A DNA stretch of 64,000 nucleotides from an uncultured Chloroflexia bacterium. Lineage in GTDB: Bacteria > Chloroflexota > Limnocylindria > Limnocylindrales > CSP1-4. Where the stretch lies: contig CAVYIM010000009.1 of the NCBI GenBank assembly GCA_963768655.1, positions 128,001-192,000 of the forward strand. Direction: 5' to 3'. A program made the translations under genes and the position numbers. Positions 1-64,000 of the stretch are shown piece after piece. The notes beneath the pieces were generated by a model. The model was not told the DNA's origin and did no database searches. It saw nothing but the letters and a program-made list of their open reading frames with translations. Position 1 is the stretch's first letter. Every line of letters begins with the position of its first letter.

Positions 1-3000
1 GGCCCCAACCGCAGCGGTCGCCGCAGGTTCGACGGCCGCTCGGTTCCAACGGCTCAACGTGGGCAAGATCGACCCACAGCTGCTGCCGGCGCTAATCGAC
101 CCGAACCGCGTCATGGACGTCATGGTCCAGCTGGCCGATGAACCGGTTGCCAGCCACGTCGGCGATGCCAAAGACAACGGCACGACCGTGACCGCCTCCC
201 AGAAGAACAGCTGGCGGACTCAGATCCAGGCCACGCAGACGCCCGTCGTCAATGCGGTCCGCAAGTTCGGCGGCGTCGTCATCAGCCAGATGCAGGATGC
301 GTACAACGGCATCCACGTCCACGTTAAGGCCGCCGACCTCACCACCCTCGCCTCGATGTCGGGCGTCGACCGGCATCCACCTGATCCCGGTCTACAAGCC
401 GGCCCTGACCGAGAGCGTGCCGTACGTCGGCGCGCCGCAGGCCTGGACCTCGAGCGGCTACACCGGTGCCGGCGTCAAGATCGCGATCATCGACACCGGC
501 ATCGACTACTACCACGCCGACTTCGGCGGCTCGGGCAATCCGGCCGACTACACGTACGGCCTGGCCAACGACACGACGCTGCCCGGCCACGAATGCCGAA
601 CGGCAAGCGTGGCGTTCCCGAGCGCCAAGATTCCGGTGGGCTACGACTTCGTCGGCGATGACTACGATGCCAGCGCCGCGGCGGGCTCCCCAGATCTACA
701 TTCCGCATCCGGACGCCAACCCGCTCGACTGCAACAGCCACGGCACCCACACCGCCAGCACGCTCGCCGGGCATGGGCGTCCTCGAGGACGGCTCGACCT
801 ACACCGGGCCGTACAACTCGTCGAGCTACGGATCGCACGGACTTCAAGATCGGCCCCGGCGTTGCGCCTGAAGCCCGCTCTACATCTACCGCGTCTTCGG
901 CTGCACCGGCACGACTGACGTCGTGACCGAGGCCATCAACCAGGCCGTCAAGGACGGCGCGAACGTCATCAGCATGTCGCTCGGCTCCGACTTCGGCACC
1001 TCCGACACGCCCGATGCGATCGCCGCCGACAACGCCTCGCGCGCGGGCGTGGTGGTCGTCGCCGCCTGCGGCAACGAGGGCACCAGCGCCTACATGACGA
1101 GCACGCCGGCCTCGAGCAGCCGCGCGATCTCGGTCGCCGCGCATCGACTCCAACGCCACCTTCCCCGGCGCCACGATCGGAATCGGCGGCGGCATCGCCG
1201 CGCTCGACGCCAACAACGGGCCGCTCCCGGTAACGGGCCAGCTCGATGTCCTGATGTCGGGCGGCACCATCTCTCTCGGCTGCGACGCCTCCGACTACAC
1301 GGACTCGTCCGGCGAACTCGGTCGTGACCGGAAAGATCGTGGTCACTGTACGAGGCAGCTGCGCACGGGTCCAGCGCGCCGAGTCGGCCAACAGTACGGC
1401 GCCGCGGCCGTCATCATGGTCAACACCAGCGCCGGCCTGCCGCCCTTCGAAGGCCCGATCCCCGGGCGTGACGATCCCGTTCATCGGGGTCGAGGCCGCC
1501 GACGCCAGCGCTCTGGAGGGTGCTGACGGAACCACCGTCACCATCTCGTCCGCCGGCCTGCTGGCCAACCCCACGTACAAGGACCTGGCCAGCTTCTCGT
1601 CCTGGGGCCCGCGCTTCGGCGACAGCGCCCTCAAGCCTGACAGTCACCGCTCCCGGCGTGAGCATCGTCGCCGCAGGCATGGGCACCGGGCGACGACGTT
1701 CTCGTCGACTCGGGCACCTCCATGGCCACGCCGCACGTCGCCGGCGTCGCCGCCCTCGTCATCGCCGCGCACCCGGACTGGACGGTGAACGAGGTCAAGG
1801 CCGCGATCATGAGCACCGCGGACGACATCGTCGGCCAAGATCCTCGGCTACGACCCGCTCGGCGCCGGCTCCGGCGTGGTTCAGGCGCAGCTGGCCACGA
1901 CCACGGCCGCGATCGCTCTGACCCGCGACCAGCCTCGACAGCCTGGCGTTCGGACAACGTCGCCCTCGACGGCGCCTACTCTGCCGTCCGAGACCTTCAC
2001 GATCGACAACAAGGGCTCCAGGTCGATCACCTACAACCTGGCGGCCAGCTTCATCGGCGGCTCGGCCGGGGCGAAGGTCAAGGTCGTTCCGTCCAAGGTC
2101 ACGGTTCCGGCTCACCAGTCGCGCACGTCGCCGTGACGCTGTCCATGTCCTCCTCGGCGGTCGCGGCGCTGCCGACGGCCGACACTTCGGCGGGATGGGC
2201 CCGGCGCCGTCCTGACGGTGGAGGGCGTGGTGACGGCCACGCCGACCGCTTCCGGCACGGGCGTCTACCCGCTCCACATTCCGTTCCTGCTCGTGCCCCG
2301 CGGCGTCTCGCAGGTCGTCGCCGGGCCGCCCGTCGCCGTACAAGGTGACCGACGGCGTGGCCAACGCCAACGTCAGCTGCGGAACAAGGGCATTCACGAC
2401 GGCACTGCCGACGTCTACACGTGGGGCATCTACGACAAGGACCACACCAAGGGCATCGCCAGCATCCGGGCCGTCGGCGTGCAGTCGCTGCCGGCTGCGT
2501 CCTGCGACGTGTCGATCCCGACACGGACCGGCTGCATGGTCTTCGCCGATCAACGGCTGGCACCAGTGGTCCAACGCCGCGGCGCGCCGAGTACGACATC
2601 GCCATCGACACCAACGGCGACGGCAATGCCGGACTACTTCGTCGTCGGCGCTCGACTCGGCTACTACTCACCGGTGCGTTCGACGGCATCGAGGCCTCGT
2701 TCGTTACACCTTCGATGCCTCCGGCGCTCTCGTCGACGCCTTGTACCGCGGATGCGCCGATGAACGGCTCGGTCATCGAGCTGCCGGCCCTCGCCAGCGA
2801 CATGGGCATCACCGCCGCGGCGCCGAGCTTCACCTACTCGATCACCGGCTTGGACCTGAATCACCGGCACATCGACGCGGTGCCCGGCACCGCGAAGTTA
2901 CAACGCCTTCACCCCGAGCGTCTCGAACGGCCAGTTCGTCTCGCTCGCGTCGGGCGCGTCGGCCACGCTGCCGCTCAGCGTCAACCCGGCCCTCCAGGAG

Positions 3001-3099
3001 ACGGCCCCGGCCCTCGGCTGGATGGTCGTCAGCCTGGACAACCCGAACGGGGCCGCTCAGGCGGCGCTGATCCCGGTTGGGAAGATGCCCAAGCAGTAG
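1..3099 (+). CDS. S8 family (subtilisin/Vpr-like) serine peptidase with I9 propeptide, PA domain and C-terminal Ig/Fn3-like region; 5' end outside window; many frameshifts
   Basis: Catalytic motifs recovered across frames: [10 protein letters not shown] (Asp), HGTHTA (His), [11 protein letters not shown] (Ser); [12 protein letters not shown]; PA-like [11 protein letters not shown]; stop TAG 3097-3099. Confidence 0.9.
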
Positions 3100-3120
3100 C
3101 CCGAACCCGCACCAATGAGC

Positions 3121-3152
3121 AGCGGCCCGCCCGGTTCTCCGGGCGGGCCGCT
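3121..3152 (+). terminator. GC-rich hairpin after S8 peptidase, probable terminator
   Basis: agcggcccgcccgg-ttct-ccgggcgggccgct, 14-bp perfect stem about 20 nt after the stop; weak U-tract. Confidence 0.7.
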
Positions 3153-3357
3153 TCCGTGTCCGCCCTGATTCGCGGGCGAGTCTGCACTCGCCGCTCAGGC
3201 CCCGGACCGAACCCGGAACCGGCCGGCGGGGTCTAACTGGTGACGTTGCACGCCCGCGATGCGCGCACCAGTGCGCTTCTCGAAACCGCCCGTCCTACTA
3301 CGGCCGAAGCATTAACATGAGCGGGCAATTCCAGGCTGGCTTTCGGAGATCAACGGC

Positions 3358-5139
3358 GTGTCGTACGACGTCATCGGCAAGATGGGGCGAGTCACTGCGG
3401 ACATCACTCCGGGGCATCTCGGAGAGGTGATGATCGAGGTGCGGGCGGGGACGGAGAGGTTTCTCGCTCGCGCATCCGATCCTGAGGCGACGATCAAGAA
3501 ATACACTCAGGTTCTGGTGGTCGGCAGTCTGAGCGGCCGGACAGTTGAGGTGGAACCGACCGATACACGTGAGGCTTCCGCGATGACTGATTCTCAGACG
3601 ACTCTGCTCGTTGTCGGAGTCGCCGCGCTCATTGTCGTGCTCGTGCTCGTCATCCTGCTCAGGTCCTCCTGGCGGATCGCGGAGCCGGACGAGGCCCTGA
3701 TCATCTCCGGCATCGCGCACGGAAAGTCGCCGGCGAACGTGGCCGGCGAGAGCATGCGGTTCAAGATCATGACCGGCGGCGGAACGATCGTCATGCCCGG
3801 CCTGTCCAAGGTCCGCGCTCTCTCTCTGATGGCTCACGAGAGCGAGATCTCCGTCCCGTGCGTCAGCCAGCAGAAGATCCGCCTGGACCTGCGTGGCGTC
3901 ATCGTCTACAAGGTCGGCGACGACTACCGCTCGATCGCCAACGCCGCCCGCCGCTTCCTGGATCGCCCGGCAGCGGAGCTCGAGTCCAAGGTCCAGAACG
4001 TCTTCGTCGGCCATCTGCGCGCCATCGCCGGCTCGATGACCGTCGAGGAGATGATCAGCGACCAGGACAAGTTCGCCCAGCAGGTCCGCGATCGCTGCAC
4101 GAGCGAGATGGAGTCGTTCGGCCTCGTCATCGACAGCTTCCAGATCCAGGCCATCACCAGCCCCAGCAACTACATCGAGAACCTGGCCGTGCCGCACCAG
4201 GCTGAGGTCGAGCAGAACGCCCGCATCGCGCGCGCCCAGGCCGACCAGGCCGCCGTCGCCCAGGAGCAGACCGCCCAGGCGCAGATCGCCGAGTCGATCC
4301 GGGGCACCGAGATCAAGAAGGCCGGCTTCCAGGCCGAGATCGACCGCGCCCAGAAGCAGGCCGCCCAGCAGGGCCCACTCGCCGAGGCCCAGGCGCGCCA
4401 GGCTGTCGTCGAGCAGGAAACCCGCGTCGCCGAGCTGCAGGCGCAGCAGAAGGAGCAGCAGCTCCAGGTAGACGTCCGCAAGCCGGCCGACGCCGAGGCC
4501 TACCGCCAGACCACACTCGCCACGGCAGGACGCGACGTCCGCATCCGCCAGGCGGAGGCCGCCGCCCAGGAAGTCCGTCTCGCCGCCGAGGCCCAGGCTG
4601 CCGCGGTGAAGGTCCAGGCCGAGGCCCAGGCCAACGCCACGCGACTCAATGGCCAGGCCGACGGCGACGCCATCAAGGCCCGCGGCCTCGCCGAGGCGGA
4701 CGCGATCAGGGCTCGCACCCAGGCCGAGGCGGCCGGCATCGAGAGCCGCGCCGCGGCCCTGAGCCAGAACCAGGAAGCGGTCATCGCCCAGCAGATCGCC
4801 CAGACCATGCCCGACATCGTTCGCGCGGCGGCTTCGCCGTTCGAGCACGTCGGACAGTTCACGGTCCTCAACGGCGCCCAGGGCGTGACGGCCGCGCTGG
4901 CGGAGGTCATCCAGCAGGCCGGGGCGCTTGCGGCCGTGGCCCGCAAGACGCTCACCCCGGCTCTCATTGCCGCTGGTGACCAGAACGGCCCCGACGGCAA
5001 CGGCTCGAAGGCGACCGCCGGCCCGAAGCCGGCCGCGGCTGCCAAGGCTGTGGCGCCAGTGGCCGCAAAACCGGCTCCGGCCCCCAAGCAGGACGCCGCT
5101 CCTGCGGCGAGCCCAAAGCCCGCCGGCCAGGCCAAGTAG
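3358..5139 (+). CDS. NfeD C-terminal (OB-fold)-like segment in frame with an SPFH/flotillin family protein (flotillin ATG at 3583)
   Basis: N-terminal IGKMGRVTADITPGHLGEVMIEVRAGTERFLA is NfeD-like; then TM helix, EPDEALIISG, GHLRAIAGSMTVEEMI and AEA-rich coiled coil typical of flotillins. Confidence 0.85.
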   Translation: MSYDVIGKMGRVTADITPGHLGEVMIEVRAGTERFLARASDPEATIKKYTQVLVVGSLSGRTVEVEPTDTREASAMTDSQTTLLVVGVAALIVVLVLVILLRSSWRIAEPDEALIISGIAHGKSPANVAGESMRFKIMTGGGTIVMPGLSKVRALSLMAHESEISVPCVSQQKIRLDLRGVIVYKVGDDYRSIANAARRFLDRPAAELESKVQNVFVGHLRAIAGSMTVEEMISDQDKFAQQVRDRCTSEMESFGLVIDSFQIQAITSPSNYIENLAVPHQAEVEQNARIARAQADQAAVAQEQTAQAQIAESIRGTEIKKAGFQAEIDRAQKQAAQQGPLAEAQARQAVVEQETRVAELQAQQKEQQLQVDVRKPADAEAYRQTTLATAGRDVRIRQAEAAAQEVRLAAEAQAAAVKVQAEAQANATRLNGQADGDAIKARGLAEADAIRARTQAEAAGIESRAAALSQNQEAVIAQQIAQTMPDIVRAAASPFEHVGQFTVLNGAQGVTAALAEVIQQAGALAAVARKTLTPALIAAGDQNGPDGNGSKATAGPKPAAAAKAVAPVAAKPAPAPKQDAAPAASPKPAGQAK

Positions 5140-5164
5140 AACTGGAAGGCGCCGCTGGCGCGCC

Positions 5165-6280
5165 ATGAGTGAAACCGGAAACCGATCGGACCCGGCGTCT
5201 CCCGCCGGGTCCGGTGAATCCTGGGCGGCCGATCCCGCCCAGGCGCAGAAGATCGAGCGGACCGTCGCCGAGTACGTCGAGACCGTGGCGTCGCTGGATC
5301 CGGGCGGCCAGAAGTTCCTGCGGGCGGTTGCTTCGATCGATCGACTAGGCCAGCGCGAGTTCAGCGCGGCCGCGGCCATGAGCGACCGGATGCTGCAGAG
5401 GCGCCTCGACTCGGCGCGCGGGCTGCTCGCAGCCAGGGCTCCGCTGGCCCACCAGCTGGCCGAGCTGCGCAAGCTCGTCGACGAGCTGAGTCCAGCCCGG
5501 CTGGAGGATGGACACCGGCGATCTCGAGGACCGTTCGGGCTGGGGTCGCCGCGCGACGAGACGGACGACCTGGCCGACTACTTCGAGCACTTTGCGCGTT
5601 CCCAGGACCGCGTCGAGGCGATCCTGCAGACCCTCGCCGAGGGGCGCCTCGCGCTCGAGCGGGACAACGCGCTGCTTGGCCAGGAGCGGCTCTCGCTGGC
5701 TACCGTGATGGAATCGCTCCGCGAGAATGCCTATCTGACCGGCCGGCTCGACGAGGCGCTTACGGCCCAGATCGAGGCCATCGCCCGGACAGACCCCGAG
5801 CGAGCCGACCGCCTGCGCGCCGACCTCCTGCATGCGATCCGGCGGCGCCGCCAGGAGATCCTGACCCAGCTCGCGGTCACGACCCAGGGATATGCCTCGC
5901 TTCGGATCGTCGAGGACGGCAACGAGGGAATGGTTCGGGCTCTCGCAACGGCGACGACCACCACGGCTGCCGCGCTGCGCACGGCGGTGATGGTGGCCCA
6001 GGCCGTCGCCGGCCAGCGCATGGCCGCGCAGCAGATGGAGGCCGCCGCCGCGGCCGCCGGCGACCTTGCCGACGACTCCAGCGCCCTCCTGGAGCGACAG
6101 TCGGCCACCGTGAGAGACGGATTGGACCGGGCGGGAGAGCATGTGGCGATGCTCCGACGGGCCTGGGGCGAGGTCTTCGCGGCGCTCGATCGCGTCGACG
6201 CCGAGAAGGAGCAAGCTCTGCGGGCGATCGCCTCGGCAAGCCGGTCTGGGGGTCAGTCAGGGTCGGCGGCCGGGGACTGA
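5165..6280 (+). CDS. Toxic anion resistance (TelA/KlaA) family protein
   Basis: Helical protein with IDRLGQRE, LRKLVDELSP, YFEHFARSQDRVEAILQTLAEGR..L.RDN, QLAVTTQGY, TTTTAAALRTAVMVAQA. Confidence 0.75.
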   Translation: MSETGNRSDPASPAGSGESWAADPAQAQKIERTVAEYVETVASLDPGGQKFLRAVASIDRLGQREFSAAAAMSDRMLQRRLDSARGLLAARAPLAHQLAELRKLVDELSPARLEDGHRRSRGPFGLGSPRDETDDLADYFEHFARSQDRVEAILQTLAEGRLALERDNALLGQERLSLATVMESLRENAYLTGRLDEALTAQIEAIARTDPERADRLRADLLHAIRRRRQEILTQLAVTTQGYASLRIVEDGNEGMVRALATATTTTAAALRTAVMVAQAVAGQRMAAQQMEAAAAAAGDLADDSSALLERQSATVRDGLDRAGEHVAMLRRAWGEVFAALDRVDAEKEQALRAIASASRSGGQSGSAAGD

Positions 6281-6329
6281 GAGGGGCGGCCGTCGCTGCT
6301 CGTGCCGGATCGCCGCCCCGGCCCGGCCG

Positions 6330-7154
6330 CTACTGCGCCAGGCGCGGGTACAGTCGAGCGGCGATCGCGATCAGGACGATGGTCGATCCGATCAGCACCG
6401 CGAAGTCCAGGGCGAGCGGGAAGGTTTCGACTGCGCCCTGGACCATCAACGCCCGCAGTGCGTCGACCTGGTAGGTGAGCGGGTTGACCTGGGCGACCAC
6501 CTTGAGCCAGCCGGGCATCATGGCGATCGGGTAGATCGCGCTGCTGGCGAAGAAGAGGGGCATCGTCAGGACCTGGCCGATCCCCATGAAACGTTCCCGG
6601 GTCCGGACCAGGCAGGCGATCACGAGCGAGAACGTCGCGAAGGCGGCCGAGCCGACGACCACGACGAGGGCGACCCCGATCAACGACACCGGATCCAGCC
6701 GCAGATGCACGCCGATGAGCAATGCGACGATGTAGACCATCGCGGCCTGCACGAGCGCGCGAAGCCCGCCCGCAATCGCCTTCCCGGTGACCAGGGCGCT
6801 TCGCGCCGCTGGGCTCACCAGGTACTTGTGCAGGACGCCGAGGTCGCGCTCCCAGATGACGGCGATGCCGAAGAAGATGGCCGAGAAGAGGGCGCTCTGG
6901 GCCAGGATGCCGGGCGCCAGGAAATCCTCGTAGCCGAGGTTCCCCGTCGAGATCGCCCGAGTCTGGGCCATCACCTGTCCGAAGACGAGGAGCCACAGGA
7001 TCGGCTGGACGGCCCTCGTCAGCAGCTCGGTCGGGTCGTGGCGGAGCTTGCGCAGCTCGCCTTCGGCGATCGTCCAGGCGTCCAGGACGAACCGGATGGC
7101 GGCGGGCGGCTCAGCCCAGACGGCGGGCCGTACGACGCGTTCGAGCGACGTCAC
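6330..7154 (-). CDS. ABC-2 type transporter permease (DrrB-like)
   Basis: FLAPGILAQSALF, IWERDLG, PLFFASSAIYP, NPLTYQVDALR. Confidence 0.92.
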   Translation of the reverse strand: MTSLERVVRPAVWAEPPAAIRFVLDAWTIAEGELRKLRHDPTELLTRAVQPILWLLVFGQVMAQTRAISTGNLGYEDFLAPGILAQSALFSAIFFGIAVIWERDLGVLHKYLVSPAARSALVTGKAIAGGLRALVQAAMVYIVALLIGVHLRLDPVSLIGVALVVVVGSAAFATFSLVIACLVRTRERFMGIGQVLTMPLFFASSAIYPIAMMPGWLKVVAQVNPLTYQVDALRALMVQGAVETFPLALDFAVLIGSTIVLIAIAARLYPRLAQ

Positions 7155-7920
7155 GGTATTGACCTCCTTGCTCGCCGGTCTCGCTCAGTCCCGAGCCGGT
7201 GAAGTAAGTGAATGCGTCATCGAGGTCCTTGCCCGGCCCCGCCTGTCTGGAGAGCTCCGCCGGCGTCCCGAGGGCCACGAGCTTGCCCAGGTGCATGAAC
7301 CCGACTCGCCCGCACAGCTCGGCGGCCTCGTCCATGTAGTGCGTGGTCAGCAGGATGGTCGTTCCCTCCGCCTGACGGAGCTCCCGGATGTGGCCCCACA
7401 CGGCCCGCCGGGCGTTCGGATCCAGGCCGACGGTCGGCTCGTCGAGGAAGAGGACCTCAGGTCGGTGAAGCATCGCCTGGGCGATCTCCAGGCGGCGGAT
7501 CATCCCGCCGGAGAAGGTTCGAACGAGCCGGTCGGCTGATGCCTCCAGACCCATGAACTCGAGCGCCTCGTCGATTCGCGCGCGTCGCTGATCGCCCGGA
7601 AGGTGGTAGAGCCGGGCGCTCGACATCAGGTTCTCGCGCGCCGACAGGGCCCCATCGGAAGAGAGCAGCTGCGGTACGTAGCCGATCGAGCGCCGCACCA
7701 GGCGCGGGTCGCGCCGGATGTCGTGGCCCGCGACCGTGGCATCGCCTGCGCTCGGCGGTAGAAGCGTGATCAGCATCTTGATCGTCGTGGTCTTGCCCGC
7801 TCCGTTGGGCCCGAGCAGGCCGAAGACCTCGCCGGGCTGGACGTCCAGGTTCAGGGCATCCACCGCGGTCAGGGTGTCGAAGCGCCGGGTCAACTCGCGG
7901 GTCGAAATCGCTGGGGGCAT
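7111..7920 (-). CDS. ABC transporter ATP-binding protein (DrrA-like)
   Basis: Walker A GPNGAGKTT, signature FSGGM, Walker B LFLDEPT, TTHY. Confidence 0.95.
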   Translation of the reverse strand: MPPAISTRELTRRFDTLTAVDALNLDVQPGEVFGLLGPNGAGKTTTIKMLITLLPPSAGDATVAGHDIRRDPRLVRRSIGYVPQLLSSDGALSARENLMSSARLYHLPGDQRRARIDEALEFMGLEASADRLVRTFSGGMIRRLEIAQAMLHRPEVLFLDEPTVGLDPNARRAVWGHIRELRQAEGTTILLTTHYMDEAAELCGRVGFMHLGKLVALGTPAELSRQAGPGKDLDDAFTYFTGSGLSETGEQGGQYRDVARTRRTARRLG

Positions 7921-7981
7921 CGATCTCCTGCTGGCCGTCTGGGGTCCTCGAGTGCCGGCCGGACAGCGGCGGACCCAGAAC

Positions 7982-8008
7982 AGTTATCTTCGTTAACTAA
8001 TGTACCAT
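7982..8008. promoter_or_regulatory. Putative MarR operator overlapping divergent promoters
   Basis: AT-rich inverted repeat AGTTA-N7-TAACT (7982-7998) between divergent ABC and marR genes; -10 TACCAT at 8003-8008. Confidence 0.5.
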
Positions 8009-8014
8009 GAGTCC

Positions 8015-8473
8015 GTGACAGAGACGACCGCCGACCAGGTTGCTATCGCGATCCTCGAGACGATCCCGCCGTCCATGCGCGCGATTCGCGAGCAGATGCG
8101 GTCCGGCCGCGCCGCCGGCATGTCCGTGGCGCAGTTCCGGCTGCTGATCTACGTCCGGCGCCATCCCGGCACGAGCCTTTCGGCGCTGGCCGAGCACCTG
8201 GGAGCGAGCCTCCCGGCGGCCTCGCAGCTCGTCGAGCGGCTCGTCCGGTCGGGCCTGCTGACCAGGGCGCAGCACGCCGAGGAACGTCGACGCGTGGAGC
8301 TTCGTCTCACGGAGGCGGGCGCCGCGGCTCTCGCGGACTGCGACGCCCGCACGCGGACCTGGCTGTGCGGGCGGCTTTCCGGTCTGGACGACCGCGATCT
8401 CGCGCGGCTTGCCGGCGCCCTCGGGGAGCTCCGCGAGCTGCTCGCCGCGGCGGTGCGTGACGCCACCGAGTGA
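8015..8473 (+). CDS. MarR family transcriptional regulator
   Basis: SVAQFRLL, SLSALAEHLG.SLPAASQLVERLV..GLL, ERRRVELRLTEAG; GTG start 6 nt after TACCAT. Confidence 0.92.
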   Translation: MTETTADQVAIAILETIPPSMRAIREQMRSGRAAGMSVAQFRLLIYVRRHPGTSLSALAEHLGASLPAASQLVERLVRSGLLTRAQHAEERRRVELRLTEAGAAALADCDARTRTWLCGRLSGLDDRDLARLAGALGELRELLAAAVRDATE

Positions 8474-8486
8474 TAGTACGACGCTA

Positions 8487-8515
8487 TTGACAGACACCCG
8501 CAGAAGCTAGACACT
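8487..8515 (+). promoter_or_regulatory. Sigma70-like promoter for MFS gene
   Basis: Perfect -35 TTGACA (8487-8492), 17-nt spacer, -10-like GACACT. Confidence 0.5.
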
Positions 8516-8552
8516 ACCACCCGCGAGTTACAGCATAAAGGTGGTGTCTACC

Positions 8553-10135
8553 ATGACTGAGTCCACGCCCCGACGCTTCAGCCGGATCTCCGACCGCTGG
8601 CTGGCCCTCGGTGCCCTGACGCTCGCCCTGATGACTATCGGGCTGGACGCCACGGTGCTCAATCTGGCCCTGCCGACGCTCTCGAAGTCGCTCGGCGCCT
8701 CGGAGTCGCAGCTCCAATGGTTCGTCACCGCCTACACCCTTGCTCTCGCCGCGGCAATGCTGCCCGCCGGGCTGCTGGGCGATCGCTACGGCCGCAAGAC
8801 GGTCCTCGTCGGGGCGCTGGTCGTCTTCGGCATCATGTCGGTGGCGTGCGCCTACTCGCCCAACGCGAATGCGTTCATCGCCGCCCGCACCGTGCTGGGC
8901 GTCGCCGGGGCCGCGCTCACGGTCATGTCGCTCTCCGTAGTGACGGTCCTCTTCTCGGAGGCCGAACGGCCGCGGGCGATGGGCATCTGGGCTGCCGGCA
9001 ACTTCCTTGCCCTGCCGCTCGGCCCGATCGTCGGCGGTTACGTGCTGTCTCACTTCTGGTGGGGCTGGGTCTTCCTGATGAACGTGCCGGTGGTGCTGAT
9101 CGGCCTGGCTGTCGCTGTCGCGTTCGTGCCCCAGTCCCGCAGCGAGCGGCGGCCCAGCATCGACATCCTGGGCGTGGTGCTGTCGAGTGCGGGACTGGCC
9201 TTGCTGATGTACGGCCTGGTCGAGGCCGGCGACAACGGCTGGGGCTCGGCGAGCGCCACTGTCCCGTCGATCGCAGCCGTGGCGACGCTGACGGCCTTCG
9301 TCCTGTGGGAGGCCTGGTTGACCGCCCGGCCACACGGCGAGCCGCTGGTCGATCTGGGGCTCTTTCGTTCGCGCAGCTTCAGCGTGGGCGTCGTCCTCAC
9401 GGCGGCCGGCATCTTCGGGATGTATGGCGTCTTGTTCATGTTGCCTCAGTACCTGCAGGCGATTATGGGCGTCGACGCCCAGGGCGCGGGCCTGCGCTTC
9501 CTGCCAGCGATCCTGGATTGGTCGTCGGGGCGATTCCGGCGGATCGAGTCGCGGCCCGGCTCGGCTCGAAGATCACCGTCGCGCTCGGGCTGGCGATACT
9601 GGCGGGCGGAATGCTCGCCGGGAGCGCCATGACCGCGACCACCGGCGACGGCTACATCGCGGCCTTCACCTTCGTCGTGGGCGTCGGCTCCGGCCTTGGA
9701 CTCGCCACCGCGGCGTCGGCCGCGGTCGCGGAGCTGTCCGCGGAGCGGAGCGGCGTCGGCGCGGCGCTGGTCCAGGCGATCGTCAAGCTCGGACCGGCTT
9801 TCGGGGCCACGATCCTCGGCAGCGTTCTCAACTCCACGTACCAGGGCCACGTGTCGGCGTCGGGTCTGCCTGCCACCGCGGCCGCTACGGTCCAGAAGAG
9901 CGTGTTCGGCGGCCTGGCCGTGGCCGCGCAGCTCGGCTCGCCGGCGCTCGCCGACTCGGTTCGGGCCGCCTTCGTGGCCGGGATGGACGACGCGTCCCGT
10001 GTGGCCGCGGTGATCGCCGTCGCGGCGATGGTCGGAGCGCTGGTCCTGCTGCCCCGGCGGTCCCCGGCCGTGGCCTCCGACAGCGCCGTTTCGGCTGGCG
10101 CGGCAGCGACTGGAGGCGCCACAATGGCGCCATGA
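8553..10135 (+). CDS. MFS drug:H+ antiporter (DHA2/EmrB-QacA, 14 TM); one frameshift near 9520
   Basis: LDATVLNLALP, motif A GLLGDRYGRK, WGWVFLMNVP; C-terminal half continues in ORF ending 10135. Confidence 0.9.
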
Positions 10136-10734
10136 GCGAGTCGCCGACGATCGACAAACCCGGGTTGCGCGAACGCAAGAAAGCCAGGACGCGAGCCGCG
10201 ATCCAGGAGCACGCCCTGCGGCTCTTCCGCGAGCAGGGCTACGACGCCACCACGGTCGAGCAGATCGCCGAGGCGGCGGAAGTCTCGCCCAGCACCTTCT
10301 TCCGCTACTTCCCCACGAAGGAAGACGTCGTCGCCTACGACGCCCTGGACCCCGTGGTCATGGCGGCCTGGCGGGCTCAGCCACTCGACGTCGGGCCGAT
10401 CCGAGCCTTTCGCAACTCGCTGGTCGAGGTGTTCCGGGCCATGACCTCCGACCAGATCGCCGAATTGATGGACAGGGGCCGCCTTCTCTTCTCCCTGCCC
10501 GAGCTGCGGCAAGTGGCGATCAACGAGCTCATTCGCTCCGGCGAGATGGTCACCGACGAACTGGCCGCCCGGCTGGGCCGGCCGGCGGACGACTTCGAGC
10601 TGCGGATCTTCTCCGGCGCCGTCATGGGCGCCCTGACGGCCGCGCTGATCCCCATGCTGGACGACGCATCAATCGACATGATGGCCCAGCTCGATCGAGC
10701 CTTCGAGTTTCTCGAAAAGGGCATGCCGCTCTAG
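10132..10734 (+). CDS. TetR/AcrR family transcriptional regulator
   Basis: GLRERKKARTR..IQEHALRLF..QGYDATTVEQIAEAAEVSPSTFFRYFPTKED. Confidence 0.95.
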   Translation: MSESPTIDKPGLRERKKARTRAAIQEHALRLFREQGYDATTVEQIAEAAEVSPSTFFRYFPTKEDVVAYDALDPVVMAAWRAQPLDVGPIRAFRNSLVEVFRAMTSDQIAELMDRGRLLFSLPELRQVAINELIRSGEMVTDELAARLGRPADDFELRIFSGAVMGALTAALIPMLDDASIDMMAQLDRAFEFLEKGMPL

Positions 10735-10809
10735 TCCTTCCGGCTGGGCCGGGCGGGTCAAGTCTGCCCGACGCGAACCCGACGCCTACAGCGACCGATT
10801 CGCAACAGG

Positions 10810-12004
10810 ATGGGCTGCACGACCATGGTTCGACTCGCGGGCGCACCGGCGTCGCGCGGCGGCGCTGCCGCGCCGGCCGCCGCCCCGACCCGAGACCGAA
10901 GGGGCCGTCACGATACTCCCGCCTTCCCGCCGTCGCCGCGCACCCAGGAGCCGGCGCCACGGCCCGCGCCGGCCGTGCCCCGCCTCGATCCGATCCTCGA
11001 CGAGCCGCCGGACGGCGAGCGCCACTTCCGGATCCTGATCGAGCAGGCCGCCGATGGGATTCTCGTCACGGACGGCGCGGGGCGGATCACCCTGGCCAAC
11101 TCCGCGGCATGCGAGATGAGCGGCTACGGCCCCGATGAGATCATCGGCCTGGACCTGCTGGACACGTACCTGCCCGAGGAGCGAGAGGCGGGTCGCCGGC
11201 GCCAGGCCCGGATGCCGGCGGGAACGGCTCTTCGATTCGAGCGCCTCCTCCGCCGCAAGAGCGGCTCGAGATCACGATCGACGTCAGCGTGGCCTGGCTT
11301 CCGAATGGCGAGTGCCAGTCGATCATGCGCGACATCTCGGCCCGCAAGCAAGCCGAAGACGAGCTGCGCCGGCTGGCCGGGGATCTCGAATGCCGGGTGG
11401 AGGAGCGTGACCGCGAGTTCGAGCACGCCAACGCCGAGCTGGAGGCGGCCAACGCGGAGCTGGCTGCGGCGAATCGCGAGCTGCAGAGCATGCTGCGTGA
11501 GCAGGAGCGGCTGCAGGCCGAGCTGGCTTACCGGGCGATGCACGACCCGCTGACCGGCCTGGCCAACCGCATCATGTTCGGAGAGCGTCTCGACCACGCC
11601 ATCCGAGTCGGCGAGCGCGGCGTGGCCGTGGTCTGGATCGACCTGGACCACTTCAAGGAGGTCAATGACATATTCGGCCACGACGTGGGCGACGAGATGC
11701 TGGTGGCGGTAGCGGATCGGCTCCGCGATGTGGTCCGCGAAACGGACGACATCGCCCGCATGGGCGGTGACGAATTCGCCGTCATTCTGCCAAACGTCAT
11801 CGAGACGGAAGCGCAAATGGTCGCCGAGCGAATCCTCGTCGCTCTCTCCGACAGGGACGCATTTCGACTTCAGATGGGCGCCAGCGTCGGCATCGCCTGG
11901 CAGCGCCCGGCAGGCGGCGACGTGGTGACTCTGGTGCGACGTGCCGACGAGGCGATGTATCGCGCCAAGACCGCCGGCGGGGCGGCATGGCGGTCACGTA
12001 CTGA
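10810..12004 (+). CDS. PAS-domain diguanylate cyclase (GGDEF); frameshifts near 11270 and 11980, start uncertain
   Basis: PAS (LIEQAADGILVTD..GRITLAN), coiled coil, HDPLTGLANR, IDLDHFKEVND, intact GGDEF with upstream RETD I-site. Confidence 0.88.
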
Positions 12005-12151
12005 GACAGTAGACAAAGCGCGTGCGATGCGTGTACCCTCCGGCCAACGGGCCAATAGGCCCCGGAATCCAGCGGCTGCCACGATCGCTCCTCTCAACGG
12101 TTCTCGGCGAGACAGACGTGTCGCTGAGGCCGCATGAGCAAGGAGCGTTCT

Positions 12152-12481
12152 TTGTACGCATCGGACAAGACCCTGGTTTGCCAGGACTGCAACCAGGAGT
12201 TCGTCTTCAGCGCGAGCGAGCAGGCCTTCTTCGCTGAGCGACAGTTCAGCGAGCCGCGCCGCTGCCCCTCGTGCCGTGCCGCCCGCAAGGCCCAGCGCGG
12301 TGATTTCGGTGGCGGTTCCCACATGGGTGGTGGCGGCAGCCGCGGTGGCTACTCCTCCGGCCCGCGTGAGATGTTCTCGGCGACGTGCTCGAGCTGCGGC
12401 CGCGAGGCCCAGGTCCCGTTCCGGCCGAGTGGCGCCAAGCCTGTCTACTGCAGCGACTGCTTCACTGCCCGTCGCGGGTAG
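12152..12481 (+). CDS. Zinc-ribbon protein (zf-trcl-like N-terminus plus CxxC-x17-CxxC domain)
   Basis: DKTLVCQDCNQEFVFSASEQAFF..PRRCPSC, Gly-rich linker, MFSATCSSCG..AQVPFRP...KPVYCSDC; SD AAGGAG before TTG. Confidence 0.9.
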   Translation: MYASDKTLVCQDCNQEFVFSASEQAFFAERQFSEPRRCPSCRAARKAQRGDFGGGSHMGGGGSRGGYSSGPREMFSATCSSCGREAQVPFRPSGAKPVYCSDCFTARRG

Positions 12482-12510
12482 TACCCGGCCGAAAGGCCAC
12501 AGCGCAAAAC

Positions 12511-12540
12511 GAGAGCCCGGCGATTTCGCCGGGCTCTTTC
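12511..12540. terminator. Intrinsic terminator, possibly bidirectional
   Basis: gagagcccggcg-attt-cgccgggctctttc between convergent genes. Confidence 0.75.
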
Positions 12541-12645
12541 AATTCGCCCGATCATGCGCCACGGCCCGTTGATCCGGCATCTTTCGGCGAGCCAGTGTTC
12601 GATGGCGGCCCGCGCCGTTCGGCAGGCACCGCGCACCTTCGGCGG

Positions 12646-13977
12646 CTATTTCGCCAGCAAGGTCTGCACCAGCTGCGCCGACACGGTCTGGGTTTGCGTC
12701 CATTCGTCGTTGGTGAGGATCACGATCGTGATGCCGTAGTCCGGCAGGTACCACATCGCCGACCAGAAGCCGTCGAGATGGCCGCGGTGACCCCAGGCCA
12801 TCTGTTTGTCGATGGTGGTTCGCTCGAAGCCGTAGCCGTATGGGTATTTGGTGTACGGCAGCGTCGGCGACACGTCGGTCATCGAAGCCAGCTCCGCCTC
12901 GTCCAGCACACCGCCGCCGTAGAGAGCGGAGGCCCAGCGCGCCAGGTCGGAAGCGGTCGAGACGAACCCGCCCGAGGTCCACGCCACGGTCGCCTCGGAG
13001 TTGTAGGGCAGCATGCTCTGGCCGACCGACACGTCCCGTGGCCTGCTCGCCGTGTTCATATAGCCCTGGGCGAAGTTCGTGGTGGCGACCTTCTCCTCGG
13101 GCTGGAACCAGGTGTTCTTCATGCCCAGAGGATCGAGGAATTGCGAACGAACGAGCGAGGCGATGGTCTTGCCGGTTGCCTTCTCGATCACGACCCCCAG
13201 CAGGATGTAGTTGGTGTTGGAGTACTCGTAGCCGCGCCCCGGCGAGAAGTACGGCTTGCCGATGCGGGCGAGCACCTCGTTCACCGTCCACATCTGGCTC
13301 GGGTTCGCAAGGATGGCGTCGGCCATGCCCGGCGAGGTGAAGACGTCGTGGATGCCGCTGCGATGATCGAGCAGCTCGCTCAACGTGATGTGACTGGCGT
13401 TGGGGAACGTCGGCACGTACTTGGAGAGCGGGTCGTTGAGGCTGATGGTGCCCTGCTCGGCGAGCCGCAGCGCCAGGGCCGCCACGAAGGTCTTGCTGAT
13501 GCTGCCAACCGAGAAGAGGGTGTTGGCCGTGACCGGCGTCTTGCTCGCCAGGATGGCCGAGCCGGACTGGCCGGTCCACATCGATCCATCCGGGAAGACC
13601 ACGGCGGCGGAAATGCCGGCGAGCCTTCCGCCGGCCCGAGCGGCGTTGAGGGCCGTTTGCAGATTGGCCGCCATCGTGGGGTTGAGGACCGCGGCCGGCG
13701 CGGCGGCGGGTGGATCCGGCTGAGACACCGGAACGGGGTAAATAGCCTCGACGGGTGGTGCTGGTGTGCCGCTGGATACCGGTGTGCCTGCTGGTTCAGG
13801 ACTTCCGGCTGGCCCTGCTGTGCCCGTGGGCGTGATCGCGAGGCCGGGCGTCGTGGTCCCGGAGCGAGGCGGAGTTGGTGTGGCGCCGCCACACGCTGCG
13901 ACGGCCATGACGATGGCCATCGCCAACGCCAACGCTCGCCCGGTGGCGCCTAAGGCTGGGCTCGAATGGTCGGACAC
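12646..13977 (-). CDS. Serine hydrolase, beta-lactamase/D-Ala-D-Ala carboxypeptidase family, probable lipoprotein
   Basis: Lipobox-like VAAC, SxxK (GSISKTF), YSNTNY, WGHRG. Confidence 0.9.
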   Translation of the reverse strand: MSDHSSPALGATGRALALAMAIVMAVAACGGATPTPPRSGTTTPGLAITPTGTAGPAGSPEPAGTPVSSGTPAPPVEAIYPVPVSQPDPPAAAPAAVLNPTMAANLQTALNAARAGGRLAGISAAVVFPDGSMWTGQSGSAILASKTPVTANTLFSVGSISKTFVAALALRLAEQGTISLNDPLSKYVPTFPNASHITLSELLDHRSGIHDVFTSPGMADAILANPSQMWTVNEVLARIGKPYFSPGRGYEYSNTNYILLGVVIEKATGKTIASLVRSQFLDPLGMKNTWFQPEEKVATTNFAQGYMNTASRPRDVSVGQSMLPYNSEATVAWTSGGFVSTASDLARWASALYGGGVLDEAELASMTDVSPTLPYTKYPYGYGFERTTIDKQMAWGHRGHLDGFWSAMWYLPDYGITIVILTNDEWTQTQTVSAQLVQTLLAK

Positions 13978-14138
13978 GCCGCCATCATGCAACAGCCGGG
14001 CGGGTGTTGTCCGGCGCACGCACGGATCGCCGACGCCGGCCACGGGCGGCGGCTCCGGCCAGTGCGGCCGGAGTCGTGCTCGAGTATGTCCGGGCCGCGG
14101 CGCGGCCGCGGCCTACCGGGCCCGCAACCTGCGCTCGG

Positions 14139-14852
14139 TCAGCGACGCCCGCCGCCGAAGATGCGGAGCAGCATCAGGAAGATGTTGACGAACTCGATGT
14201 AGAGAAGGATGGCGCCGAGCACGGATGCCTTTTCCATGGAGCCGGTACGTGCCGCGAACTCGCCCCTGGAGATCCGCTGCGTCGTCCAGGCCGCCAGCGC
14301 CGTGAAGATCACCACACCCACGACTGAGAGCACCAGGTCCAGCGTCGAGCTCTGGACGAGGAACCCGTTGATCAGGAACGCGAAGAAGAGGCCCCAGGCG
14401 CCCATGAACAGGTAGGCGCCCATGCTCGCCAGCGAGCGCTTGGTCACGATGCCGTAGAGGGCGGCTCCGCCGAACGCGGCCGAGGCTGAGACGAACGCCT
14501 GGACAACTGACATCGGGTTGCCGTTGGCGGTGGCGTAGTACCACACCCAGACACCGATCGTCAGGCCCATCAGGGCCGCATAGACGAAGAAGAGGGCCAG
14601 GGCCACGCCAGCGTTGAGGCGGCGGATGCCCCACTGGATCCCGAGACCCAGGCCGAGCTGGGCGATGAAGAGAGGAATAAGCCAATCGGCGACCGATTCG
14701 GTGAGGCTCAGATTGCTCTGGACAATCCAGGCGATCATGCCGCTCAGCAGGACGCCCAGGAACATCCACAGAAATGCGTCGATGAGGAACCGGTTGGCGA
14801 GTTGAGCTGTCGGGCGAACGCCCAGCCGCTCCGGCGAGTAGTCGTTGTACAC
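14139..14852 (-). CDS. Bax inhibitor-1/YccA family membrane protein
   Basis: About 7 TM helices, FFVYAALMG, GVVIFTALAAWTTQRI, GAILLYIEFVNIFLMLLRIFG; SD GGAGG before GTG. Confidence 0.9.
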   Translation of the reverse strand: MYNDYSPERLGVRPTAQLANRFLIDAFLWMFLGVLLSGMIAWIVQSNLSLTESVADWLIPLFIAQLGLGLGIQWGIRRLNAGVALALFFVYAALMGLTIGVWVWYYATANGNPMSVVQAFVSASAAFGGAALYGIVTKRSLASMGAYLFMGAWGLFFAFLINGFLVQSSTLDLVLSVVGVVIFTALAAWTTQRISRGEFAARTGSMEKASVLGAILLYIEFVNIFLMLLRIFGGGRR

Positions 14853-15032
14853 CGATCTCCTCCGATATGAGGCTTGACCGAGGCTGGCACCGAGTGGCCC
14901 GTCGCCCTCAGACACGCGACCCGAAGGTCGCGTGCTGGCTCGATCCTACGCCACCCGGACGAACTCGGGGCGCGCATCACGCCGAGGCCCGAGGCCCCCG
15001 GGCCCGCCGGCCGCCGGGGCCGGGGCGGCGTC

Positions 15033-15674
15033 TCAGCGGTCCCGGTGCGTCCTCGAGGGCGTGGCGGAGTGAGACTCGCCCTGCTCGGCGGCTCGGGCCA
15101 GGATCCAGAGGAGGTCGGCGAGGCGATTCAGATACGGCACGAGTTGGTCGCCGGCGACCGGCTCCACCTTGCGGACCGCGACGGCTCGCCGCTCCGCCCG
15201 GCGCACGATCGTCCGCGCCAGCTCGAGCGAGGCCGAGAGCCGCGTCTCGCCCGGCACGACGAACTCCTTCGGGAGTCTGACGTGCTCCTCGGTTTCGTCG
15301 AGCAGCGCATCGAGGCCGCTCACCATCTGCGCGGTCACTCGCGTCTCACCGGGGCGCTGACGATCCGCCGCGCCGGGGGCCGTCGCTAGCTCGGCGCCCG
15401 CGACGAAGAGCTCGCGCTGAACGCGCAGGAGAACATCGGGCAGCCCGGCGATGACGCGCGGCAACGTTCCGAGCTCGGCCTTGACCGCCAGCTCAGCGCG
15501 AGCGAGGCCGAGCGCGGCGATCGCCTCGTCGATGGCCCCGAAGGCTTCCGTGCGGGGGTCGTCCTTGGAGATGCGGTCGCCGCCGAAGAGGAGTCCGGTC
15601 GTGCCGTCGTCGCCGCGCCCTGTCGCCACGGCCGACTTGCGCCGGCTGTTGCCGCGTCCGCCGTTCTCGCTCAT
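15033..15674 (-). CDS. pduO: PduO-type cob(I)alamin adenosyltransferase
   Basis: TGRGDDGTTGL.FGG.RISKDDPRTEAFGAIDE, ARTIVRRAERR, YLNRLAD. Confidence 0.88.
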   Translation of the reverse strand: MSENGGRGNSRRKSAVATGRGDDGTTGLLFGGDRISKDDPRTEAFGAIDEAIAALGLARAELAVKAELGTLPRVIAGLPDVLLRVQRELFVAGAELATAPGAADRQRPGETRVTAQMVSGLDALLDETEEHVRLPKEFVVPGETRLSASLELARTIVRRAERRAVAVRKVEPVAGDQLVPYLNRLADLLWILARAAEQGESHSATPSRTHRDR

Positions 15675-15698
15675 GGCCTCCCCTCGATCGCTAGAGGC

Positions 15699-16064
15699 TC
15701 ACCACATCAAGCCGGCGTCGCGGGGATCCCACCGCTCGGCCAGCAGCGTGACTTTGACCGGATGCTCGAGCACCGACTCCGCCTGGTCCCTGATCTGCTG
15801 GACCATCGAGCCGGCATATGGGCAGAAGGGTGTCGTCAGGATCATCTTGATCTCGGACGCCTCGCTGCCAATGATGATCTGCTTGATGAGGGCCAGCTCG
15901 ACGACGTCCATCCCCAGTTCGGGGTCGACGACGGCCCGGAGGGCATCCAGGAGGGCCAGCTCGGTAGCCCGGCGGGTCAAGTCGAAGACGGGCTCGGCCT
16001 CTGCAGGCGAGGGCGCGGTGGTGTCGGCGGCAGGGGCCTCGACGGCCCGCATGGGTTCGCTCAT
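15699..16064 (-). CDS. Metal-sulfur cluster assembly factor (DUF59/SufT-like)
   Basis: LRAVVDPELGMDVVELALI and LTTPFCP. Confidence 0.88.
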   Translation of the reverse strand: MSEPMRAVEAPAADTTAPSPAEAEPVFDLTRRATELALLDALRAVVDPELGMDVVELALIKQIIIGSEASEIKMILTTPFCPYAGSMVQQIRDQAESVLEHPVKVTLLAERWDPRDAGLMW

Positions 16065-16222
16065 GGCGTTCTATATCCTAGCAGTTTCGTCGGAATAGTG
16101 GAATCTGGGGAGCGCACGTCTCCCCGATCGAATCTGTGTCTGCATGTGGGCGGAACCGCCGCCGATCGCAAGGATGTACCGATCCCTGTCCCGACTGCCC
16201 ACCAGGCGGGCCGGCTATGTGG

Positions 16223-16573
16223 CTACGCGGAGGCCTTCGCCCCTCGAGCGGCTCCGGGCTTGCCGGCGACCACGATGCCGGGGAGGCGCAGATCCTCGGG
16301 CAGGAGCGCCGCATCTTCGGCCGTCAGGCCCGGGCCGGCAAGTGACCCGTCGCGCCCGAAGAACTCGCGGTAGCGCTCGCGGTGCTCGGCGGCGTAGCGA
16401 TAGGCATGGGCGATGCCGACGATGCGCAGCTCGGGATGCTCGGCCAGCAGGCGGGCCGGGTCGTAGCCGGAACGGCGCAGCTCCAGAAGCTGGCGGACGG
16501 TCAGGCGCGTGCCGTAGCAGAACGGCTCGCCGCGCATGACGAGCGGATCGACCATCACCCACTTGATCGTCAC
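16223..16573 (-). CDS. DUF433 domain protein
   Basis: DPLVMRGEPFCYGTRLTVRQLL..LLAEHPEL...AYRYA. Confidence 0.75.
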   Translation of the reverse strand: MTIKWVMVDPLVMRGEPFCYGTRLTVRQLLELRRSGYDPARLLAEHPELRIVGIAHAYRYAAEHRERYREFFGRDGSLAGPGLTAEDAALLPEDLRLPGIVVAGKPGAARGAKASA

Positions 16574-16637
16574 GGCTGCCTCCGGTCCGTGGTCCGCCCC
16601 GGGTTCGTCGCGCCCGCCGGGGCCCGATGTGCGGCGC

Positions 16638-17261
16638 TCATACGCCGCGATAGAGCCATTTGAGCAAGGCGTTGCGCTTGTGCCCATCGCCGCCGAGGCG
16701 GCCGTTCTTGCGAAGGACCCCGACGGCGGCATCGAGAGCCCGACTCATCGCCGCGGCCTCGTCGCCGCCGAGCCGGGACGCCGCAGTTTCGCGAATGCCT
16801 TCGCACAGGGCGACGATGTCCCAGAGCGACACTCCGCGGCGGCGGAAGATGGGGCCGATCCACTCGGCGTACTCGGCCATCGGACGCGGGTCATCGGCGG
16901 CTACGCTCGTGGCCAGCCGATCGATCAGCACTTCGGCGTCGTGGAGCAGCTGGCGCAGGCCGGCGTCGTCGAAGCGGAGCTGGAGCTCGGGATCGGCTGC
17001 GACGGCGGTCACGAGGGCATCGGCGGCGATTGTCGCCCTGTCGCGGCGCAGGGCCGCTGCCGCGGACGGGAAGCCGGCCGTCATGTCGATGGGCGGCTTG
17101 CCGAGGTTCGGGTGCCGGTGCGGAGGTTCGGGCGCGGCCACGGCCATCTGCTTGGCGGACCTGGCCGACCGAGCCGGTTTCGCGGGGCTGGCGGGCTTCG
17201 CGGGCTTCGAAACGGCGCGGGAAGCGCGCTTGGGCGTCGGAGGGATGCCGGTTTCTGTCAC
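16638..17261 (-). CDS. Hypothetical all-helical protein, possibly globin-like/RsbRD-N-like
   Basis: LLHDAEVLIDRLATSVAADDP..MAEYAEW..FRRRGVS pattern; TAGACT 7 nt before GTG. Confidence 0.6.
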   Translation of the reverse strand: MTETGIPPTPKRASRAVSKPAKPASPAKPARSARSAKQMAVAAPEPPHRHPNLGKPPIDMTAGFPSAAAALRRDRATIAADALVTAVAADPELQLRFDDAGLRQLLHDAEVLIDRLATSVAADDPRPMAEYAEWIGPIFRRRGVSLWDIVALCEGIRETAASRLGGDEAAAMSRALDAAVGVLRKNGRLGGDGHKRNALLKWLYRGV

Positions 17262-17346
17262 GGTCCGAAGTCTAGCCTGGACCGACCGGCGGCGCAGCGA
17301 CGCAGGGGTCCCTCTCGGCTGCCGGCCACGCCCCAGGCCGCCGACC

Positions 17347-18243
17347 TCAGTACTGGAGCCACTCCGCGGAGCGGTTGGGAAACGCCTGGCTCGGGTTGCC
17401 GCATGAGGCGAAAGCCTCAACCGTGAACCGCTGAAGATGGTCGTACTCGGCGACGAAGATCGGCAGCATGTCCTGGCTCAACGTGTCGGGTTCGTAGTCC
17501 GGGTTGCGCTGGAACGTCCACGCCAGGCCGTAGTGGCCACCGACCTGGAGCGCCGCATTCATGATCCTGACGGCAGCCGAACCGGACCCGCCTCCCGACA
17601 CCGGCCCGATGGCCAGGTCGAGGCCAGTCTCGGTCGGCGTGATCCAGCCCCCGACAGGCCGCCCGTCCAGAGTCTGCGCAGCCGGATCCATCGACGAGGT
17701 GACCCACGGGCCGGGTTCCATGCTCTGGAGGCTGACCGGCGGCATTGGGCCGCCCGGTTGTGGCGGCATGCCGAGTTCGGCGTCGATCCACCCGGGCAGT
17801 TCGGCGTAGACGGCCAGCTGGTCGATGCCGGTGCTTCCGGCGGCGCCGGCCGGCCACAGGTCGAGCTTGTGCCAGCTGAACGTGACGTCGGCGGCGACGG
17901 TCTGCGCGTCCGGCGCGGCGGTGCACGTGACCGACAGCGTCAGATCCGGAATTCGGGCCTGCGTCGGATCGGCCCAGGAGAAGGCGGCCAGCGGCACCAG
18001 GAAGCTCAAGACGAGGACGACGCTGATCGCCACTCCCAGCCACCGGCCGATCGGCCGCGTCGTGCCCATCAGGATGACGGCCGCCAGGGCGGCACTCGCG
18101 CCCAACCCGAGACCCACGCCGGCAACGGCGGCGCGGCCGGGCGTCCAGCCCAGGACGAGGGCGATCAAGTCGCCGGCCTCCAGTGCGGCGACCACGGCCA
18201 GCCAGAACCGCAGCGTGCTCTGGCGGTGAGCTTCGGCCGTCAT
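17347..18243 (-). CDS. Membrane protein with extracytoplasmic domain, paralog of downstream-coordinate neighbour
   Basis: Three TM segments then DPTQ..DLTLSVTC, WHKLDLWP, YDHLQRFTVEAFASC; start overlaps upstream stop. Confidence 0.65.
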   Translation of the reverse strand: MTAEAHRQSTLRFWLAVVAALEAGDLIALVLGWTPGRAAVAGVGLGLGASAALAAVILMGTTRPIGRWLGVAISVVLVLSFLVPLAAFSWADPTQARIPDLTLSVTCTAAPDAQTVAADVTFSWHKLDLWPAGAAGSTGIDQLAVYAELPGWIDAELGMPPQPGGPMPPVSLQSMEPGPWVTSSMDPAAQTLDGRPVGGWITPTETGLDLAIGPVSGGGSGSAAVRIMNAALQVGGHYGLAWTFQRNPDYEPDTLSQDMLPIFVAEYDHLQRFTVEAFASCGNPSQAFPNRSAEWLQY

Positions 18244-19604
18244 TGGGAGGCCCACGGGTAGGGCAGCTGCATCCGGACACCGGACCCGGTCCGGTCGCAG
18301 CTCGCCAGCGCCTGCACCACGAACCTGTCGAGGTGCGCGTAACGGACGATGACCAGTGGATCGACCGGCGCCGGCGGTGTCGGCTCGGGCTGGGCCGACG
18401 CGTTCAGCCACTGGACGTGCTGAACGATCTCGTACGTCCAGCCGGCGTGGAGGCTGCCCGGCGTGAATTCGATCGCGTCGGACGTCGGGACGTAGGGGTC
18501 GATGCGGATGAGGCTTTCCGTCGGCGCGTTCACTACAAGCCCATCAACCGAGCCGTTTGGGCTGGAGATCTGCGGGTCGCCGGAGATCATGTAGAGCGGG
18601 ACCTTCGACGGTATCGAGATCCACGCGGTGCGCAAGTCCGCCGAGTTCCGTCCTCCCGACGAAGCAATTCCGGACTCGAAGCCGTCGGGCCAGCTCTCGG
18701 GTGTGCCGCCGTGTGCGATCCCGTACGGGAACAGGTCGAGCCGGCTCCAGTGCACCACCGTGTGCACGTCGACGTCCGTGACCCCGCCGCCGGCGTCGCG
18801 TGTGCAGACGGCCGACACCTGCAGGTCCAAGTCGGAGGCCGTCACCTGCGTCGGATCGGGCACCGCGCCGGCGGCGTACGGGAGGCCGTATCCCGCCGCG
18901 ACGGCGACGACCAGGGCAACTGCCAGGATCCGCCCGATCGGCCGGCTGTGCGAGAACCACTCCGCCATTTCCGCCCCGATCGCGGGGCGGAGCATCCACA
19001 GGCCGATGATGCCCAGTATCGGGATGGTGGTTGTCCCCGAGGGGGCCGCGAACACGGACTCGGCGCCCTGCACGAGAACCGCGGCGAGCATGAACTGGGC
19101 GTACCGCAGGGCCCAGCGTTGTCCTCGCGCGAATGCCCGGAAAGCCAGCACGTCGAGCGCCAGGGCGAGCGCGGCAGCCGCGACGAATACCGCCGCCCGA
19201 ACCGGGGTCAGCCCGGTCACGCCGATCCAGATCAGGATCACCTCGCTCATTGCCCCAGTGGCCAGCAGCAGCCGCAGCCGGCGGTAGCCCGGCAGCTTGC
19301 CCGGCGGCGAAGCGGCGGCCGGCAGCAGGACGCCGATCGTCGTGGCGTACAGGCGGGAGTGATAGGCGCCGGTCATCTCGTGTCCGAGCCTGCCGGCCTC
19401 CCCGAACGATCGGATTGCCGTCTCGACCGCGTCGGCAGCCGAAGCTCCCGCGACCAGCGCGTCCCGCCAGCGCTGCCAGAGGTGGCCGTACAACTCCTCG
19501 GCTATGTCCTCCCGGTCGGCGGCGGGCACACTGGAGCCGGCCAGGATTGCCTGGACGTGGGCGCGCAGCCGCGGCCCGGGGTCCGGGACCGCCGTCTCGC
19601 TCAT
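18240..19604 (-). CDS. Permease-prefix-1/HAAS domain membrane protein, PadR partner
   Basis: N-terminal REDIAEELYGHL..A.ETAIRSFGEAGRLG, TM helices, C-terminal extracytoplasmic domain. Confidence 0.75.
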   Translation of the reverse strand: MSETAVPDPGPRLRAHVQAILAGSSVPAADREDIAEELYGHLWQRWRDALVAGASAADAVETAIRSFGEAGRLGHEMTGAYHSRLYATTIGVLLPAAASPPGKLPGYRRLRLLLATGAMSEVILIWIGVTGLTPVRAAVFVAAAALALALDVLAFRAFARGQRWALRYAQFMLAAVLVQGAESVFAAPSGTTTIPILGIIGLWMLRPAIGAEMAEWFSHSRPIGRILAVALVVAVAAGYGLPYAAGAVPDPTQVTASDLDLQVSAVCTRDAGGGVTDVDVHTVVHWSRLDLFPYGIAHGGTPESWPDGFESGIASSGGRNSADLRTAWISIPSKVPLYMISGDPQISSPNGSVDGLVVNAPTESLIRIDPYVPTSDAIEFTPGSLHAGWTYEIVQHVQWLNASAQPEPTPPAPVDPLVIVRYAHLDRFVVQALASCDRTGSGVRMQLPYPWASQ

Positions 19605-19942
19605 GATCCGAGCACCGCGTCGGCGGCGGACTTGAAGCGTAGCCAGTCCTCGCGGCCGGCGGCCAGGGCGTCCTCGCCCTGCCGGGTCAGCCGGTAGTAG
19701 CGCCGCCGAGGCGCGCTGCCCGCCATCTCCACCCAGTGGCCGCCGATGAGCCCGTCGCGCTCGAGTCGCCGGAGGGAGGGATAGACCGTCCCCTCCGGCA
19801 GATCGATCGCCCCCTCGGTCGACCGGCGCAGCTCGGCCACGATCTCGTACCCGTACATCTCCCGCCGCCCCAGCAGCCCCAGGATGAGCAGCCCGAACTC
19901 CCCTCTCGAGAGTTGCGGGCCGCCTACTTGCTGCCCGCTCAT
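19601..19942 (-). CDS. PadR family transcriptional regulator (copy 2)
   Basis: LLILGLL.RREMYGYEI, EGTVYPSLRRLE, RRRYYRLT..G. Confidence 0.92.
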   Translation of the reverse strand: MSGQQVGGPQLSRGEFGLLILGLLGRREMYGYEIVAELRRSTEGAIDLPEGTVYPSLRRLERDGLIGGHWVEMAGSAPRRRYYRLTRQGEDALAAGREDWLRFKSAADAVLGS

Positions 19943-20286
19943 GGCCGTGCGCCGTGGAAGCGCGCGGTCGCCGGCGTGGGGCTGGGTGCGTGGGCCGCGG
20001 TCCTCGCCGCGTTTCGCTCGCCGGCGGGAGTCAGGACGTAGTAGCGCCGGCGCGGGGTGCCCTCGCCGATCTCGACCCAATGGGCCACGGTCAGCCCGTG
20101 TCGCTCGAGCCGCCGAAGCGCCGGGTAGACGGACCCCTCGGCCAGCTCGATGCCGCCCTCCCCATCGCCCGGTGCCCGCAGCTGGGCAGCCAGCGTCGTC
20201 GCGATCTCGTAGCCGTGCATCTCGCGTCGGGCCAGGAGTCCGAGCACGAGCGCCCGCAGGTCTGCCTGCGAAATCGAAGCGGCCAT
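19939..20286 (-). CDS. PadR family transcriptional regulator (copy 1)
   Basis: LVLGLLARREMHGYEI, EGSVYPALRRLE, RRRYYVLT..G. Confidence 0.92.
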   Translation of the reverse strand: MAASISQADLRALVLGLLARREMHGYEIATTLAAQLRAPGDGEGGIELAEGSVYPALRRLERHGLTVAHWVEIGEGTPRRRYYVLTPAGERNAARTAAHAPSPTPATARFHGARP

Positions 20287-20327
20287 CGGATCCCTCTCTG
20301 CCCGGCCTCTCTCGTCGCGACCGTCAC

Positions 20328-20365
20328 TACCTAGAGACTCTAGGTATTCACCACTCGGACGTCAA
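20328..20365 (-). promoter_or_regulatory. Promoter with overlapping PadR operator
   Basis: Perfect 9-1-9 palindrome TACCTAGAG-A-CTCTAGGTA (20328-20346); minus-strand -35 TTGACG (20365-20360), 17 nt, -10 TAGAGT (20342-20337) inside the palindrome. Confidence 0.8.
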
Positions 20366-20401
20366 GAGGGGCTGTTCGGAGAGATGCGGCGGAGCGTTGC
20401 C

Positions 20402-21400
20402 TCAGGTGCGCGCCAGCCGCGCCCTAGCGCCCTCGATCGAAACAGCGTCGATCCAGCGTTCCCGGGCGGCCCGCATGGCAATCGTGCGAGGGCCGGGCCT
20501 GCCGTTGCCGATCCCTCGGCCGTCCACCGAGACAACCGGTATTACGCCCCCGATGCTGGCGCAGATGGCCATCTCGTCGGCCGCGAACACGTCCTCGAGC
20601 CGAAGATCGCGCTCGACCATGGCCAGCCCGACCGCGTCGCCATGCTCCACCAGCCATGCTCGCGTCGTGCCCGCCAGCAGCCCGGTGCCGAGCCGGGGAG
20701 TGGCGCAGGTGTCGCCCTCGATCAGCAAGACATTAGAGGTCGTGGCTTCGGTGATTCGCCCGTCCGTCGTCAGGAAGATCGCGTCGTCCGCGCCGGCGCG
20801 CTCGGCCTCGATGCGCGCGTAGACCAGCTCCGCACGCGACGTCGTCTTGATTCCGGAGATCGGCGAATCGGCGTCACGGTGGACGCAACTGGTGATGAAC
20901 CGCTCGCCCTGCTCCAGGGCCCGCGCCGCGGGTGGAGCGTATGGCCAGGCCTGGATGGCCACGGTTGCTCGGAGGCCCGCCTGGGGCAGGACAGCGCGGG
21001 TGGGATCGAAGCCCCGGCTGACGGTGATTCGGACCACCGCATCGCCCGGAGGGTCGGCACGGTCCGCGGAAGCGGCCCCGTCCCGCGCCTCCGCCCCGTC
21101 CCGCGCCTCCGCCCGGTCCGCCGATCCACTGCCGTCCAGGCCTTCGGCCGCCAGCAGCTCCGCGACGCCCGCAGCCACGGTGTCGTCGCCAAACGGCAGC
21201 TCGAAGGCCAGCGCGGCCATGCTGTCGTGCAGCCGCGCCAGATGCCCGGCCAGCTCGATGGCCACGCCGCGGCGGGCTCGCAGTGCCTCGAAGACACCGT
21301 CGCCGAGCTGGAAGCCACGATCGTATACGGAGATGTGGGCCGCGTCGGAAGCCACCAGCCTGCCGTCGAGCCAGACGTTCGATGCGGCGGGTCGACTCAC
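20402..21400 (-). CDS. Class IV PLP aminotransferase (IlvE/PabC/D-amino acid aminotransferase family)
   Basis: ISVYDRGFQLGDGVFE, VRITVSRG, IKT, EATTSNV, LLAGTTR; SD GGAGG. Confidence 0.9.
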   Translation of the reverse strand: MSRPAASNVWLDGRLVASDAAHISVYDRGFQLGDGVFEALRARRGVAIELAGHLARLHDSMAALAFELPFGDDTVAAGVAELLAAEGLDGSGSADRAEARDGAEARDGAASADRADPPGDAVVRITVSRGFDPTRAVLPQAGLRATVAIQAWPYAPPAARALEQGERFITSCVHRDADSPISGIKTTSRAELVYARIEAERAGADDAIFLTTDGRITEATTSNVLLIEGDTCATPRLGTGLLAGTTRAWLVEHGDAVGLAMVERDLRLEDVFAADEMAICASIGGVIPVVSVDGRGIGNGRPGPRTIAMRAARERWIDAVSIEGARARLART

Positions 21401-21812
21401 GTAATCCTCCGAAACGGTCCGTCGATTAGGCGGGGCGCCCGGCCGAGGGGGAAGCTGGGCGCCCCATGAAGGCGGATGGCGGCGCTGGTAGTGAGGTTCG
21501 GGAGACCTCGCCATTCCGCTCGGCTCGACCGTGAGGCCGGCCGGCGACACACCGTCCCGGGCATGATAGATGCGCACCGCCAATCGAGCGCAGAGAGTCC
21601 GCGGCACGGTGCCGAAAGGGGGCGGCCCCGCGGGAGGGGGCCGCAGGGCCGCCGAGGAATTCTGTCTTTGCCGCCGTGCGCCGACAGTCGCCGCCGGGCG
21701 CCGGCTGCGTCCAGAGCTTACGCCACGAAACGAACGGGCGCACCCTCAATCTGGAGGAAGGCGGCGATGCGAGGAGGACGACATCGCCGCCCCGGAGAAC
21801 AGCGGGTGGTTG

Positions 21813-24179
21813 TCAGGCGCCCGTGGCGCCGGCCTCGCCGAATCCGCTTCCGCCGGCGCCGGCACCCAGGAGCTGCTCCGGCTCACCCTCGATGGTGATC
21901 CGGGGGATCCAGCGCAGGAAGCTCGGCATCCACCAGTTCCACTCGCCCAGCAGCTTCATGAGCGATGGCAGCAGCAGGCTGCGGACGACTGTGGCGTCGA
22001 CCAGGATCGCCACCGCCAGCCCGACGCCCAGCTCCTGGATGATCGCCAGCTGGATCGTGAAGAACGCACCGAAGACGCAGACCATGATCGCGGCGGCGCT
22101 GGTGACGGTGCCGGCGGTGATCGTGATCCCCTTGACGACCGCGTCGGTGGACGCGAGGCCGCGGTCGCGAGCCTCCTTGACGCGGGTCAGAATGAAGACG
22201 TGGTAGTCCATCGAGAGACCGAACAGGATGGTGAAGACCATGGCCGGGGCCCAGGCCTCGATCACGTTCGGCCGGATGTCGGTCACGTCTTTGAACCAGC
22301 CCTCCTGGAACAGCAGGACGAGGACGCCGAAGGCGGCGCCGGCGGAGAGCAGGTTGAGGATGATCGCCTTGAGGGGGATGACGATGGAGTGGAAGGCCAC
22401 CAGCAGGAGCAGGAAGCTCATGCCCAGGACGAAGCCGATCACCAGTGGCATCTGGCTGCCGTACCAGTCCGCGTAATCCATGGTGTACGTGGCCTCGCCC
22501 GACACGTAGACCCGTGTGCCGGGCACCGAGCCGAAGTAGCTCGGCACGACGGACGCCCGGAAGCTGCGGGCGAGATCCCAGTTGGCCAGATCGTTCGGCC
22601 CGCCGGGGATCGCCGCGGAGACGTCCGCCACGGTGCCGTCGCCGGAGTACGCGACGGCGGTAGTCGCGGCGTTGACGCCCGCGAACGAGCCGCCCTTCAT
22701 CGCCGTCTCGAAGGTCCGGATGGCCGTCGCGGTCCGGGGCTGCGTGGCGTCGGTGACGATGACCTCGATGGTCAGATCGCGGCCGGCCGGCCACTTGGTG
22801 GTGATGAGCTCCCAGGCGCGAACGCCCTCGACGCTCTGAGGCAGAGTCGAGACGTCGCTCGTCGTGGAGCCGAGCTGGAGCTTCGAGACGGGGGCGGCGA
22901 CGAGGATGAGGATCGAAGTCGCCGCGACGGCCGCGATGACGGGGTGATTCGTGGCGGCCCGGACGATGCTTCCCCATATCCCTCGACCCTCGCCGCGGTC
23001 GCGGGACAGGTACGGAATGCCGAAGCGCATGACCTTGCGGTCGAGGATGGAGAGCGAGGCCGGCAGGAAGGTGAGACTGCCGACGACCGAGATGAGGACG
23101 ACGGCAATGGCGCCGATCGCGATCGACTTGAAGAGGCTGTCGTCGATCAGCAGCAGGGCGCCGAGCGAGATCGTCACCGCCAGGCCGCTGAAGAAGACGG
23201 CTCGACCGGCCGTGGAGCTGGCGACCTCGATGGCGCCGAGCTTGTCGCGCCCGGCGGCGCGCTCGGTCCGGAACCTCGATATGACGAAGAGCGAGTAATC
23301 CACGGCCACCGCGAGCCCGATCAGGACCACGATCTGGACCACGTACTGGCTGATCGGCGCGAAGGCCTGGCTGTAGAGGTCGACCAGGCCCATCGCGCCG
23401 ACGATCGCACTGAGTGCCAGCACGATGGGGACGAAGGCGGCGACCGCCGACCGCGACGCGATCAGCAGGATCAGGAAGGTGACGATCAGGGTCGGCAGGA
23501 GCAGTCCGTCGAGCGAGCTGTTGATGTACACGCCGAAGTCGGCGTTGATCAGCCGGTTGTTGAAGGCGTAGATGGTCAGGTCCGGGTAGTCCGTCTTGAA
23601 CTGCTCGGCCAGCGGCTTGATCGCGTTCGCCTTGGTCGTGGCTTCGGCGTCGTCACCGGAGACCCTGGCTGTGACGATGGCCGTCGTGCCGTCCGCCGAC
23701 AGTACGCTCGGGGCCTGGCTGGGGGCGGCTGCGGCGAGGGCGTACGGATCGACGACGGCCGGCAGCTGGCTGCTCGGATCCTTGTAGAAGACCGGTGTGG
23801 GCGTCCCGTCGATCGTGACCGTCAGGCTTGTCAGGCGGCTCGTCATGTCGGCGATCGCCTGGCGGTTGGCCGGCGTGTCCAGCTTGCCGGACGGGTTCTC
23901 GACGAGCAGATAGAACGATTCGGTCGTGACGGCGCTCTTCGTGCCCGCGTCGTCGAAGACGTTCCAGCCCGTCTGCGAGTCGCCGATCGTCTTGCCCTTG
24001 TCCATGATCGACTGCGACCGCGCTCCGCCCAGGGCGATGCTGGCGGCCATGAGGCCGATCGTCAGGACGAACCACCCGGCCAGAACGGGCCAGCGATGGC
24101 GGGCGCTCCAGACCGCGACCCTGACCGTCCAGGGCTCGCGGCGAGATACGGGCGCGCCGCTGGCGGGATCCATTGCCAC
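21813..24179 (-). CDS. MMPL family (RND-like) transporter
   Basis: GLAVAVDYSLF..RFR.E, TAGRAVFFSG, FGLSMDYHVF, DATVVRSLLLP. Confidence 0.93.
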   Translation of the reverse strand: MAMDPASGAPVSRREPWTVRVAVWSARHRWPVLAGWFVLTIGLMAASIALGGARSQSIMDKGKTIGDSQTGWNVFDDAGTKSAVTTESFYLLVENPSGKLDTPANRQAIADMTSRLTSLTVTIDGTPTPVFYKDPSSQLPAVVDPYALAAAAPSQAPSVLSADGTTAIVTARVSGDDAEATTKANAIKPLAEQFKTDYPDLTIYAFNNRLINADFGVYINSSLDGLLLPTLIVTFLILLIASRSAVAAFVPIVLALSAIVGAMGLVDLYSQAFAPISQYVVQIVVLIGLAVAVDYSLFVISRFRTERAAGRDKLGAIEVASSTAGRAVFFSGLAVTISLGALLLIDDSLFKSIAIGAIAVVLISVVGSLTFLPASLSILDRKVMRFGIPYLSRDRGEGRGIWGSIVRAATNHPVIAAVAATSILILVAAPVSKLQLGSTTSDVSTLPQSVEGVRAWELITTKWPAGRDLTIEVIVTDATQPRTATAIRTFETAMKGGSFAGVNAATTAVAYSGDGTVADVSAAIPGGPNDLANWDLARSFRASVVPSYFGSVPGTRVYVSGEATYTMDYADWYGSQMPLVIGFVLGMSFLLLLVAFHSIVIPLKAIILNLLSAGAAFGVLVLLFQEGWFKDVTDIRPNVIEAWAPAMVFTILFGLSMDYHVFILTRVKEARDRGLASTDAVVKGITITAGTVTSAAAIMVCVFGAFFTIQLAIIQELGVGLAVAILVDATVVRSLLLPSLMKLLGEWNWWMPSFLRWIPRITIEGEPEQLLGAGAGGSGFGEAGATGA

Positions 24180-24245
24180 TTGCTGCTCCTCCTCCGGCGG
24201 CGCCCCAACTCGACGCCGCCGACGATGGTAACCGGGGCGGGGCGA

Positions 24246-25013
24246 TCAGGCCGTGGCGGCGACGGCCGGCGCGGCGGCCGAGGTGGCCATCACCGGCGTC
24301 GCGGCGATAGCGCCGCGCAGGCCCTGGTCGCGGATGCGCCCGTCGCGCATCCGGATGACCCGGTCGCAGGCCTCGCCCACCTCGGCATCGTGGGTGACGA
24401 GCACGATCGTCTGGCCGTGCTCGCGGTTGAACTCACGCAGCAGAGCCAGGACCTCGGCGCTCCGCTCGGAATCGAGGTTGCCGGTCGGCTCGTCCGCCAG
24501 GATGATCTCGGGCTTGTTGACGAGCGCGCGGGCGACGGCGACGCGCTGCTGCTCGCCACCCGACAGCTCGGACGGCTTGTGACCGGCCCGATCCTGCAGG
24601 CCGACGAGGGACAGCGCCTCGAGGCCTGCCTGCTTCGCCTGGTTGCCGCGGACGCCGGCGTAGTCGCACGCGAGCATCACGTTCTCGAGAGCCGTCAGCG
24701 TCGGTACCAGGTTGAAGTCCTGGAAGACGAAGCCCATCCGGCGGGCCCGGATCCGCGTGCGAGCGTTATCCGAGAGAGCGGCCACGTCCTCGCCGGCGAG
24801 GTGAAGCTCGGGGGCCGGGCCGTGGTTGGGATCCGGGGCGTGGAGCAGGCCCAGGATGTGCATCAGGGTGCTCTTGCCCGATCCGGAGGGCCCCATGATC
24901 GCCACCATCTCGCCCCGCTCGATCGAGATCTCGACGCCCTTGAGGGCTTCGACGGTGTTCCGGCGGCTCAGCCGGTAGGTCTTGCGGAGGTTGCGTCCTT
25001 CGAGGATTGCCAT
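24246..25013 (-). CDS. ABC transporter ATP-binding protein (MacB/LolD-like)
   Basis: GPSGSGKST, LSGGEQQRVAVARAL, ILADEPTGNLDS, VTHD. Confidence 0.95.
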   Translation of the reverse strand: MAILEGRNLRKTYRLSRRNTVEALKGVEISIERGEMVAIMGPSGSGKSTLMHILGLLHAPDPNHGPAPELHLAGEDVAALSDNARTRIRARRMGFVFQDFNLVPTLTALENVMLACDYAGVRGNQAKQAGLEALSLVGLQDRAGHKPSELSGGEQQRVAVARALVNKPEIILADEPTGNLDSERSAEVLALLREFNREHGQTIVLVTHDAEVGEACDRVIRMRDGRIRDQGLRGAIAATPVMATSAAAPAVAATA

Positions 25014-25098
25014 CGTGTTGTCTCCTGCGCGGGCCGCTCGAGGCGCCCGCGATCCGGCTGGATTGGCGGTTCCGTGGAGTTACCTGGCGCCCGACCTG

Positions 25099-26268
25099 CT
25101 ACTCGTAGCGGAGGGCGGTCACCGGGTCGAGGCGGGAGGCGTGCCAGGCCGGAATGAAGCCGGCGGCCGCGCCCAGGATCGTGGCGAAGGCGACGGACGA
25201 GAAGGCCGTGCCGAACGTCAGGTCGAAGAGGATCGTGGCCGAGTCGCGGCCGGCGTCGTTCCCGAGCGTCGTGATGACGTAGCCCAGGCCCAGCCCGAGC
25301 AGTCCGCCTATCAGGCCGATGAGGGCCGACTCGATCACGATCTCCCGGCGAATGCGCCAGCGGGACGCGCCGATGGCCCGCTTGATGCCGATCTCGCGGG
25401 TCCGCTCGGCGACGGACATGGCCATCGTGTTGATGACCGAGAGCCCGCCGACGAGGAGGCTGATCAGGCCGATGCCGATCAGAATCGCGTTCAGCATGGA
25501 AGTCGCGGCTCCGATCTGCTGGTCGAAGTCCTTGCCGGTCATCGGTGTGACCCCGGAGATCGAGGCGTTGATCTCGTCGGCGATCTGCTGCGGGTCGACT
25601 CCGGGCTTCGGGTAGACCACGAGGCTGGTCGCGAGCTCGCCGGCGTCGAGCTTGTCCGCGACCAGAGCCGGCAGAGTCTTGATGAAGAGCTCCTGGGCGG
25701 CGGCCATCGGGACCATGGCCGAGTTGTCCGGGGCGGTGAGCGTGGGCTCGAGGATCCCGACGACTTTGAACTGGACGTCGCGGAGCGTGACGGAGTCGCC
25801 CACTTTGGCGTTGAACTGGCGGGCGAGATCCGAACCGAGGACGACGACGTCGCTGCCTTCGTCCTGCGGGGTCAGGGCCCGGCCCGTGGCGTAGTTGAGC
25901 TGGAACGTCTCGCGGCCCTTGTCGGCGCCGGCGACCGCGCCGTCGATCATCGGCGGCGTGCCCATCGAGACGCCGCTCTGGTCGTCGCTGAGCAGGATCT
26001 CGACGCCAGGAACGACCACGTCGACTCCACCCAGCGCGGCGACCTGGTCGGCCATCCTGGTGGAGAGGACTCCGCCAAGGCCCATGTAGCCGCCCTTGGC
26101 GCTGATGACAACCTTGTCCTTGTAGTAAGTGCTTCCGCCTTTGACGAGGGCGTCGATCTTGTTGGCCATCGAGCCGAAGACGACCAGGGCCATGATGCCG
26201 ATCATGATCCCGGTGATGGTCAGAGCGGAGCGGAGCTTGCGGCGACCGAGGTCGCGCACGAGTCGCAT
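25099..26268 (-). CDS. ABC transporter permease (MacB/FtsX-like)
   Basis: RRKLRSALTITGI, SVAERTREIGIKRAIGA, PAWHASRLDPVTALRYE. Confidence 0.93.
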   Translation of the reverse strand: MRLVRDLGRRKLRSALTITGIMIGIMALVVFGSMANKIDALVKGGSTYYKDKVVISAKGGYMGLGGVLSTRMADQVAALGGVDVVVPGVEILLSDDQSGVSMGTPPMIDGAVAGADKGRETFQLNYATGRALTPQDEGSDVVVLGSDLARQFNAKVGDSVTLRDVQFKVVGILEPTLTAPDNSAMVPMAAAQELFIKTLPALVADKLDAGELATSLVVYPKPGVDPQQIADEINASISGVTPMTGKDFDQQIGAATSMLNAILIGIGLISLLVGGLSVINTMAMSVAERTREIGIKRAIGASRWRIRREIVIESALIGLIGGLLGLGLGYVITTLGNDAGRDSATILFDLTFGTAFSSVAFATILGAAAGFIPAWHASRLDPVTALRYE

Positions 26269-26354
26269 CGTTGGTTCTCCTTCGCTGGTGGCCGTCGCGC
26301 CATTGGCTGCTGGTTTCGAGGGGCGCCGCGCCGGCGTGTATCTCGTCGTGCCCA

Positions 26355-26447
26355 AAGCTACGGGCGGAGCCGTGTTGCGCCGTCGTCCGAGATGCGGAAA
26401 CACCGGTCGTCCAGGCGGGTGAACCTCGTCTCATCCCTGGGTATGAC
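26355..26447 (-). promoter_or_regulatory. Promoter of ABC-MMPL operon with three putative response-regulator boxes
   Basis: -10 TAGCTT (26360-26355); imperfect 18-20 bp palindromes at 26381-26400, 26406-26423 and 26430-26447 (ctcatccctgggtatgac). Confidence 0.55.
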
Positions 26448-26501
26448 AGACCGATGCCGGGGGATGAGCGGCCCGTCGACCCGCGGCGCCGGGTGGCGGG
26501 G

Positions 26502-27158
26502 TCAGACCAGGCCCGTCTCGTAGGCGAGGATCACCGCCTGGACCCGGTCGCGGATCTCGAGCTTGGCCAGGACCCGGGAGACGTGCGTCTTCACCGTCGT
26601 CTCCGAGACCACCAGCTTCTCCGCGATCTCGGCGTTGGAGAGGCCGCGGGCGACGAGCTTCAGTACCTCGAGCTCACGCTCGGTCAGCTCCGAGAGCGCC
26701 GGGATCGAATTCTCTCGGGCGGGAGGGAGGCGGCTGGCGACATGGTCCAGGAGGCGGCGCGTGACCGACGGCGCGAGCAGGGCTTCGCCGGCCGCCACGA
26801 TTCGGATCGCGTCCACGAGATCCTCAGGCGGCGCGTCTTTGAGCAGGAAGCCACTGGCGCCCGCCCGGAGCGCCTCCACCACGTACTCGTCCAGGCCGAA
26901 CGTGGTCAGGATCAGCACCTTCTTGGGGTTCTCGACCCCGGGCCCGGCCAGGGCGCGAGTGGCCTGGATGCCGTCGATGCCGGGCATTCGGATGTCCATC
27001 AGCACGACGTCCGGGTCGAGCCTGCGGGCCGCCTCGACGGCGCTGGCACCGTCGCCGGCCTCGCCCACGATCATGAGATCCGGCTCGGCCGACAGGATCA
27101 TCCGGAACCCGGTCCGCAGCAGCGGCTGATCGTCGACCAGCAGGACCCGGATCGTCAC
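26502..27158 (-). CDS. NarL/LuxR family response regulator
   Basis: VLLVDDQ, DVVLMDIRMP, GFLLKD, LTERELEVLKLVARGLSNAEIA..TVKTHV. Confidence 0.96.
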   Translation of the reverse strand: MTIRVLLVDDQPLLRTGFRMILSAEPDLMIVGEAGDGASAVEAARRLDPDVVLMDIRMPGIDGIQATRALAGPGVENPKKVLILTTFGLDEYVVEALRAGASGFLLKDAPPEDLVDAIRIVAAGEALLAPSVTRRLLDHVASRLPPARENSIPALSELTERELEVLKLVARGLSNAEIAEKLVVSETTVKTHVSRVLAKLEIRDRVQAVILAYETGLV

Positions 27159-28588
27159 GGCTCACTCCTCCCCGTCTTGGATGGGCTCGATCGGTTGGTG
27201 GACGGACTCTGTCGCTGAGTGGGTCGTGGCGTCGGATGGGGCGGGACCACGCGCCCGATCAGCGGCGGCACGACGCGCGGCTGCACGAGCGGCTCGGGCT
27301 CCCTGACATGCGCCGGCGGCTTGTAACCCGCCCAGCGGCCGCGCGGCTCGGCCGCCGCCCCGTCGGCCAGGGCGGATCCATGGTCCCGCCCCAGTGAGGC
27401 ACACGGTTCCGGCTCGAGCGGGAAGCGGGCATGGACGCGGTATCCGCCGGGAAAGACGGGCCCCGTCTCCAGCTCACCGTTGTAGAGCGCCACTCGCTCG
27501 CGCATCCCGATCAGGCCGTGTCCGCCTTCTGTCGCTTTCGCGAGCAGGGGCGCGGCCGCTCCCCGCCCGTCGTCGGTGACCTCGATGTCCAGAGCCTCGG
27601 CCTCGTGGTGGACCGTGACGCGGGCCGTGGCCTTGCCGGCGTGTTTCACCGCGTTCGTGAGGGCTTCCTGGACGATCCGGTAGGCGGCCAGGTCCATTCC
27701 CGCCGGCAGCGGCCGGTCCATCCCTTCGACCGTCAGCTCTACCGGCAGGCCGGCCTCCCTGACCTGGGCGACGAGCCGATCGAGATCGGCGAGACCCGGC
27801 TGCGGGCCGACACCGGCCTCGTCGGCACGCAGGACCTCGAGCATGCGCCGCATCTCGTCCAGCGCGGTCCGGCCGGCCTGCTCGACAGCCTGGAGGGCGT
27901 CTCGGGCCTGGGCCGGGTCCTTCTCGATGACGCGTCGGGCGCCGGCGGCCTGGACGACCATGACGCTGACGTGGTGGGCGACCACGTCGTGCAGCTCGCG
28001 AGCGATTCGGGCGCGCTCCTCGGCCACGGCCTGCGTGGCCCTCTCCTCGCGCTCGTGCTCCAGCTGGACGGCCCGCTCCTCGAGCTGAGCCGTGTAGGCG
28101 CGTCGCACTCGGAGGTTGTCGCCGATGACCCAGGCCAGGCCGCAGGCCAGATATGACTCGACCAGGGCGCTGGGCCAGTCCGACACCGAACCGAACCTGG
28201 CGTAGCCGCCGAAGCTGATCGCCACGCCGACGGCCGTAACGATCGCCGCGATCGTGGTTCGCCGCCGCGGCACGTTTGCGGCGACCGTGTAGAAAGCGAT
28301 CAGGACGCCCAGCGGGGCGGGCGACGAAGGGTAGGCGAGCAGGCTGTAGAGAATGGTAGACGACCCGGTGACATACAGGGTCCGTGTGGGGTTCCGGCGG
28401 CGCCACGCGACCGGCAGCGTCTGCAGCACGAGCAGCGGCGCACTTACGATGTCCAAGCGGTTGAAGTCTCGCCAGATCGTGAGCAAGGACACGGCTGCCA
28501 GGATGACGCCCATGGCCAAGTCCGCGTAGTCCTGGTTCCAGCGGAGACGCCCCAGGTGGCGCGTCGGGATGGCGATCGTTCGTTGCAT
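27155..28588 (-). CDS. Sensor histidine kinase (HisKA_3, NarQ/DesK-like)
   Basis: EERARIARELHDVVAH, QEALTNAVKHA, DDGRG, GHGLIGMRER; N-terminal TM domain. Confidence 0.95.
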   Translation of the reverse strand: MQRTIAIPTRHLGRLRWNQDYADLAMGVILAAVSLLTIWRDFNRLDIVSAPLLVLQTLPVAWRRRNPTRTLYVTGSSTILYSLLAYPSSPAPLGVLIAFYTVAANVPRRRTTIAAIVTAVGVAISFGGYARFGSVSDWPSALVESYLACGLAWVIGDNLRVRRAYTAQLEERAVQLEHEREERATQAVAEERARIARELHDVVAHHVSVMVVQAAGARRVIEKDPAQARDALQAVEQAGRTALDEMRRMLEVLRADEAGVGPQPGLADLDRLVAQVREAGLPVELTVEGMDRPLPAGMDLAAYRIVQEALTNAVKHAGKATARVTVHHEAEALDIEVTDDGRGAAAPLLAKATEGGHGLIGMRERVALYNGELETGPVFPGGYRVHARFPLEPEPCASLGRDHGSALADGAAAEPRGRWAGYKPPAHVREPEPLVQPRVVPPLIGRVVPPHPTPRPTQRQSPSTNRSSPSKTGRSEP

Positions 28589-28699
28589 GGTCGCAAGTTA
28601 CGCTTCGCCGGCCGCCGCCGCATCAGCCCAGCGCACGACGGCGGATGCGCCCTGCGGCGGAGCCGGCCGGTGGCTCCGCGGGCTTACCGAGCCTGGCCG

Positions 28700-28999
28700 C
28701 TACCGCGCGTCGGGTCGACGAACGTAGGTCACCGTCAGCCTGGCGGTCGGGCGTCTTAGTAGCAGATAGGCCCACAGGAACGCCCCGATCACGAACAAGA
28801 GCAGGAGCGTTGCGACCAACCCCATCGCCAGCGGCCAGTCGCCCTCGACGTAGTGCTGGCCGGCGGGCTCATAGCCCTGGGCAAGGAGCAGAACGGCGTC
28901 GCTGTGGAACGCCTCGATCAGGTCCTCGTACCTGCCGCCTTCGTATGTCCGGATGAAGATCGGGCTGCTCGCGACATCGGGCCATGTGCCGGCGATCAC
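28700..28999 (-). CDS. Small membrane hypothetical protein
   Basis: SD GGAGGAG, 99-aa ORF with one hydrophobic segment. Confidence 0.55.
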   Translation of the reverse strand: MIAGTWPDVASSPIFIRTYEGGRYEDLIEAFHSDAVLLLAQGYEPAGQHYVEGDWPLAMGLVATLLLLFVIGAFLWAYLLLRRPTARLTVTYVRRPDAR

Positions 29000-29078
29000 G
29001 TTCGCTCCTCCCCAGCTCGCTCCGACGGAGCCAGCCTTGATGGTACGCGCCCGATCTCACCCGATGCCGGGCCGCGAG

Positions 29079-29119
29079 CGCGGAACGGCGTGGGGCCGGC
29101 CGCGGAACGGCGTGGGGCC
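29079..29119. repeat. 19-bp direct repeat, two copies
   Basis: cgcggaacggcgtggggcc at 29079-29097 and 29101-29119, next to the kamA stop. Confidence 0.8.
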
Positions 29120-30816
29120 TAGAGCAGCTCCCCGTTGGACCAGCCCGTCGCTTCGCCCTCGCGCGGACGGGGCTCCTCGCCGGGGGCGTATTCGAAGCTG
29201 GGCTCGCGCGGCGCCCGGGGCTCGGAGGCGGCGCCAGTGGTCTCCGGCACGGGGGCCCCCTGCGCGTCCCCGGCCACCGCGTCCCCCGGCGTCCGGCTCT
29301 CCGAGCCCGGCTCCAGCCCGGGCAGAGGCTGGCCGGCCTTTCCTTCGATCGGTCCGACCCCGTAGGGCACCCACTTGGACGGATCCTGCAGCCGGTGCGC
29401 GGCCTCGATGCCGCGGCGATGCGTCTGCTCGAAGCCGGCCGGCTCGATCCAGAGACGCTCGCCCTGGAGCAGCCCGGAGACGCCGACCTGGCCCGGTTCG
29501 GGGCGGGGGTGCTGACAATACTTGCAGGTGGCCGAGTCGTGCGGCGTGTACTGCGTGGGCTCCTCGTAGGTCGTGATGTAGCCCTCGTAGTTGCGCAGGA
29601 TCACCTTGTGATCGGAGTAGCTGATCAGGTAGTTGGGCATGACCGGGATCTTCCCGCCGCCGCCGGGCGCGTCGATCATGTATGTCGGGACGGCGTATCC
29701 GGAGGTGTGGCCGCGCAGGCCCTCCATGATCTCGATGCCCTTGCCGACCGGCGTGCGGAAGTGGCCGGAGCCCTCGACCAGGTCGCACTGGTAGAGGTAG
29801 TAGGGCCGGATGCGGTTCTCGACGAGCTTGTGGACGAGGGCTCGCTGGATGTGCAGGCAGTCGTTGACGCCGGCCAGCAGGACCGACTGGTTGCCCAGGG
29901 GGATGCCGGCTCGAGTCAGCTTGTCGCAGGCGCGCGCGACTTCGGGCGTCAGCTCGTTCGGATGGTTGAAGTGGAGGTTCATCCAGAGCGGGTGGTACTT
30001 CGCCAGCATTTCGCATAGCTCGTCGTCGATGCGCTGCGGCAAGAAGACCGGCACGCGGGAGCCGATCCGGACGATCTCGATGTGGGGGATGTCGCGCAGC
30101 CCGCGGAGGATCGACTCGAGAAGCTTGGGGGCGAGAGTGAGGCCGTCGCCGCCGGAGATGAGCACGTCGCGGACCTGCGGTGTGCGGCGCAGGTAATCCA
30201 GTTGGGCCTCGACGTCGTGGCGGCTGAAGTTCTGCGTGGCGTCGCCCACGATGCGCGACCGCGTGCAGTATCGACAGTAGCTGGCGCACTGGGTGGTGAC
30301 CAACATCAGGACCCGGTCCGGGTATCGGTGGACCAGCCCTGGAACAGGGGAGTGGCGGTCCTCGGCCAGCGAGTCTTCCATCATCGAGGTGAAGGCTTCG
30401 TGCTCGCAGTCGGTCGGGATGACCTGGCGGCGGATCGGGTCGTTGGGGTCGTCGGGGTCGATCAGGCTCAGGAAGTAGGGCGTGACGTCGACCCGGAACT
30501 TGTCCGGAGAGGAGAGCCCGGCGCGCTCGTCGTCGGTGAGGTTGAGGACGCGGCCGATCTCGTCGAGCGTGTTCACGCGGTTGCTGAGCTGCCAGCGCCA
30601 GTCGTTCCAGCGCTCGTCGGGCACGTCCGCCCACATCGGCGCGCGGCGGCTGACGGCAGGCTTGCCGTCGGGGCCGAGGGCGCGGGCGGGGTCGCGCAGG
30701 TTTACGAACGGGGTTTCGTCGCGGGGGGCCAGATCGTGGCTCGGCGCCCGATCCCGGCGCGCGGCGGCAGCGTGAGTCGTCGCGAGATCGCGACCTCCGT
30801 CCGTGGGACCGACCAT
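29119..30816 (-). CDS. kamA: Lysine 2,3-aminomutase (KamA, radical SAM)
   Basis: WNDWRWQL, GLVHRYPDRVL, CASYCRYCTR, PYYLYQCD, GLRGHTSG, PGGGGKIP, LRNYEG. Confidence 0.92.
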   Translation of the reverse strand: MVGPTDGGRDLATTHAAAARRDRAPSHDLAPRDETPFVNLRDPARALGPDGKPAVSRRAPMWADVPDERWNDWRWQLSNRVNTLDEIGRVLNLTDDERAGLSSPDKFRVDVTPYFLSLIDPDDPNDPIRRQVIPTDCEHEAFTSMMEDSLAEDRHSPVPGLVHRYPDRVLMLVTTQCASYCRYCTRSRIVGDATQNFSRHDVEAQLDYLRRTPQVRDVLISGGDGLTLAPKLLESILRGLRDIPHIEIVRIGSRVPVFLPQRIDDELCEMLAKYHPLWMNLHFNHPNELTPEVARACDKLTRAGIPLGNQSVLLAGVNDCLHIQRALVHKLVENRIRPYYLYQCDLVEGSGHFRTPVGKGIEIMEGLRGHTSGYAVPTYMIDAPGGGGKIPVMPNYLISYSDHKVILRNYEGYITTYEEPTQYTPHDSATCKYCQHPRPEPGQVGVSGLLQGERLWIEPAGFEQTHRRGIEAAHRLQDPSKWVPYGVGPIEGKAGQPLPGLEPGSESRTPGDAVAGDAQGAPVPETTGAASEPRAPREPSFEYAPGEEPRPREGEATGWSNGELL

Positions 30817-31137
30817 GACGCGCCTCCGCTCTGCCGCCGTCCCTGTCCGGGGTCGACCGGTCGGCTCAACGCATAAACCCTATGCACCATGAATGCTAGC
30901 GGATGATACATCGCCGCCGCGGTGATGGCTTCGAATGTCGTCTGGCGGGTCGGGCTTGGTCCGGATGGACAGCGGCCGGCGTCGGCCGGCGGACACGAAC
31001 GTCGGTTCAGCGGACACGTACGCGGCGTGGCGACGGCGCATAATCCGCCTCGGGCCCCAGGGAGCAGGCCAAAGTCTGGCCGGGGTCAGCAGGGGGGTGG
31101 GCCGAAGGCCCGCCACCGCCGGGAGAGAGGTGGGTAC

Positions 31138-33957
31138 ATGCAAACCGGTCTGATCCGGCGAGTCAGCTTGCTGGTCGCCGTGGGCGCGCTGGTCGCCCTC
31201 GTCTGGCCGGCGGCGGCTCCGGCCGTCGCCGCGGACACGAACGTGGCCCCGACGGTCACCGCCTTCGTGTCCAATCCCAATCCCGTAGAGCCGCAAACGG
31301 TGTACGCCTACGCGATCTTCACAGACCCGGAGTCCGCAACCGAGACGTACAACTGCACGATCGACTACGGAGACGGCTCGCTGTTCGTGACGGGCGTCGT
31401 GTCGGACCTGACCTGCACGGGCCCGGCGCACCAGTACACGGTCTCGGGTTCATACGTGGTGATGGTCTTCGTCACGGATAGTGGCGGGGCCTCCGGCATG
31501 GGCATGGCCGGTCTGACGTACACGAACTGGGCCCCGTCGGTTGTCGGGCTCGGCCTGGTGGGTGACGTGGAAGTCGGCCGGACCTCGCACGCGGTAGCCG
31601 CCGTCATCGACCCGGGCGCCGCCTTCGAGACCTACACTTGCACCTCGATCGACTACGGCGACGGCACGCCGCCGCAGCCCGGCACCTGGGTCCCGACCGG
31701 CTGGAGCGACGGGTTGCCCCGCTGCGTCTTCCCCGATCACGTCTATTCGGCAACTGGCACCTACACGCTCAGGGCGGTCGTCACCGACAGTGGCGGCGCC
31801 AGCGGCTCGGCGATCTTCAACGAAACCATCGTCCCGGAGGTCACGCCGCTGGTCATCGCGCCCCCGGACCAGATCGTCCACAGCGCCCAGGACGCCTTCT
31901 ACGTGGGCTGGCACGATTACAACCTCGGGTCCTTCACCGATCCTGGCGGCGCCGCGGCCGGTCCATGGACGTGGACCGCGTACTGGGGCGACGGCAACGT
32001 CGACACGGGCACGGCGGCAAGCCAGGGCGCCCTCGACGCCGGCCATGTCTACCAACCAGGGACTTACCAGGTTCGAGTCGTGGTCCAGAACAGGGCCGGC
32101 TGGTGGAGCGACGCCTTCTTCAACGTCACCCTGATCGACGACGGCCCGACGGTCGTGTTCGCCTCCGGCGACGTGTCGGCCGTGGAAGGCGTACCGGCCA
32201 CTCTGGTCACGGGCTTCTACGATCCCGCGCCGGATGCCCCCTTCGCGGTCCACGTCGATTGGGGCGACGGAACCTCGCAGGACCTGTCCATTTCCGCCAT
32301 CGGCCCGATCAGCCTGACCCACACCTACACGACGACGGGCCCGACGCTGCCCGGCGAGGACTACTTCGTCGACACGGCGACCGTGACCGTAACCGATGCC
32401 CTCGGCGTCGTGGGGACGGGGAGCAAGGCCGTCTACGTCGTTGACGAAGCGCCGCTCGTTACGGCCTCGCCCAAGATCGTCATGACGGAGGGGCAGAGCT
32501 CGCTCCTCACGCTGGCGACTTTCACCGATGCCAGCGCGGGACCGTGGACGGTCGACATCGGCTACGGCACACGCTGGGAAGTGGACGAGACGTTCCAGAC
32601 ACCCGGTGACATCCAGCTCCAGTTCGGGGCCAACCCGGGCGACTACTCCATCCCGATTCTGGTCACGGACGTCGGCGGACAGGGGACTGAGGTCGCGGTC
32701 GAGGTCGTCGTCCAGAACGTGGCGCCCGTCGTCTCGCCCGACCAGGTCCCGACCTCGACGAAGATCGGGCTCGCTGTGGCGCCGACCTACACGTTCGGCG
32801 ACCCCGGCTACCAGATCGATGGTGAGACCTACACCTGCACGGTCGACTACGGTGACGGCGGCGGGCCTCAGGCCGGCGTTGTCGTCGGCCTCGAATGCCA
32901 GGGCCCGGCGCACTCGTACGGCAAGGCGGGCACCTACACGCTGACTGCCCAGGTGGCCGACTCGAACGGGGGAGCTGGCACCTATTCGTCGACGCTGACG
33001 GTCGTGAACCCGGCGCCTGTCGTCGGCGCAATCTCAGCGCCCGATCAGGTGAACGAGGGATCGTCGGTGACCGCCTCGGCTGCCTTCACTCCGGCCAATT
33101 CACACGCTTCCTGCACGGTCGACTACGGCGAAGGCGCGGGGCCGGTGGCCGGGACGATCACCGGCTCGACGTGCCGGGGCCCAAATCACCTCTACGGTCG
33201 CCCGGGCACGTTCATGATCACCGTTGTCGTGACGGCTTCCTCTGGATCGTCGGGCTCGGCGACGAAATCGATCACGGTCGTGAACGTGGCGCCGACGGTG
33301 ACCTCGATCACCGCGACTCCCGGCGTTGCGACGATGGGTTCCTCGGTCAAGCTGTCACTCAAGTTCACTGATCCCGGCACCAGCGAGACCCACAGGGCCG
33401 TGGTGGACTGGGGCGACGGTGTCATCACGGTGATTGATCTCGGGTCCGCCACGAGGTCGCTCACCAGCACGCATGTCTTCGCGAAGGCCGGTCTATACCC
33501 GGTCTATGTGTATCTGACCGATTGGACGATCTGGATCTCCTCGACCCCTGGCGTCGTGGCCATCTACGACCCCAGTCGGTCCGTCTCCGGCTCGGGCTCG
33601 GTGCCCTCTCCCGCAGGCGCCTGCCAGCTCTCGTCGAAGTGCGGCGTCGCCTCGACGGCGACCTTCTCCCTGAGCGCGAAGTACGCCAAGGGGGCGACGA
33701 AGCCGACGGTGGCGCTGACGTTCTCGGCGGCTGGCTTCAGCCTTTCGGCAACAGGGGCCGACTGGTTCGTGGCAGCCGGCGGAACGGCGACGATCCAGGG
33801 CGCCGCAAAGGTCAACGGCGCGGCCGGATACACGTTCCAGCTAACAGCCATCGATGGCACGCCGGACTCTCTGCTGCTCCAGGTTTGGGACTCGAAGGGC
33901 GTCCTCGTCTACGAGAGCGGCGCGCCGCTGAAGTGCGGCTCCATCACGATCAAGTAG
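31138..33957 (+). CDS. Large secreted PKD-repeat (Ig-like) protein
   Basis: Signal peptide (AVAA), repeated (C)x(I/V)DYGDG/WGDG..H.Y...GTY units, C-terminal YDPS..G.G..PSPAGA domain; SD GAGAGG. Confidence 0.88.
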   Translation: MQTGLIRRVSLLVAVGALVALVWPAAAPAVAADTNVAPTVTAFVSNPNPVEPQTVYAYAIFTDPESATETYNCTIDYGDGSLFVTGVVSDLTCTGPAHQYTVSGSYVVMVFVTDSGGASGMGMAGLTYTNWAPSVVGLGLVGDVEVGRTSHAVAAVIDPGAAFETYTCTSIDYGDGTPPQPGTWVPTGWSDGLPRCVFPDHVYSATGTYTLRAVVTDSGGASGSAIFNETIVPEVTPLVIAPPDQIVHSAQDAFYVGWHDYNLGSFTDPGGAAAGPWTWTAYWGDGNVDTGTAASQGALDAGHVYQPGTYQVRVVVQNRAGWWSDAFFNVTLIDDGPTVVFASGDVSAVEGVPATLVTGFYDPAPDAPFAVHVDWGDGTSQDLSISAIGPISLTHTYTTTGPTLPGEDYFVDTATVTVTDALGVVGTGSKAVYVVDEAPLVTASPKIVMTEGQSSLLTLATFTDASAGPWTVDIGYGTRWEVDETFQTPGDIQLQFGANPGDYSIPILVTDVGGQGTEVAVEVVVQNVAPVVSPDQVPTSTKIGLAVAPTYTFGDPGYQIDGETYTCTVDYGDGGGPQAGVVVGLECQGPAHSYGKAGTYTLTAQVADSNGGAGTYSSTLTVVNPAPVVGAISAPDQVNEGSSVTASAAFTPANSHASCTVDYGEGAGPVAGTITGSTCRGPNHLYGRPGTFMITVVVTASSGSSGSATKSITVVNVAPTVTSITATPGVATMGSSVKLSLKFTDPGTSETHRAVVDWGDGVITVIDLGSATRSLTSTHVFAKAGLYPVYVYLTDWTIWISSTPGVVAIYDPSRSVSGSGSVPSPAGACQLSSKCGVASTATFSLSAKYAKGATKPTVALTFSAAGFSLSATGADWFVAAGGTATIQGAAKVNGAAGYTFQLTAIDGTPDSLLLQVWDSKGVLVYESGAPLKCGSITIK

Positions 33958-33975
33958 GGTTGGCGGCGGGCCGCG

Positions 33976-34539
33976 TCAGCGCCCGCCGGTGGCCCGCTCC
34001 AGAGCCAGCGTCTGCACGGCCAGGATCGTCATCGCGTCGACGATCTCGCCGCGGGCGATCATGGTCATGACCTCGTCGAACGGAACCCAGCGCAGCTGGA
34101 GCTGCTCCGTGCCTTCCGGCGAGGCCGGGCCTGCCTCGAGACCGGTGGCGACGAACAGGATCGTCACCTCGTCCGTGACCGAGTTGGACAGCTCCGCGCG
34201 GCAGATCTCGCGCCACGTCCCGCCGACGAAGCCGGTCTCTTCCGCCAGCTCGCGCCGGGCCGCCGCCTCGGGGATCTCGTCGAAGCTACCGCCGCCCTCC
34301 GGGATCTCCCAGGAGTAGTGGTTCATCGTGTAGCGGAACTGGCCCACGAGCAGAACCCGGTCGGTTGCGGTGTCGAGCGGCACGACGCCGATGGCCAGGT
34401 GCCGGAAATGGACCACGCCGTAGATCCCCGGCTTCCCATCGGGCCGAACGACATCGTCGTGCAGGACTTCGAGCCAGGGATTCTCATATGCGACGCGCCG
34501 AGAAACGCGCTGCCAGGGGTTGGACTCGGTCGAGCTCAT
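33976..34539 (-). CDS. NUDIX hydrolase (ADP-ribose pyrophosphatase-like)
   Basis: Nudix box WEIPEGG....PEAAARRELAEETG; YENPW. Confidence 0.92.
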   Translation of the reverse strand: MSSTESNPWQRVSRRVAYENPWLEVLHDDVVRPDGKPGIYGVVHFRHLAIGVVPLDTATDRVLLVGQFRYTMNHYSWEIPEGGGSFDEIPEAAARRELAEETGFVGGTWREICRAELSNSVTDEVTILFVATGLEAGPASPEGTEQLQLRWVPFDEVMTMIARGEIVDAMTILAVQTLALERATGGR

Positions 34540-34676
34540 GTGGCAAATGGTAGCGGGGCCGCCTCGCCGGCGCCGTCGCGCGCGGCGTCGCGGCGGGAAC
34601 CGGCGACTGGCTCTCGGCGTCTCAGCCATGTCCACGAGACAGCCGAAACCGACAGACACGCCGCCAGGGAGAAGAG

Positions 34677-35492
34677 ATGAACGACACACCGAACTACGCC
34701 TCGGCCGAACGGACCGAGTCCGCTGCCGAGGCCACCCACCGGCCCAAGTTCCTGACGGTCGGCGGAATCGTGGCCGCGACCGCGGCCTTCAGCCTGCTGG
34801 TCGGCATCGTCGCCGGGCCGATCATCGCCAACAGCCACGTTCAGGGCGCAGACCCGACGGGCACTCCTGAGCACACCATCACCGTGTCGGGCACGGGCGA
34901 CGTCAGCGTCGCCCCGGACGTGGCCGACGTGTATCTGGGCATCTCGGTCACCATGCCGACCGCGAAGGCCGCCCGCGACGCGGCGGCAACCTCCATGACG
35001 GCCGTCCTCGCGGCCGTGAAGCAGGACGGGGTGGCCGACAAGGACATCGTGACCACCAACGTCAGCCTGAACCCGGTCTACGACTACAGCTCCGGCGGCT
35101 CCTCGGGGAAGCTCACCGGCTACCAGTACACCAACACGGTCAAGGCCACCGTTCGCGACCTGACCAGAGTCCCGAACGTCCTCGACGACGCGGTCGCGGC
35201 CGGAGCGACCACAGTCCAGGGCATCTCGTTCCGTCTTGACGATCCCACCTCGGTCGACGCCCAGGCTCGCCAGCTGGCCATGGCCGACGCGAGAAGCAAG
35301 GCCAACGCGCTGGCGCAAGCGGCGGGCGTCTCCATCCAGGGCGTGGCCAGCATCAGCGAGGTCACTTCGAGCTCGCCGATCATCGAATACGCGCCCACGG
35401 CAAGCGTCGCCCAGAATTCGGTCTCGACGCCGATCCAGACCGGTACCACGGACATCTCGGTCCAGGTCACGGTCAGCTACCTGATTGGTTGA
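34677..35492 (+). CDS. SIMPL (DUF541) domain protein
   Basis: ITVSGTGDVSVAPDVA, AMADARSKA..LA.AAGV, ISVQVTVSY. Confidence 0.9.
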   Translation: MNDTPNYASAERTESAAEATHRPKFLTVGGIVAATAAFSLLVGIVAGPIIANSHVQGADPTGTPEHTITVSGTGDVSVAPDVADVYLGISVTMPTAKAARDAAATSMTAVLAAVKQDGVADKDIVTTNVSLNPVYDYSSGGSSGKLTGYQYTNTVKATVRDLTRVPNVLDDAVAAGATTVQGISFRLDDPTSVDAQARQLAMADARSKANALAQAAGVSIQGVASISEVTSSSPIIEYAPTASVAQNSVSTPIQTGTTDISVQVTVSYLIG

Positions 35493-35538
35493 CATCTGGA
35501 AGGGTGGAGCGGCGACCCGCCGCTCGGAGGTTCACCAG

Positions 35539-35568
35539 GAGGAGCGGTCGCGACGGCGGCCGCTCCTC
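35539..35568 (+). terminator. Hairpin after SIMPL gene
   Basis: gaggagcggtcgc-gacg-gcggccgctcctc. Confidence 0.5.
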
Positions 35569-35694
35569 GGCGTCTCCAGGATGTCGCGCCGTTCAATCAC
35601 CATCTAGTTCGGTGCACTTTCTGCCGCGTGGCACTCGATGGCAGGACCAACGGCAGGGTCTTGCCTCTCGCGGCCGGCGCGATACTGTTTGACT

Positions 35695-36135
35695 ATGCGA
35701 CTAGATCTGACCAAGCGCAGCGACTACGCGATCCGCGCCATGCTTGCGCTGACCATGGCCAAGGATGGTCTCCTGAGCAGCCGCAAGATCGCGGAGGAGA
35801 TGAAGATCCCGCCGCGATTCCTGCCCCAGATCATGGGTGACCTCACGCGGGCCGGTCTCGTCGACGCCCATCCCGGTCGCGCCGGGGGCTACAAGCTGGC
35901 CCGGCCGGCATCGTCCGTGACGTTGCTCACGGTCATCGAGGCGGTCGAAGGCGATCCCCACCGGCAGATCTGCGTCATGCGGGGAACGGCCTGCGGCCAG
36001 AACGGCGAATGCGGGGTGCACGACGTCTTCTTCGCGGCCGAGGGCGCAATCCTGGAGAAGCTCCGCGGGGCGACTCTCCAGGGCATCGTCGACGCCTACG
36101 CCGCCAAGCAGGCGGTCGGCGCCGCGGCCACGTAG
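35695..36135 (+). CDS. Rrf2 family transcriptional regulator with Fe-S Cys motif
   Basis: DYAIRAM, IAEEMKIP..FL.QI, G..GGYKLARP, C-x5-C-x5-C-x2-H; promoter TTGCCT-N16-TACTGT 6 nt before ATG. Confidence 0.92.
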   Translation: MRLDLTKRSDYAIRAMLALTMAKDGLLSSRKIAEEMKIPPRFLPQIMGDLTRAGLVDAHPGRAGGYKLARPASSVTLLTVIEAVEGDPHRQICVMRGTACGQNGECGVHDVFFAAEGAILEKLRGATLQGIVDAYAAKQAVGAAAT

Positions 36136-36142
36136 CGTTCGA

Positions 36143-36348
36143 CGGCATCGACCGTCCGGCCAGACGAACTGCCGTTCCGGCGAGGCGAGGAGCGCAAGGA
36201 GCAACACCGGCTCGACCGCCCGCCGGACGAACTGCCGTTCCGGCGAGGCGAGGCCCAGGCGCTGCCGAGCACCGGAGCGAGCGGACCTGGACGTCCGTGA
36301 GCGAGGAGCGCAGGGAGCAACACCGGCATCGACCGCCCGAACGGCAGT
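36143..36348. repeat. MITE/REP-like palindromic element with partial tandem duplication
   Basis: 28-bp direct repeat at 36163-36190 and 36226-36253; second repeat about 36186-36222 vs 36301-36339; terminal inverted repeats ACTGCCGTTC (36231-36240) and GAACGGCAGT (36339-36348). Confidence 0.7.
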
Positions 36349-36929
36349 CAGCCCGGTTTCTGCCTCGCCTCCCATTCCTCGGCGAGGATGCTCATGTGGA
36401 TCTCATCCCAGAAGCGGCCGTCTCGGAAGATCGCGTCGCGGGCGCGACCCTCGACCTTGAAGCCGCACTTCTCGTAGGCGCGGATCGCGCGCGTGTTGAA
36501 CTCGAAAACGGACAGCGCCACCCGATGGAGAGCGAGATGGGTGAACGCGTGGGCGACCATCAGCGCGGTCGCCTCCGACCCGTAGCCTTGCCCCCAGGCG
36601 TCGCGCTCGCCGATGGTTATGTGGTAGAGCGCTGAGCCGTTGTCTCCGTCGAGCTGGCTGAATGCGCAGGTGCCGATAAGCCGATCGGTCTCGCGGACGT
36701 GGATCGCCATCGCCAGAAAGTCGACGCCCAAGATCCGGCCGTGGAAGAAGCGCTCGATCTCCTCCGGTGTCAGCGGCCCGACCTGATAGCGCGTCAGCCG
36801 CGCAACCTCCGGGTCGGTGTACCAGCGCATGAACGCCTTGAGGTTCTCGCCGCGATGGCGGCGCAGGAGGACGCGCTCGCCGACCATCGTCTCCGGACGC
36901 CAGGCCTGCCGGTTCGGGACGAGCGTCAT
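36348..36929 (-). CDS. GNAT acetyltransferase, RimJ/RimL family
   Basis: AWGQGYGSEA, LHRVALSVFEFNTRAIRAYEKCGFKVEG. Confidence 0.92.
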   Translation of the reverse strand: MTLVPNRQAWRPETMVGERVLLRRHRGENLKAFMRWYTDPEVARLTRYQVGPLTPEEIERFFHGRILGVDFLAMAIHVRETDRLIGTCAFSQLDGDNGSALYHITIGERDAWGQGYGSEATALMVAHAFTHLALHRVALSVFEFNTRAIRAYEKCGFKVEGRARDAIFRDGRFWDEIHMSILAEEWEARQKPG

Positions 36930-37055
36930 CGGCGCGGACCCATGGAAGCGCCGAACCAGGCGTCATGACCGAGCAATGGGGCGTCTGTTCGCCAGAGTGA
37001 GCCGCGGGAACCGCGTTGGGCAGGCTTCACAAGGCGAAGGTATACCATCCCGGCC

Positions 37056-38885
37056 ATGCGTGGCTGGAGCGAGTTGGCCGAGCGCGTCGGCGCAACGACC
37101 CGCACCTCCGAAAAGACGGCCCTGCTGGCCCGATATCTCGCCCAGCTCACGAGCGACGAGCTGCGGCCGGCAGCGGTCTTTCTGTCCGGGCGGCCCTTTG
37201 CCGAGTCTGACCAGCGGGCCCTCGGCCTCGGCTGGGCGGCCATCTCCGCCGCCGTAACCCAGATCGCCGGCACCACGGCCGGGGCCCTGGGCGAGGCCTA
37301 CGATCGCTCCTCGGATCTGGGCCGGGCCGTTGCCGACGTCCTGGCCTACCGGCCCGAAGAGCCGGACCCGAGCCACTCCCCGGGGATCGTGGAAGTGGCC
37401 CAGGCCTACGGCGCGATCGAGGCGGCTTCCGGAGCCGCGGCCAAGGGCGCTGTCTTCGGGGCGCTGCTCCGGCGCTGCGACTGCCTCACCGCACAGTACG
37501 TGGTCAAGGTCCTCACCGGCGAACTGCGCATCGGGCTGCGCGACGGCCTGCTGGAGGCGGCCATCGCCGCAGCGTTCGAGAGGCCCGTGGCGCAGGTCCA
37601 GCTGGCGGGGATGCTCACCGGGGACGTGGGCGAGACGGCGGTCCTCGCCAAAGAGGGGCGCCTGGACCAAGCGCGTCTTCGGCTGCTCCACCCCATCAAG
37701 TTCATGCTCGCCTCGCCGGCCGAGGACGCGGCCGAGATCATCTCGCGCCTCGGGCCGACGGTCTGGGTGGAGGACAAGTACGACGGCATCCGTGCCCAGC
37801 TCCACCGGCGGGGCGGCGAAGCGCGCCTGTACTCGCGCGACCTGCACGACATCAGCGACCAGTTCCCGGAGATCGTCGAGGCGGCGAAGGATCTGCCGTG
37901 GGACGGCATTCTCGACGGCGAGATCCTGGCCTACGCCGACGGCCACGTCCTGCCGTTCCTGACCCTGCAGGCGCGGTTGGGTCGAAAGGAGCCGACATCA
38001 CAGGTCCAGGCGGAGGTGCCGGTCGTATACGTCGCCTTCGACCTGCTGGCAGTCGGGCCACGGTCCGCCGGCGGAGCCGGGCCTGCCGCCGACGGAGCCC
38101 GGCGCGCCTCCGACCGGGCCGCTCGCGCCGGAGCGGCGTCCGGGGACGGAGCCGTGCCTGCTGAGGGTGCAGCGGGCGCCGGCAACGTCGGCGCCCCTGT
38201 CGAGGCGCTGCTCCAGGTTCCTCTCTCGGAGCGTCGCCGGCGCCTGGAGTCTCTGGATCTGCCGACCGCCGGCGATGGCGGACGCTTCGCGCTGTCGCAC
38301 CTGATGACGGCCAATTCCGTCGAGGCGCTCGATCGGGTCTTCGGCGAGGCGCGGGCCCGGCGTAACGAAGGCCTGATGGTGAAGGACCCGCAGAGCGGGT
38401 ACTCCCCGGGCCGGCGGGGCCTGGGCTGGCTGAAGATGAAGCGGGCGCTGGCGACGCTGGACTGCGTGGTCGTCGGGGCGGAAGCGGGCCACGGCAAGCG
38501 CCACGGCGTCCTGTCGGACTACACGTTCGCCGTCCGCGACGAGAGCAGCGGCCGGTTCGTCACGATCGGCAAGGCCTACACGGGCCTGACCGATGCGGAG
38601 ATCGCGACCATGACCCAGTGGTTCGAGGCCCACACCGTCCGCCGGCTGGGCCGCTTCCGTCTGGTCGAGCCGACGGTAGTGGTCGAGGTCGCCTTCGACG
38701 TCATCCAGCGTTCTACTCGGCATCAGTCGGGCTTCGCGCTGCGCTTCCCGCGGATCGTCCGCCTGCGGCTCGACAAGAGCGCCGACGAGATCGACACGCT
38801 CCAGACGGTCGAGCGGCTGCACCGCGAGCTCCAGACCGGGGCCGAATACCTGGTCACCGCCGAGGCCCGCAAGACCGGTCGCTGA
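37056..38885 (+). CDS. ligB: ATP-dependent DNA ligase (LigB-like)
   Basis: Motif I EDKYDG, LDGEI, AFDLL, EGLMVK, GRRG..WLKMK, ALRFPRI; N-terminal DNA-binding domain; Ala/Gly-rich insert. Confidence 0.9.
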   Translation: MRGWSELAERVGATTRTSEKTALLARYLAQLTSDELRPAAVFLSGRPFAESDQRALGLGWAAISAAVTQIAGTTAGALGEAYDRSSDLGRAVADVLAYRPEEPDPSHSPGIVEVAQAYGAIEAASGAAAKGAVFGALLRRCDCLTAQYVVKVLTGELRIGLRDGLLEAAIAAAFERPVAQVQLAGMLTGDVGETAVLAKEGRLDQARLRLLHPIKFMLASPAEDAAEIISRLGPTVWVEDKYDGIRAQLHRRGGEARLYSRDLHDISDQFPEIVEAAKDLPWDGILDGEILAYADGHVLPFLTLQARLGRKEPTSQVQAEVPVVYVAFDLLAVGPRSAGGAGPAADGARRASDRAARAGAASGDGAVPAEGAAGAGNVGAPVEALLQVPLSERRRRLESLDLPTAGDGGRFALSHLMTANSVEALDRVFGEARARRNEGLMVKDPQSGYSPGRRGLGWLKMKRALATLDCVVVGAEAGHGKRHGVLSDYTFAVRDESSGRFVTIGKAYTGLTDAEIATMTQWFEAHTVRRLGRFRLVEPTVVVEVAFDVIQRSTRHQSGFALRFPRIVRLRLDKSADEIDTLQTVERLHRELQTGAEYLVTAEARKTGR

Positions 38886-39002
38886 GGAAGCCGGCCGGAG
38901 CCGCACCGCGCCGCCGCGGCGGCGCCGGCCCGAACGAACGTCCTGTCCGATGCCCACGGATGGACCATCCAAACGGACGCGGCGCGCCGCTATCCTGCCG
39001 CC

Positions 39003-39569
39003 ATGTTCGGCTCGTTCAATCCGGTGCAGGAGCTGCCGCTCACCCTCGTGACCGACAGGCTGGTCATCCAGGGGACGATCCTGACGCGCGTCCGCCGTCT
39101 CACTGACCTGGTCAACGAGCCCGATACGGCTCACCTGGTCCTCCAGGACGCCACGTTCATGGAGGTCGGCTCGCGACGCGTGGTGGCCAACGGGGGCTCG
39201 GCGCAGGTCCGGCTGAGCGACGTGCTGTTCGTCCATTCGAACGGACCGACCCAATCGGCGTCGAACATGCGGATGCCCAAGCAGCCGGTCAAGGCGACGC
39301 TGCTGCTACCGCCATTCACGGTCGAAGGCACGATCCACCTGCCGTACGAGTCCGAGCTGCGGATCGCGCTGGACGCGTACGGAGATCGCTTCCTTCCCGT
39401 CACGGGCGCCAGGTACTGGGCCTACGGTGTGGCCGAATCGCCCAACTACGTGGACCTGCTCGTCGTCAATCATGCCCGCGCTCACGTCTGTGTCGCGGCA
39501 GATGCCCAGTGGCACGGCGAGGTCGGTCCCGCGCACTCGGACTCCGACGGCGGTTCGAACCCCTGGTAG
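39003..39569 (+). CDS. Hypothetical protein with two tandem DUF6812-like domains
   Basis: Halves share (I/V)(Q/E)GTI...RL/LR..L(N/D)...(L/F)..(D/G)A pattern; TATCCT 6 nt before ATG. Confidence 0.6.
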   Translation: MFGSFNPVQELPLTLVTDRLVIQGTILTRVRRLTDLVNEPDTAHLVLQDATFMEVGSRRVVANGGSAQVRLSDVLFVHSNGPTQSASNMRMPKQPVKATLLLPPFTVEGTIHLPYESELRIALDAYGDRFLPVTGARYWAYGVAESPNYVDLLVVNHARAHVCVAADAQWHGEVGPAHSDSDGGSNPW

Positions 39570-39691
39570 GCCGGGGCGCTCCGCCCTGCCGCGCCGTCGC
39601 GCCCGCGCGACGCGAGCCCGAGCCGCCGAGGCGACACCGAGCCCGCGCGACGGCACAGGCGCACGCCGCCGACCAACCGCGGCCACGCGCC

Positions 39692-40540
39692 CTACCGGTC
39701 GATCGGCAGATCCAGCCGGTCGCCCCATTCGGCCCACCCGCCGTCGTAAACGGTCACGTCCTGGTGACCGATGAGGGCCAGCGCGAAGGCCAGCTTGCAC
39801 GCCCCGATGCCGGTCGCGTCGTAGCAGATCAGGCGCCGCCGGGCGTTGACGCCAGCCCGCCGAAGCAATGCCCAGAGGTCCTCCGCCGGCCGGAAGCGGC
39901 CCGTGCGCGGCTCGGTCGTGGCGGCCGCGGGGACGTTGAACGCGCCGGGGATGTGACCCAGCCGGCGCGTCGTTCCGGCGTGGCCGGCATATTCCGACGG
40001 CGTTCGGGCATCGAGCAGCTGGATGTCCTCCGAGCCGAGCAGGTCGCGCACCTCGGCCGCGCTCAACCGCAGGCGTGACTCCATCCGCGGCGTGAACGTT
40101 GTCGGCGAGCGCATCTCCAGGGCCGTGGACACCGGCTGCGAGAGGGCCCTCCAGCCCTCAATTCCGCCCATCAGGATTCGTGCCGAGTCGAAGCCGTAGA
40201 CCCGCAGGCTCCACCACGCCCGAGCCGAGTAGGAGTTGCCGGTGTCGTCGTACAGCACCGCAACCATGCCGTTGCCGAGCCCGACTCGGGCCATCGCCGC
40301 GGTTACCCGCTGCGGACCGGCCAGGAGCAGGATGTTGCTGTCATCGTCGGGCTCGACCAGGTCGGCGCGCCAGTCGAGGTATGTGGCCCCGGGAATGTGG
40401 CCGGCGGCATATACGCGCCGCCCGGAGCCGTCCGGCCGCCAGCGAGCGTCGAGAACCTGGAAGCCGGGCCGGGCGATGTTTTCGGCCAGCCATTCGGGCG
40501 TCGCCAGCAGCTCCGGTCGCCGGTATCCGATGATTCCCAA
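39692..40540 (-). CDS. Tandem-domain rhodanese/sulfurtransferase family protein with active-site Cys replaced by Asp
   Basis: LDARW, YAAGHIPGA, RAWW, LLDART..EY.G, GHIPGA, VYDGGWAEW; C-domain loop reads YDATG; SD GGGAGG before TTG. Confidence 0.88.
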   Translation of the reverse strand: MGIIGYRRPELLATPEWLAENIARPGFQVLDARWRPDGSGRRVYAAGHIPGATYLDWRADLVEPDDDSNILLLAGPQRVTAAMARVGLGNGMVAVLYDDTGNSYSARAWWSLRVYGFDSARILMGGIEGWRALSQPVSTALEMRSPTTFTPRMESRLRLSAAEVRDLLGSEDIQLLDARTPSEYAGHAGTTRRLGHIPGAFNVPAAATTEPRTGRFRPAEDLWALLRRAGVNARRRLICYDATGIGACKLAFALALIGHQDVTVYDGGWAEWGDRLDLPIDR

Positions 40541-40595
40541 GCTCGACCCTCCCACGAGATGGGACTGCGCGTTCCGGCCTCTATCATACGGAGCC

Positions 40596-41840
40596 ATGGT
40601 CGGCCCATTCCTCCCCGACGACGAGAAGCTGCCCGCGATCCGCGAGGCTCTGCCGGCGACGGCCGCGGGCATCTACCTGAATACGGGCTCCTGCGGGCCG
40701 CTGCCGCGCGAGACCGCCCGGGCGATGGCCGAGCTGGAGGGCATCGAGCTGCGGACCGGCCGGGCCGACATGGCGTACTGGCAGGACTCGGCCGAGCGTA
40801 TGAACGAGGCCCGCGCGGCCGTCGCCGCGGTGCTCGGGACCGAACCGCGCCGGATGGCGTTGACCCATGCCACGACCGACGGCATGAACGTGGCGACATG
40901 GGCGATCGACTGGCGGGCGGGGGAGAGGGTGGTCACGACGTCGCTCGAGCACTCCGGCGCGCTGGGGCCGCTGTGGGCGTTGCGCGACCGCCGCGGAGTC
41001 GAGCTGGCCATCGCCGACGTCGGCAGCGGCGGCGACCCGGCCGAGGTGCTCGGCGCGCTGGATCGGGCGATCACGCCACAGACGCGGCTCGTCGCCCTCT
41101 CGCACGTGACGTGGGCCACCGGCGCCCGCCTCCCGATCGCGGAGATCGTCGAGCTGGCGCATTCGCGCGGCGCTCTCGTCGCGGTCGACGGCGCGCAGGC
41201 GGTCGGCGCGATCCGAGTTTCGGTCGAGGAGCTTGGCGCGGATTTCTACGCCGTGCCGGGCCAGAAGTGGCTGCTCGGCCCCGAGGGGACGGGCGCGCTC
41301 TACTGCGCGCCGTCGGTGCTGGATCGGCCGCGCCTCACGTTCGCGGGTTACGCCGCCTTCGAATCGCTCGACCTGGCCGCCAAAGGAAAGCTCTGGCCCG
41401 ATGCCCGACGCTTCGAGATTGCCGGCTACCACCAGCCTTCGATCCTCGGTTTCGCCCGAAGCACGGCCTGGCTGTCGATGTACGTCGGCCTGGATTGGAT
41501 CTTTGAGCGCGTCGCCCGGCTGGCCGGCGAGGCGGCGGCGATGCTGGCGGAGGTCCCGGGCGTCGAGGTCGTCACGCCGCGCGACCGCATGGCTGGCCTC
41601 GTGACCTTCCGCATCGCCGGCTGGAAGGCCGGCCCCGCCCTGGGCGAACTGTCGAAGCGGACCCTGTGCATCGCCCGCACGATCCCGCCCCTCGATGCCA
41701 TCCGTATCAGCGTCGGCTTCTACAACACAGATGCGGAGCTGCGCCGCTTCCGCGACGGCGTGGCGCTCGTCGCCGCTCACACTCCCGAGTCGATCCCGCA
41801 ACGGCCCACCATCCAGGTACTGCGCGGCGGGCTGGAGTAG
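40596..41840 (+). CDS. Class V PLP enzyme, cysteine/cystine lyase (C-DES/EgtE-like)
   Basis: YLNTGSCGP, LSHVTW.TG, VDGAQ, PGQKWLLGPEG, IRISVGFYN; no IscS/SufS catalytic Cys loop. Confidence 0.85.
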   Translation: MVGPFLPDDEKLPAIREALPATAAGIYLNTGSCGPLPRETARAMAELEGIELRTGRADMAYWQDSAERMNEARAAVAAVLGTEPRRMALTHATTDGMNVATWAIDWRAGERVVTTSLEHSGALGPLWALRDRRGVELAIADVGSGGDPAEVLGALDRAITPQTRLVALSHVTWATGARLPIAEIVELAHSRGALVAVDGAQAVGAIRVSVEELGADFYAVPGQKWLLGPEGTGALYCAPSVLDRPRLTFAGYAAFESLDLAAKGKLWPDARRFEIAGYHQPSILGFARSTAWLSMYVGLDWIFERVARLAGEAAAMLAEVPGVEVVTPRDRMAGLVTFRIAGWKAGPALGELSKRTLCIARTIPPLDAIRISVGFYNTDAELRRFRDGVALVAAHTPESIPQRPTIQVLRGGLE

Positions 41841-41956
41841 GGGCCGCCCAGGCGCGCGGCGCCGGGTCGGCAATTCCGGCTAGCCGGGCCGCCGGCCGGC
41901 GGCGACGGGGATTCTGCGCCGCCGAGCCCGCCTGCTGGTGTACCATCGGGCCCGGC

Positions 41957-42032
41957 GGGGGAGTAGCTCAACGGTCAGAGCACGGCTCTTATACAGCCTC
42001 GGTTGGAGGTTCGAATCCTCCCTCCCCTACCA
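41957..42032 (+). tRNA. tRNA with UAU anticodon (tRNA-Ile, AUA-decoding)
   Basis: Cloverleaf: acceptor GGGGGAG/CTCCCCT, D stem GCTC/GAGC, anticodon arm CGGCT-CTTATAC-AGCCT (TAT at 41990-41992), T arm GGAGG-TTCGAAT-CCTCC, A73, encoded CCA; -10 TACCAT at 41941. Confidence 0.92.
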
Positions 42033-42175
42033 GCCGCCTGAAGGCGGCGACGCCACCACGGCCCCATTGCGAACGGCCGAGGGGCGACTCACAGCGACGA
42101 TGGCCGAATGATGGGCCAAGCTGCCACTCTGGCTGAGCTGGCCCAAGGCATCTTGCGAGCCAGGACGCAGCCTTC

Positions 42176-42928
42176 CTACGACACGCAGGCGGTGTCAAGC
42201 TGCGCTCCGCTGCCGGCGTCAAGCCACACGACGCACGGCCAGCTCTCGCCATCGGGCTGTACCTTCGCGTAGTCGAGCCGCCAGGCCAGCCGGAAGGTCT
42301 GACTGCTCGGCGGTTCGAGCGCCCAAACAAGCTCGACCCGGTTGGGCTTTCCTCCGGCCACCTTCCTCGCCTGCGCTTCGCTGATCAGGTGTGCGGGTGC
42401 TGCTTCCGTCGGGCCGAGTGTTCGCGAGAACGACAGAACCGTACCGTACGCGTCCATGTCGAGCCGAATGGCGGGGTAGCTCGGGTCGATCGGGAAGCCT
42501 TCGATGCAAGTTGGGGCGGGGCAAGACTGTCCGGGCCGACTGGCCCAGTCCCCCTCCCAGCCCGCATCGGTGGGTTCCTGCCAGACGGAGTCGGGAGCAC
42601 TCAAGCCGACGAGCGCGCCGATCTTCGTCGCGCGCGCCCGTGCAGACGCCTCATCGAGCTGTGTCGGCGAAGGCGCGACAGCGATCTGATAGACCACGGA
42701 CGAATCAGTCGTGGTGGTCTCTACAAGGATCGGTTCGGCGGGCAACGTTGGAGTGGCGGTCGGCGTCGGCAGTGGCGCCGCAGTCACGGTCGGTGATGGA
42801 TATGCCGTCGCCTTCGAGGACGGACCTGCCGTAGGCTCAGTTAGGGTCGCACTCGCGACGGCGCCCGAGCACCCGGACACGAGCACGCACGCAACAACCA
42901 GAAGATCGAGGCGATGGCCCTTCGACAT
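42176..42928 (-). CDS. Hypothetical lipoprotein
   Basis: SD GGGAGGG, lipobox VSGC, Pro/Thr linker, C-terminal PepSY-like AWRL...VWLDAGSG. Confidence 0.6.
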   Translation of the reverse strand: MSKGHRLDLLVVACVLVSGCSGAVASATLTEPTAGPSSKATAYPSPTVTAAPLPTPTATPTLPAEPILVETTTTDSSVVYQIAVAPSPTQLDEASARARATKIGALVGLSAPDSVWQEPTDAGWEGDWASRPGQSCPAPTCIEGFPIDPSYPAIRLDMDAYGTVLSFSRTLGPTEAAPAHLISEAQARKVAGGKPNRVELVWALEPPSSQTFRLAWRLDYAKVQPDGESWPCVVWLDAGSGAQLDTACVS

Positions 42929-43248
42929 TCGCGCCCTCCCGCGCCGCTCTGAACGGCGTTCCGACGTCCAGGCCTCGGACGCGGTGACGATCACCCCCAA
43001 CCGAAGACGTGTGCTCGCAGCGGCGCCCCTGGGCGCGGTGGGCCGGCTCAGTGTAGGCTGATCCGGCTCTGGATGGCGCCCGCTGGTCGGTTCGCATACC
43101 GACCACTCTGTTCTACCAGCCTTCGGACCAGTGTCAGGGCCGGCGCCCATCACCTCAGGCGAGCTGGCGATCGCCCGTCACGGTGTGACGGGCGGCGCAC
43201 TGGATCTGCCCTCCACCCTCGTCCATTACCGCGTTCCCAGAGCACCGC

Positions 43249-43896
43249 TCAACTCGGGCTGGCAGCAGGCTCCGGGTCCAGCTTGATGCTGTCGACGAAT
43301 GCTTCGACCTGGGCCTGCATCGGCGCCAGGTCGGGACCGCGGAAGATGGCGCTGACGCCGTATATCGTCTCGCCGGGCCCGGGGCGTCCGATCATCCAGT
43401 AGGTGTGCACGTCGACGAGATCGGATGGCGACGCCGGGATGTTCTGCTTGACGACGAGCCAGTCGCCGACACTCTTGACGTCCAATTCAGGGGATTCGAA
43501 GGCGCCGATGTCGATCGGAGTGGCCGAGCCGGTTGAGATGCTGACCGCCAACTGGTTCGGATCGAGGTGGCAGCAGATCGGAACCAGCGCAGTGGAGTCG
43601 CCGTTGGTAAAGCCCGCGAGGAAGAAGAGCGGCACGACGTGCCAATCGGCCGGGTAGTAGAAGGACAGGCCGTAGCCCGATCCCGAGAGGTGGTCGTAGA
43701 TGAGCGCCGGCGTCGGGCCTGCGGTCGGAGCGGCCGTGAGCGATGGCGATGCGGTGGCGGCGGTTCCAAATTCGCGCGGGCTGGCAGGCGCCGGCGACGT
43801 GCACGCCACAGCCACCGCGGCGATGAGCGCAACACAGATTGCCGAGCGGGCGACCCGGGTCGAGCCGCCTGCCGTCACGGAGCCGCGATCGAGCAT
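43249..43896 (-). CDS. Hypothetical lipoprotein (PsbP-like SFYYPADW segment)
   Basis: Lipobox-like AVAC, Pro/Thr/Ala linker, YGLSFYYPADW, ending FVDSIKL. Confidence 0.55.
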   Translation of the reverse strand: MLDRGSVTAGGSTRVARSAICVALIAAVAVACTSPAPASPREFGTAATASPSLTAAPTAGPTPALIYDHLSGSGYGLSFYYPADWHVVPLFFLAGFTNGDSTALVPICCHLDPNQLAVSISTGSATPIDIGAFESPELDVKSVGDWLVVKQNIPASPSDLVDVHTYWMIGRPGPGETIYGVSAIFRGPDLAPMQAQVEAFVDSIKLDPEPAASPS

Positions 43897-44175
43897 CCTG
43901 GGACCAGGTCGCTCGATTGAGGTCTCGATTGAGGTAATGATCGAGCCGGGCATCGTCTCCGCCCCCGTCAGGTCGACTTGTCGTTGGCGCCGTCAACGAA
44001 GATACGCCCCGAGCCTCGGCCTGGATCGCCGCTTCTCCGGCCTCGGTGCCTTCCGACCCGCCTCAGAGATCAGTGCCCGGCCGGTCGCATCAGCAACTCG
44101 GACGCAGCCCGGCGTCACGCGCGCCCCCTCGAATGGTCATCCTAAGTTCGTTCCGATGATGGAGGATGACGGCCC

Positions 44176-45054
44176 GTGGGAGCTAGAGCGAAAGTCGACA
44201 AGGGGCGCGGTTCGGCAGCGCTGTCGGTGTTCGGGGCGCTGATGGTTGCCGCAGCCGTCGTCGGATGCTCCACGGCTGTTGCGACACCCTTACCGTATCC
44301 CTCGGCCGTTGCCAGCGCGGCCAACACGGCGAGTCCAAGTCCGGGCGGATCTGGGTCTCCGAGCCAGCCCCTTTCGATCAACCCGCTCTACAGCTGTGGT
44401 GTGAGTGGTCCTCGGTTCAGCCCCGACGTTCTTGACGGCCCGGCTGACGCAGAGAGTGGCACGGACGGTGCCGCGGCGGCGCTCCGTGCCGCGATCGCTG
44501 GGCCACCGAACACGGATTCGACGGCCGCAGGCGGCTTGCCAGCTGCAGGCTGGCTCAGGGTATTCGACAGCGGGAACGAGGTCTTGTTCCTCGCACCGGC
44601 TGTGAACAAGGCGTATGGCTACGACTCGGTCCAAGCGACCCGCTCAGACTCCACCTGGACGACATCCGTTAGCTTCTGCTGGGTTGGCCCCGATGACGAG
44701 ACCTACATCGGTGTGGGCTGGGAACTGGCGGCACGTCCGGACCCGCAGAGCACCACCGTGCAGGTGCTACTCAACGTGTCTGATCCCCCTTGCGGCACTC
44801 TGCTCGGTTGGACGATCAAGGATTCGCCGACGAACGTTGTGATCACTTCTTGGGCGCATCGGCCACCGCCGGTCGTTACCGCCTCCGGCCCGGTTGCTAT
44901 GGGATGCGCGTTGCCGGACGACTACCTGCTCACGGTCGTCCAGCTGGCCGAGCCACTCGGAAATCGAACGCTGTATGACGGCGCCTCCTACCCGCTACAT
45001 CCTGCGACGGTGGCTTCCGTGCAGATCCAGCCCTACGGGACCTGGCAGCCGTAG
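44176..45054 (+). CDS. Hypothetical lipoprotein
   Basis: SD GGAGG, VVGC lipobox, C-terminal VQLAEPLGNRTLYDG. Confidence 0.6.
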   Translation: MGARAKVDKGRGSAALSVFGALMVAAAVVGCSTAVATPLPYPSAVASAANTASPSPGGSGSPSQPLSINPLYSCGVSGPRFSPDVLDGPADAESGTDGAAAALRAAIAGPPNTDSTAAGGLPAAGWLRVFDSGNEVLFLAPAVNKAYGYDSVQATRSDSTWTTSVSFCWVGPDDETYIGVGWELAARPDPQSTTVQVLLNVSDPPCGTLLGWTIKDSPTNVVITSWAHRPPPVVTASGPVAMGCALPDDYLLTVVQLAEPLGNRTLYDGASYPLHPATVASVQIQPYGTWQP

Positions 45055-45109
45055 TACCAGCGACTCAGCCAACCGGCCAGTGTTCGGGAGGTAACCTCGA
45101 CGTTGAGGC

Positions 45110-46154
45110 GTGGAGCGGGAGAAGGCGTTGGACGAGCTTGTGGATCGGGCAATCCGTGGCGATGCTGCTGCGGCCAGGGTCCTAGAGGACACTCTCGATC
45201 GCCTGGCCTGGCGGTCAGCGACGGGTGACTTTCCATCGAAGCCTCCGTCAAGCGGCGATCTTGCCTGGATCGATACTTGCGTCAGGCTGCGGCGCGACCG
45301 CAAGTTCTCAGGCAGGGCCGCGACAGTCCTGTCCAATCTGTCGCCCGGCGAGATCGATACTGCCCGCCGACGGGTGCTCGCGGCGCCGCCTCCACCGCGC
45401 AATCGGCCCCTCGTGCCAGGTGAACTGCTGGCCCGCTACCGCCACGGAGACCACGAAGCTGTCTGGTCCGAACTCGCCCAACTTGGAGCCCTTCGATCGG
45501 ACTCGGAACGGCAAGAGGCCGCCGCAGTTGCTGGCGAGACGATGGCCGTCGCGGCCAGAGCGATCGATGAACTTGTTCGTCGACTCGGGAATATCGACTA
45601 TCCACTGCGGGCTCGGGCACGACATCGTCCCGTCAGCGCCAAGTCAATCGGGCGCCTCGCGAAGGTATGCCGCGGGCCGGTCGCCGTTTCGCTGGCCGCT
45701 TTCTGGCAGGTCGTCGGCGGAGTCGATCTGGCTCCGCAAGCCGACAGTCCGCTCCCAAGCTGGTGGCCGACCGAGGTACCGCCTGAAATGGTCGACCCTC
45801 TCGTGGTGGGCCAGCTGGACGAACTCTGGTCTGACATCGACGAGTGGAACGAAATCTCGCGCGGAGTTGGGTGATGCCAGCGACCGCCCGAGGCTGGAGC
45901 TTGCGATCGCACCGGACCGCTACCACAAGGTGAACATCAGCGGGGGAGGGGCCTACTCCATTGAGCTGCCCGACGCCTCGGCAGACGCGCCAGTTCTGCG
46001 CATCGACTACGTCGATCGAGATCCGCTCTTCGTCTCGTATCTTCGCGGAGCTGTGAGGGCTGGAGGGTTCCCTGGCGTACTCGCCTCCGGCACCGTCGGA
46101 CCGGAATGGACCCGGATCATCGCCGAGCTAACCGACGGGATTGAGGCGTTCTAG
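45110..46154 (+). CDS. Conserved hypothetical protein, possibly SUKH/SMI1-KNR4-like; frameshift near 45870
   Basis: Y..G.HEAVW.EL, GP...SLAAFW..VGGVDL, then in next frame APDRYHKVNISGG, FVSYLR, GGFPG. Confidence 0.55.
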
Positions 46155-46393
46155 CTTCCGGCCCGAAATCGACAGCGACCGCCGGATCGTCCCGGCCAGC
46201 CGGTTCGCATGCCGACCACTCTCTTCTCGTCTCTGCCTTACCACGTCCCGTGGCGGCGGCCGATGTGATCTCGTGGCCGACGTCGCGACGCGGCGTTCGC
46301 AACCGCCTGATCCGACAGGAGGCATCGTTCGCATACTGACCAGACGTGGTGCGACGGCGGTCGCGATGGCCAGGGTGGAGAGAGGAGGGGGCG

Positions 46394-47682
46394 ATGGACG
46401 AATTGGCGGCACCCACCGATCCTGGCCGGGCAGGAAGGTTGCCTCGCAGCCGCCGCGTCGCCGGGGCGCTGATCGGGCTGGCCGTAACGGTGGCCCTCGT
46501 TCTCGCATTGCTGGCAATCGCCGGTGGCCGAGTGGCACAAGCCCCGCTCGCGCCTACCCAGGGCATCGACTGGCAGTCTGCGACCCGGGTGGCTGCAGGC
46601 AGATGGGATTTCGGGCCGTTCCTTGCCAGCGCAGGCGGCCGCCTGTTTATGGTCGGCCAAGGGCATTCGACGGCCACGCCAAGCGGGAGCGGCATCGTCC
46701 AGTCCATTGGGCCGATCACCGTCTGGTCTTCAGCCGACGGCCTCACTTGGGATCAGGTCTCGGAGCCGGGTTCCTTCGAGGCGAGCACATCCAGGTTCAG
46801 TCCGCTGGCCTTCTCGGACGACGGCAACGGTGGCCTGATCGTTGTTGGCAATACCGCCGTAGGAAAACGACTTGCAGCCCGCGATGGCGTGGCACTCGTC
46901 GGATGGTCGGACCTGGACCCAGGAGCAGATCGCGTCAGACCCGGCTCAGGTGCTTGGCGTCGCGGCCCGGTCCGGTGCTGTGGTTGCCTTGGGGCAACTC
47001 GTGACTAGCACTTCCGTGGTCGCCGGAGAGATCCGGTCAGCCACCGAGCTTGCCGCTTGGTACTCAGCCGACGGCATCGTCTGGAGCCAGGCTATCCTGC
47101 CCGACTCGGCGGGCTACCTTCCGAGCGCCGTCACGGCCTGGAAGGATGGTTTTGCGGCGGTCGCTTACGACGAGGGCCCGGGAACGACGGACTCCACCGC
47201 GTGGACATCGACTGACGGACGCACCTGGGAGAAGGCGCCGACGCAGCTCACCGGTTTCGGTGCGAGCGCCATGACCGCTCTCGGCGACCGAGTAGTTGTC
47301 GTGGGAAGCGTCGGCCTGTCGCCGGCCTCGTGGTCTTCCACGGACGGCCGAGCGTGGGTTGAAATCGATGGCGCCTGCGAGGGACCCGGCCACGGCGTTC
47401 AGCGACGTGACGATCGTCGGCGAATCCCTGGTGGGAATTGGCGTAAGCCAACAGACTCTTCCCGCAAGTGCGCCGCCTTCGAATTGGACCCCACCCCCGC
47501 CGCCTCTGGCGAGCGTTTGGGTCTCAACCGACGGTCTGACCTGGCGACTCCTTGCCGAGGATCCTTCCTTGACGTTCGGTGGCGCGCACAACACCTATAT
47601 CGCTAACTCAGGCGACCGCATCGTCGTTGCCACGCAGGGGGCCAACGCAGTCGAAGTCTTCGTCGGTGACTTGGTGAAGTGA
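46394..47682 (+). CDS. Membrane-anchored Asp-box (BNR) beta-propeller protein; two frameshifts
   Basis: SD GAGGAGG; TM anchor; repeats WSSADGLTW, WHSSDGRTW, WYSADGIVW, WTSTDGRTW, WSSTDGRAW, WVSTDGLTW spread over three frames. Confidence 0.75.
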
Positions 47683-47762
47683 CCGCGCCTCCGCAGCCAC
47701 CCGCACCTGGGGCTGCCCGAGTCGCGGCCGCTCGGGCAATGGCTGAACGAGGCGTACTGAAC

Positions 47763-48467
47763 TTGACGAGAGCCGTCATCTGGGACTTCGACGAGACGCT
47801 GGCACGCCGCTCGGGCGCCTGGCGGCACATGCTGATCGACGCCCTTGACGCGGAGTCGCCAGGGCACGGCATCACCGCTGCGGACGTGGAGCCGGGGCTC
47901 AGGCACGGCTTCCCCTGGCACGACCCGGATCGGGCACACCCGGAGCTGTCCGACCCGGACCTGTGGTGGGCCAACCTCCGGCCCGTGCTGCGCGGAGCCC
48001 TGGAGCAGGCGGGGGTGAGCAAGCCGATCGCCGAAAGGGCGGCGAGCAGGGCCCGCTCGGAATACGTCCGGCTCGATCGCTGGTCCGTCTTCCCCGACAC
48101 CGAAGCGGCGCTCGACCGACTCCGGCGAGCCGGCTGGCGCCAGGCCATCCTCTCGAACCACTGCCCCGAGCTTCCGGACCTCGTGCGCGGGCTGGGCTTG
48201 ACGGGCTACTTCGACGTCGTCCTGACATCGGCCACGATCGGGTTCGAGAAGCCGCATCCGGAGGCCTACGCCCGCGTACTGCGCGAGCTCGGGCATCCGG
48301 AGACCGTGTGGATGATTGGCGACAGCCCCGAGGTCGACATCGCCGGGGCTCGCCGGTGCGGCATTCCCGGCGTGCTCGTCCGCCGGCCTGCCCCCGGTTT
48401 CGGCTACGCGGCCGACCTGACTACCGCGGTCGAGATGATCGAGCGATCCGCCGCGAGCCCGGGCTAG
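47763..48467 (+). CDS. HAD family hydrolase
   Basis: Motif I WDFDETL, ILSN, EKPHP, MIGDS...DI.GA. Confidence 0.9.
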   Translation: MTRAVIWDFDETLARRSGAWRHMLIDALDAESPGHGITAADVEPGLRHGFPWHDPDRAHPELSDPDLWWANLRPVLRGALEQAGVSKPIAERAASRARSEYVRLDRWSVFPDTEAALDRLRRAGWRQAILSNHCPELPDLVRGLGLTGYFDVVLTSATIGFEKPHPEAYARVLRELGHPETVWMIGDSPEVDIAGARRCGIPGVLVRRPAPGFGYAADLTTAVEMIERSAASPG

Positions 48468-48778
48468 ACGGTTCAGGCTGGGCCGCGCCGAAGTTCGCCA
48501 TACGCCAACCGGGGTAGCACGCGACCAGGTGATCGGCGCCGCGCTCGGCTCGAATCGGCGATTGGGACCGAGCCCGCGGGCTGTCTGAGCGTGGGTGACG
48601 GGTTCCCGAGCACGCCCGACGGGCCAGGCCGGTCAGGAAGGCCTGCCATTTCGGTCTCGTGCTACCCGGGCTTGAATCTGACCAGAATGGCGCGCGCCCG
48701 GGGTCGCAGAGGCGCCGCGCCCGGGTCGCCTTGCGCTCAGGCCACACGCCGCCCTCGCCCAGCGGGCATCATTCGGGC

Positions 48779-49279
48779 ATGACCGCCCGCATCGATGACG
48801 CCCGCATCGTGATCCGCCCGGCGACGGCGGAGGACCGGGCCACTCTGGTGGAGTTCAGGCTGGCGATGCTGGCGGAGATGTTCGGTAGCGAGCCCGGCGC
48901 CGCAGCTACCCGGCTGGTCGATCCGGCGACCCTGCGCCAGGCGAACGAGCGTTGGGTCGATGAGCACTTCGGGCGCGACTTCACGGCCTGGATGGCCGAT
49001 CTCGACGGCCGGCCCGCTGCCTGCGCCGGCCTCTTGTGGTTCGCCCACCCGCCCGGCCCCATCAACCCGGGCGGCCTGGAGGCGTACATCCTGAACGTCT
49101 ACACCCGACCCGAGGCGCGACGGATGGGACTGGCCCGCGCGGTCGTGGAGCGGGTCGTCGCGCAGGCCAGGGCCGCCGGCGTCCGGCGGATCTGGCTTCG
49201 TGCCAGCCCCGACGGCCGGCCGCTGTACGAATCCATGGGCTTTCGAACCGGCGACTACATGCAGCTGACGCCGGAGTAG
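48779..49279 (+). CDS. GNAT family N-acetyltransferase
   Basis: ILNVYTRPEARRMGLA, GRPLYESMGF. Confidence 0.88.
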   Translation: MTARIDDARIVIRPATAEDRATLVEFRLAMLAEMFGSEPGAAATRLVDPATLRQANERWVDEHFGRDFTAWMADLDGRPAACAGLLWFAHPPGPINPGGLEAYILNVYTRPEARRMGLARAVVERVVAQARAAGVRRIWLRASPDGRPLYESMGFRTGDYMQLTPE

Positions 49280-49389
49280 CGCGAGGCTCGGGCCGGCTTC
49301 CACCGCCGGCCGCCCCGTTTCGAATTGAGGGTTACTCTCGATCGACGCCGCTCGCCTCCCTCGGTCCGTCGGCGCATTCGAGGAGCGTC

Positions 49390-50184
49390 GTGAAGAATTC
49401 GGCGTCGATCACCATCCGGGTCCTGGGCTTCCCGATCACGATCGGTATCGCCTTCCCGATCGTGATGTTGATTCTCGGCTACATCTCCCGGCTGGCGGGC
49501 ATCGAGCTGGTCATCTGGGTGGTCTTCGGCACGTTCGCGATCGCGGTCCACGAGCTGGGCCACGCCCTGGCCTTCCGGCACTACGGGCTCGAGTCGACGA
49601 TCCGCTTCTGGGCTATGGGTGGGCTGGCAATCCCCATCGACCAGGACGGCGCGGCCAGGCTTCCGGATCGCCAGTGGCTGGTCGTGTCGCTCGCAGGACC
49701 GGGCGTCGGGCTGGTCCTCGGCTCGATCGGGCTGGCGCTCGAAGGATTCGTCGCCGGCCAGGGCCTCGACCTGCGCTCGGCCGTCGGGATCTGGACCTTC
49801 GTCAATCTGGGCTGGAGCGTCTTCAACCTGCTGCCGATCACCGGGCTCGACGGCGGCAGCGCCGTCATGCACGTGTTGCGGCTCGCGTTCGGCGAACGTG
49901 GTTTCGACGCCGCCCTGGCGGCGAGCATGGCCTTCAGCGCCGTGGTGGCCGTCCTTTCGTTCGCGAACGGGCTGGCCTTCGTGGGCGTCATCGCCATCGT
50001 CTTCGGCCTGACCAACCCGTACCAGTATCGGGCGCTGCTGGCCGGGCTCTTCCCGGAATGGACCGAACGCCGTCGGAGGCGAGAAGCCGAACTCGAAGAG
50101 CTGACCCGCGAGCGCGGCCCTTTCGAGGATGGAGTGAGCAGGTCATGGCCGGGCGGCTTCAACCAGCCGAGGCCGAGGTCCTGA
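49390..50184 (+). CDS. M50 site-2 intramembrane metalloprotease
   Basis: HELGH, VSLAGP, FNLLPITGLDGG. Confidence 0.9.
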   Translation: MKNSASITIRVLGFPITIGIAFPIVMLILGYISRLAGIELVIWVVFGTFAIAVHELGHALAFRHYGLESTIRFWAMGGLAIPIDQDGAARLPDRQWLVVSLAGPGVGLVLGSIGLALEGFVAGQGLDLRSAVGIWTFVNLGWSVFNLLPITGLDGGSAVMHVLRLAFGERGFDAALAASMAFSAVVAVLSFANGLAFVGVIAIVFGLTNPYQYRALLAGLFPEWTERRRRREAELEELTRERGPFEDGVSRSWPGGFNQPRPRS

Positions 50185-50196
50185 GCCGCGGCTCCG

Positions 50197-51873
50197 TCAG
50201 CCGCCGCTCGCGACCCGCGGGTGGGCGACGAAGAAGTCGGCGATCAGGCGCGAGGCGTCGAAGTCGTCCGGGTTCGCCGGGGTGGCCGACGACGATCTGA
50301 CCGGCCACGTGTGCCAGCCGCCGGAGACCACCCGCATCGCCACGGTGCTTCCGCCCTGACAGTCCCAGCTCGTGGTGGTCGAGGCGCCGTCGACCGCGAC
50401 GGTCTGCGGAGCCGCGCAGGAATCGAGGGCCCGCCACCTGGCGATCACGTCGACCAGCGGCGAGAAGGCGATGTCCACGGTGCCGCCGTCGATCGGGATC
50501 GTGCCATCGGCGGTGCCGTGGATCGCCAGCACGGAGACGGGTCGATCGAGGGTGCAGGGCACGTCGGCGCTCCCGTCGGCGGTGGCCATGTTGCCGGAAA
50601 CCGGCGCGATCGCGGCAATTCGATCGGACAGCTCGCAGCCGAGCTTGTAGGTCATCATCGCGCCCCGCGACAGGCCGGTGGCGTAGACCCGATCGGGATC
50701 GACGGCATCGCTCGCCTCCAGCCGGTCGATCGTCGCCGAGATGAAAGCCACGTCGTCGGCGCCGGGGTGCTGGCCCCAGCTCGGGCCGCTGCCGAAGGCG
50801 TCCCAGCCGTCGGCCACGCCGTCGGGGTAGACGGCGATCCAGCCGAGGCGGTCGGCCTGGGCGTCGAAGCCGCTGTTCGCCTCGATGATGAAGCCGTCGC
50901 CGAAGACCCCGTGCAGAACGAAGACGAGGCCGGGGTGGGCGACTGTTTGGGCGGGCCGGTAGATACGGTAGGTGCGGTCGACGTCGCCGACGCGGATCGT
51001 GTCCACTTGCGTTCGGCCGGTCAGCTGGGCCGCGATCGTCGTCCGGTAGTCCCGCAGGAACGGAGCCGAGACACCGACCAGACCGGCGATGAGGACAAGG
51101 GCCAGCGCGACCGAAGACTTGCGACCGGGACCGGGGACCGTCGCCAGCCGCCGGAGCGCCGGCAGGCGGGGGAAGAGCGTCGCCTCGAGCCGTTCCGGCA
51201 GGCCGAGCAGCCAGAGCCCTGCCACTGCGCACCAGGTGGCGGCCAACGCCTCGACCGGCTCCACCGCCGAGAGCTGGGGCTGCAGTGCCCCCGAACGCAT
51301 GCTCCAGATCGTCCAGTCGGCCGCGACCCAGACCACCGCCACGGCGAGCAGGGCCGACAGCCAGGCGAGCGCCCGGCTCCGGCCGCCGAGGGCCGCGCCG
51401 ACGAGGACCAGCGTGGCCGGCAGGCACGCCAGCAGCAGGAGCGCGGCCAGGCCGCGAGCCTCGCCCACACCGTATAGATGTGGGTCCGGGGCCAGGATGC
51501 CGACGCCGTATCTGGCGGCAACGGCGACCGCCGCGACGGCGAACGCGGCTCTGGCGACGCGCCGCCGCTCCGCCCGGAGAAGCACGCCGCAAACCAGGAC
51601 AAGCTGCAGCCCAAGAAGCGCGACGCCGGCAATCAGCAGGACCACAAACCAGCGCGAGTCGAGTGCTCCGAAGAGGCGCTCCGGCCGCGAGACGAGGGAG
51701 TGGCTCACCTGGCCCTGGCTGAGCTCCAGGGCGACGATCGTGGCCCAGGAGATCGGCACCAGCAGGCCGGCCAGGCCGGCGGCGCGGGCGAAGCGTGGGC
51801 TGCCCTGTACCGGTACGCTGGAGAGCGAGGCGAACCTCCCGGCCCCTCGACGGCCTGGCACTTCTACCGACAT
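50197..51873 (-). CDS. Multi-TM domain fused to PHB-depolymerase/LpqC-like alpha/beta esterase
   Basis: LVFVLHG, VYPDG, DDVAFI, nucleophile GLSRGAMM, IHGTAD, GGWHTWP; N-terminal about 7 hydrophobic segments. Confidence 0.85.
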   Translation of the reverse strand: MSVEVPGRRGAGRFASLSSVPVQGSPRFARAAGLAGLLVPISWATIVALELSQGQVSHSLVSRPERLFGALDSRWFVVLLIAGVALLGLQLVLVCGVLLRAERRRVARAAFAVAAVAVAARYGVGILAPDPHLYGVGEARGLAALLLLACLPATLVLVGAALGGRSRALAWLSALLAVAVVWVAADWTIWSMRSGALQPQLSAVEPVEALAATWCAVAGLWLLGLPERLEATLFPRLPALRRLATVPGPGRKSSVALALVLIAGLVGVSAPFLRDYRTTIAAQLTGRTQVDTIRVGDVDRTYRIYRPAQTVAHPGLVFVLHGVFGDGFIIEANSGFDAQADRLGWIAVYPDGVADGWDAFGSGPSWGQHPGADDVAFISATIDRLEASDAVDPDRVYATGLSRGAMMTYKLGCELSDRIAAIAPVSGNMATADGSADVPCTLDRPVSVLAIHGTADGTIPIDGGTVDIAFSPLVDVIARWRALDSCAAPQTVAVDGASTTTSWDCQGGSTVAMRVVSGGWHTWPVRSSSATPANPDDFDASRLIADFFVAHPRVASGG

Positions 51874-52191
51874 TGGCAATTCCCCGCGCTGCTCTCGGTG
51901 GTATGGCCGGGCCATTGTGCTGCCTCGTCGGACGTTCCGTCGGCTCGGGTCCTCCCTTCACGCCAGAGTCGGCACGACCGGCCAGGGGACGGCGAGCAGG
52001 GAATGGCCCGGTCGCCCGAGCGCAGACAGGAGTGTCATCGGCGGATCACGCTCCAGACGATGCGGCCGTAGCGGGTCGCCCGATCGATTGGGGGCTCCTC
52101 AAGCACCGCCCGCGCCCCTACGATGTGCCCGACGGCGCCACGGCCGTCGATCGGCCGGCAATCCCGGCAAGAAGGAAGAGGTCCGTCGGCG

Positions 52192-53193
52192 ATGAACTCT
52201 CTCCCTCCGGACGCGTCCAGCGCGCCTCAACCAGCGGACTCCGAGCCCGACAAATCCGCGGCAGTGCCGCGTTGGGCCGTGCCGGCCGTGCCGCCTCCCT
52301 GGAGCGGCACGGATCAGGCCGCCCCCGGCGACCAGCAGCCGACAGGTCAGCAGCCCGCCCAGGTCTCGGTCGACATGGCATCGGCACAGGTCGACGTGGC
52401 ACCGGCACAGTCGGATCAGGCTGCCGCGCCGGCCGGCTTGCCCGGGTGGGGTCAGCCCGCATGGGGTCAGCCCGGGGCCGCTCCCCAGCAGTTCGGCCAG
52501 CCCGCATGGGGTCAGCCCGGGGCCGCTCCCCAGCAGTTCGGCCAGCCCGCATGGGGTCAGCCCGGGGCCGCTCCCCAGCAGTTCGGCCAGCCAGGCTATG
52601 GCCCTCCGCCCTGGGCTCAAGCCGGCGTCGCTCCTGCAGTCGCCAGCAAACCTCAGAGCGATCGACGAAAGTGGATGCCCACCTTCGTCGTCGCGGCCAT
52701 CATCGCCGGAGTGGTACTGGGCGGCATCGGTCTCGACGATGTCATCGCCGCGCCGAGCGCCGGAACGGTCAACGTCGGTGGCTCAGTGACGATAGTCGCT
52801 GCGCCCGGTTGGGTTCGCGTCGACACCGGGGACAGCGGCGGTGCCGTCGAGCTTCAGAAGGCGGACGTGGAACTCACGGTGGCGGCAGAGCTCTACTCCG
52901 GCACTGCCACCGAGGCCCTCCAGGACGCGGAGCAGTCGCTCTCGTCGGATGAGGCCCAGATCTCGTTCGGCGACGAGCAGGACGGAACCATGTCCGGGCA
53001 CGAAACGGCGATGGTCGGCTTCGAGGCGATCGTGTCGGGCTCATCGGGATCGGGCACAGTCGATGGCGAGCTGATCTGCCTGTTGGACGCGGGCAATGTC
53101 GTCGAGTTCGTGGCGGCGACTTCTCAAGGCGATCTCGCAGATGATGTGGATGACCTCAAGGCCATGATCTCGAGCATTGAGGTGGGTCAATGA
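52192..53193 (+). CDS. Single-pass membrane protein with Gln/Pro-rich N-terminus, coupled to prsW
   Basis: QPAWGQPGAAPQQFG repeats, TM helix, acidic extracellular domain; stop overlaps prsW start (ATGA). Confidence 0.7.
   Translation: MNSLPPDASSAPQPADSEPDKSAAVPRWAVPAVPPPWSGTDQAAPGDQQPTGQQPAQVSVDMASAQVDVAPAQSDQAAAPAGLPGWGQPAWGQPGAAPQQFGQPAWGQPGAAPQQFGQPAWGQPGAAPQQFGQPGYGPPPWAQAGVAPAVASKPQSDRRKWMPTFVVAAIIAGVVLGGIGLDDVIAAPSAGTVNVGGSVTIVAAPGWVRVDTGDSGGAVELQKADVELTVAAELYSGTATEALQDAEQSLSSDEAQISFGDEQDGTMSGHETAMVGFEAIVSGSSGSGTVDGELICLLDAGNVVEFVAATSQGDLADDVDDLKAMISSIEVGQ
52453..52587 (+). repeat. Coding tandem repeat, 3 x 45 bp
   Basis: cagcccgcatggggtcagcccggggccgctccccagcagttcggc repeated exactly three times. 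Confidence 0.95.
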
Positions 53194-55008
53194 GCGCCTC
53201 CGTCGCCCCGACTTCTCCGGGCCAGGCCGCTCCACGCTGGGGCGTCCAGGCCTCGCTGATCCAGCCTCGCCAGCCGGCCTTCTGGCTGTTCCTCGTGCTG
53301 CTGGGCATCGGCGGCTATCTCTTCGTCGACGAGCAATCGACGTTCAGCCAGCTGCCAACTGCCCTGACCCTTTCCTGGGGTCTGGTTCTGCTGTACGCCC
53401 TCCCCGTCTTCCTGATCGTCTATCGGCTCGATCTCTTCGAACGTGAGCCCAAGCTGATGCTCGCGGCCGCGCTCGTATGGGGCGGCGTCATCGCCGTGAG
53501 CCTGGCCGGCTACGCCAACGACGCCTGGCTCTCAGTCCTGGGCAAGGTCGCCGGCGCGAACTTCACCGCTGACTGGGGCGCGGCGGTCATCGCCCCCGTG
53601 ACAGAAGAGATACTCAAGCTGACCGGCGTGGTCGTCCTGTTCCTGATCGCCCCAGCCGAGTTCGACGGCGTCATGGACGGGTTCGTCTACGGCGCCATGG
53701 TCGGTCTGGGCTTCACCGTGGTCGAGGACGTCTCGTACTTCATCAGCGCGACGGCGGCGTTCCAGGGCGCCGATCAGACCGGGCCGGTCATCGACACTTT
53801 CCTCATCCGGGTCGTCGCCGGCGGTCTCTACAGCCACGTGCTCTTCGCCGGCCTGACTGGCATGGGCTTTGCATACTTCGTGACGCGGCGCCAGGCCGGG
53901 TTGCCCAAGCGCCTGTTCGTCTTTGGCGCGCTCCTCGTGGCCGGCGCCGGCGCGCACTTCGTCTGGGACTCGCCGTGGATGATGTCCGTTCTGAACGTTG
54001 CCCCCGGAGTCGACAAGCCGAGCACGCTCCAATGGATCGAATACGGCGTGATCAAGGGCTCGCCCTTCCTCCTCTTGCTGCTGCTGATGGTCATGTTTGC
54101 CACCAGGAGCGAGGAGAAGAACTTCCGGGCGATCATCGCCGGCGAGCCCGACCCTGAGGTCATCACCGAGGCGGAGACTGCATCCCTGGGCAGCCTGTGG
54201 TCCAGGCGCAAGGCCCGCTCGGCGGCGGGACGTCAACGCGGACGACTGGGATCGCGGCTGACCGGGCGGCTGCAGGCGGCCCAGGTCGAATACGCGATGA
54301 TCAGGAGTCGATCCGACACCCTGGCCGATCCGGCGCTCGAGGCCCAGCGACTCAAGATTCGGGCGATTCGAGCGCAACTCGCCGCCGTTCCGTTCGTGAC
54401 CGTTGCCGCCACACCCGGGGCTGTCGCGGCCGCAGCACCCTATGCCGCCCCGATGAGTGCCACCTATGCGGCCCCGATGTCCGCGCCCGCGGCACTTCTC
54501 TCCGCTGCGCCCGCGGCGGCAGCATCCTACCCGGCGCCGATGGGCGCGCCCGTTACGACCCCCGCCGTCGAACCCGTGCTCCCGGCGGAGTCCACGCCCG
54601 AACCAGCCACAACGCCCGAACCAGCCGCAACGCCCGAGCTGGCCGAGCTGGCCGGGCAGACCGAAATCGGCCGGGCAGACCGCCACAGCCGCGCCGGCTG
54701 CGACGGCCGCGCCGGCTGCGACGGCCGCGCCCCAGCCCGCGGCTCAATGGCAACCGCAGCCCCAACCCGCTCCGGCGCCGATCGTGCTGGCGCCCCCTTG
54801 GCCCCCGCCTTGGGCCCCGACTCACCTCGTGCCGCCGGGTGGCATGGCAGCGTGGAACGCCCCCGACCCATCACGCCCGCCCATGCTGATGCTGCCGGAA
54901 CGCCTCGAGCTGGTCGTGGACTCGCGCGCGGGGGCCTGGGCGTTCGTCCGCGCCGTCAACGGCTGGCGTGGTTGGGTGGATGGCCGCCGGCTGATCGACC
55001 GCGCCTGA
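53190..55008 (+). CDS. prsW: PrsW family intramembrane metalloprotease with Pro/Ala linker and C-terminal SH3b-like domain; frameshift near 54660
   Basis: DLFEREP, APVTEEILK, GLGFTVVED, SHVLF, AHFVWD; tail GAWAFVRAVNGWRGWVDGRRL in the other frame. Confidence 0.85.
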
Positions 55009-55102
55009 GGCTCATTTGCGGCCCGGAGCGAGTCGGACCGAAGCCCGCTCGCGCCGCTCCGCCGGGCTCCGCACGGCCGCAGCGGCGTGTCGGGGCCGAT
55101 CC

Positions 55103-56350
55103 TCAGGGTCTGGCGACCAGTGGCGAGGGCTCCGCCAACCCGGCGATGACGCGCCGCGTCTCCCGCGCGATCATGCGCTCCTCGTTCGTCGGGATGAGCA
55201 ACACCCGCACGCGACTGGAATCGGTAGCGAGGTCGACCGCCCGCCCCCGCTCGTTCGCGTTCTTCGTCGCGTCCAGCTCCACGCCGAGAAACCCGAGATC
55301 GCGGCACGCGCGTTCCCGCACGACGGGGCTGTTCTCGCCGATGCCGGCAGTGAATACGATCGCGTCGAGGCCGCCCATGGCCGCGGCGTAGGCGCCGACG
55401 TACTTGCGGATGCGATAGCAGAAGACCTCCAGCGCCAGCACCGCCCTCGCGTGGCCCCTGGCGGCGGCCTCCTCGATGTCGCGCATGTCGCTCGACAGCC
55501 CGGACATCCCCTGCAGACCGCTTTCCTTGTTGATGATCCGGTCGATGTCCGAGACCGAGGCGTCTAGCCGGCGGGCGAGGTACACGAGGATGGCCGGATC
55601 GAGGTCGCCCGAGCGCGTGCCCATGACGAGGCCCTCGGCCGGGGTCAGCCCCATGCTCGTGTCGACGACGCGGCCGCCCTGGATGGCGGCCATGCTGCAG
55701 CCGTTGCCGAGGTGGCATGTGACGATCCGAGATGCCTCCCGCGAGACCCCGTTCTTGGCGAGCATGTCGAGGGCGATGCCGGTCACGTACTGGTGGGACG
55801 TGCCGTGGAACCCGTATCGCCGCACGCCGAAGGCCGTGTAGTAGTCATAGGGGAGCGCGTACATGTATGCGTAGTCGGGGATCGTGGCGTGAAATGCGGT
55901 GTCGAACACGGCCACTTGTGGAATGCCCGGCAAGAGCTTCAGGCAGGCACGAATGCCGTCGAGATTGGGTGGGTTGTGGAGTGGCGCGAGCTGGCTCACC
56001 TTCTCGATTTCCTCGACGACGTCGTCGGTGATGAGCGTCGGCAGGACGAACTTCTCGCCCCCGTGGACGACCCGATGCCCAACCGCGACGATCTCGTCGA
56101 CCCGCTCCACGACGCCCCTCTCAGGGTCGGTGAGCAGCGCGAACACGCGGCGCATCGCCTCGTCGTGACAGTCCATCTCGGCGTCGAACGCGACCTTCCC
56201 ATCGCGCTTCGTCTCCTGGATGATCCGGCCCTGTCGCTGGGCGACACCGACGCACTCGGCAATCCCCTTCGCGACGACCTCCTCAGTCTCTGCGTCGATG
56301 AGCTGGTACTTGAGCGACGAGCTACCGCTGTTTAGGACGAGGATCTTCAT
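55103..56350 (-). CDS. ackA: Acetate kinase
   Basis: VLNSGSSSLKY, GHRVVHGG, LAPLHN, FDTAFH, YGFHGTSH, CHLGNG, FTAGIGEN, IPTNEE. Confidence 0.97.
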   Translation of the reverse strand: MKILVLNSGSSSLKYQLIDAETEEVVAKGIAECVGVAQRQGRIIQETKRDGKVAFDAEMDCHDEAMRRVFALLTDPERGVVERVDEIVAVGHRVVHGGEKFVLPTLITDDVVEEIEKVSQLAPLHNPPNLDGIRACLKLLPGIPQVAVFDTAFHATIPDYAYMYALPYDYYTAFGVRRYGFHGTSHQYVTGIALDMLAKNGVSREASRIVTCHLGNGCSMAAIQGGRVVDTSMGLTPAEGLVMGTRSGDLDPAILVYLARRLDASVSDIDRIINKESGLQGMSGLSSDMRDIEEAAARGHARAVLALEVFCYRIRKYVGAYAAAMGGLDAIVFTAGIGENSPVVRERACRDLGFLGVELDATKNANERGRAVDLATDSSRVRVLLIPTNEERMIARETRRVIAGLAEPSPLVARP

Positions 56351-56446
56351 TCGGTGTTCTACCGCCTGTCCTGCTGCTGACCTTCACCCGGTCCAGTCCG
56401 CGTCTGCGCGAGCCGCCTCCGGGGCCGGATCGCTTCCACGGGGTCG

Positions 56447-57451
56447 CTAGTTGTTCGTGGCCTGGGCGGCCGTGATGGCGGCCACGTTCACGATGTCGAC
56501 CGCGTCGCACCCCCGCGAGAGGTCGTTCACCGGGCTGCACAGGCCCTGGAGGACGGGGCCGAACGCCTTGGCCCTGGCGAGCCGCTCCGTGAGCTTGTAG
56601 GCGATGTTCCCGGAGTTGAGGTCCGGGAAGATGAGCACGTTCGCCTTCCCGGCTACGGGGCTGCAGGGTGCCTTCTTCTTGCCGATCCAATCGACGAGGG
56701 CGGCGTCGGCCTGAAGCTCGCCGTCGAGAGCGATATCCGGGCGTCGTTCCTTCGCGATCCGGGTCGCCTCGACGACTTTGTCGACGATCGGGTCCCTGGC
56801 ACTGCCCTTGGTCGATAGCGAGAGCATCGCGACGCGCGGCTCGAACCCGAGGAGGGTCCGCATGGTGTCCGCGCTCTGGATCGCGATCTCCGCGAGCTGC
56901 TCGGCGTTGGGGTTGATCACCAGGCCGCAGTCGGCGTAGATGAACGCGCCCTCCTCGCCGTACTCGCAGTCCGGAACGATCATGACGAAGAAGGCCGAGA
57001 CCAGCCCGCAGTTGGGTGCCGTGCCGAGGACCTGGAGGGCCGGCCGGATGGTGTCGGCCGTGGAGTGTGTCGCCCCCGAGACCTGCCCATCGGCCTCGCC
57101 CTCGTGGACCATGAGGCAGCCGAAGAACAGCGGGTCGAGGACGAGCTGAGCCGCCTTCTCTTCCGTCATCCCCTTGTGCCGGCGGAGATCGAGGAGCGTG
57201 TCGGCGAACCGGTCTCGTTCTGGCGCGACGGCGGGGTCGACGATCCGGCACCGGCTGATGTCCGCCCCGGCCTCCTTGGCGGCGGCTTCGATCTTCCAGA
57301 GCGGGCTCACGAGGACGACCTCGGCCAGGCCCTCCCGGACGATTCGCTCGGCCGCGGTCACTGTCCGAACGTCGTCGGCCTCCGGCAGCACGACGGTCTT
57401 GTGCCCCGCGCGTGCGCGCGCGTAAACGGTTTCCATGACGTTGGACGTCAT
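56447..57451 (-). CDS. pta: Phosphate acetyltransferase (short class I)
   Basis: VVLPE, GATHSTADTIRPALQ, ADCG, STKGSA, DGELQADAA, FPDLNSGNIAYK, PVNDLSRGC. Confidence 0.96.
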   Translation of the reverse strand: MTSNVMETVYARARAGHKTVVLPEADDVRTVTAAERIVREGLAEVVLVSPLWKIEAAAKEAGADISRCRIVDPAVAPERDRFADTLLDLRRHKGMTEEKAAQLVLDPLFFGCLMVHEGEADGQVSGATHSTADTIRPALQVLGTAPNCGLVSAFFVMIVPDCEYGEEGAFIYADCGLVINPNAEQLAEIAIQSADTMRTLLGFEPRVAMLSLSTKGSARDPIVDKVVEATRIAKERRPDIALDGELQADAALVDWIGKKKAPCSPVAGKANVLIFPDLNSGNIAYKLTERLARAKAFGPVLQGLCSPVNDLSRGCDAVDIVNVAAITAAQATNN

Positions 57452-57725
57452 CTTCAAGACCACTCCTGGTGCAGTTGTGTCGTTCGCGCGTAAAGGCGCG
57501 GGAGTCGGGCGCCGCGGACGCCGCCGACATGGGGTGAGGCGCCGCGAGAGCCCGCAGCGGTATTAGTCGGAGCTTCCTCGATTGGGCTCCACGGCGAGTA
57601 GAGCCAATGGGCGCGCGATGCGGGCCGGAAGTCCCGTGCCTGTTGGACGGGCAGGGGGCCGAAAGACCGGATCCTCGACCACGCGGCTCCGTCTTGTGGC
57701 GCCCGGGGCCTCTGAAAGGCGGCGC

Positions 57726-58424
57726 TCAGGACCGCGGCGAGGCCGACGGCAGGCCGGCGAGGTACGGCAGGATCTGATCGGGCCTGAGGACCGAGGCCCA
57801 CGGCGCCCTGTTCACCTCGTGGGGAGCGGTCACGACCGCGGCGTAGACGTCCACCACGAGGTCTCGATCATCAGGGTCCAGGCAGGGGCCGTCCTGCGCC
57901 GAGCCGGTGCGCGTCTTCCGGCCGGGATGCTCGAGCGGCATCCACTCACCGTCGACGTCAACTTCCCAGCGATCGCCGAAACGGCCCACCGAGCCGCCGC
58001 CCGCGGCCGGCCGGCAGACGACGGCACCGAAGCGGCCCACAGCCACCGGCGGCACCACATAGCCGTCGGGAAGGGCGAGCGGGGCGAAAGCCGCGTCATA
58101 CCCCAATCCGCCGGCCACTCGCCGCAGGACGCTGGAGCGGGGCTCCAGGGCGATCCGGAACGCGTCCAGCAATCGCGCGATCCCTGCGGTGGCCAGGCTG
58201 AGAGGAATCGTGGCGACCATCGCCACGGCGAGGACGAAGATGGCGCCGCCGCTCGACGCGATTCGGCCCGAGAGGACGAGCCGGCTGACAATCGGCGTGG
58301 CCAGGGCCACATACGCGAGAGTGGCGGCGATCGAGAGCCAGCCGGCGCCGAGGACGGTCAGTTCTATCGGATTGGCGCGGCGGGCGATCGAGTCGGACGG
58401 GGCCTGAAGGGCGATCTGAGCCAT
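57726..58424 (-). CDS. Hypothetical membrane protein with possible NERD-like C-terminus
   Basis: Two TM helices then VAVGRFGAVV..W....PLEHP; CAGGAT 6 nt before ATG. Confidence 0.55.
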   Translation of the reverse strand: MAQIALQAPSDSIARRANPIELTVLGAGWLSIAATLAYVALATPIVSRLVLSGRIASSGGAIFVLAVAMVATIPLSLATAGIARLLDAFRIALEPRSSVLRRVAGGLGYDAAFAPLALPDGYVVPPVAVGRFGAVVCRPAAGGGSVGRFGDRWEVDVDGEWMPLEHPGRKTRTGSAQDGPCLDPDDRDLVVDVYAAVVTAPHEVNRAPWASVLRPDQILPYLAGLPSASPRS

Positions 58425-58765
58425 GCTGGGATCCTGCGCCGGCCGGGCCGGACAAGCACTACGTCCCATGACCAGTTGCCCGATGTCACCGCGTCCGACG
58501 CCTGGTGCACGGGCGCACCCCCCGATGTAACAGGTCCCTGTTGGGCCCATCGGAGCCTTGAACGAAGCACAGGATTGGTCGGGTGCGGTCGGGTGCGGTC
58601 TGGTGAGCCGTTCCGGTACTTGTCCGTAAGGCGGCACGACAGGTCCGCCGGCATCATCCCCGGACACGGTCCTGGGTGCCATGACGCCCGTACCATTGCT
58701 CGCTTCCCCCAGCCGTCCCATTGTCCGGGGCAAGACGGGCCGGCCTGTCCGCGGAGGTAAGAGAG

Positions 58766-60868
58766 TTGTCGAAAAAGCGCGACTTGCGGCTCCACGCCAG
58801 CTGGCTTCTGGCGTCGCCGCTCGCGCTGATCCTGCTCGTTCTGGCGGTTAGCAGCGCCGCCGCGCACCACTCGCCGGGCCACCTGTCCGATCCGTCCGTT
58901 TCCCCGCGCGAGGTCGCCGCAGGCGGGACGGTCGTCCTGGCAGTGACCTTCACCGACGACACCGGCGCCGCGCCGAGAGCGGTGACGGTGTCGGTGGATG
59001 GCGCGGCCTCATCGATGACCGCCGATGCCGACTCGTTCAAGACGGGCGTGCGCTACGAAACCAGGGTTGCGCCGGCCGCCGGTCGGCATGCCATCGTCTT
59101 CAGCGTGACCGACGCAACTGGCGACCGGGAATTCCTTGCGGCGGGTTATGTCCAGGTCAAGGGCAGCGACGGCCCGGGACCCAGCGCCGACCCCACGGCC
59201 GCTCCGACCCGGTCGCCCAGGCCCGAACCGACCGCCAGGTGCACACCCGCTGTCACGCCGGCTGGCGGTGGCCGAGGGACGGGCGGCACCGACAAGAGCG
59301 ACACTGGCGATGGCCCCGGCGGCGCAACGCCGGCCCCGGCCGTGACTCCGGCCGCAGACGCCACGCCGGTCCCAGGCAGCACGCCGGCCCCGGACGCAGC
59401 TTCCCCCGATCCCACCAACGCAGGCCAGACTGAATGGCCCGGTACCGGAACCACCAGCGGGTCGGGTGTCGGCAAGCCGGCCGGCCCGGAGGGGCCGATC
59501 TCGACGGCGGATCCCAGCCCCGGTGACGGCCGGACGATGGGCCCGGCCACCGGGTTGACCGACGAGAACAACGTCGCCGGCGGAGACGTCGAGGAGTCGC
59601 AGGGCGCGATCCTCCCGGTCGATGGCCAGTCGCGCATCGATCTGCTGGCCCGGTACCACGCCTCGCTGCCGACGATGCTGGTCGAGATGGTCCCGACCAT
59701 CGTCACCGCGACCACCGGCGGGCTGGCCTGGGCCGCATTTGTGATCTTCGGCAAGCGTCGTCGGGACGGAGAGAATTCCGAGCCCGATCCGCTTCTGGCC
59801 ACAGCTGCGGCCACCGGTGTCGAGACGGGCGCCGCGCAGGGCCTGCGAGCCGTCGACGAGTCGCAGCTGCCGCGCTGGCGGCGACCCTCACTGCAGCAGG
59901 TCCGCAGGACCGACCCGCTTCGAGTCGTCGCCGACGCGCCGACCATGTCCTTCGCCAAGGCTGGCGTCCGGCCGCTGGAGAGCTACGAGCGCCGCCAGAT
60001 CCGCTATCGCCTGGTTCGGCTGCTGAACTGCCCCGACGAGGTCCGCGCCTCCGAGATCGGCGTCCTCGATCGCGGCGACGAAGTCCAGCTTCTGGAGCGG
60101 CATGGCGTCTACTGGCGAGTTCTGTGCCCGGACGGACGAACCGGCTGGGTCCACCGGATGACCCTTGCGGCTCCGGCTTCGGAATCCGCGTCTGAAGCGG
60201 TCGAGCCGGAGATTCGCCTGGCGCTCGAGCCCCCTTGCGAGCCGGTTGAGACGCCGGTCGCGCCAGCAGCCGCGGCGCCGGCGGAGAACGTCGACGGCCT
60301 CCTGGAGGCATACATGCGAGCCCGGAGCGACGTCTTGCACTCGGCCGGGGAGGTCGAGGCGGTCGGGTTCGAGGCAGGCCCGATCGTCGAAGCGCCGGTC
60401 GAGCCGGTCGAGCCGGTCGAGCCGGCCCAGCCGGCCGAGGCGACCGAGCCGGTCGAGCCGGAGACGAGCGAAATCGAGCCCGCCCCCGCGACCGCGCCCG
60501 GGCGCGCAGCTACGCCCGCGCCCGCCATGGGGCTGTCGGTCGCCGCGCTGGCTCGCGACTATCTGGAACGAGCCGGGTTCGCCGTCGTGAGTCCCGAGAC
60601 GGCAGCCCAGCCCGCGGTCGGGCCCCTTGTCGAACCGGTGATCGAGCCCGCCGTCGAGGTACCGGCCGAACCGGCGATCGAGCCGGTTGCGGGACCCGCG
60701 GTCGACGCGGCGACTACTCCCGCCGTCCCCGCGCCGTCGAGCGACGCGGCTCCTTCCGCAGAACGAGAACGTGCTGATGGGCGATATTCGGGACGTAAGA
60801 GCGCGGGTAGCCGTAAGGCCTCAACCGAGTCCCGGCCTGGTACCAGATCACGTCGCCCTTCGCGGTGA
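58766..60868 (+). CDS. Secreted/membrane protein with Ig-like N-terminus, Pro-rich linkers and SH3 domain
   Basis: SD GGAGG, signal peptide, TM ending GKRRRD, LPRWRRPSL, SH3-like LDRGDEVQLLE..G.YWRV.CPDGRTGWVHR. Confidence 0.72.
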   Translation: MSKKRDLRLHASWLLASPLALILLVLAVSSAAAHHSPGHLSDPSVSPREVAAGGTVVLAVTFTDDTGAAPRAVTVSVDGAASSMTADADSFKTGVRYETRVAPAAGRHAIVFSVTDATGDREFLAAGYVQVKGSDGPGPSADPTAAPTRSPRPEPTARCTPAVTPAGGGRGTGGTDKSDTGDGPGGATPAPAVTPAADATPVPGSTPAPDAASPDPTNAGQTEWPGTGTTSGSGVGKPAGPEGPISTADPSPGDGRTMGPATGLTDENNVAGGDVEESQGAILPVDGQSRIDLLARYHASLPTMLVEMVPTIVTATTGGLAWAAFVIFGKRRRDGENSEPDPLLATAAATGVETGAAQGLRAVDESQLPRWRRPSLQQVRRTDPLRVVADAPTMSFAKAGVRPLESYERRQIRYRLVRLLNCPDEVRASEIGVLDRGDEVQLLERHGVYWRVLCPDGRTGWVHRMTLAAPASESASEAVEPEIRLALEPPCEPVETPVAPAAAAPAENVDGLLEAYMRARSDVLHSAGEVEAVGFEAGPIVEAPVEPVEPVEPAQPAEATEPVEPETSEIEPAPATAPGRAATPAPAMGLSVAALARDYLERAGFAVVSPETAAQPAVGPLVEPVIEPAVEVPAEPAIEPVAGPAVDAATTPAVPAPSSDAAPSAERERADGRYSGRKSAGSRKASTESRPGTRSRRPSR

Positions 60869-61643
60869 AGCCGGCGCGCGTCGCGCGCTCGGCCAGGTCC
60901 GCTCCGGTGAAGATGTAGCGCCCGTCCTGGTAGGCATCCCGGACGATCACGGCCGCGTAACGCTCTGGGCGGAGGACGCGCGCGAGATGCGAGAAGACGC
61001 TCTCCATTCGGTCGAGGAACGTCCCATAGTCGGCGCTGTTGGCCAGGTCGCCCGGATGATCCGTGACCATCGAGTAGTCGGTCCGGCGGTTGGCGTGACT
61101 CTCGGCCAGCTTTCCGCCGACCATCGTGATCGGCAGCTGGATGTTGTAGGGCGGGTCGGTCGCGACGAAGTCGACGCTTTCGGCCTCCATCTCGGGCAGG
61201 AGGAGCATGGCGTCGCCCAGGCGCATCCGCAGCCCCGAGGGGTCGAACGTCCGCTCGCCGCCCGGGTCGTTGGGGCCGATGTCGGCCACTACTGGCCCGC
61301 GCCCGCCACGCTCCGCCGCCAGGCTGCTCAGAAGCGATTCGTAGACCGCGACCCAGCGGGCCTCGATCTCGATCCCGATCGCACGCCTGGGACCGCGTGC
61401 GATGGCCGCCCCGATCAGCGTCCCGCCGACCCCTGCGAACGGGTCCAGGACGAGCTCTCCGCTGGTGGTGAAGAACTCGATCAAACGGGCCATGAGCCGC
61501 GGCGGCTTGTTTGCACCGTGCTGTCTTCGGAGATCGTGTCCGAGCTCGGATGGATAGGCCGTTCCCCACACGGACTTGGTGAAGTACAGCCACTCCTCGC
61601 CGGAGAGCTCGTTGAGGGTGTTGTCAGGGTGCCTGGGGCTCAT
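60714..61643 (-). CDS. Orphan amino-methyltransferase (N4/N6 DNA methylase or Trm11-like)
   Basis: HGANKPPRL, motif I VLDPFAGVGGT, GIEI, motif IV ATDPPY. Confidence 0.85.
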   Translation of the reverse strand: MSPRHPDNTLNELSGEEWLYFTKSVWGTAYPSELGHDLRRQHGANKPPRLMARLIEFFTTSGELVLDPFAGVGGTLIGAAIARGPRRAIGIEIEARWVAVYESLLSSLAAERGGRGPVVADIGPNDPGGERTFDPSGLRMRLGDAMLLLPEMEAESVDFVATDPPYNIQLPITMVGGKLAESHANRRTDYSMVTDHPGDLANSADYGTFLDRMESVFSHLARVLRPERYAAVIVRDAYQDGRYIFTGADLAERATRAGFTAKGDVIWYQAGTRLRPYGYPRSYVPNIAHQHVLVLRKEPRRSTARGRRE

Positions 61644-61792
61644 TCGACGAGCCTAGCAGGCGCGACCGCCCTTCTTGCGCCCGATACGGAATTGGCGCCC
61701 GTAACCGGGCGTCCAGCGGTTACCCTAGGCGGGCCGAGGGGAACGGCGAGGCTCTGCCATGGGCCGCGCCGCATTCGGGGGGTGGGAATGTC

Positions 61793-64000
61793 ATGACGAA
61801 CAGCATCGAGCGGAGCGGCGGACGCGGCTTCGACGGGCGCTCCTCGCACCGCAGGCTCTGGAGCGACCGATTCGTCGGACGCGAGCGCCCGCTGGAGCGA
61901 ATAGCCGTCGGGCTGCAGAGCGTGGCCGACGGCCGGCCCAACGCGCTCATCCTGTCAGGCACCGCGGGCCTGGGTTTGACGCGACTCCTGGCCGAGACGG
62001 AGCGGCGCATCGGCGCGCTCGCGGATCCGTTCGCGGCCGTCCACGGGGTCGCCATGCCGGCCACGTCGGGCGTGCCCTATGCCCCGATCAGCGCGGCGCT
62101 GGAGCGTTTGCTCGAGCCGGTTCCCGATGAGACGCTGGCGGCGCTGGTTGGCCCGACGGGCGACGCGATCGCCCGGCTGGTGCCGAGCCTCCGGCCACGC
62201 CTGGCGGCTTTGGAACTGCTGCGCCAGCGGCCTCGCGTCGTGGCCACCGAGTGGCGCGAGGCGCGCATGCTGGAGGCAGTCCTCGGATTGCTGGAGCGTC
62301 TCGGCGAGCGCCAGCCGGTGGCGCTGCTGCTGGAGGACATGCACTACTCGGATGCCGCAACCCGCAGCCTGGCCACGTTCCTGGCGCGGGTCTCGCGGGG
62401 CCAGCGGGTCATGCTGGTCCTGACATACCAGCCCGACCGGTTGTTGCGATCCGATCCGTTGCGGGCGACGCTGGCATCTCTCGTGACGACGCCGTCCGTC
62501 GTCAACGCCGAGGTCGGGCCGCTGGACCGCGCCGAACTGGGCCAGCTCATCGAGGCTATCGAAGGCGGGCGGCCCTCGTCCACGACCCTGCTGCTGGTCG
62601 CCGAGCGGTCGCGCGGCAACCCGCTCGTCGCCGAGGAGTTGCTCGCGGCCAGGCGCGAGCTCTCCGGTGTCTCTCTGGCGGGCTCGTTCGAGCGGCTCGT
62701 GACCGCTCGTTCTTCGCTCCGCTCCCCTGAGTGCCGCCGGGTGCTGCGGCTTCTATCCCTGACCGGCGAGCCGGTCACGCGGCCGATGCTCATGGCTATG
62801 GCCACGGAGTTCGAGCGTCGGGCGCCCTCAAGACCGCCGCGGTCGACGAGCGGTGGGCGGAAGAGTGACAGCCTGGACGGAGACATCGCCGCCGGCGCGG
62901 CCGAGGGACTCGAACATGGGTTCCTGGTCGAGGTGGCCGACGGGCGGCTCACCGCGGATGGTCGCGAGCGGCGGATCTGGTTCCGCCACGAGTTGATCGC
63001 GGAAGCGATCGCCACCGATCTGCTGCCGGCCACGAGGCGGCGCTACCATGCGGCGCTGGCCGCGGCCGGGCGAGGCGATCCAGCGTCCGACGCCCCGTCC
63101 GCCGGCACGCCGATGGGGCTGCCGTCTCGCGAATACATCCGTTCGAGACCCGTTCCTCGGCCTTCCGCGTCATCAACCGCGGAGGCGGCCCCACGGGATC
63201 CGGTCGCAGCCATTCCTCCGCAGCCGGCAGCCGCTCTGGCGCATTACTTCGCCGCCCACCAGCTGGCCGAGGCGGAGCAGGCAGCGCTGGCCGCGGCGGC
63301 GGCGGCCGAAGCTCTCGACGCCGGAGCGGACGCGCTCGCCCACTACGAAAAGGCCCTCGCCCTCTACGAGATCGTACGTCTGGGAGAAGACGTGCCGCCT
63401 CTGTCCGACCTCTACGTTCGGGCCGCCGAAGCTGCCTTCGCCGCCGGCGACCCGGCTCGCGCCTCGGCCTACTGCGAGGCCGCCGCGGCCGCACTGGACG
63501 ATCCCCACGAGCGTCTTGCCCTCGGCCTGGTGATGGAGCAGCTGGGCCGCTACCGCCGCGCCTCGGGCGACCAGGAGGGATCGCTCGCGGCCTACAAGCG
63601 GGCCGTCGATCTCGTCCCGCGCGAGCCGACCGCGGCTCGGGCCCGCGTCCTCGGCTCGCTGGCCCAGTTCCGGATGCTCGAGGGCGTCTTCTCGGAAGCG
63701 AGGAGATACGCGCAGGAAGCGGTTGCGGTGGCGATCGAGGTCGGCGAGGAGGCTCGCCAGGAACTCCTCCACGCCACTTGCACGCTGGCGGTGGCCCAGG
63801 CCTGGGGGGAAGAGCCCGAACCGGCCGTCGAGATGCTGCGCCAGACACTGGTCGACGCCGCGGCGCTGGGGCGGCTCGACGACCTGTTCCGGGTGTACGC
63901 CAACCTCACCACCGTCCTGGACCTGCTCGGTCGCCGCGAGGAGGCGATCGCGATGGCCTACGAAGGGATCGCCGAAGCCGAGCGGGAAGGCCAGGCCACG
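61793..64000 (+). CDS. STAND/AAA_16 ATPase with TPR-like region (LuxR/MalT-type regulator family); 3' end outside window
   Basis: Translated from ATG 61793: FVGRE, LILSGTAGLGLTRLL, Walker B LLLEDMHYSD, RSRGNPL..EEL, FRHELIAEAI; frame appears open to window end. Confidence 0.82.
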   Translation, partial: MTNSIERSGGRGFDGRSSHRRLWSDRFVGRERPLERIAVGLQSVADGRPNALILSGTAGLGLTRLLAETERRIGALADPFAAVHGVAMPATSGVPYAPISAALERLLEPVPDETLAALVGPTGDAIARLVPSLRPRLAALELLRQRPRVVATEWREARMLEAVLGLLERLGERQPVALLLEDMHYSDAATRSLATFLARVSRGQRVMLVLTYQPDRLLRSDPLRATLASLVTTPSVVNAEVGPLDRAELGQLIEAIEGGRPSSTTLLLVAERSRGNPLVAEELLAARRELSGVSLAGSFERLVTARSSLRSPECRRVLRLLSLTGEPVTRPMLMAMATEFERRAPSRPPRSTSGGRKSDSLDGDIAAGAAEGLEHGFLVEVADGRLTADGRERRIWFRHELIAEAIATDLLPATRRRYHAALAAAGRGDPASDAPSAGTPMGLPSREYIRSRPVPRPSASSTAEAAPRDPVAAIPPQPAAALAHYFAAHQLAEAEQAALAAAAAAEALDAGADALAHYEKALALYEIVRLGEDVPPLSDLYVRAAEAAFAAGDPARASAYCEAAAAALDDPHERLALGLVMEQLGRYRRASGDQEGSLAAYKRAVDLVPREPTAARARVLGSLAQFRMLEGVFSEARRYAQEAVAVAIEVGEEARQELLHATCTLAVAQAWGEEPEPAVEMLRQTLVDAAALGRLDDLFRVYANLTTVLDLLGRREEAIAMAYEGIAEAEREGQAT

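Follow-up and report, generated by a model that had tools for sequence, protein, structure and literature searches.

A conserved tRNA(UAU) as the probable sole decoder of AUA in a tilS-less order of Chloroflexota

Introduction

How is the codon AUA read in a bacterium that encodes a tRNA with the anticodon UAU? In the canonical system, the task of reading AUA as isoleucine without reading AUG falls to tRNA-Ile2(CAU), whose wobble base is a modified C, lysidine, formed by TilS. According to the excerpt of PMC12514573, TilS counts as essential, and its conservation extends to about 98% of the annotated genomes of bacteria. The natural exceptions given in the excerpt of PMC3575796 are nine species from three clades without tilS (Tenericutes, Bifidobacterium and Neorickettsia).

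The question was raised by a stretch of 64,000 nucleotides of Chloroflexota DNA (the window), in which an earlier note, made from the letters alone, had pointed out a tRNA gene with a UAU anticodon and proposed that it decodes AUA independently of TilS. The same note had kept in play a descent from tRNA-Val(UAC), a codon reassignment and a one-base error, and had named a genome search for tilS and tRNA-Ile2(CAU) as a check. We analysed the gene in the window, in its source genome (G000; 3.37 Mb, 9 contigs, 69% G+C, 88.6% complete by marker genes) and in relatives grouped into its own family (f1), a sister family of the same order (f2) and further families of the same class (f3, f4 and f5), 121 genomes with G000 included.

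Results

The tRNA gene and its surroundings

The features of the window referred to below are:

41957..42032, + strand: tRNA-Ile(UAU) gene of 76 nt with encoded CCA, G1·U72, A73, a C27·U43 mismatch, C32 and C38 (ARAGORN, Rfam and fold)
41990..41992, + strand: anticodon TAT (U34 A35 U36), from ARAGORN and the sequence; invariant in orthologs
41941..41946, + strand: putative -10 hexamer TACCAT (an inferred promoter element), 10 nt 5' of the mature end; conserved motif
11670..11672, + strand: example ATA codon, the I of VNDIFG in a GGDEF-type ORF, which would be read by the tRNA(UAU)
53610..53612, + strand: example ATA codon, the I of EEILK, which would likewise be read by the tRNA(UAU)
40236..41840, + strand: class V aminotransferase or cysteine desulfurase-like ORF, the upstream neighbour, given as context (NCBIfam SufS family, 131.7 bits, below cut-off)

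ARAGORN found a single tRNA in the window (41957-42032, forward strand) and called it tRNA-Ile with the anticodon tat at position 34. The Rfam family RF00005 matched at 41957-42029 with 67.4 bits (E 5e-14; gathering score 29), over model positions 1-71 of 71. The discriminator A73 lies at 42029 and the encoded CCA at 42030-42032. The earlier note was thus right to describe a complete gene with an encoded CCA and a TAT anticodon. The sequence folds into a cloverleaf whose anticodon stem has only 4 bp, because C27 and U43 are unpaired. This mismatch and the other body features recorded in the note (C38, G4-C69 and G29-C41) all hold in the sequence and the fold; its description had omitted the G1·U72 pair with which the acceptor stem opens.

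A -10 element belonging to the gene itself had also been claimed. A TAnnAT hexamer within the motif GGTGTAC(G/C)ATC stands at a constant spacing upstream of the gene in most of the 18 relatives that were aligned, including members of other genera, but a scan for sigma-70 promoters that needed both hexamers found none around the tRNA. A terminator scan of the same surroundings gave no match either. In the upstream alignment, the 3' end of the aminotransferase gene was conserved ahead of the tRNA(UAU), and this arrangement was syntenic within the genus. The ORF downstream of the tRNA (42176-43153) had no family match.

Conservation of the tRNA

A tRNA with the TAT anticodon was present in all 36 sampled genomes of f1; it was found by a pattern search in 31 of them, by BLAST and ARAGORN in two, and by an acceptor pattern and ARAGORN in three. 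In each of the five genomes outside the pattern, ARAGORN called a tRNA-Ile(tat) whose D-arm was variant. Over the 121 genomes, the pattern matched in 31/36 genomes of f1, 4/5 of f2, 1/39 of f3, 0/40 of f4 and 0/1 of f5, and the reversed pattern, run on the same genomes as a control, matched 0 times. The lone match in f3 (G118) was not a tRNA according to ARAGORN, and no tRNA(UAU) was found in the 80 genomes of f3, f4 and f5. Within the genus, the gene was 90–100% identical and always carried TAT in 23 of the 24 sampled species. No UAU tRNA was found in G012 (genus) or G029 (f2), both of which are fragmented assemblies.

Among the 24 distinct sequences from f1 and f2, 9 of the 20 stem pairs were changed on both sides and none was broken. 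The anticodon loop CUUAUAY (C32-U33-U34-A35-U36-A37 and a pyrimidine at position 38) was invariant. Contigs from two independent DNA metagenome runs and from two metatranscriptome libraries also carried the tRNA with TAT. In these contigs of four public runs, which cover the tRNA, variants were seen only at 41948, 41972, 41983 and 41999, the last two being tRNA positions 27 and 43, and no letter other than TAT occurred at 41990-41992. The presence of the tRNA in RNA-library contigs does not prove its transcription. A one-base sequencing error, which the earlier note had considered, was excluded by the TAT in every ortholog examined and by the uniform letters in the run contigs. The tRNA(UAU) is a real tRNA under selection. 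The statement that a UAU anticodon is known only sporadically in bacteria is right for the literature consulted, whereas in the present case an entire order, and not just one genome, has the trait fixed.

Absence of tilS and of tRNA-Ile2

With the model TIGR02432, tilS was above the cut-off in 0/36 genomes of f1 and 0/5 of f2, as against 38/39 of f3, 39/40 of f4 and 1/1 of f5 (78/80 for these other families of the class). A search of 41 relatives, G000 included, likewise gave tilS above the cut-off in none. The tallies include genomes flagged as unpublished (G101, G123, G137 and G143 in f3, G128 in f4); without them the counts are 34/35 for f3 and 38/39 for f4, and no claim hinges on those genomes. 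In control genomes the model scored above its cut-off in 10 of 14, and archaeal controls fell below it. Searches of G000 with TIGR02432 and PF01171 gave only a weak match of 22–23 bits (22.7 bits), below the cut-off, and the ORF concerned was the GMP synthase GuaA (778.6 bits), not TilS. TiaS was not found in G000. Many of the tilS-negative genomes of f1 and f2 were 93–97% complete, and some consisted of 2–10 contigs. In nearly all sampled genomes the tRNA(UAU) was anticorrelated with tilS.

The ancestral position of tilS could be located. The gene order in G049 (f4) is a tRNA-Met (type M1, see below), tilS (345 aa, 164.7 bits to TIGR02432) and ftsH. On contig C7 of G000, the tRNA-Met at 19050-19124 is followed about 180 bases on by an ftsH ORF in uninterrupted sequence; this ORF scores 840 bits to FtsH and shares 82% identity with that of G049 along 500 residues. 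The interval, empty on contiguous sequence, is a deletion at the ancestral tilS locus and not an assembly gap. As G000 is only 88.6% complete, it is the clade pattern and the synteny that carry the case for the absence of tilS from this one genome.

ARAGORN reported 51 tRNAs in G000, among them a tRNA-Ile(GAU) and, at C6:254986, a separate tRNA-Val(UAC). Some of the calls (a 69-nt 'Pro', a 96-nt 'Asp' and an 82-nt 'Ser') looked false by eye. Only two tRNAs had a CAU anticodon, one of initiator type (C3:539836) and one of elongator type (C7:19050). In the former, C1 faces A72 and the anticodon stem contains three G-C pairs; we take these to be bacterial initiator features. Most genomes of f1 and f2 had one elongator-type CAU tRNA, and most of f3 to f5 had two. 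These tRNAs fell into a type M1 (GGCGGAG...CTCCGCT-A; seen in f1, f2 and f4), a type M2 (GGCTGGG...CCCAGCC-A; seen in f3, f5 and some f1) and a third type (GGGCCC(A/G)...GGGCCC-A) with C4-G69 and C5-G68. The determinants of E. coli TilS are C4-G69 and C5-G68. The third type was present in all five tilS-positive genomes in which both CAU tRNAs were read out, and in no locus of f1 or f2.

AUG must be read, and f1 and f2 have no elongator CAU tRNA besides M1 or M2; these two types are therefore tRNA-Met. From the joint loss with tilS and the C4-G69 and C5-G68 pairs we infer that the CAU tRNA with the GGGCCC acceptor stem is tRNA-Ile2, lost together with tilS. No CAU tRNA of this type was found in G000, where the sole pattern match was tRNA-Lys(CUU) and BLAST returned nothing. 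The genome search named in the earlier note hence recovered neither tilS nor tRNA-Ile2(CAU), the third CAU tRNA being absent, and the proposal of TilS-independent decoding gained support: tilS was found neither in G000 nor in the sampled genomes of f1, and its syntenic site was empty.

One could suppose that both tilS and tRNA-Ile2(CAU) are present and were missed, owing to gaps or to a divergent enzyme, and that the tRNA(UAU) is a redundant extra. The completeness of G000 would allow this, and tilS does coexist with a tRNA(TAT) in the Chloroflexota genomes G152, G253 and G316 and in Ktedonobacter racemifer. We regard such an oversight as very improbable, given the total lack of tilS in two families against its near-universal presence in their sisters, a contiguous interval from tRNA-Met to ftsH with no room for tilS, and the failure to find an Ile2-type tRNA or TiaS.

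A different possibility is an accessory tRNA of a phage or mobile element, outside core decoding. Phage-like arrays can bear a tRNA(TAT), as contig G266:C296 does with ten tRNAs, one of them TAT, in about 735 bases; genus members G024 and G058 have two copies of the tRNA(UAU), and the lack of a family match for the downstream ORF would also suit a mobile element. The UAU tRNAs of f1 and f2 nevertheless form one clade across the two families (ultrafast bootstrap 93), the gene is syntenic with the aminotransferase gene within the genus and keeps its promoter-like motif, its occurrence mirrors the absence of tilS in nearly all sampled genomes, and no other decoder was found for the ATA codons in use. 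An accessory role is, on these grounds, hardly credible.

Meaning of AUA

Both ATA codons to which the earlier note had drawn attention, at the isoleucines of VNDIFG and EEILK, are real. In the whole of G000, 1,777 ATA codons were counted in 3,956 GC3-filtered stop-to-stop ORFs, equal to 1.58 per 1000, which is an overcount where ORF leaders are included. The codon was also rare in the isoleucyl-tRNA synthetase (IleRS) genes of the relatives, with 52 ATA among 86,356 codons (74 of 81 genes, those encoding >1000 aa being kept). It occurred in 23 conserved columns of the IleRS alignment, in which the majority residue was I in 13, V in five, a tie of I and V in one, and T, A, L and R in a single column apiece; in none was it M.

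The meaning of the codon was then estimated with a Codetta-like test, in which ATA was masked as X and the translations were aligned to 400 kb each of G049 (tilS-positive; 158 ortholog pairs, 52.8% identity) and G075 (tilS-negative; 187 pairs, 58.1%). The residues opposite 162 ATA positions were I 61, V 28, L 25, M 11, A 9, T 7, R 6 and small numbers of other residues. This profile matched those of ATC and ATT and was unlike that of ATG. The log-likelihood was best for Ile; the values for Val, Met and Leu were lower by 72.3, 81.1 and 114.8 units, respectively. Per 1000 aligned codons, ATA numbered 1.5–1.65 in G000, 0.40 in G049 and 0.07 in G075. Judged by these alignments, AUA is isoleucine in G000, and the codon reassignment weighed in the earlier note is rejected.

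A reassigned or ambiguous AUA deserves separate mention in view of the tRNA body described below. A Met-like tRNA might be charged by MetRS, so that AUA would mean Met, which is the case in many mitochondria, or it might insert some other residue. The nearest relatives of the tRNA other than UAU tRNAs are indeed elongator tRNA-Met genes (77% identity, G1·U72 and A73 in common), and, when G000 was compared with G049, M faced ATA slightly more often than it faced ATC (8.5% against 4.8%). This reading is most unlikely all the same. ATA does not sit at positions where Met is conserved, which led us to reject a reassignment from Ile to Met: the Met model fell far below Ile at the 162 positions, and M was the majority residue in no ATA column of the 74 IleRS genes. 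Moreover, C34, which the tRNA(UAU) does not have, is the dominant identity element for MetRS according to the excerpt of PMC12514573.

Relationships of the tRNA body

In trees built with the anticodon masked, the clade of UAU tRNAs from f1 and f2 adjoined the M1 tRNA-Met genes, with a bootstrap of 67. The tRNA(UAU) was 77% identical to M1 of the sister family, 69% to its own M1, 66% to tRNA-Ile(GAU) and 64% to tRNA-Val(UAC). Those Ile2-type tRNAs that were among the matches listed were about 60% identical, and the remaining ones lower still. G1·U72 and A73 are common to the tRNA(UAU) and the tRNA-Met of the sister family. In an AU test on full constrained tree searches, the tree that joined UAU with M1 was best (lnL -2787.6); joining UAU with the Ile2 type cost 21.6 units (p 0.167) and joining it with tRNA-Ile(GAU) cost 27.3 units (p 0.091), and neither was rejected. 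Descent of the body from an elongator tRNA-Met is thus favoured by the sequence comparisons, though not proven. A tRNA derived from tRNA-Val(UAC) by a base error, for which the earlier note had cited C38 and A73, was rejected: the body is nearer to tRNA-Met than to tRNA-Val (77% against 64% identity), the genome has its own tRNA-Val(UAC), and orthologs and reads agree on TAT.

Position 38 was always a pyrimidine (C or U) in the UAU tRNAs of f1 and f2, against the A38 of other Ile tRNAs. A38 was also found in tRNA-Met, in the Ile2-type tRNAs and in the second Chloroflexota lineage described below. Given a pyrimidine at position 38 and a Met-like body, the assignment of the tRNA(UAU) to isoleucine depends on its anticodon and on the evidence from the codons.

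IleRS and wobble-base enzymes

G000 encodes a single IleRS (C6:270247-273591, 1114 aa). It carries the C-terminal domain of IleRS2 (PF19302, 95.7 bits) and has no Zn-finger domain. Close relatives of this enzyme were 69–93% identical, and full-length homologues in f2, in the Chloroflexota family f27 described below and in the tilS-positive sister families were 42–59% identical. The occurrence of IleRS2 in tilS-positive sister families indicates that it is older than the loss of tilS. According to the excerpt of PMC13752280, IleRS2 is found in nearly half of bacteria. Being so widespread, and present in sisters that keep tilS, the type of enzyme cannot suffice for the loss of tilS; IleRS2 may permit the loss without explaining it. 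In the same excerpt, the IleRS2 of P. megaterium is described as stricter on the anticodon than IleRS1, which means that efficient charging of a UAU tRNA is not guaranteed by the type. A eukaryotic IleRS does charge a tRNA with a modified UAU anticodon (excerpt of PMC3575796).

Between nine tilS-negative and five tilS-positive IleRS sequences, fixed differences occurred at only five alignment positions. Two of these lie in the C-terminal domain, at residues 1030 (D in tilS-negative, L in tilS-positive sequences) and 1036 (R against H), in the numbering of the enzyme itself. The five differences are a lead only, none of them being linked to a contact with the wobble base.

Regarding the modification of U34, MnmG had no match in G000 and MnmE none above the cut-off; MnmA was present. 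The xm5U34 chemistry therefore seems to be missing from this genome, as far as gene content tells.

A second lineage in the phylum

Among 201 Chloroflexota genomes, tilS was above the cut-off in 183 (the flagged unpublished genomes G186, G282 and G307 are among these tilS-positive ones). The 18 without tilS comprised eight of f1 (including G000), one of f2, all six of f27, and G198, G266 and G290. A tRNA(UAU) was present in all six f27 genomes. It has a GGGCCCG acceptor stem, A38 and an Ile2-like body. By these features, f27 is an independent replacement of TilS by the route proposed in PMC3575796 (excerpt).

Discussion

We consider it very likely that the conserved tRNA(UAU) is the only decoder of AUA in this organism and that it reads the codon as isoleucine, in an order that has neither tilS nor tRNA-Ile2(CAU). 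Both the enzyme and the tRNA that it converts to lysidine have disappeared from the order, and the genomically encoded UAU anticodon would pair with AUA directly. The tRNA would be charged with isoleucine by the single IleRS, of the IleRS2 (archaeal/eukaryote-like) type. Its U34 probably lacks an xm5 group, because no MnmE or MnmG was found. Competition from the elongator tRNA-Met(CAU), together with the weak U·G wobble of a bare U34, would probably keep AUG from being misread, by analogy with Mycoplasma mobile and with a suppressor of Bacillus subtilis. The task is that of the canonical TilS/tRNA-Ile2 system, which the sister families keep; the wobble base is a U and not a modified C, and neither TilS nor a CAU-type Ile tRNA takes part.

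The predicted mechanism is the already known TilS-independent decoding of AUA by a tRNA-Ile(UAU). It was described for the tRNA-Ile2(UAU) of Mycoplasma mobile by Taniguchi et al. 2013 (PMC3575796, excerpt), which likewise has no tilS, an encoded UAU that reads AUA as Ile and only two CAU tRNAs. According to that excerpt, M. mobile uses a bacterial-type IleRS1 in which Arg865 of the Zn-binding domain gives recognition of UAU, and its unmodified U34 and the discrimination on the ribosome were measured. Here, in contrast, the enzyme is an IleRS2 without that domain, and the state of U34 and the discrimination are only predicted. M. mobile is also a small-genome Tenericute, whereas the present genome has 3.4 Mb and 69% G+C and its relatives are environmental metagenome assemblies. 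Deep-sea Spiroplasma is reportedly one further tilS-less Tenericute.

The best match is the variant with IleRS2 in Bifidobacterium and Neorickettsia, which the excerpt of PMC3575796 describes as lacking tilS and having a tRNA-Ile with TAT and an IleRS of type 2, and as biochemically uncharacterised. Judged by tilS, the anticodon and the type of IleRS, these are the closest cases in mechanism; they belong to other phyla and are independent events. Within the Chloroflexi, Ktedonobacter racemifer also has a TAT tRNA but keeps tilS and four CAT tRNAs (Supplementary Table S1 of PMC3575796, excerpt), which leaves its decoding redundant, with no replacement.

A comparable change has been obtained in the laboratory. 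In the B. subtilis tilS-deletion suppressor of Kohrer et al. 2014 (PMC3919564, excerpt), an existing tRNA took over from TilS and tRNA-Ile2 after one change in its anticodon, as is proposed here. The U34 of that suppressor tRNA-Ile1(UAU) is unmodified and binds AUA strongly and AUG weakly, to which we liken the U34 of the present tRNA. The suppressor was selected in the laboratory and its donor was tRNA-Ile1(GAU), whereas the present tRNA is natural, fixed in an order and nearest in its body to elongator tRNA-Met. With a tRNA-Met-like donor, a switch of amino-acid identity would be required. Fabret et al. are said to have dealt with a tilS-deletion suppressor of B. subtilis as well, in 2011.

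Among the literature matches listed, no published account of tilS loss in Chloroflexota was found. Relative to that literature, we did not find in print an order-wide clade whose sisters keep tilS and whose own tilS locus is empty, a second independent event in the same phylum, or a Met-like body in which position 38 is fixed as a pyrimidine.

How the decoder arose can be proposed tentatively, as a scenario that we hold possible and somewhat doubtful. An elongator tRNA-Met may have been duplicated, and a change of CAU to UAU may have switched it from Met to Ile under an IleRS2 that accepts U34. The pyrimidine at position 38 might then tune a bare U34 to AUA and away from AUG in the absence of MnmE and MnmG. 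The f27 lineage would have taken the ordinary route, from C34 to U in an Ile2-like body.

Such genomes will receive too low a score from annotation pipelines and completeness estimators in which tilS and a third CAU tRNA are expected. With this finding, an entire order of high-G+C Chloroflexota, with relatives from peat, soil, sediment and lakes, joins the bacteria that live without TilS. The order offers a clean comparative system for asking under what conditions TilS can be lost, how AUG is avoided by a tRNA with U34 and whether a tRNA can change its amino-acid identity naturally through its anticodon. If the proposed origin is true, the phylum would be a natural two-way experiment in replacing TilS.

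ATA codon usage and U34 modification genes

In the same aligned genes, the genome containing the window (G000) used 1.5–1.65 ATA per 1000 codons, compared with 0.40 in its tilS-positive sister genome G049 and 0.07 in the tilS-negative relative G075. ATA use in these aligned orthologs was thus approximately 4 times that of the sister and approximately 20 times that of the relative.

Searches of the whole G000 genome gave no match for MnmG and nothing above the cut-off for MnmE; every hit fell within a single 565-aa ORF with two GTPase domains. MnmA was found. G000 appears to lack the xm5U34 pathway. A second mnmA/trmU-like region was observed outside the window, close to a contig end (C7:299550-300621). 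It was spread across three reading frames, with matches of 202.6, 49.4 and 29.4 bits, and may be a pseudogene or reflect assembly frameshifts.

One ORF was located downstream of the tRNA-Ile(UAU) gene:

42176-43153, minus strand: 325 aa, rich in Pro, Thr and Ala, with a hydrophobic segment at the N-terminal end

This ORF matched no family in NCBIfam.

Elongator tRNA-Met, the tilS locus and other tRNA genes

The elongator tRNA-Met type M1 of G000 (C7:19050-19124) and its orthologs (loci L160-L190) in the families f1 and f2 (tilS-negative) and f4 (tilS-positive) shared a conserved G1.U72 wobble and, at the bottom of the anticodon stem, an A31/G39 mismatch. In the tilS-positive sister families, tilS lay directly downstream of the elongator tRNA-Met gene and was followed by ftsH (L194, L196 and L198 in f3 and f5; L190 in f4). 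The f3 and f5 loci also had an initiator tRNA gene just ahead of the tRNA-Met gene.

An 8.6-kb contig of G266, a tilS-less and fragmented assembly, carried ten tRNA genes within approximately 735 bases (L263, G266:C296:415-1441), including Thr, Val, Arg, Leu, Leu, Asn, a degenerate Ile-tat, Leu and Gly. This array is phage-like. In G000, identical tRNA-Asp(GUC) genes were present on the 16-kb contig C1 (C1:1315-1391) and on C9 (C9:16074-16150); contig C1 may represent a repeat copy or, alternatively, a duplicate that was not placed.

IleRS and a second replacement of TilS

Fixed differences between the IleRS sequences (G000 gene at C6:270247-273591) of tilS-negative (n = 9) and tilS-positive (n = 5) genomes were found at just five positions, two of which were in the C-terminal, anticodon-side domain. 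Residue 1030 was D in tilS-negative versus L in tilS-positive sequences, and residue 1036 was R versus H. Two IleRS sequences from f27, another family of Chloroflexota, had I or R at residue 1030 and R or H at residue 1036.

All six sampled f27 genomes (G278, G238, G181, G254, G270 and G286) lacked tilS. They carried a tRNA(UAU) (L256-L261) with a body resembling Ile2, the CAU tRNA type inferred to be the TilS substrate, including a GGGCCCG acceptor stem and A38. Family f27 represents an independent TilS replacement, in a second family within the Chloroflexota.
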